Positions 1-25,702 of a DNA stretch of 25,702 nt are shown piece by piece (within the stretch, counting starts at the first letter, position 1; each line of letters begins with the position of its first letter). Source of the DNA: a virus (Duplodnaviria > Heunggongvirae > Uroviricota > Caudoviricetes). Below the pieces are notes generated by a model. That model had not been told where the DNA came from, did not search any database, and worked only from the letters and a program-made list of their open reading frames with translations. The position numbers were made by a program, and so were the translations under genes. Where the stretch lies: IMG/VR virus record IMGVR_UViG_3300048586_000134, positions 1-25,702 of that record; one strand, given 5' to 3'.

Positions 1-2
1 AT

Positions 3-1508
3 CAAGTCATTGAGCAATTAGCCTTTACCTTTCCGACATGGTTCTTCGAGGTGCTGTGTTCCTATCACGGCTCTCCCCTTGTCCTCGAACCGTTCCAAGT
101 CAAATACCTCCTAGACGAGTCGCTTTTCCGAATCGTTCTGAAAACACGTCAGGCGGGTGGTTCCTTTCAGTTGTCGATGTCGAAATTCTACAAGGCATAC
201 ATGAATCCGAACTTCCGCTGCGATATCGTTTCTACAACTCTATCAGAAGCGACCGACAAAATCAAGTACATCCGCGACCTTTATGAATCCCTTCCAGCAA
301 GATACCAGATTCCGCTCGAAGTTAACAACGCCCTTTCGATTGGCTTTCACAAGGGCGCAAAACTGAGCATCGTGCGTTCAGTCGCAGCGACAGGCACTTC
401 TGTTCGTGGTGGTCGTAAGGAACTCGCCTTTGACGAGTTTGCACACGTTGCTGGCGCAGAAGACCTCTTCTTCTCCGCGCTTCCTGCAATCATCCGCAGT
501 CAGAATCTTGGCGTTGACATTATCTCTACTCCACGCGGCGATCTGAACCTCTTCGCAAAAATCTGGAACAATGAACTTGATCCCTTTACAAATGAGCGTC
601 CATTTGACATGTTCTCTCGACATAAGTTCCTCTGGATGGATGTTCCTTCGTTCACCGTTGATTACGATGCAGCACAAAAGGCATGGTATCAGGAGTACGA
701 AGAGAACATGGACATGATGGAGGAGATGGTTGCTCGATTCGCATCCCCGAAGCTGAAGCTCATCATGATGCAGAACCCTTGGGAATGGTTCCTTCAGGAG
801 TTCTGTGGTGTCTTCCTCTCCGAACTGGATGCGTTCTTCCCGCAAGAACTGATTGACAAGTGTTTGCGCGGTGAGGTTGCCAAGGTTGAAGATCAGGAAG
901 AAGAAGCGCTTGAGCGTTGGAATCTGACTGAAGGACGACCGAAGGAATCAATGCACAATCAGGTCTACATGGGAATCGACTTTGGTGAGTCGTCTGAGAC
1001 GACTGACAAGACCTCCATTCAGGTACTTGAGTACGATGCGGCATCAGGGAGATACCTGCATCGATTTGGAGAGACGTTGAACAAACGACAACACCCTGAC
1101 TTCCCTGCACAGGCAGCTTATATAGGTCAGGTTGCAAAGGCAATGAAGGTCAATCGTATCTATGCCGACGAGACAGGTCTCGGACGCGGCATTGTTCCCC
1201 TGCTTAGACGCGATTTGACCTCAGTAAACATCGAAGGCGTCAATTTTAACCCCTCTTCGAAAGAAGATATGGTGATGGGACTTAAAACTTTGATGGAACA
1301 GGGAAACCTTTTGCTCCCTCAACGTGATATTCAATTGCAGGGACAAATTCGCAACATCAAACGCGAAATCTCCCCTGCTGGCACCACACGTTACAGTGGT
1401 AAACCACATGATGACATGTTTTGGGCTTTGGCGCTCGCAGCGAGAGGTGGACGACATACGAAATTCGCAATCTACCAACTTGGTTCTCGTTCGCCATTCG
1501 GGAGGTAA
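3..1508 (+). CDS. terL: Terminase large subunit (5'-truncated by the window edge)
   Basis: The frame is open from base 3 (QVIEQLAFTFPTWFFEVLC...), so the true start lies upstream of the listed GTG at 51. ATPase motifs: LKTRQAGGS (Walker A region), LAFDEFAH (Walker B), ISTPRG (coupling motif). RNase H-like nuclease motifs: YMGIDFG, YADETGLG, HDDMFWALALA. Confidence 0.95.
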   Translation, partial: QVIEQLAFTFPTWFFEVLCSYHGSPLVLEPFQVKYLLDESLFRIVLKTRQAGGSFQLSMSKFYKAYMNPNFRCDIVSTTLSEATDKIKYIRDLYESLPARYQIPLEVNNALSIGFHKGAKLSIVRSVAATGTSVRGGRKELAFDEFAHVAGAEDLFFSALPAIIRSQNLGVDIISTPRGDLNLFAKIWNNELDPFTNERPFDMFSRHKFLWMDVPSFTVDYDAAQKAWYQEYEENMDMMEEMVARFASPKLKLIMMQNPWEWFLQEFCGVFLSELDAFFPQELIDKCLRGEVAKVEDQEEEALERWNLTEGRPKESMHNQVYMGIDFGESSETTDKTSIQVLEYDAASGRYLHRFGETLNKRQHPDFPAQAAYIGQVAKAMKVNRIYADETGLGRGIVPLLRRDLTSVNIEGVNFNPSSKEDMVMGLKTLMEQGNLLLPQRDIQLQGQIRNIKREISPAGTTRYSGKPHDDMFWALALAARGGRHTKFAIYQLGSRSPFGR

Positions 1509-1511
1509 CAC

Positions 1512-3233
1512 ATGACAGATATCTTTCTGCCGAATGGTCAGTTGGCTGAGAAGGCGCTAATACAACCAGAGGGTAAAGCCAAGATTACAGGCATGACCCC
1601 TTGGAAGGACACCTTCATCTCAGGACGAGATGTCAAGGGAGCGGCAATCAAGAAGGGTAAATGGAAAGACTACTATGACATGTATCGCCAGCACTCGATT
1701 GTCTACTCCGCGATCAATAAGATTGCGAAGACGGCAACGAATGTTGGATACGACTTCGTTCCTCGTGATAGCCGTTCTACGGCCAAGAACAGGGAAGTCA
1801 AGATTCTCAAGGAGTTCTTTGCGAACCAGCCCGACTTCATGGGTGAGCTTCGCAAGATTTATCACGACTTGATGATCTATGGCGATGCATATCTCTATGT
1901 CGTTCCAGACCGCCGCCGAAGACCATTTCGACTCAAGCGACTTCGACCGAAGGATATTCATATCCACGCAAAGAAAAACGGTCAAGTCATTGCCTACTAT
2001 CAAAAAGACCTCGATGACATTAATGACGACATCGTATCTTTCGAACCACACGAAATTCTGCATTTTAAGCTCGATGATCCTGACAATGACATTTACGGAC
2101 TCTCGCCGCTTGAAGCGCTGAGATGGGCGGTTGCGACCGACCTCTACGCACAACGCTTCAATGCCGCATTCTTTGAGAACAGCGGTGTCACAGGTACAAT
2201 CATCGGTGTGCGCAATGCTGATCCCGCCGAAATTGAGCGCAACCGTAAGTGGCTGTTCGAGAACTACACTGGACCAGCCGCAGCCCATAAGCCGATTATC
2301 GTTGAAGGTGAATCCATCTCCATCGATAAGGCCGTCGTTTCGCACAATGATATGGGTTTCCTTGAGGGACGCAAGTTCATCATTCTGGAAATCCTCGCCG
2401 TGCTCGACGTTCCTCCTGCAAAGATCGGTATCATGGAAAGCGCGAACCGCTCGAACTCCAAGGAACAGGACAAGTCTTTCCGTACTGAGGCAGTCAGTCC
2501 GTTACAGATTCTTGTTCAGAATGTTATTAACGACCAATTCATTCGACCAATTCTCGGTGTTGAGAACACCATCTTCATCCACTCCGAAGGTGATACCCGC
2601 GATGCTATTGAGCAGATGGATTACTACACCAAGGGTGAAGCGTGGGGTGTCTTCAACGTCAACGAAATCCGTGCGAAGCTCGGTATGGCTCCTGTTGAGG
2701 GTGGCGATATCAACGGCATCATGGCACCGACTGGATTCGTTCCGCTCGACCGTCTGAAGCTGTACTTCGAACCGCAGCAGATTCCTGACACGGCTACTGG
2801 AACGCCTGAAGACCCGCTTACGGGTGAACCCGTTCCTGGCCCGACTCCGCAATCACGCATCGCAACAGGCGCTCAGCGCGGCTCGATCAACAAGTCATAT
2901 GTTGAAGGCTCTCTGGCCCTGCAAGGTGCACTGATTAAGTTGGCACAAGCTCAACACAATCCGTCCGCTTTGACACAAGCATACACCTATCTGAACGATG
3001 CGTCAAACCTGAACGATCATCGCGTCAATCTTGCATTCGACGCGGTAGGGAAGGCGCTACGCACCGAAGATCAATTCCTGCGTCAAGGGTATTTGGATCG
3101 TGCACACGAAACGCTTTCCGTCTTCATCAAGGTTGATACCGAAGAGTTGACGGTCAAGCAAGTGCATCACGAAGATACCTTTGGCGAGCGACCAGCCGTA
3201 TTCGGTGACTTTGAGGATTATGACAATGATTGA
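1512..3233 (+). CDS. Portal protein, HK97-like family, with C-terminal extension
   Basis: Motifs VYSAINKIA, LMIYGDAYLYVV, HEILHFK...YGLSPLEAL, FFENSG, LDVPPAKIG and NEIRAKLGMAPVEGGD. SD GGAGG at 1501-1505. Lies directly after terL. Confidence 0.95.
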   Translation: MTDIFLPNGQLAEKALIQPEGKAKITGMTPWKDTFISGRDVKGAAIKKGKWKDYYDMYRQHSIVYSAINKIAKTATNVGYDFVPRDSRSTAKNREVKILKEFFANQPDFMGELRKIYHDLMIYGDAYLYVVPDRRRRPFRLKRLRPKDIHIHAKKNGQVIAYYQKDLDDINDDIVSFEPHEILHFKLDDPDNDIYGLSPLEALRWAVATDLYAQRFNAAFFENSGVTGTIIGVRNADPAEIERNRKWLFENYTGPAAAHKPIIVEGESISIDKAVVSHNDMGFLEGRKFIILEILAVLDVPPAKIGIMESANRSNSKEQDKSFRTEAVSPLQILVQNVINDQFIRPILGVENTIFIHSEGDTRDAIEQMDYYTKGEAWGVFNVNEIRAKLGMAPVEGGDINGIMAPTGFVPLDRLKLYFEPQQIPDTATGTPEDPLTGEPVPGPTPQSRIATGAQRGSINKSYVEGSLALQGALIKLAQAQHNPSALTQAYTYLNDASNLNDHRVNLAFDAVGKALRTEDQFLRQGYLDRAHETLSVFIKVDTEELTVKQVHHEDTFGERPAVFGDFEDYDND

Positions 3234-4434
3234 AGACTTTAAACTCATCATGCAAATCGATCAAGCATTCGAGAAGTCAGCCGATGACGGTTCTACCCTC
3301 CGATACATTGGAGGCCGTGCGTCAGGCACGAATCTCGACCTTGATGGAGAACGCATGGCTCAAACAGCTATCGCCGCTTTCCAAAAGGCGATTAAAGAAG
3401 GCATCACCCTCGATGATGGTTCAGTTTCGCAGATTCCTTTGCGAAGCGGCCACCGTAAGGAGTGGGATGATATTTTAGGTTGGGTTGTCGATGCTCATGT
3501 TGATGAGAGCAACGACCTCTGGATTGTCGCAGAACTGGAAGACACGGCGAAGGCTGCTGATCTGTTCACGAAACTGACGACACCTCAGAAGGCTGGACGC
3601 CCAAACCAACTCGGTTTCAGTGTAGGCGGCAAGATTCAAAAGGCAAGCCTGCTATGGGACTCTGAGCTAAAACGATCAGTGCGAACCATTGAAGATGTTG
3701 CACTGAAAGAAATTAGTGTCGTCGGACGCCCTGCGTACGCGACAGCTTACGTAGAAGCGCTCTCCAAGAGCGTCAATTGGGACGACGTAGAGCGTCCATC
3801 GAATGAGCCAGTAAAGGAGCAACCTATGACTCTTGCTGAAAGCAACGTCTCGACAGAGAGTGTCGAGGAAACCACTAAAGAGGCAACAACTGCACCTGTA
3901 GTTGAAGAGGTACAGAAGGACGAAAGTCTCGCTGATGCTGCAACGGAGGTTACGACCGAAACTGTTGTGGAAACCCCTGACTATGGAACGCAGATTGCAA
4001 CCCTGAGCGATCAGGTCAATAAGCTCACCGAGGCCGTATCTCTTCTGATCGGTCAGAGTGAGGAATCGAACAAGTCGGAAACCGTTGAGGAAGTAACGAC
4101 TGACGTTCAAAAGAGCGAAGGTAACGAGGCAACCGAGACTGACGTTGCGGAAATTGTCAAGACCGCAATCAGTGCAGCGTTCGCATCGTTTACCGAGACT
4201 GTTATTAATCCAATCAATGAGAAGCTGGATGCAACCAAGTCGGTGATCGAGGAGATTGGAGCACAAGGAATTGACAAGTCGCTATCGGTAGTGACTTCGA
4301 AAGACCCAGCTAACCCAATCGACGCGTTCATTAAGAAGTACGAGGGCGCATCGCGTGCTGACCTCTCAAGCACTGGATTTATTCGTGACATTGTGCAACT
4401 GGCGCAGCCAGGGGCACTGAACGCTGGTAATTAA
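3226..4434 (+). CDS. Prohead (maturation) protease, HK97-type serine protease, fused to an acidic scaffolding region
   Basis: YIGGRAS..DLDGERM, PLRSGH (candidate catalytic His), GFSVGG (candidate catalytic Ser) and LKEISVVGRPA, followed by an E/T-rich low-complexity half. The start is re-called to ATG 3226 because GAGGA at 3213-3217 sits 8 nt upstream and ATGATTGA overlaps the portal stop. The ORF track's TTG at 3181 has no SD. Confidence 0.9.
   Translation: MIEDFKLIMQIDQAFEKSADDGSTLRYIGGRASGTNLDLDGERMAQTAIAAFQKAIKEGITLDDGSVSQIPLRSGHRKEWDDILGWVVDAHVDESNDLWIVAELEDTAKAADLFTKLTTPQKAGRPNQLGFSVGGKIQKASLLWDSELKRSVRTIEDVALKEISVVGRPAYATAYVEALSKSVNWDDVERPSNEPVKEQPMTLAESNVSTESVEETTKEATTAPVVEEVQKDESLADAATEVTTETVVETPDYGTQIATLSDQVNKLTEAVSLLIGQSEESNKSETVEEVTTDVQKSEGNEATETDVAEIVKTAISAAFASFTETVINPINEKLDATKSVIEEIGAQGIDKSLSVVTSKDPANPIDAFIKKYEGASRADLSSTGFIRDIVQLAQPGALNAGN
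3826..4434 (+). CDS. Probable nested scaffolding protein (in-frame internal start within the protease gene, 202 aa)
   Basis: AAAGGAG at 3813-3819 lies 6 nt before an in-frame ATG (MTLAESNVSTE...), exactly at the protease/acidic-region boundary. Same arrangement as lambda C/Nu3. Confidence 0.6.
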   Translation: MTLAESNVSTESVEETTKEATTAPVVEEVQKDESLADAATEVTTETVVETPDYGTQIATLSDQVNKLTEAVSLLIGQSEESNKSETVEEVTTDVQKSEGNEATETDVAEIVKTAISAAFASFTETVINPINEKLDATKSVIEEIGAQGIDKSLSVVTSKDPANPIDAFIKKYEGASRADLSSTGFIRDIVQLAQPGALNAGN

Positions 4435-4451
4435 TTTTAAGGAGTAACGAT

Positions 4452-5366
4452 ATGTCTACACTTCCTGAACTCGATCTTCGTAAGGCACTTGACACAGGAG
4501 CGGTTTCTACTGGTGCCGTCCTCGTGCCTGAAATCGTCAGCCCTGGTATCCGCATGTTCGTGGAGACCCGCTCGCCGCTATGGAACATTCTACCAAAGAT
4601 TGACCACGACGGCTACAGCTACAACTACAAAGAGCAGAATGGTCTTCCTGTAGGATCGTTCGGCGCTGAGCTTGCAGCACTGCCAGCAGCGCAGAACGCG
4701 ACCTACGTAGACCGCACCGTTCCGATCAAGTCTCTCTACATCCGTGGTGAGATTTCGGGACAGTTGATCGAGGCGTCCCGCACGTTCGTGAATGCGCTTG
4801 AGCGCGAAATCACCAACTCGGCGCTTGGTATGGTCCGCACAATTGAGCAGGCACTCATCGCTGGTGACAGCGGCGTTTCGTCGGTTCAGTTCGACGGTCT
4901 GGCAAAGTGGATCACCAACACCGTCTATGCAGACTCGGTTGGTGACGGTTCTGGTACTGATGGTGAGCTTTCGCTCGCGTTCCTCGACCTCCTTCTCGAC
5001 GCTCCTGCTGGTGGTGAGCCAACTCACCTCATCATGGGTAAGGCAATGACCCGCAAGCTGTGGAGTATTCTTCAGCCGCAGGTTCGTTACCTTGAGACCG
5101 AGATTGACGGTGGTTTCCGCGTACCGACCTACATGGGCCTGCCGATTGTCCGTCTCTTCGATCACGTCACTCTGCTGAACAACACCATTCTGGCATTTGA
5201 CCGCAACCTTGTCACCGTTCCTATCCTCAAGCCGATCACCTACGAAGAGCTTGCACACACTCGTGACAGCACGGACTACATGCTGAAGACCTACATGACT
5301 CTCGTCGTTGAGGGTGCATCCCGCCACCACGCGAAGCTCGTGGATGTCGATTCGACCATTGCCTAA
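4452..5366 (+). CDS. Major capsid protein (HK97 fold, no long delta domain)
   Basis: 304 aa after the protease/scaffold, with strong SD AAGGAG and strongly biased codon use. N-terminal LRKALDT..GAVLVPE, IEQALIAGD....FDGL, PTHLIM and C-terminal YMTLVVE match capsid-protein patterns. Followed by a hairpin. Confidence 0.9.
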   Translation: MSTLPELDLRKALDTGAVSTGAVLVPEIVSPGIRMFVETRSPLWNILPKIDHDGYSYNYKEQNGLPVGSFGAELAALPAAQNATYVDRTVPIKSLYIRGEISGQLIEASRTFVNALEREITNSALGMVRTIEQALIAGDSGVSSVQFDGLAKWITNTVYADSVGDGSGTDGELSLAFLDLLLDAPAGGEPTHLIMGKAMTRKLWSILQPQVRYLETEIDGGFRVPTYMGLPIVRLFDHVTLLNNTILAFDRNLVTVPILKPITYEELAHTRDSTDYMLKTYMTLVVEGASRHHAKLVDVDSTIA

Positions 5367-5372
5367 TCTAAT

Positions 5373-5396
5373 GGGAGCGGCTAACCCCGCTCCCTT
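5373..5396 (+). terminator. Hairpin after the capsid gene (weak intrinsic terminator or mRNA stabiliser)
   Basis: GGGAGCGG (5373-5380), loop CTAACC, CCGCTCCC (5387-5394): a perfect 8-bp GC stem followed by only TT. Confidence 0.6.
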
Positions 5397-5419
5397 AGTA
5401 TAAAGGAGGGGAGAGAATT

Positions 5420-5692
5420 ATGCCACAATTACTGGACAAGCCCGTTCGCGTTCGACAGGTAGCCATTCCTGGCGACAAGGCGAATTGGGACGAACACTTT
5501 TATACGGGACGACTCAAGGTCATTCAAGGGGTAACGGAAACGGATAACCCGATCTGGCTAGAACATCTTCTCGCTCGTGGATTCAAAGTTATTGACGAGG
5601 AAGGGCAAGTCGTTCAGGCAGAAGCACCACAGACAGCGGAAGCGTCTGAGGAAGTCAAGAAGCCGCGTGGCCGCTCTTCCCGTAGTCGATAG
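5420..5692 (+). CDS. Small putative virion protein (90 aa) with basic C-terminal tail
   Basis: SD AAGGAGG upstream. Lies directly after the capsid gene. The core QGVTETDNPIWLEHLLARGFKV is followed by a low-complexity linker and KKPRGRSSRSR. No function assigned. Confidence 0.75.
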   Translation: MPQLLDKPVRVRQVAIPGDKANWDEHFYTGRLKVIQGVTETDNPIWLEHLLARGFKVIDEEGQVVQAEAPQTAEASEEVKKPRGRSSRSR

Positions 5693-5701
5693 GAGAACAC
5701 A

Positions 5702-6463
5702 ATGACAGAAGTACAACTAGAACTGGCTCAGGCTCGTAACAAGACAAATGAAGAGCTTGCACGCGAGCATGAGTTCTATGCGGACGATTATGAGAAGAAG
5801 CGTCGTGAGAACGAGGCTGAGGCGCAGCACCTTGTTGCGACCGAAGGCGTGGATTTTTCTCTCGTCAACCGTCAGGCAAACGCGGAAAAGGCAAAGCATC
5901 ACACCGAATACGCAACTTCTTTTGAGGATGATCGACGCAAGATCGAGGATCGTGTCGTCAATGCCGCAAGCGAAGGTGGCGAGGTTGATGAGCTAGTCAA
6001 GCTCGCATCTCCTGACGAGGCAATCAACTCTGATCCGCTTCAGGAGAAGGCAGCAGCCAAGGATGGTATGCTCACGCACGATCCTGATGCTCCTGACGCT
6101 GGTAAGAAGGCGGTTATCCCGCTTGAGTACCGCGACAAGGAGAATGCGGCATTCGAGACGCTGAACGCACGCGACCGTGTTGATCTTGGCGTTGCAAAGA
6201 CCTTCCAAGAGAAGTTTGTTGACAACCCGCTTGATGAGCATGAGATGCAATTTGAGGATCAGATCGAGGGTGCGCTCCTTTCAGGATCAAACGACTGGAC
6301 TGAGAACCAAGATGTCAATCTTGTCGCAAAGCGAAATCTCGAAAAGGATGCGGAGACCTATGCTGAGAATCTTGGCGTAGACGCAGACGCAATCGAGGTA
6401 GTTGACGGCGACGACGACGAGAAGTCTACCAAGAAGACCGCAAAGAAGTCAAGCTCCAAGTAA
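5702..6463 (+). CDS. Hypothetical highly acidic protein (253 aa) with Lys-rich C-terminus
   Basis: SD AGGAG at 5691-5695. The ORF fills the gap between neighbours. D/E-rich throughout, ending KSTKKTAKKSSSK. Confidence 0.8.
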   Translation: MTEVQLELAQARNKTNEELAREHEFYADDYEKKRRENEAEAQHLVATEGVDFSLVNRQANAEKAKHHTEYATSFEDDRRKIEDRVVNAASEGGEVDELVKLASPDEAINSDPLQEKAAAKDGMLTHDPDAPDAGKKAVIPLEYRDKENAAFETLNARDRVDLGVAKTFQEKFVDNPLDEHEMQFEDQIEGALLSGSNDWTENQDVNLVAKRNLEKDAETYAENLGVDADAIEVVDGDDDEKSTKKTAKKSSSK

Positions 6464-6474
6464 GGAGATAACGC

Positions 6475-7017
6475 ATGGCAACGCCACAATTAGTAACGGT
6501 ACGAGACTTTTCAACGTCTCCCTATAGCCAGCTTGCAGACAATCTTGATACACCGCTGACCGAGATTCTGGCGAGAGCCGAATCTGCGATTCAGACCAGA
6601 CTCCGACGCAAGCTCGGCGTAACGGCGTACACTGAGCGTTTCCGTGCAACCTCTTCTACGATTTTCACGAAGCATCGCCCCATCGTTAGCGTAACCTTGT
6701 TGCGTGTTCGGTGGGGCAAATCCTTTCCGTGGGAAACGCTCGACACCTCTGACCTTCTTATTGAAAGTGAGCCTGGGTACATCGAATCTGATGTTGCATT
6801 ACGCGGCAGGGAAATCGAATTAACCTATACCGCTGGCTACGCAGAACTTCCTGAAGTGTTGCGACAAGCGATTCTGATGCAGGCTGTCATGTTTGCCTAC
6901 CAAGACCTTGAGGTTTACGGTAGCGGCGACGGTCGTACCCCTGGCATTCTTTATATGAACGATCATATCGATTCCCTGATTGCTCCATTCAAGCAGTCAT
7001 CTACGGTGTGGCACTAA
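6475..7017 (+). CDS. Head-tail adaptor/connector protein
   Basis: Helical N-terminus (EILARAESAIQTRLRR), a beta insert (RPIVSVTLL...GYIE) and IELTYTAGYAELPEVLRQAILMQA, the TYTAGY...P..L..AIL signature of SPP1 gp15 / HK97 gp6-like adaptors. Confidence 0.85.
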   Translation: MATPQLVTVRDFSTSPYSQLADNLDTPLTEILARAESAIQTRLRRKLGVTAYTERFRATSSTIFTKHRPIVSVTLLRVRWGKSFPWETLDTSDLLIESEPGYIESDVALRGREIELTYTAGYAELPEVLRQAILMQAVMFAYQDLEVYGSGDGRTPGILYMNDHIDSLIAPFKQSSTVWH

Positions 7018-7514
7018 TGATTACCATTAAGGTCTCGCCTAAATCAATCGCGGCACTTACCCGTACCGCAACGGCAATCACCAATGCAAGGGCCGATTTG
7101 AAAGATCGTTCTGAACCGCTCAAGAAGGCCCACGACTATATGCAGAAGAGATGGGTTGAAAATATCCAGCTTCAAGGGCAGCACTATGGTGGGTTCGCTC
7201 CCCTACGACCAAATACCGTAGCGCGTCGTGGTTCTTCAAGTCCAATCCTTATCCATCGCGGCAAAATGCTGAGATGGGTAGCGGATGCAGGCGGATCAGG
7301 CAAGATTTCTCCACAGGCTGTCAATTGGGAATTTGCATTCAGCGGTAAGGGTGATGGATCACAAGCTGTTCTGCATACCACAGGCTATTTCAATGTTCCC
7401 TACCAGACCTTCGTTACCTCTCGTGTTGTGTTTGACACGAACGCGGAAGATGAAGAGAAGGTAGCGAAACTTATGGAGAGCCACATCAACACGGTTGTTC
7501 GTAAGTACTTCTAG
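7017..7514 (+). CDS. Neck / virion morphogenesis protein (Mu gpG-like)
   Basis: FAPLRPNTVARRGSSSPILIHRGKML matches the family pattern (W/F).pL.p.T.ar+g...iL..tG.l. The start is ATG 7017 in a TAATG overlap with the adaptor stop (ORF track uses GTG 7008). Confidence 0.75.
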   Translation: MITIKVSPKSIAALTRTATAITNARADLKDRSEPLKKAHDYMQKRWVENIQLQGQHYGGFAPLRPNTVARRGSSSPILIHRGKMLRWVADAGGSGKISPQAVNWEFAFSGKGDGSQAVLHTTGYFNVPYQTFVTSRVVFDTNAEDEEKVAKLMESHINTVVRKYF

Positions 7515-7522
7515 GACAGGAT

Positions 7523-8020
7523 ATGACACAATTTACAATGGAAGATTTGCTGGTGCATCTCGAAATGGTGCTCAGCAAGCAGTTCTCACGAAGCGTAAGT
7601 AAAATCTACTTTGGCGATATCGGTGTCTACCTGCCTGAAGCATTTGGCAGTTCACGCAAGGAACAGAAGGCCGTTATCGCCCTCTCCCCAAGCTACAATC
7701 GGCCTCTGGAAGATCAGCGAAACGCGGCTGCGGAGTACCGCATCCTTGGTGTGGATATTATCACACTGGTGAACATCACACCATTCTTCAAAGCAAATCC
7801 TGAAGAGGCGTACGGCGAGCGTATGCTTGTTCGTCTCACAACTGAGATTGCACAGTTTCTTACGCAGGAAGCGAATGTCACCCTTGGTGGTGGTGTTCAG
7901 CACTCGAAAGTCGGCGCAATCGATTGGGGTTGGCAAACGAGTGACAATCAGGCGCTCCGTGGCGCATCTATCAATTTTGAGGCTCGCGTTCGCGTAGACA
8001 GACAACTCTTGCAACGCTAG
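7523..8020 (+). CDS. Probable tail terminator / tail completion protein
   Basis: 165 aa immediately before the tail tube. The segment LVRLTTEIAQFL...TLGGGVQHSKV resembles the helix-TLgG-strand part of lambda gpU / SPP1 gp17-like proteins. Mostly positional evidence. Confidence 0.6.
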   Translation: MTQFTMEDLLVHLEMVLSKQFSRSVSKIYFGDIGVYLPEAFGSSRKEQKAVIALSPSYNRPLEDQRNAAAEYRILGVDIITLVNITPFFKANPEEAYGERMLVRLTTEIAQFLTQEANVTLGGGVQHSKVGAIDWGWQTSDNQALRGASINFEARVRVDRQLLQR

Positions 8021-8051
8021 CTCTTTCTTCTACTCATAAGGAGTAACCCAC

Positions 8052-9038
8052 ATGGCACAGGCTTCTTTTGGTTACTTTGGGATTGGTGTCGAAACGGTTC
8101 CTGGTACTGCTGTCGCTCCGACAAAGTTCCTACCAGTTCGCGACGTTGACTTCCCAATTGAAAACAACTTCATTGAGATTCGTGAAATCGCTGGCTCGCG
8201 TCAGCGTTACTCGAACTATGATGGACCGCTTCGCCCGAATGTCTCCTTCTCGACATCATTCTACCCTGTAGGCGCGATGGGTGTTATCCTCCGCGCTCTC
8301 TTTGGTAGTGTTTCGACGGCGGCTGAAGGCTCATCAGCAACCGCATTCCGACACACCTTTGGTGACGCGGCAACGCTTCCTAGCCTTTCCGTTGAGCGTT
8401 CCGACGCTCGTGGTGCTGGTCAAGGTGTGCTGCTTCAGCGTCTTAATGGTGTCAAGATCGAGTCGGTTGGCTTCTCGTGCAACTACGGTGAAGCGGTCGA
8501 TGTCTCCGTCTCTGGACAGGGACTTGACTTCCCTTCGACTCCTGGCTCCAAGCCAGGATCGATCACCTACCCTTCGGTCGATCCGTTCATCTTCTCGGGT
8601 GCAACGGTCTCAATTGATGGAACACCAAATTCGCTCTTCAAGAGCATCGACTTCGAGTTCACCAACGTTCTTGAGCGTCAGGAGTCGCTACGTGGCGCTC
8701 GCACCGCATACAAGATTTACGAGGGTGGCCTGACGTGTACCCTAAGCGGCACGCTTATCTTTGAAGACCTGACGCTCTATAACAACCTCAAGAATAGCAC
8801 ATCCTTCTCGGTTGGCGCACTCTTCGAGGGAGCAGTGATTGACGTTCCAAATGACATCCGCTATGCAGCAGAGTTCGTTTGGCCGAACGTGAAGGTTTCG
8901 ACCTTCGGCATTCCAATGACCGCAGGTGAGGTCATCGAGGCAGACGTGGAATTCCAAGTCTCGTTCGATTCGGGTATTGATGGTATTGTTGACGCATCGA
9001 TTGTCAACCTTGAGCCAGCAGCAACCTACAACACCTAA
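8052..9038 (+). CDS. Major tail (tube) protein
   Basis: FGYFGIGVETVPGTAVAPTKFLP, HTF...LPSLSVE, NGVKIESVGFS, PFIFSGATVSIDG and KSIDFEFTN are typical siphovirus tube motifs. Strong SD AAGGAG. Precedes the chaperone and tape measure genes. Confidence 0.9.
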   Translation: MAQASFGYFGIGVETVPGTAVAPTKFLPVRDVDFPIENNFIEIREIAGSRQRYSNYDGPLRPNVSFSTSFYPVGAMGVILRALFGSVSTAAEGSSATAFRHTFGDAATLPSLSVERSDARGAGQGVLLQRLNGVKIESVGFSCNYGEAVDVSVSGQGLDFPSTPGSKPGSITYPSVDPFIFSGATVSIDGTPNSLFKSIDFEFTNVLERQESLRGARTAYKIYEGGLTCTLSGTLIFEDLTLYNNLKNSTSFSVGALFEGAVIDVPNDIRYAAEFVWPNVKVSTFGIPMTAGEVIEADVEFQVSFDSGIDGIVDASIVNLEPAATYNT

Positions 9039-9044
9039 TATGAT

Positions 9045-9081
9045 GAGCGTGCGTCCGTGATAGGGCGCACGTTCCTATTTT
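9045..9081 (+). terminator. Hairpin / probable intrinsic terminator after the tail tube gene
   Basis: GAGCGTGCGTCC, loop GTGATA, GGGCGCACGTTC: a 12-bp stem with two G-U pairs that only pair on the + strand RNA, followed by CTATTTT. Confidence 0.65.
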
Positions 9082-9151
9082 GAATCATACGCCATATGGC
9101 GGAATCGCAGGCGAAACTCAACCTGCGAACTAGGAAAGAAAGAGGTACACA

Positions 9152-9517
9152 ATGGGTAATTTCTTTAAGAAGGCCAATCGTGAGGAAGTGATTCGTTTTG
9201 AAACTCCCGATGGTGAGGACTTCATCGAGTTCCGTGCATCACTCAGCAAGGCTGAGGCAAATGCCATTCTCAGTGCAGCGCCGTCCGAACAGGGCGACAT
9301 CGAAGGTGGACTGTTCTTCATTAGTAGATACGTGGAACGAGCGGGTGTCCGCTGGTCCTTTACGGACGAGAGTGGTGAGCCTGTTCCACTGACGCTAGAG
9401 AACTATCTCGACCTTGACGCGGTTGCGGCGAGATGGGTAGACGAGCGTGCTGGTGAGGCAATGCAACAGACCATTGGTAAGCAGATCGAAAAACTTGAGG
9501 GGGAATCTACGAGCTAG
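9152..9517 (+). CDS. Tail assembly chaperone (gpG-equivalent)
   Basis: 121 aa between tube and tape measure genes. RWSFTDESGEPVPLTLENY resembles the W.l.d..G..vp.t.en pattern of tail chaperones. A slippery site lies near the 3' end. Confidence 0.85.
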   Translation: MGNFFKKANREEVIRFETPDGEDFIEFRASLSKAEANAILSAAPSEQGDIEGGLFFISRYVERAGVRWSFTDESGEPVPLTLENYLDLDAVAARWVDERAGEAMQQTIGKQIEKLEGESTS

Positions 9518-9807
9518 CCTCCGATGTAGCCCAAGGCAAACAGGTTCGGAACAAGCTAGCCAATAATCCTATCCTCAGATACCACTACGAAAATTATGAC
9601 ATGTGCCGAAGTAAGGAATTTGTTACATTCCGAAAGCCAGGACGAAAAGAAGGTTCCGAAAAGATCGTAACCGCTATTTGGCCTACTGGCTACTCTGTAC
9701 TCCCACGCAAGGGAGGTCTTGAAGAACAGGACTTCCTCACCATGCGGCTCTTTCATGCCGCCATGCGCGGAGAGATGGACGGATTCAGACGCGTTATCGC
9801 GAAATAA
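9152..9807 (+). CDS. Frameshifted long tail assembly chaperone (gpGT-equivalent, ~218 aa)
   Basis: The -1 frame reads GIYELASDVAQGKQVRNKLANNPILRYHYENYDMCRSK...VLPRKGGLEEQDFLTMRLF. LP..GGL..Q is a common gpT-region motif. The ORF-track ATG at 9601 has no SD. Confidence 0.75.
9499..9505 (+). promoter_or_regulatory. Programmed -1 ribosomal frameshift site GGGGGAA
   Basis: GAG GGG GAA lies four codons before the chaperone stop. The -1 frame has a stop at 9496-9498 and is open from 9499 to 9807, so the shift is confined to this spot. Confidence 0.75.
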
Positions 9808-9817
9808 CTTCGGGATT

Positions 9818-9856
9818 GGGCGGGTGAGAAGTCTATCTTCTTACCCGCTCTTTTTT
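9818..9856 (+). terminator. Strong intrinsic terminator between chaperone and tape measure genes
   Basis: GGGCGGGTGAGAAG, loop TCTAT, CTTCTTACCCGCTC: a 14-bp stem with two G-U pairs (+ strand specific), followed by TTTTTT (9851-9856). Confidence 0.85.
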
Positions 9857-9874
9857 CGTTTTCAGGGGTGAGCT

Positions 9875-12800
9875 ATGGCAAGAACAATCAATATCGATAT
9901 TAATACAACAGCCGATCTTGCAGCGCTGACAAGTCTCCTTCGTGGAATCAACACTGTCAAGCGCTCCCTGACAGGCTTCGCGAATTCCAAGACAGGAAAC
10001 TACTTCAAGGATATCGCGGATAGCGCCAACAATCTTGCAAAGGCGATGGATCGTCTGGCGGCTGCACAAGAGAAGCAACAAGCCTCTGCCAAGAAAAGCG
10101 CGACCAGCGCAAGCAAACAGGGCAAGGAAATCAACGAAACCGCGCAAAACTATCGGGAGCTATCAAGAAGTCTCGGTAACCTGAACGGTTTCTTGCGACA
10201 GTCACAGAATATGATGGTTGCACAAGGGCAGCAAGTACGCAAGGTTGACCAGCAATTCGACGCACTTGAGCGCTCTATCCGAGAACTCGGAGAGGCGGAA
10301 GCGGAACTCAACCGTCTCCGCCGAACTGGACGTGCGACAGATGATCAGCGAACGCTCGCAATGACTCGCTTCTCTGAGGCAGCAGCACGAGCGAGAGCGG
10401 CCCTGACAAACCTGAACCAGTCACAGCGGTCGATCATTAACTTCGATGATAATATGTCTCGACAGTTGACGGATTTCATGACGAAGATTCGTCAGATGCA
10501 GGACATGAAAGACCTCGATTTGATTCCAGAGGGGCAAGCAGCCCGATTCGAGTCAGAACTTCGTCAGATGCAATTCGCCGCTCGCGAACTTCAACAGAAG
10601 GCGCGTGATGCTGGCACGACACTACAGCAACTCGACTCAGCTATTGGCATGTCGAATGATGTGGTTCGTCGCGCCACGGCTGGCAAGCAGGAATACACAA
10701 ATCAAATCAGACAGAACACAGAAGCAGCCAGAGCGTCAACGGCTGCATGGCGCACCTTTGGTCAGAGTATCACAAGCGTTCTCGCCCCAATCAAAAACTT
10801 TGTCAATGCTCTTCGTCAGATTGCTTCGAATCTTACCCAAGGCGTAAGGAATGCACTGAATTCGATCACACGTTCTATCAGCACCTTTGGTAGCACGGCG
10901 GGATCAGCCTTTGCAAAACTGCGATCTACAATGAGCATGGCTGGGGGTTGGTTTAGCACCTTCGCGCAACGTGTCCAGCAGAGCATGAATGCTTCTCGTC
11001 AAGCGGTTACAACCTTCTATAATGCGGGTTGGTCGCTCCTGACGAGTGGTTATATGGCGCAGTCGTTCGGTACGGGTATTTTCCGTGGCTTGAGCGATAA
11101 TCTCAATCAATATATGGATTACGAACGTCAGCTTATGAAGGCAACGATTGCGGCTGGTAGCTTCGAAGGAACAGGCGAGCAGGGAACACTCACCATTGAT
11201 CCGAAGATCGTTCAAGAGATGATCTTTGGTATGCAGCGTGGTACGCTTGGTGCCGCTCCGCTCCGTTCGTTTGATGCCGCGCAACTTGCAGAAGGTCTCT
11301 ACTACTACGCATCCGCAATCGGTCAGCCGATTACGGAACAGAACATGGGGCAACTGGCACCGATCATCGGTAATATTATGTCACTGTCGCAGGTTTCTGG
11401 TGCAGGACTGGAAACAACCGTCAAGGCTGTTCTCAACACGGCTCTTGAGTTTGGCTTCGATCCTCGTGCAACGGGCGATGCTGAGCAAATGGGCGCTCTT
11501 GGAAACATCGCGGCTCAGATTGGTTGGCTCTCTAACATTTCCACGATGGAAGTTCCAGACATTGCTGAAATGTTCAAGCAAGTCGGTCCTATGGCAAACC
11601 TCCTCGTTGGTGGTCAGGGTGGCGGCTTGAATGATACCATGCTCCTCGCCTTCCTCGCATCTGAAATGGGTCTGCGTGGTAGCCGCGTGGGTACTGGTCT
11701 CAACCAAGCCTTCATGACGCTTCTCGATCCAACAGACAAGAACCTTGAAACCGCTTCTCGCTTCTTTGGCATCGAAGCCTCTCAGGAGGCATGGGACGCA
11801 TTCTTCAAAGACTCGGAGGGACGACTCGAAGGGGGAATCCCTGGACTGTTTGAGAAAATTGGACAGATTCCGAAAGAACAGCAAGCACAATTCCTTGCAG
11901 AACTCTTCACAACCAACGCAACCCGTAACGTGCTTGCTATGCAGGCTGCACTAGAAAAGAACGGCGGTTGGGATGCGATCATGGAAGAGACGAGACTGGC
12001 AACGGGTGATCCGCAGCGTTGGCTCTCTCAGGCTATGGCAGCGACCAACGATACGGTCTTCGCAAGCATGCAGAACATGAAGAATGCATGGTTTGCGATC
12101 CAGACTGAAATCATCGACGGTATCAGTGGTCCCTTCAAAGGTGCTTTGAATGGAATTGCAGAAATCTTTTGGGAGATTGCTGACGTTGTTCGCGCAAATC
12201 CTTGGATCGCTGAACTTGTTGCTTCGATTACGACGGCAATTGCAGCGGTCTCCTCGTTCATTGGCGTTCTCTTTGTCATGAGTGGTTCGGTTCTTCTCGT
12301 TCTGAAGGCATTCCAGATGCTCGGAGGATCACTTGGTCCTGCGGTCTTCTTCCTGCTTTCGGCGGTGAAGGCGGCTGTCTTGCTCGTACCGCTTCTGGCG
12401 GCTCTGGCGGCAGTCGGAACCATGCTTTACATTGCATGGCAAAACAACTTCTTGGGTATTCGCGATTTCGTTGATGGTATGCGACAAACCCTTGATGTTG
12501 GAGAACTAATGCAGTCCATGATGGACCGTATCTATGAAGGCGCACAACTTCTTGGTACGGCGTGGATGCAGTTTGTTTCTGTCTTCCTCCTCGGTATCGA
12601 TGGTCCGATCAACGCTCTTGGTTCACTGCTGACGACATTGTTTGGTCCGCAACTGGCGAACTATTTCCTCTCGACGCTCACGAATTGGAGCAACGGTCTT
12701 AACAACTTCCGCGAAAACTTTGTGGATTTTGTAACCGATCTGCGTAATGGCGCGGGTGCGCTGACAGGTATCGCGGATACCATTCAGGGCTTCCTTGAAG

Positions 12801-15800
12801 TCTTGTTCCTTGGCGGAATCAGTCAAGAAAATCTTGGAGGAATGCGTAATCTAGGAGCATTGCTCGGTATCGAGAACTTTCCGCTTCAGATTCACCGTGC
12901 GGCGACAGCGCTCAACGGTTTCCTCGACTCCGCCGCTGGCTACTTTGTCGGCTTCCGCGACATCATCGCTGGCATCTTCAATCAGATTGGGAATAACCTT
13001 ACGCGCATCTTCCGTGGTTTGACCTCTAGCGTCGGTCTCGGCGCGATTCGTGACGCACTCACAGGGTTCGCGATGGGCTTTGGCTCTGCGATCCTCACTG
13101 CTGTAAGAGCAGTTGAACTCCTGACGCGTGCGCTGGCAAACCTTGGACGTGCTGGGAGATGGATGTCTGATCTGCTTGAGCGGGTAACAGGCATCAGCGT
13201 CGGCGTTGGTACGCTGGCGACAGCCGTTGGCGTTCTTCTCGGCGCATTCGCGGGTGGACGACTCCTGGCTGCGATTCTCCCGTTTGAGACATTGCTTGGC
13301 GTACTCATGAGAATTGGTCCGATTATCTCCATCGTCGTCAGTGTCGTTGGTACGCTCCTCACCTCGGTTGGTCTGCTTGCAGCACCGATTCTGGCGGTTG
13401 CAGCAGCGCTCCTGATTTGGGAGAATCGGGCAAACGGCATCGAAGGTGTCATGGCAGGATTGCAAGGTATTCTCGACGGTTTTATCGTTGGTCTCTTTGC
13501 AATCGGGCAGGCTGTTTACTCCGCAGTTGAACCTCTCGTACAGTGGGTAGCGGGACTGCTTCAGAGCCTTGACAGCATGACCGCATTCAATGCAGTTGGC
13601 TTTGCGCTGGCAGCAGTGTTTGCAATGCTGGCGGGTGGCGCAATCCTTGGCGTGGTTGCTTCTCTTGCGCAATTCACGGTGGGCCTGATCACGGCGGCGG
13701 CAACGATTACAGGTGCCGTTCTTGGAGCTATTGCTTCGCTTACTGCGTCGTTTATCAAACTCTCCTTTAGTCTTACCAAAGATGTTCTCACTGCCATTGG
13801 CGCATTCGGTTCTGCTATGGCAACAACAACAGCGGGTGTCGCGGCAAATGGCGCGGTCATGTCAACTGGTCTCATGGCAATCTTCACAAACCCGATTGCG
13901 GCAATTGCAGCCCTTATCGCGGCCCTCTTTACCCTCGTTACAGCGGTAAGCCTCGTAGCGTTTACCATGACAGGAGGCTGGGGAGCCGTTCTTCAGACGA
14001 TGGGCGAATTCATGGATATGGCTGCACCGATCATGATGAACATCATGGAAATCTGGCAGCATGACGCATCGACTGGTATGGCAATGCTCGGAGCAACGCT
14101 GGCAGTCGGTCTTGCAGGCGCAATTGCAACTATGATTGCTCAGGGACCAAAGATGCTCGGTTGGCTCGGTGGTGGCGCTCTCGATCTTCTCGGGGGTCTT
14201 CTACCTGAAGACAGTGCTCTCGGCTTGTTGCTCGGAAAGGGTGCGGACGCAACGCGCTTCCTCGGTAACATGTCCACAATGGGCTTCCAAGCGGAAGTCC
14301 GCGACATTCAGGCAGGCTTCCTCGGCAAGATTTATACCAGCACGCAAGGCATGGTAGACTCCTATGGTGAAATGGATACGGAAGGCGGTATCGGTGGATG
14401 GGCTGATCGGCTCGTCGCAGGATTCACAGACCGTATCTCAAATACTCGATTCGGAAATCTCTGGAATCAGGTACTTGAAGCAATGGGTATGGACCCGAAC
14501 AATCCGAAATTCGGAGACGTTGACTGGAAGAACCTTCTTGGTTTCGCCCAGCTTGACGATTTGATGAATAGCGAAGCGTTCCAGTACATGCCGAAAGAGC
14601 TTCAGGGCTGGATGGAGATTGTTGACGACTGGCAGCAATGGCAGGAAACGGTTGCGCGATTCGGTGGTAACGTCAACATGGCTCGTGGATTCTACGAAGC
14701 CAACAACATGACTGTTCCGAAGCCACCGAACTATGAAGAGTATTGGGCATCTATCTCAGAGCAAATGGATGAAGGTGCGGCGGAAGCAGAGGCAGCGGCA
14801 CAACGAGCAGCAGAAGTTCTACAGCAAATGAATGAAGCGCTAATGGGTGCAGACCTTGGAACCTTCTTGCAGACTTCCTTCATGCCAGAAGGCGGCGGAA
14901 AGTCCGCGATGTCGTTCATCTACGAAAATGCTGAAGCAATTATCAGTAACATTGGTGATGCTGGACCGTGGCTCAATCCTGTCGAACTCCTCGCTGACGT
15001 AGCGGGAGCGGGTGGTGGCAACGTCAATGTGCTCGGCAAGAACGTCCATGAGGCGTTACGACCAGCACTTGAAATCGTCGCACAGCAGACAGGCGTCTCG
15101 ATTGACGAAATGCTGAAGGATATTCCGAAGTTTTACGCACCAGAAGAATTCGTCAATGTGGCGACAGATGACCTCCTCGAAGGTATTGCTACACTGCCGA
15201 AGGAACTCTACCAGAAAGTAGACACGCTCGGGGCGGGCGACTGGACTGAATTCGGTCTTGACTGGCAAGAGCTTACGGATTATGCTATCGGACAGGCAAT
15301 CACAGGAACCGAATGGAACCTTGCTGATTATGTCATGGAAGCATTTGGTGTCTCGGAAGATGAGGCAATCCGCCGACTCAAGGCGGCTGGTCTTTCTGAC
15401 GCGGATATCGATGCTATCGGTAGTAGCTGGTTCGGTGACACAACTTTGTGGGCGCAATCGCTCCAAGGACAGGTCAATGTTATCAATGAAACATGGTGGC
15501 CGATTGTTCAAGGTATGACCGACGACATGAAGGATACAACCATCGAAATCTCGGAAGGTGCGTTCGCGGCTCTCCCTGACTCGGTGAAGACCTCCCTCTC
15601 GGCGCTTGGTTACACCTTTGTTATCGGTGGACAGCAGACGGCAAATCAGGTTGCCGCTGGTCTCGGTGCAATCCAGACAGCGATTCTTGCGAATCACCCT
15701 GAGATTCCACCTGACATTATGTCTGGCATCATGACATCATTGATGAGCGGTGAAGTAGACTTCAGAACGTGGACAGACGAAGCTGGTACTAGCTGGACAA

Positions 15801-17602
15801 CCTTTGTGGACAACATTAACGGTACGGAGATTACGATCCCGACCGCTGATGCACAACCACTCATCTCGGCGGTTAACGAGTCGAAGACCGCTGTCGATGG
15901 GCTTGTCGGTTCGTTGAATACGCTCAAGAACTGGAAGTACGATCCTGGCCTCTTTGGTGGTCAGTACGCTCCATCGCAACAGGAAATGGCAACCACGCCT
16001 GATCCTGGCGGAACGGGTGGTCCTGCTGTTGGTGCGGAGTATGTTGGCGCAACACCAGAAATGGTACGCCAATTCCTCGCAAGCCTCGGTATCCCGACTC
16101 CTGAAGAAATCGATACAGCCGTTGCTGAAGTTTCGACAGCAATCGAAACCTCGGTTACGGAAATTAATCTTGACTCGATTGAACTGTCTGGTTTCGAAGA
16201 TTTTGGTAAGTCTGTTGCTGAAGCAATCGGTAAGGGACTTTCCGACAATCTCGGAACGGCAATCAGTGCAGCGCTGTCAGGACAAACCACAGGCGACGGA
16301 ACTGGCGGTCCTGAGACGGACACTGGATTATTCTCGAATTATGGTAAGCAGTCGGCAGAGCAATTCCGCATTGCATTCACTGAAAATATTAACGGTGAGA
16401 CAAGCCTCTTCAATCCATTCGGAGAGGGCGCGGCAGTCGGTAATCCGTGGGAAACCTTTGGTAACTACGGTACAGACGCAGCAGAAGCATTCCGCACCGC
16501 TTTCCAGACAGGTCTTGAGGGACTGGCTTCTGGACTCGGCTTGCTTGACTTCGCATCGCAAGGCACCACATGGGGCATTGCAGCGGGTAATGCGTTTGCG
16601 GCGGCTTTCCGCTCTTCAATGTCAATTGGAGCAGGCGGGGGAGCACCTATCGGCGCGGATGGAAATCCTGCACCGTACGCTCCTGGCGGCGGTATGGGCT
16701 TTACTGATGGTAGCATGGGCGGAGGAGGCATGGCACCACAGACCATCACTGTCGCGGTCAAGATGGACTTTACCGACTATGACGCTGGGTTGGCAAGCCT
16801 GAACCAAAACCTGATTGACAATGCGGACGCAAATCTGACTGTTGACGCCAAGATGGATGACACAGAATTTATTCGTGTCTTCAACGCTGTCAATGGTTAT
16901 ATTACTACGCTAGGTAACCGAAAAGCCGTTCCTGCGGTCTTGCTTCAAGCGTACGCCTTTGACATGACCTACAATGCAGTGAATGGTAAGCTCGACACTT
17001 TGACACAGAGGATCGCCACACCAACGGTCAACCTGAACGATAATGCTTCAGGACCGCTTGGAACGATCATCGACAGACTGAACAGCATCGATGGACGTGT
17101 GGTGACATCTACCGCAAACGTCAATACGAACAATACCACAACGAACACAGTTCGTACAGTAACGGAGGGTATTGGTCCAACGCAACAACTGGCAACTGGT
17201 GGTTACGTCAACTCGGCCATTCAGCTTGTCGGTGAGCAGGGACCAGAACTTGTGGCATTGCCGCAGGGATCGTATGTGTACAATGCGACGGCAACGGCGA
17301 ATATGATGGACTCACTCGCTTCTCCTGTTGGAGTTGCGATGGACGCAGGCTTCTCGGCTAATGCTCCTCGTTCGTTTAGTAACGGCATTTCGAACATCGA
17401 TGCTGCGGAAATGAAGAGATGGTTGATCGATGCCGCACAAGGTAAGCAAGAAATCCACTACAACATTAATGTTGACGCAATCAACATTTCTAAGGAAGTG
17501 GATATCGACCGTGCACTTGAGCGATTCGACCGACTGACAGGTAACCGAACGGAACTTCTCCGACGCGGTATGGGGACATTCGAGGAACATCGAACAATGT
17601 AG
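9875..17602 (+). CDS. Tape measure protein (2575 aa)
   Basis: Longest ORF, directly after the chaperone. Coiled-coil N-terminus; TP901-type core (AAQLAEGLYYYASA...DIAEMFKQVGPMA...GLRGSRVGTGLNQAFMTLLDPT); long hydrophobic A/G/L-rich segments; C-terminal LATGG.....LVGEQGPELVALPQGSYVYN motif. Confidence 0.97.
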   Translation: MARTINIDINTTADLAALTSLLRGINTVKRSLTGFANSKTGNYFKDIADSANNLAKAMDRLAAAQEKQQASAKKSATSASKQGKEINETAQNYRELSRSLGNLNGFLRQSQNMMVAQGQQVRKVDQQFDALERSIRELGEAEAELNRLRRTGRATDDQRTLAMTRFSEAAARARAALTNLNQSQRSIINFDDNMSRQLTDFMTKIRQMQDMKDLDLIPEGQAARFESELRQMQFAARELQQKARDAGTTLQQLDSAIGMSNDVVRRATAGKQEYTNQIRQNTEAARASTAAWRTFGQSITSVLAPIKNFVNALRQIASNLTQGVRNALNSITRSISTFGSTAGSAFAKLRSTMSMAGGWFSTFAQRVQQSMNASRQAVTTFYNAGWSLLTSGYMAQSFGTGIFRGLSDNLNQYMDYERQLMKATIAAGSFEGTGEQGTLTIDPKIVQEMIFGMQRGTLGAAPLRSFDAAQLAEGLYYYASAIGQPITEQNMGQLAPIIGNIMSLSQVSGAGLETTVKAVLNTALEFGFDPRATGDAEQMGALGNIAAQIGWLSNISTMEVPDIAEMFKQVGPMANLLVGGQGGGLNDTMLLAFLASEMGLRGSRVGTGLNQAFMTLLDPTDKNLETASRFFGIEASQEAWDAFFKDSEGRLEGGIPGLFEKIGQIPKEQQAQFLAELFTTNATRNVLAMQAALEKNGGWDAIMEETRLATGDPQRWLSQAMAATNDTVFASMQNMKNAWFAIQTEIIDGISGPFKGALNGIAEIFWEIADVVRANPWIAELVASITTAIAAVSSFIGVLFVMSGSVLLVLKAFQMLGGSLGPAVFFLLSAVKAAVLLVPLLAALAAVGTMLYIAWQNNFLGIRDFVDGMRQTLDVGELMQSMMDRIYEGAQLLGTAWMQFVSVFLLGIDGPINALGSLLTTLFGPQLANYFLSTLTNWSNGLNNFRENFVDFVTDLRNGAGALTGIADTIQGFLEVLFLGGISQENLGGMRNLGALLGIENFPLQIHRAATALNGFLDSAAGYFVGFRDIIAGIFNQIGNNLTRIFRGLTSSVGLGAIRDALTGFAMGFGSAILTAVRAVELLTRALANLGRAGRWMSDLLERVTGISVGVGTLATAVGVLLGAFAGGRLLAAILPFETLLGVLMRIGPIISIVVSVVGTLLTSVGLLAAPILAVAAALLIWENRANGIEGVMAGLQGILDGFIVGLFAIGQAVYSAVEPLVQWVAGLLQSLDSMTAFNAVGFALAAVFAMLAGGAILGVVASLAQFTVGLITAAATITGAVLGAIASLTASFIKLSFSLTKDVLTAIGAFGSAMATTTAGVAANGAVMSTGLMAIFTNPIAAIAALIAALFTLVTAVSLVAFTMTGGWGAVLQTMGEFMDMAAPIMMNIMEIWQHDASTGMAMLGATLAVGLAGAIATMIAQGPKMLGWLGGGALDLLGGLLPEDSALGLLLGKGADATRFLGNMSTMGFQAEVRDIQAGFLGKIYTSTQGMVDSYGEMDTEGGIGGWADRLVAGFTDRISNTRFGNLWNQVLEAMGMDPNNPKFGDVDWKNLLGFAQLDDLMNSEAFQYMPKELQGWMEIVDDWQQWQETVARFGGNVNMARGFYEANNMTVPKPPNYEEYWASISEQMDEGAAEAEAAAQRAAEVLQQMNEALMGADLGTFLQTSFMPEGGGKSAMSFIYENAEAIISNIGDAGPWLNPVELLADVAGAGGGNVNVLGKNVHEALRPALEIVAQQTGVSIDEMLKDIPKFYAPEEFVNVATDDLLEGIATLPKELYQKVDTLGAGDWTEFGLDWQELTDYAIGQAITGTEWNLADYVMEAFGVSEDEAIRRLKAAGLSDADIDAIGSSWFGDTTLWAQSLQGQVNVINETWWPIVQGMTDDMKDTTIEISEGAFAALPDSVKTSLSALGYTFVIGGQQTANQVAAGLGAIQTAILANHPEIPPDIMSGIMTSLMSGEVDFRTWTDEAGTSWTTFVDNINGTEITIPTADAQPLISAVNESKTAVDGLVGSLNTLKNWKYDPGLFGGQYAPSQQEMATTPDPGGTGGPAVGAEYVGATPEMVRQFLASLGIPTPEEIDTAVAEVSTAIETSVTEINLDSIELSGFEDFGKSVAEAIGKGLSDNLGTAISAALSGQTTGDGTGGPETDTGLFSNYGKQSAEQFRIAFTENINGETSLFNPFGEGAAVGNPWETFGNYGTDAAEAFRTAFQTGLEGLASGLGLLDFASQGTTWGIAAGNAFAAAFRSSMSIGAGGGAPIGADGNPAPYAPGGGMGFTDGSMGGGGMAPQTITVAVKMDFTDYDAGLASLNQNLIDNADANLTVDAKMDDTEFIRVFNAVNGYITTLGNRKAVPAVLLQAYAFDMTYNAVNGKLDTLTQRIATPTVNLNDNASGPLGTIIDRLNSIDGRVVTSTANVNTNNTTTNTVRTVTEGIGPTQQLATGGYVNSAIQLVGEQGPELVALPQGSYVYNATATANMMDSLASPVGVAMDAGFSANAPRSFSNGISNIDAAEMKRWLIDAAQGKQEIHYNINVDAINISKEVDIDRALERFDRLTGNRTELLRRGMGTFEEHRTM

Positions 17603-17614
17603 TAGCAACAGATG

Positions 17615-17642
17615 AGGGGGAGCTAATCACTCCCCCTTTTCT
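17615..17642 (+). terminator. Probable intrinsic terminator after the tape measure gene
   Basis: AGGGGGAG, loop CTAATCA, CTCCCCCT, then TTTCT. Confidence 0.65.
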
Positions 17643-17659
17643 GGACAAGGAGCGTGGCT

Positions 17660-20600
17660 ATGGCGCTGAACCCTTCAGCAATTTCATTTAACGGTACATC
17701 ACAACACGCTAAGCTCTCGGCAAATGCTTCTATCAAGAACATGACAGCCTTCACATGGATGGCTTGGGTTAAAGTAGGAGCAAACGCAAATTCGCCGTAT
17801 AAAAAGCTATATGTGGAGCGACAGGGAACTGGTTCTGGAATCAGATTTGCTGTTAACGCTTATCATAGTAGGCTTCGATTCGAGCTAGCGGTTCAAGATG
17901 GACAAACCGACACAAATTATGACTACCGAACAACATGGGATGACTACTGGCACCACATCGCATTTGTGGCGCGTATCAGCGGCGAGAATCCAACCTACCA
18001 AATGTTCAAGGACGGCTCGCTTGTAGCAGAGGGAACACTTGTCAAGCCTGCTGGTGTCGATAATATCTCGAATACTGCCCCACTTGGAAGTACGATCTAT
18101 GTTGGTAACCATTCTCTGCACACGAGCGGAGGAGAGAGTTTTCTCGCAGATCGTTACTGGCATGGCAAGATCGATGATGTCCTGATCTTTGACGAAGCGA
18201 AGTCAGCAGGAGACATTACCAGCTACTTCTCAAGCAATGATACATGGGATATGGGCGATACAGCAATGTTCTCTTATTGGCGCTTTGACGAAAATACAGG
18301 CTCTTCCACAGTCGATGCTGATAATGGCGGATGGACAGGAACACTCCTGAACAATAACGTTGCAAGTTCAGGGCTTTGGACCATTGATCGTGCATTCCTT
18401 GGCAACGGTACGGTGGACACAACGGCTCCAACCACACCGACACTGCCTGGAACGCCGACGACATCGATCACGGCAGACGGCTTTCGGGCAACATGGATAA
18501 CAACAACGGATAACGTCTACGTGCAGGGATACGAACTTCAAGTATCCACAGTCTCGAACTTTGCCAGCTACACAACATACCACACCCCCAACGGGCAAGT
18601 GACTGAACTGATTACGGGATTACTTCCTAATACGAATTACTATTGGAGAGTGCGTGCATACGATGCTGAACTCAATATGAGTGGTTATACAGCAACACAA
18701 TCACTGACAACATCGAATGTTGCTGATCTGACTCCGCCGAACCAGCCAACGAATGTTACCTCGTCCTCGGTTACGCACTCATCGTTTGCGGTAAGCTGGA
18801 CAGGCAGCACTTCTCCTGATGTGACTGGATACAAGATTGACGTTGGACTTGATCCGAACTTCAATAACTACCTCTCAGGATATCGTAACCGTGACATCGG
18901 CGCAGTCCTGACAACGACCGTTAGCGGCACGTTACCGCTCACCAGTTACTATGTGCGCCTGCGTGCTTATGATAATGACCGTAATGAAAGTCTGGAAACG
19001 GACTACATCCTCGTCCAGACGCCTTCGATTCCTGACCTCATTGCACCGAATGTTGTTGATCCCCTTCCTGCGACGAGCATTACCTCGCGAGCATTTACGG
19101 CAAGCTGGGAAGAGGGTGAAGATAACGTAGGTGTCACAGGGTACTATCTCGATGTCTCAACGGCATCGGACTTCTCCTCATTTGTGACAGGATACCAGAA
19201 TCTCTTTGTTGGAAACGTCACTGAGTATCGTGTAACAGGGCTTGTTCCTGAGACGACCTACTACTACCGAACACGCGCAACAGACGCAGCGGGAAACATT
19301 AGCGGCAACTCGGTTGTCGAAATGGATGTTACAACGCTCATCACTTCGGTTGAAGATGGTGGTATCACGACTGTTCTCATTGAACCAACGGCGGATGCGG
19401 AAGTGCGGAGTGCCAGCGCTTCGACAAACTACGGTTCTGCGACCTCGATTACGGTTGTCGGTAACGGTAGTGCGGCGACACAGGCGGCACACCTTCTCTT
19501 CCCGCTTGACTTTGTGACAGGCAACCTGACCTCAGCAGTTCTGAACATTTATGTCACGGAAGCCTCATCTGTTGCGGCGGCGGCGAAGGCCGACAATGTA
19601 ACCTTTACCGAGTCAACCCTAACATGGACGAATCAGCCTGCGGTTGCGGGTAGCTCGGTTGCCTTTACACCGCTCGCAACGGGCTGGGTAGCGATTCCGA
19701 TTACCTCTCTCCTCCTCGACGGTAAGACAACCTATGATGTTTACCTTTCAACGACAAGTGCGGACGGCTTCACCTTTGACTCGAAGGAAGGTACGAACAA
19801 ACCATATCTCGAAGTTGAATACGACCAGAGTACAGCGACCAAGCTGGATGCGATCAGTGTAGAGGCGGGTTCAAGTGGACGCGTGAACATGAACCGCAAT
19901 CCGAACTTTGAAGGAAATGCCACAACAGGTTATGCTATTTCAGCAGCGGGTGTCACATTGTCTGTTCATGCAACAGAGGGTGTTGAAGGTTCGAAGGCGC
20001 TGTCAGTGGTATCGACTGGCTCAGCGGCAAACCTTGGATTCATTCATGGTGATTCTATCTGGACTCCTGCTTCCTTCGGAGAAACGCTTACCGTTTCGTT
20101 TGCGGCTCGTGCAACGGCAACGGAATCGTTAGTTATCTCGGTGCAACAACGTAATTCAGCAGGATCGCTTCTCTCCTCAACGCTTAAAACAATCTCAGTA
20201 GGGACAACACGTCAACGTTATGTCCACACGGTCGAGATGAATCAAGCAACTGTCGCGTATTTTGTGGTTTACGTGTACAAAGTTGCGGCTGCGGCATTTA
20301 CCGCGTACTTTGACGAATTCCTTTTCGAGAAAGCGTCCTCGTACCTCGGATACTTTGACGGTAACACTCCTGGCGCATACTGGCAAGGTACGGCCAATGC
20401 GAGTTTCTCGGTTATGCCTGTCTCCAAAATCGAAACGTCAACAACGTACCTTGGAGACAGCGACACCGATAACAGTGTTAGCCTCTACTTCAAGCCTTCT
20501 GAAGAAAGTGAGTGGATGACGCATCCTGCTCTCGTTCCTGTCGTCAACCGAACGACGAAGCGATGGGAGTATACGCTTGAGGGTGGTCTTGGTGAGTATA

Positions 20601-22357
20601 ATCTCGTACCGAACCCTGGCTTTGAACTCGATACGGCCAACTGGACTGTTATCAATGGTGCAACTGGCTTTGCTCGACAAGACACTGAGGTATATGAAGG
20701 CAGCTACGCAGCAGTCTTTACTTCTGCTGGTAGCACCTCGGGTATCTGGACAGGTCATATTCCTGTAACGGCAGGCACCGTTCTTCATTGCCGCAATCGT
20801 GTCAAAGGTCCGATTGGGAATGACTTTAAGTTGGTGCTTCGCTTCTATGATGCCGCAGGGACAACACTTCTCGGCACGTCTAACGATGTTATGGGCCAGA
20901 GTCGCTACAGCGCTCTTGACGGAACATGGCAGGAAGCATGGGTTGTTGCGACGGCTCCTGCATCCACGGCATCTGTTCGCGTTGCGCTCACAGCGGTAGG
21001 TATGGCGGGTGGTCCGTACTACATCGACAACGTTCTTCTTGGCTTTGGTGCAAATCTGAATCCATACCGAGACGGCTCCTACCCTGACGCATTCTGGAAC
21101 GACACCGAACACAACTCGGTGACGCACCTGATGATTATGCCAGAGCGCAGCTACGACATTCGTTATGTCTACAGTGATCCTGACGGCTTGATCGACGCCC
21201 CTGGCTCGACAACCGCAGAGATGGTCACAACCTACATAACGACAGCAATGCCTGACAACACGACGACGATTGGAACGATCACAACTGAATCAGATGTTGA
21301 GTCGATCACCGTTCGTGGTGTCTATGTCGGTGACGATAACGAAAACATGACGATGCGGGTTGAGTGGAAGCGTACCGACCTCACCAACTGGAATACGGTG
21401 ACACACGCAGTCAGCCGTGACACCAAGAGCTTTGCGGCGACAATTCCGTATCTGCGTGCAGGAACGTCCTACACCATTCGATTCACCTTCACCGATCCCG
21501 ATGGTGTGTACAACACGACAAATGGTGTTGTGGAGGTGCTGGCGACAACCATGCTCTCCCATACGACTCCTGATGTCATTTCGCGCATCCGCTTCGGTGG
21601 TTTCGTCCTCATGGACAGCGCCGACTACACATCAAAGGTAGGTGTGACTGAACATAATGCCTTTGGATTCCCTGAGCGTCGTCTACAGATCGAAGACCTT
21701 CCTCGTGAGGACGGAGCGATTGAACTTCAGAACCTTTGGGGACGACGTTCGATTTCGATGCAGGGCTTCATTGAAGGAGCAACGAGAGTCGAGCTTGAAC
21801 AGAATCTTCAAGCACTCAAGAGAGCGCTCGCACCACGATTGCAGCGCCTTCAGATCGATACGTTGAACGACACTGGTCGCTACTACACGGCAACCTGTGA
21901 GAGTTTGGCGATTGTGGAGAGTCCAGAGAACATTCGTCACCTGACATGGGATGCTGACTTTGTGTGCGCTGATCCGTTCGCGTACGATACGACCGTCAGC
22001 ACGCTCCCTGAGTTTACGGCGGCACATAATAGTACCGTCACGATCAACAATGTTGGAGATACGCGTGTTCCGCTGCGAATGAATGTGCGCACGACACACA
22101 CCTTCCCTGTCACGTTGTCGATTATTAACTCTACAAGTGGAGAACGAATCAGTCCATCCAAAACGCTGATCAGCGGTGATCGTCTGGTTATCGACAGCAC
22201 GCGCAAGTCAATTACCAAGAATGGTATCGAACTCGATTACCAAGGAGCCTTCCCGCACTTGCTGATGGGAGGCAACACCTTCACGTTCGTCCTCAGCACG
22301 ACGAGCGGAACCCCAACGATTCTTGTCGAGATGGTCTGGCAAAGCCAGTATCTCTAA
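17660..22357 (+). CDS. Giant distal tail (Dit) protein with N-terminal LamG, FN3, DNRLRE-like and carbohydrate-binding modules
   Basis: Start re-called to ATG 17660 (AAGGAG 7 nt upstream). LamG-like domain (FTWMAWVK, WHHIAFV, GKIDDVLIF, YWRFDE) ~17660-18400. Three FN3 repeats (DxxxPxxP...W...GY...L.P.T.YY.R.RA.D) ~18416-19340. DNRLRE-like domain (PTADAEVRS..TNYGS...FDSKEGTNKPYL) ~19370-19822. Two CBM4/9-like domains (NPNFE / NPGFE) at ~19880 and ~20597. C-terminal Dit (PERRLQIEDLPREDG, RRSISMQG, FVCADPFAY, NNVGD, GDRLVIDS, FPHLLMGGN) ~21584-22357. Confidence 0.85.
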   Translation: MALNPSAISFNGTSQHAKLSANASIKNMTAFTWMAWVKVGANANSPYKKLYVERQGTGSGIRFAVNAYHSRLRFELAVQDGQTDTNYDYRTTWDDYWHHIAFVARISGENPTYQMFKDGSLVAEGTLVKPAGVDNISNTAPLGSTIYVGNHSLHTSGGESFLADRYWHGKIDDVLIFDEAKSAGDITSYFSSNDTWDMGDTAMFSYWRFDENTGSSTVDADNGGWTGTLLNNNVASSGLWTIDRAFLGNGTVDTTAPTTPTLPGTPTTSITADGFRATWITTTDNVYVQGYELQVSTVSNFASYTTYHTPNGQVTELITGLLPNTNYYWRVRAYDAELNMSGYTATQSLTTSNVADLTPPNQPTNVTSSSVTHSSFAVSWTGSTSPDVTGYKIDVGLDPNFNNYLSGYRNRDIGAVLTTTVSGTLPLTSYYVRLRAYDNDRNESLETDYILVQTPSIPDLIAPNVVDPLPATSITSRAFTASWEEGEDNVGVTGYYLDVSTASDFSSFVTGYQNLFVGNVTEYRVTGLVPETTYYYRTRATDAAGNISGNSVVEMDVTTLITSVEDGGITTVLIEPTADAEVRSASASTNYGSATSITVVGNGSAATQAAHLLFPLDFVTGNLTSAVLNIYVTEASSVAAAAKADNVTFTESTLTWTNQPAVAGSSVAFTPLATGWVAIPITSLLLDGKTTYDVYLSTTSADGFTFDSKEGTNKPYLEVEYDQSTATKLDAISVEAGSSGRVNMNRNPNFEGNATTGYAISAAGVTLSVHATEGVEGSKALSVVSTGSAANLGFIHGDSIWTPASFGETLTVSFAARATATESLVISVQQRNSAGSLLSSTLKTISVGTTRQRYVHTVEMNQATVAYFVVYVYKVAAAAFTAYFDEFLFEKASSYLGYFDGNTPGAYWQGTANASFSVMPVSKIETSTTYLGDSDTDNSVSLYFKPSEESEWMTHPALVPVVNRTTKRWEYTLEGGLGEYNLVPNPGFELDTANWTVINGATGFARQDTEVYEGSYAAVFTSAGSTSGIWTGHIPVTAGTVLHCRNRVKGPIGNDFKLVLRFYDAAGTTLLGTSNDVMGQSRYSALDGTWQEAWVVATAPASTASVRVALTAVGMAGGPYYIDNVLLGFGANLNPYRDGSYPDAFWNDTEHNSVTHLMIMPERSYDIRYVYSDPDGLIDAPGSTTAEMVTTYITTAMPDNTTTIGTITTESDVESITVRGVYVGDDNENMTMRVEWKRTDLTNWNTVTHAVSRDTKSFAATIPYLRAGTSYTIRFTFTDPDGVYNTTNGVVEVLATTMLSHTTPDVISRIRFGGFVLMDSADYTSKVGVTEHNAFGFPERRLQIEDLPREDGAIELQNLWGRRSISMQGFIEGATRVELEQNLQALKRALAPRLQRLQIDTLNDTGRYYTATCESLAIVESPENIRHLTWDADFVCADPFAYDTTVSTLPEFTAAHNSTVTINNVGDTRVPLRMNVRTTHTFPVTLSIINSTSGERISPSKTLISGDRLVIDSTRKSITKNGIELDYQGAFPHLLMGGNTFTFVLSTTSGTPTILVEMVWQSQYL

Positions 22358-22376
22358 GCTATAGGAGCAGACTACT

Positions 22377-22913
22377 ATGGCGATTACGGACAAAAGACGG
22401 TATGAAAAGCGGAAGAGTGAGGGGCGCTGCGTGGCGTGCGGCAAACCGCGCTCTATCCACGAGACGACAATCAAGTGTTCGGACTGCCGTCGCAGGCATA
22501 AGGAAGCGAGCCTTAAGTATATTTATCGGCACAAAGGGAAAGACTGCTGCCAGAGATGCGGTTCAGCACACCTTATCACACAGCCAGAAGGTGCGAAGTG
22601 GCGCTTTTGTGAAGAATGCTTTCTAAAGAAGTTGTCACGAACGCATCTTGGGACAGAGAAGGAATGGAAATTCTTGAAGGAGTTGTTCGAAAGTCAAAAC
22701 GGTTGTTGCTATTATACGGGCGAACGGCTGACTCTCGGCATCAACGCCTCGATTGACCACAAGCTGCCACAGAAACGATTCCCTGCGGTGAAGCACAGTC
22801 CTGACAATGTTTGCTGGTCTACGTTGGAGGTAAATCTTATGAAGAGGGATTTGACGGACACAGAATTTATTAATCTTTGTGCTCAAGTCACGAGGGTAAC
22901 ACAATGCCGATAA
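22377..22913 (+). CDS. Free-standing HNH endonuclease with Cys-rich zinc-ribbon N-terminus
   Basis: CxxC pairs CVAC, CSDC, CQRC, CEEC. HNH core CYYTGERL...SIDHKLP...NVCW....VNLMK. SD AGGAG. Uses AGA/AGG/CGG Arg codons that are uncommon in the flanking structural genes. Confidence 0.88.
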   Translation: MAITDKRRYEKRKSEGRCVACGKPRSIHETTIKCSDCRRRHKEASLKYIYRHKGKDCCQRCGSAHLITQPEGAKWRFCEECFLKKLSRTHLGTEKEWKFLKELFESQNGCCYYTGERLTLGINASIDHKLPQKRFPAVKHSPDNVCWSTLEVNLMKRDLTDTEFINLCAQVTRVTQCR

Positions 22914-25702
22914 AACCCGTTACCGTATTCGACACATTTTCGCGCACACGCACGGATTTGTGGGGTACTGGCGACAGTGGACACACATGGTCGAACACAA
23001 ACAACTCTCGCTTCGATGTGAACGGTTCGGTAGGCACCATCTCGGTGCCTGCCAACCAATCGGCACACATTGCGTACCACAACGGCGAATCCGACACAAC
23101 CTGTCAAGTCTTGACACTCATGCGTTGGACGAGTAGCGCGGCCTCGCCGCTGACTGACGTTGGCCCTGCTTTGAGCCGCATCGATAACTCGACATACTAT
23201 ACGGTGGCGATTCAAGACCTTTACGACGAAGTTGCAATCGTTTTCTACCAGAATGGTACAAGATGGGAACTCAACCGTGCGGCAAAGACCGTTTCGAAGA
23301 ATACGTGGTATTGGGTACGTTTTGAGCGTACTTCGACGGCATTGCGTGCAAAGGTTTGGGCGCAAGGTACTACCGAACCATCTTCGTGGACCGTTACAAG
23401 CGGTCTCTGGTCTGGCTCAAACCCCCCTGCCTCGGGAAATCCTGGCTTCTACGCAAAAGGTAACGCGGATGCGTATAATGTAGAACTCGCAGCCTACTAC
23501 TTCTACAGCGGTGAGGACGACGAACCTGGCGTTCCTGTCAATGATACATTCGAGAGAGGTGTCACAACAGGTTGGGGTATGTCGGATAGTGGTCACGTAT
23601 GGGAAGGAAACTTCTCTCTTGATCCCGCGATCCGAACGAGAGCCGCTGAGGGCTTTGTCAACGATCCTGGCGACGGCTATGCTCAATACTCTATCGATAA
23701 CACCGACGAACACTATGGTTTCATTGGACCAAACCGCAGCACAAACATGGAGATTTACACTGAATTCTCCATCAACTCCGCTGCTGGTAGCACGATTCTG
23801 TATATCGGCCAACGTGGTACAATGGAAGTCGCGAGCGGTGCGGTCTCTGGTTACGGCTATGCGGTGAAGGTTACTTCTGGCGCTACGACCATTCCGATCA
23901 TGAAGAAAACATCGTCGGGTGGTTCGTGGACGCAGGTTGGTACAGCAAGCACGGTAACCGCACTCGTGGCAAATACCATTTATTCGGTGCGTTTTCAGCT
24001 TGTTGGTACAACACTTCAGGCGAGAATTTGGGTAGCAGGAACCGCAGAACCCGCGACTTGGCATTCGACAGGCACCGACTCCTCCATTACTGTTGGCCGT
24101 GCCTTTACAATGATCACACAGACGGTCACAACGACACGTCAGGTACGTTTCTACCGCTTCGATCATACGACTCCGACGCCACAGGCAACAACGACACACA
24201 CCACGACTGGTGCCATTACAACCGCACAACTGAACGACATTTCTGCTACACTGCGAGCAGCGTTCACGAACGACTCTAACTCGAATAACTCAGTAGTTGT
24301 GAGCTATCGTGTAGCGGGTACTCAAACATGGACCACGTTCGGCGGCACAGTTACTAGAACCGCCACGTATCACCAGTTTCAACTGACTGGACTGACTCCG
24401 AACACGAGTTATAACGTTCGCGTAGAATTCTCGGATGCTGACACAGTTGTTGGTACAAACCCTGTTCTCGCAACGATCACGACGACGAATCAAGGCGTTG
24501 TTACGGGAAATGTCACGATCACGGCGGTTGGTCCGTCTACGATAGACGTGGAAGCAACCTACACTGAAGACACGGACAACAACTCGACAGCGACTTTGGA
24601 CTATCGCGTAACATCTCAAACAACCACACTCGGCTCAGACAGCTTCAACGGCTTGACAGGAACCGAACTCTCAACTCATGTTGCTGATCTTGGTCCTGCG
24701 TGGGTCAAGCATCCAACAAGTGCGTCCAATACGTCACTTGCTCTCGTGAACAACCGCGTGCGGATGGTTTCTGATGCCACGAACAAGACGGTACGATACT
24801 ACCAAGACTTCAGTTCGATTGACAATCAGTACACTGTTTCAGCGCACTTTGTCTATCTTGGAGCAATGTCAAATACTGCACTCATTGGTCGCGCAAGTAA
24901 GACGTTGCTCACATACTATGGACTTTCTTACTCTGCCTCAGCAGGGAGATGGGAACTCTATAAGCAGGTTAGCGGCGTGTACACGCTTCTCGGTAGTTTT
25001 GCTGCCGTTGTCAACATCGATGACATTCACGTTGTTGAACTTGTCTTGCGTGATGATTACAAAGCTGCTATCATTGATGGTGTTGAACGCATTCGTTCGA
25101 CGGATAACACCATCGCCTCTGGTGTCCCAGGTTTAGCGCTCAGTTCTATCGTGGGTGCCGCAGAGCTACCCACGGAAACAAATCACGTGCTGGTTGACAA
25201 TTATACAGTGACGACACGTTCTATGGGCGGCTCGTGGACTTCGGCTGGTGCCATGACTGCTGATCGTGTCAACAAGAAATTCACCAAGCAATTGACTGGT
25301 CTCACGGCTGACACGGTGTACGAAGTTCGTGTTACCTACGCAGACACGTTCGGTGTTCGTGGTTTTAACCCGATCAGCGCGACGGCGATGACGACAGGAG
25401 CCGCTTCAGGACTCTTTGCGATTACGTCAACCGTGCAACCAACCTCTGTTGTTCTGGATGTTTTCTATTACTTTGACTCGAACGCAAACTCGTCATTAGC
25501 GATTGAGTATCGTTCAGTCATGGATTTCCTCTGGACAACTGTTCCATCAGGAAATATTCAGGTTGATCGTGGAGCCAAGAAATTCACGACGATCCTTTCC
25601 AGCCTCTCTCCTAACACAACCTATCAGGTTCGGGCAACGATTACCGATCCTGACGGCTTTATTCAAGGACTGCCGTCGCAACTCACTGGTCTGATTACGA
25701 CG
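22904..25702 (+). CDS. Large tail-tip / adhesin protein with lectin-like and FN3-like repeats (3'-truncated; absent from the ORF track)
   Basis: I translated frame 2 from ATG 22904 (MPIKPVTVFDTFSRT...; SD GAGGG) to the window end: 933 codons with no stop. It has two DTF.R...WG.(G/S)DSGH.W...VRF....L.A.(V/I)W..GT.EP..W repeats, three FN3-like repeats and one inserted beta-rich domain. Confidence 0.9.
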   Translation, partial: MPIKPVTVFDTFSRTRTDLWGTGDSGHTWSNTNNSRFDVNGSVGTISVPANQSAHIAYHNGESDTTCQVLTLMRWTSSAASPLTDVGPALSRIDNSTYYTVAIQDLYDEVAIVFYQNGTRWELNRAAKTVSKNTWYWVRFERTSTALRAKVWAQGTTEPSSWTVTSGLWSGSNPPASGNPGFYAKGNADAYNVELAAYYFYSGEDDEPGVPVNDTFERGVTTGWGMSDSGHVWEGNFSLDPAIRTRAAEGFVNDPGDGYAQYSIDNTDEHYGFIGPNRSTNMEIYTEFSINSAAGSTILYIGQRGTMEVASGAVSGYGYAVKVTSGATTIPIMKKTSSGGSWTQVGTASTVTALVANTIYSVRFQLVGTTLQARIWVAGTAEPATWHSTGTDSSITVGRAFTMITQTVTTTRQVRFYRFDHTTPTPQATTTHTTTGAITTAQLNDISATLRAAFTNDSNSNNSVVVSYRVAGTQTWTTFGGTVTRTATYHQFQLTGLTPNTSYNVRVEFSDADTVVGTNPVLATITTTNQGVVTGNVTITAVGPSTIDVEATYTEDTDNNSTATLDYRVTSQTTTLGSDSFNGLTGTELSTHVADLGPAWVKHPTSASNTSLALVNNRVRMVSDATNKTVRYYQDFSSIDNQYTVSAHFVYLGAMSNTALIGRASKTLLTYYGLSYSASAGRWELYKQVSGVYTLLGSFAAVVNIDDIHVVELVLRDDYKAAIIDGVERIRSTDNTIASGVPGLALSSIVGAAELPTETNHVLVDNYTVTTRSMGGSWTSAGAMTADRVNKKFTKQLTGLTADTVYEVRVTYADTFGVRGFNPISATAMTTGAASGLFAITSTVQPTSVVLDVFYYFDSNANSSLAIEYRSVMDFLWTTVPSGNIQVDRGAKKFTTILSSLSPNTTYQVRATITDPDGFIQGLPSQLTGLITT

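Follow-up and report, generated by a model that had tools for sequence, protein, structure and literature searches.

The Dit hexamer nucleates tail assembly together with the tape measure protein (TMP) and Tal (PMC9863714). Classical Dits, such as SPP1 gp19.1 (2X8K), FtbK (9J1K), TP901-1 ORF46 (4V96) and 80alpha gp58 (6V8I), are encoded after the TMP gene and share a two-domain fold. In evolved Dits one or two CBMs are inserted in loops of the galectin domain, and Gram-positive-type Tals consist of an N-terminal hub followed by a C-terminal extension (PMC7291167, PMC9692632). The CBMs of evolved Dits bind host cells, including those of Deep-Purple gp28 (PMC9128512); in OE33PA, a flexible Dit extension of ~10 nm binds the host and touches the cell in cryoET (10.64898/2026.05.20.726473). 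Adhesion-like and carbohydrate-binding domains situated ahead of a central domain have been described for the megatron of RcGTA and roseophage R4C (PMC10276861).

Here we describe a phage locus in which a complete Dit forms the C-terminus of a 1565-aa protein, P0001, behind an array of adhesin modules. This N-terminal adhesin-Dit architecture is real and conserved, and apparently undescribed. Judging from profiles, structural models and analogy, P0001 is likely a Dit hub subunit with a built-in host-adhesion arm, its binding activity and its location on the virion being putative. The window that was analysed comprises 25,702 nt (25.7 kb) from the start of a 127,895-bp (127.9-kb) phage contig, which was classed as complete and has a terminal repeat of 127 nt. 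Ahead of the tape measure the window contains genes for the terminase, portal, protease, major capsid and tail tube, and the relevant features are as follows.

8052 to 9038, + strand: tail tube protein, 328 aa (PHROG290, E 2.9e-34)
9875 to 17602, + strand: tape measure protein (TMP), 2575 aa, assigned by position and length
17615 to 17639, + strand: GC-rich hairpin between the TMP and Dit genes
17660 to 22357, + strand: adhesin-Dit fusion gene, 1565 aa, P0001 (single unbroken ORF, profiles, fold, homologues)
22377 to 22913, + strand: endonuclease VII / HNH-like gene, 178 aa, between Dit and Tal (PHROG1035, E 1.8e-13)
22904 to 25702, + strand: N-terminal adhesin array of Tal, aa 1-933 (profiles, repeats, fold)

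The tail tube protein distantly matches haloarchaeal HHTV-1/2 and Bacillus tail tube proteins, and the syntenic gene in relatives matches Phage_tube_2. The TMP is without a Pfam match of its own, and the syntenic genes in two relatives match PhageMin_Tail. The adhesin-Dit ORF starts 57 nt past the TMP ORF, with an ATG at 17660 preceded by the RBS AAGGAG (17647-17652) and a stop at 22357, so the Dit gene lies directly after the tape measure, where the initial annotation had placed it, and ahead of Tal. The order TTP, TMP, Dit, Tal, 270-aa gene and lysis is kept in all four close relatives, each with an adhesin-Dit and a ~1500-aa Tal gene. The endonuclease gene, which overlaps the Tal start by 10 nt, is missing from the relatives' loci and skipped by the contig of a close relative; among the loci compared it lies between Dit and Tal in this genome only, and is a strain-specific insertion outside the conserved module.

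The initial annotation had read P0001 as LamG, three FN3, a DNRLRE-like domain, two CBMs and FN3-like repeats in front of a Dit. When the protein was examined segment by segment, profiles and fold gave each of these modules an assignment, using an AlphaFold2 model for aa 915-1565 (mean pLDDT 83.5) and profiles for the N-terminal 915 aa.

17660 to 18409, + strand: LamG / ConA-like domain, aa 1 to ~250 (Laminin_G_3 at aa 11-186, E 1.4e-15)
18428 to 19339, + strand: three tandem FN3 domains, aa ~257-560 (Pfam fn3, three stretches, E 4e-17)
19373 to 19819, + strand: CBM96 / DNRLRE domain, aa 572-720 (CBM96 PF24517, E 2.2e-22)
19835 to 21256, + strand: FN3-like domain composed of aa ~726-741, 916-977 and 1156-1199, with two inserted CBMs
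21257 to 21559, + strand: intact FN3-like domain, aa 1200-1300, and a short linker (Z 10.7-11.2 to FN3)
21575 to 22357, + strand: complete classical Dit, aa ~1306-1565, with ring and galectin-like domains (profile and fold)

The FN3 region also matches FN3 domains of titin, PTP and chitinase, and aa 572-720 score 57.5 bits on DNRLRE NF033679 (cut-off 34), with matches to 8wab and 7vbo. A feature search of the ESM Atlas with the full protein gave leads below 0.9 only, and a profile search of the array detected no trimerisation or chaperone domain.

The two CBM modules were indeed present, as CBM22/4/16-like jelly rolls at aa ~742-915 and ~978-1155, but they do not stand in series as had been assumed: both sit in loops of one FN3-like domain. 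They are paralogues (E 3e-12); the first matches the CBM22 of Xyn10C by profile (E 6.8e-6), and the fold of the second resembles CBM22/16/4 (Z 14.7-15.6). On an HMM built solely from intact FN3-like repeats of the Tal gene, aa 916-977 spliced to 1156-1200 scored 51 bits, compared to 29 and 21 bits for the separate halves and 55 for the intact repeat. A splice that included strand A gave no gain in score; the assignment of an insertion site to the A-B loop is based on two homologues, P0110, which is without both CBMs and has the FN3-like host domain whole, and P0022, which is without the first CBM only. The intact FN3-like domain at aa 1200-1300 matches the repeats of the Tal gene as well (E 3e-18).

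The C-terminal part is Dit-like by both profile and fold, as had been proposed for residues ~1309-1565; we place its start at ~1306. It matches PHROG33 (E 6.5e-25), SPP1_Dit (E 1.3e-7) and, weakly, Sipho_tail, and the order of the latter two, Sipho_tail then SPP1_Dit, corresponds to a ring (belt) domain followed by a C-terminal galectin-like domain. The model aligns with residues 1 to 272 of the monocin FtbK (Z 18.4, rmsd 2.5, 228 aligned) and with residues 9 to 253 of the SPP1 Dit (Z 17.3, rmsd 3.0, 221 aligned), and further fold matches were to Douge, 80alpha, TP901-1 and p2. With 260 aa, the domain has no large insertion compared to classical Dits and no internal CBM, and it is the only Dit match in the complete genome. 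The view that the Dit is intact and that the whole array is an N-terminal fusion was thus borne out. Three copies were predicted to join head-to-tail with a score of 0.60 (best control 0.00), possibly owing to the likeness to solved rings, and the runs showed at least 92% contact agreement at a pLDDT of at least 86; 20 of 30 true pairs and 1 of 23 single chains attained the mark used for such complex scores. In the predicted interface, belt residues 28-56 (numbered from aa 1303) lie on residues 74-137 of the neighbour. Since the first 27 residues are not among the interface residues, a free Dit N-terminus fits the prediction, without being proven by it.

Compared to the classical Dits listed above, P0001 has the same two-domain fold (Z 14.6-18.4), the same gene position and predicted belt-mediated head-to-tail contacts; the difference is that the solved chains match from their N-terminus or close to it, whereas P0001 has ~1305 aa ahead of its Dit. 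With the evolved Dits of Lactobacillus J-1, skunaviruses, S. thermophilus cos/pac phages, Bacillus Deep-Purple (gp28) and Oenococcus OE33PA, the last with two beta-sandwich domains and a CBM on a flexible host-binding arm, P0001 shares CBM decoration, as its chain does carry CBM folds. However, the cited examples measure 383-548 aa, whereas the P0001 array is N-terminal, ~3 times longer and contains four lectin-type domains, and the galectin domain is intact. CBMs in galectin-domain loops, the criterion for evolved Dits in print, are absent, all CBMs lying upstream. By analogy, P0001 may work like an evolved Dit, yet without its defining internal insertion.

One printed remark appeared to describe a similar layout, namely evoDits with an 'N-terminal CBM' in Bacillus phages phBC6A51 and BMBtp2 (PMC9128512), and no other printed case was found. 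The GenBank annotations, however, cover only the C-terminal part of each Dit, which accounts for the remark: each annotated protein is the C-terminal piece of an ordinary Dit with an internal CBM. In phBC6A51 the Dit is split into two overlapping ORFs, with the ring domain in the upstream, unannotated ORF (L019 18972-20469), and in BMBtp2 it is cut by the end of the record, with the ring domain lying across it (L020 36205-36932 and 1-787). The 643-aa Dit of BMBphi was also discarded as a parallel; it shows no similarity to P0001 and appears internally inserted. Gp36 of HHTV-1 (861 aa, noted 'Laminin G domain') is encoded directly after the TMP in a halovirus with a related tail tube family, but it gave no score on the Dit profile and has another layout, with a LamG-like region near the C-terminus by inspection. 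By eye, gp36 (L017 8333-10918) resembles Dit-type N-terminal repeats followed by the C-terminal LamG. We found no description of the N-fused adhesin-Dit layout in the open-access literature, nor a cultured phage with this layout. A tblastn search of cultured phages with the whole protein or with the Tal hub gave no match, and with the Dit alone only the Dits of Geobacillus GBSV1 and Bacillus phage 1 (25%).

The Tal gene, 1523 aa, which runs to genome position 27475 so that its hub lies beyond the window, turned out to be built in a comparable manner; neither this matching array nor the nesting of the CBMs had been part of the initial annotation. Its array begins with two paralogous ~200-aa domains, for which there was no meaningful Pfam or PDB match, which is not evidence of a new fold, followed by three FN3-like repeats, which belong to one family with those of the Dit protein; one of the three is split by a levanase-CBM-like lectin (4azz, E 6.5e-10). 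In the model of the last ~580 aa (pTM 0.84), a gp27/Tal hub is interrupted by a single CBM, with Z scores of 19.4 to Listeria gp18 (3GS9), 19.2 to Mu gp44 and up to 21.8, matches that also include hubs of contractile systems, and with a profile match to Prophage_tail (E 2.7e-7). Extending from aa ~943 of the 1523 aa to the C-terminus, the hub departs from the usual N-terminal placement. Evolved Tals have a CBM-decorated Tal/gp27 hub as here, but in the Gram-positive type the hub is N-terminal, whereas here it is C-terminal and without a C-terminal spike. Adhesion domains placed before a central hub domain have a partial precedent in the megatron, which differs in using a separate hub protein and separate fibres, whereas here a complete Tal hub lies C-terminally behind ~930 aa. 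A search among long proteins gave 68 Tal homologues in which, fragments apart, the matching region is preceded by 720-1280 aa. Two IMG/VR phages (L007 8730-11291 and L008 8774-11593) combine a plain 258-aa Dit with a Tal that carries an N-terminal extension of ~440-520 aa, without Pfam matches, suggesting that N-terminal extension is commoner on Tal than on Dit.

How widespread is the fusion? A P0001-type Dit was found at the C-terminus of 21 proteins of 979-1601 aa, of which 19 span the array from LamG on and 2 are without the first ~560 aa. A full HMM search added homologues of 1242-1825 aa and four proteins of ~2600-2740 aa in which the Dit is preceded by ~2200 aa and followed by ~200 aa. 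These four form a sub-lineage (P0119, L015 10001-23428, and P0120-P0122); in L015 the Tal homology extends over two adjacent genes, one of 1439 aa with a weak SH3 match at its end and a second of 404 aa. In a quick IQ-TREE analysis of 123 Dit domains, 51 N-fused Dit proteins, which come from independent metagenomes, and one contig-edge fragment formed a single branch (SH-aLRT 96). Lengths were available for the best 150 of 3122 Dit-like matches, and further N-fused Dits may exist beyond these. No stand-alone Dit was found in this clade: P0103 and P0251, which seemed to qualify, are short proteins on contigs of 1.2-1.5 kb, P0103 starting at base 2, and L023 was not counted, as a TAG replaces a Trp codon that is otherwise invariant, in the first 20 bases of its contig. 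Two FN3-fused Dits of ~660 aa fall elsewhere in the tree, among plain Dits, so that the N-terminal Dit fusion seems to have arisen at least twice. These two (P0152, L016 324-2321, and P0177, L022 5969-7954) have ~400 aa upstream of the Dit, and in L022 a 147-aa gene lies between the TMP and the FN3-fused Dit. Across the full-length homologues, identities were 24-41% for the inserted CBMs, the most divergent parts, and 43-65% for the Dit; LamG, at 50-66%, and the first FN3 are conserved to the same degree as the Dit. The fast divergence of the CBMs, together with their gain and loss, is as expected for host-range modules.

The source of the sequence is metagenomic, and the sequencing runs that were searched each contained only a small share of its words (at most 15%), so that no habitat was assigned, and pattern scans of IMG/VR and GTDB gave no close relative. 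An assembly chimera, or a mis-called read-through of two separate genes, might be suspected for this reason, but the same fusion recurs in dozens of independent assemblies (ENA, JGI, NCBI, Logan) at 36-50% overall identity. Moreover, the contig of a close relative, from an unrelated run, covers 18501-22341 except for one diverged stretch of equal length and bridges aa ~280 to the end, across the fusion junction, and no in-frame start with an RBS precedes the Dit in five close loci. We consider this explanation exceedingly improbable; it is refuted by the independent homologues.

Because Dit and Tal both bear N-terminal chains of lectins and linkers, the hub itself probably carries host-gripping arms, on both the Dit and the Tal, in these uncultured large tailed phages. 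A more elaborate version, towards which we lean somewhat, is an 'inside-out' tail tip, in which long N-terminal arms with many lectins (6 + 3, with ~36 lectin-type sites) would be anchored C-terminally by Dit and Tal, with neither separate fibres nor a Tal spike, and with the host range set by insertion and deletion of CBMs in FN3 loops. The Dit domains would join head-to-tail through the belt hairpin, as predicted, and six subunits would form a ring on which, going by Dit biology, the TMP, Tal and tail tube assemble. Each subunit would trail from its N-terminus a flexible, beads-on-a-string arm of about seven serial domains, in the order, from the ring outward, FN3-like, FN3-like with two side CBMs, CBM96, three FN3 and a LamG tip. 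We estimate an arm length of ~25-30 nm at ~4 nm per domain. With 4 lectin-type domains per arm, a ring would display 24, and a Tal trimer would add three similar N-terminal arms. The arms would most likely capture host surface glycans reversibly and multivalently before the end formed by Tal and the 265-aa protein commits to infection, and the Dit and Tal arms would replace separate side fibres. Such a function is a plausible extension, by analogy, of a known principle, the CBM-decorated hub.

It should be mentioned that LamG, FN3 and DNRLRE domains also serve non-glycan roles. The arms could stay on the virion mainly as a structural collar or spacer, for example folded back along the tube or bracing the Dit to Tal, or could bind a protein or S-layer rather than glycans. 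The conservation of LamG and the first FN3 at the level of the Dit, unlike typical receptor-binding tips, would fit this, as would the finding that few aromatic residues of the two inserted CBMs are conserved outside their core; variable surface aromatics are, however, equally expected when ligands diversify. Given four distinct lectin-type folds per chain, the modular gain and loss of CBMs and the precedent of the evolved Dits, we regard this alternative as unlikely. Another scenario is that the fusion is a polyprotein, whose cleavage would release a fibre or soluble adhesin from a classical Dit ring. Phage structural proteins are commonly processed by proteolysis, and a short, poorly conserved Thr/Ser-rich linker with a pLDDT below 50 is located just before the Dit. 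Yet this linker is only ~10 aa long and has no conserved motif, the array has no detected trimerisation or chaperone domain, no unfused member of the clade was found and Tal is fused likewise. We consider such cleavage very unlikely. An adhesion arm that remains attached to the hub is therefore the reading we prefer.

If so, N-terminal fusion would be a third, stable route of hub decoration beside insertion in the galectin domain of Dit and C-terminal extension of Tal, with the N-termini of both Dit and Tal serving as attachment points for arms of 700-2200 aa, and the Dit N-terminus appears to tolerate very large fusions. The annotation of such genes can now be corrected, as they resemble fibres or FN3 proteins so that the hub is missed. 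Among the arm modules are new candidate CBMs, and their ligands could help to identify the host. As for other clues to the host, the endolysin resembles amidase/glucosaminidase clusters that are mostly from Bacillota, and no spanin was apparent by eye. The only genome match of the endolysin, a 3-kb contig in a Competibacteraceae MAG, was dismissed as a host indication, since this contig is probably misbinned.

Some other genes deserve mention. The conserved gene of ~265-276 aa after Tal (P0024, L001 5483-6280, genome 27482-28279) had no Pfam, PHROG or NCBIfam match and is a candidate peripheral baseplate or receptor-binding protein. Beyond the window there is a 3274-aa ORF at genome 114660-124484, and no other large fibre gene or paralogous copy of the arm modules was found in the genome. 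In the relative L003 the lysis genes are followed, from 24122 onward, by a gene for an additional CBM_4_9/LamG protein of 1234 aa that is not present in this genome. Finally, the hairpin at 17615-17639 folds, together with the intergenic stretch, at -25.3 kcal/mol, and was not called as a terminator in a terminator scan. GC-rich hairpins between the TMP stop and the Dit RBS were present in 4 of 6 loci, with differing sequences (the others at L003 9934-10003, L005 576-622 and L015 9924-10003), and were missing in L004 and L006, whose TMP and Dit genes abut. The hairpin could be an attenuator or an RNA-processing signal.
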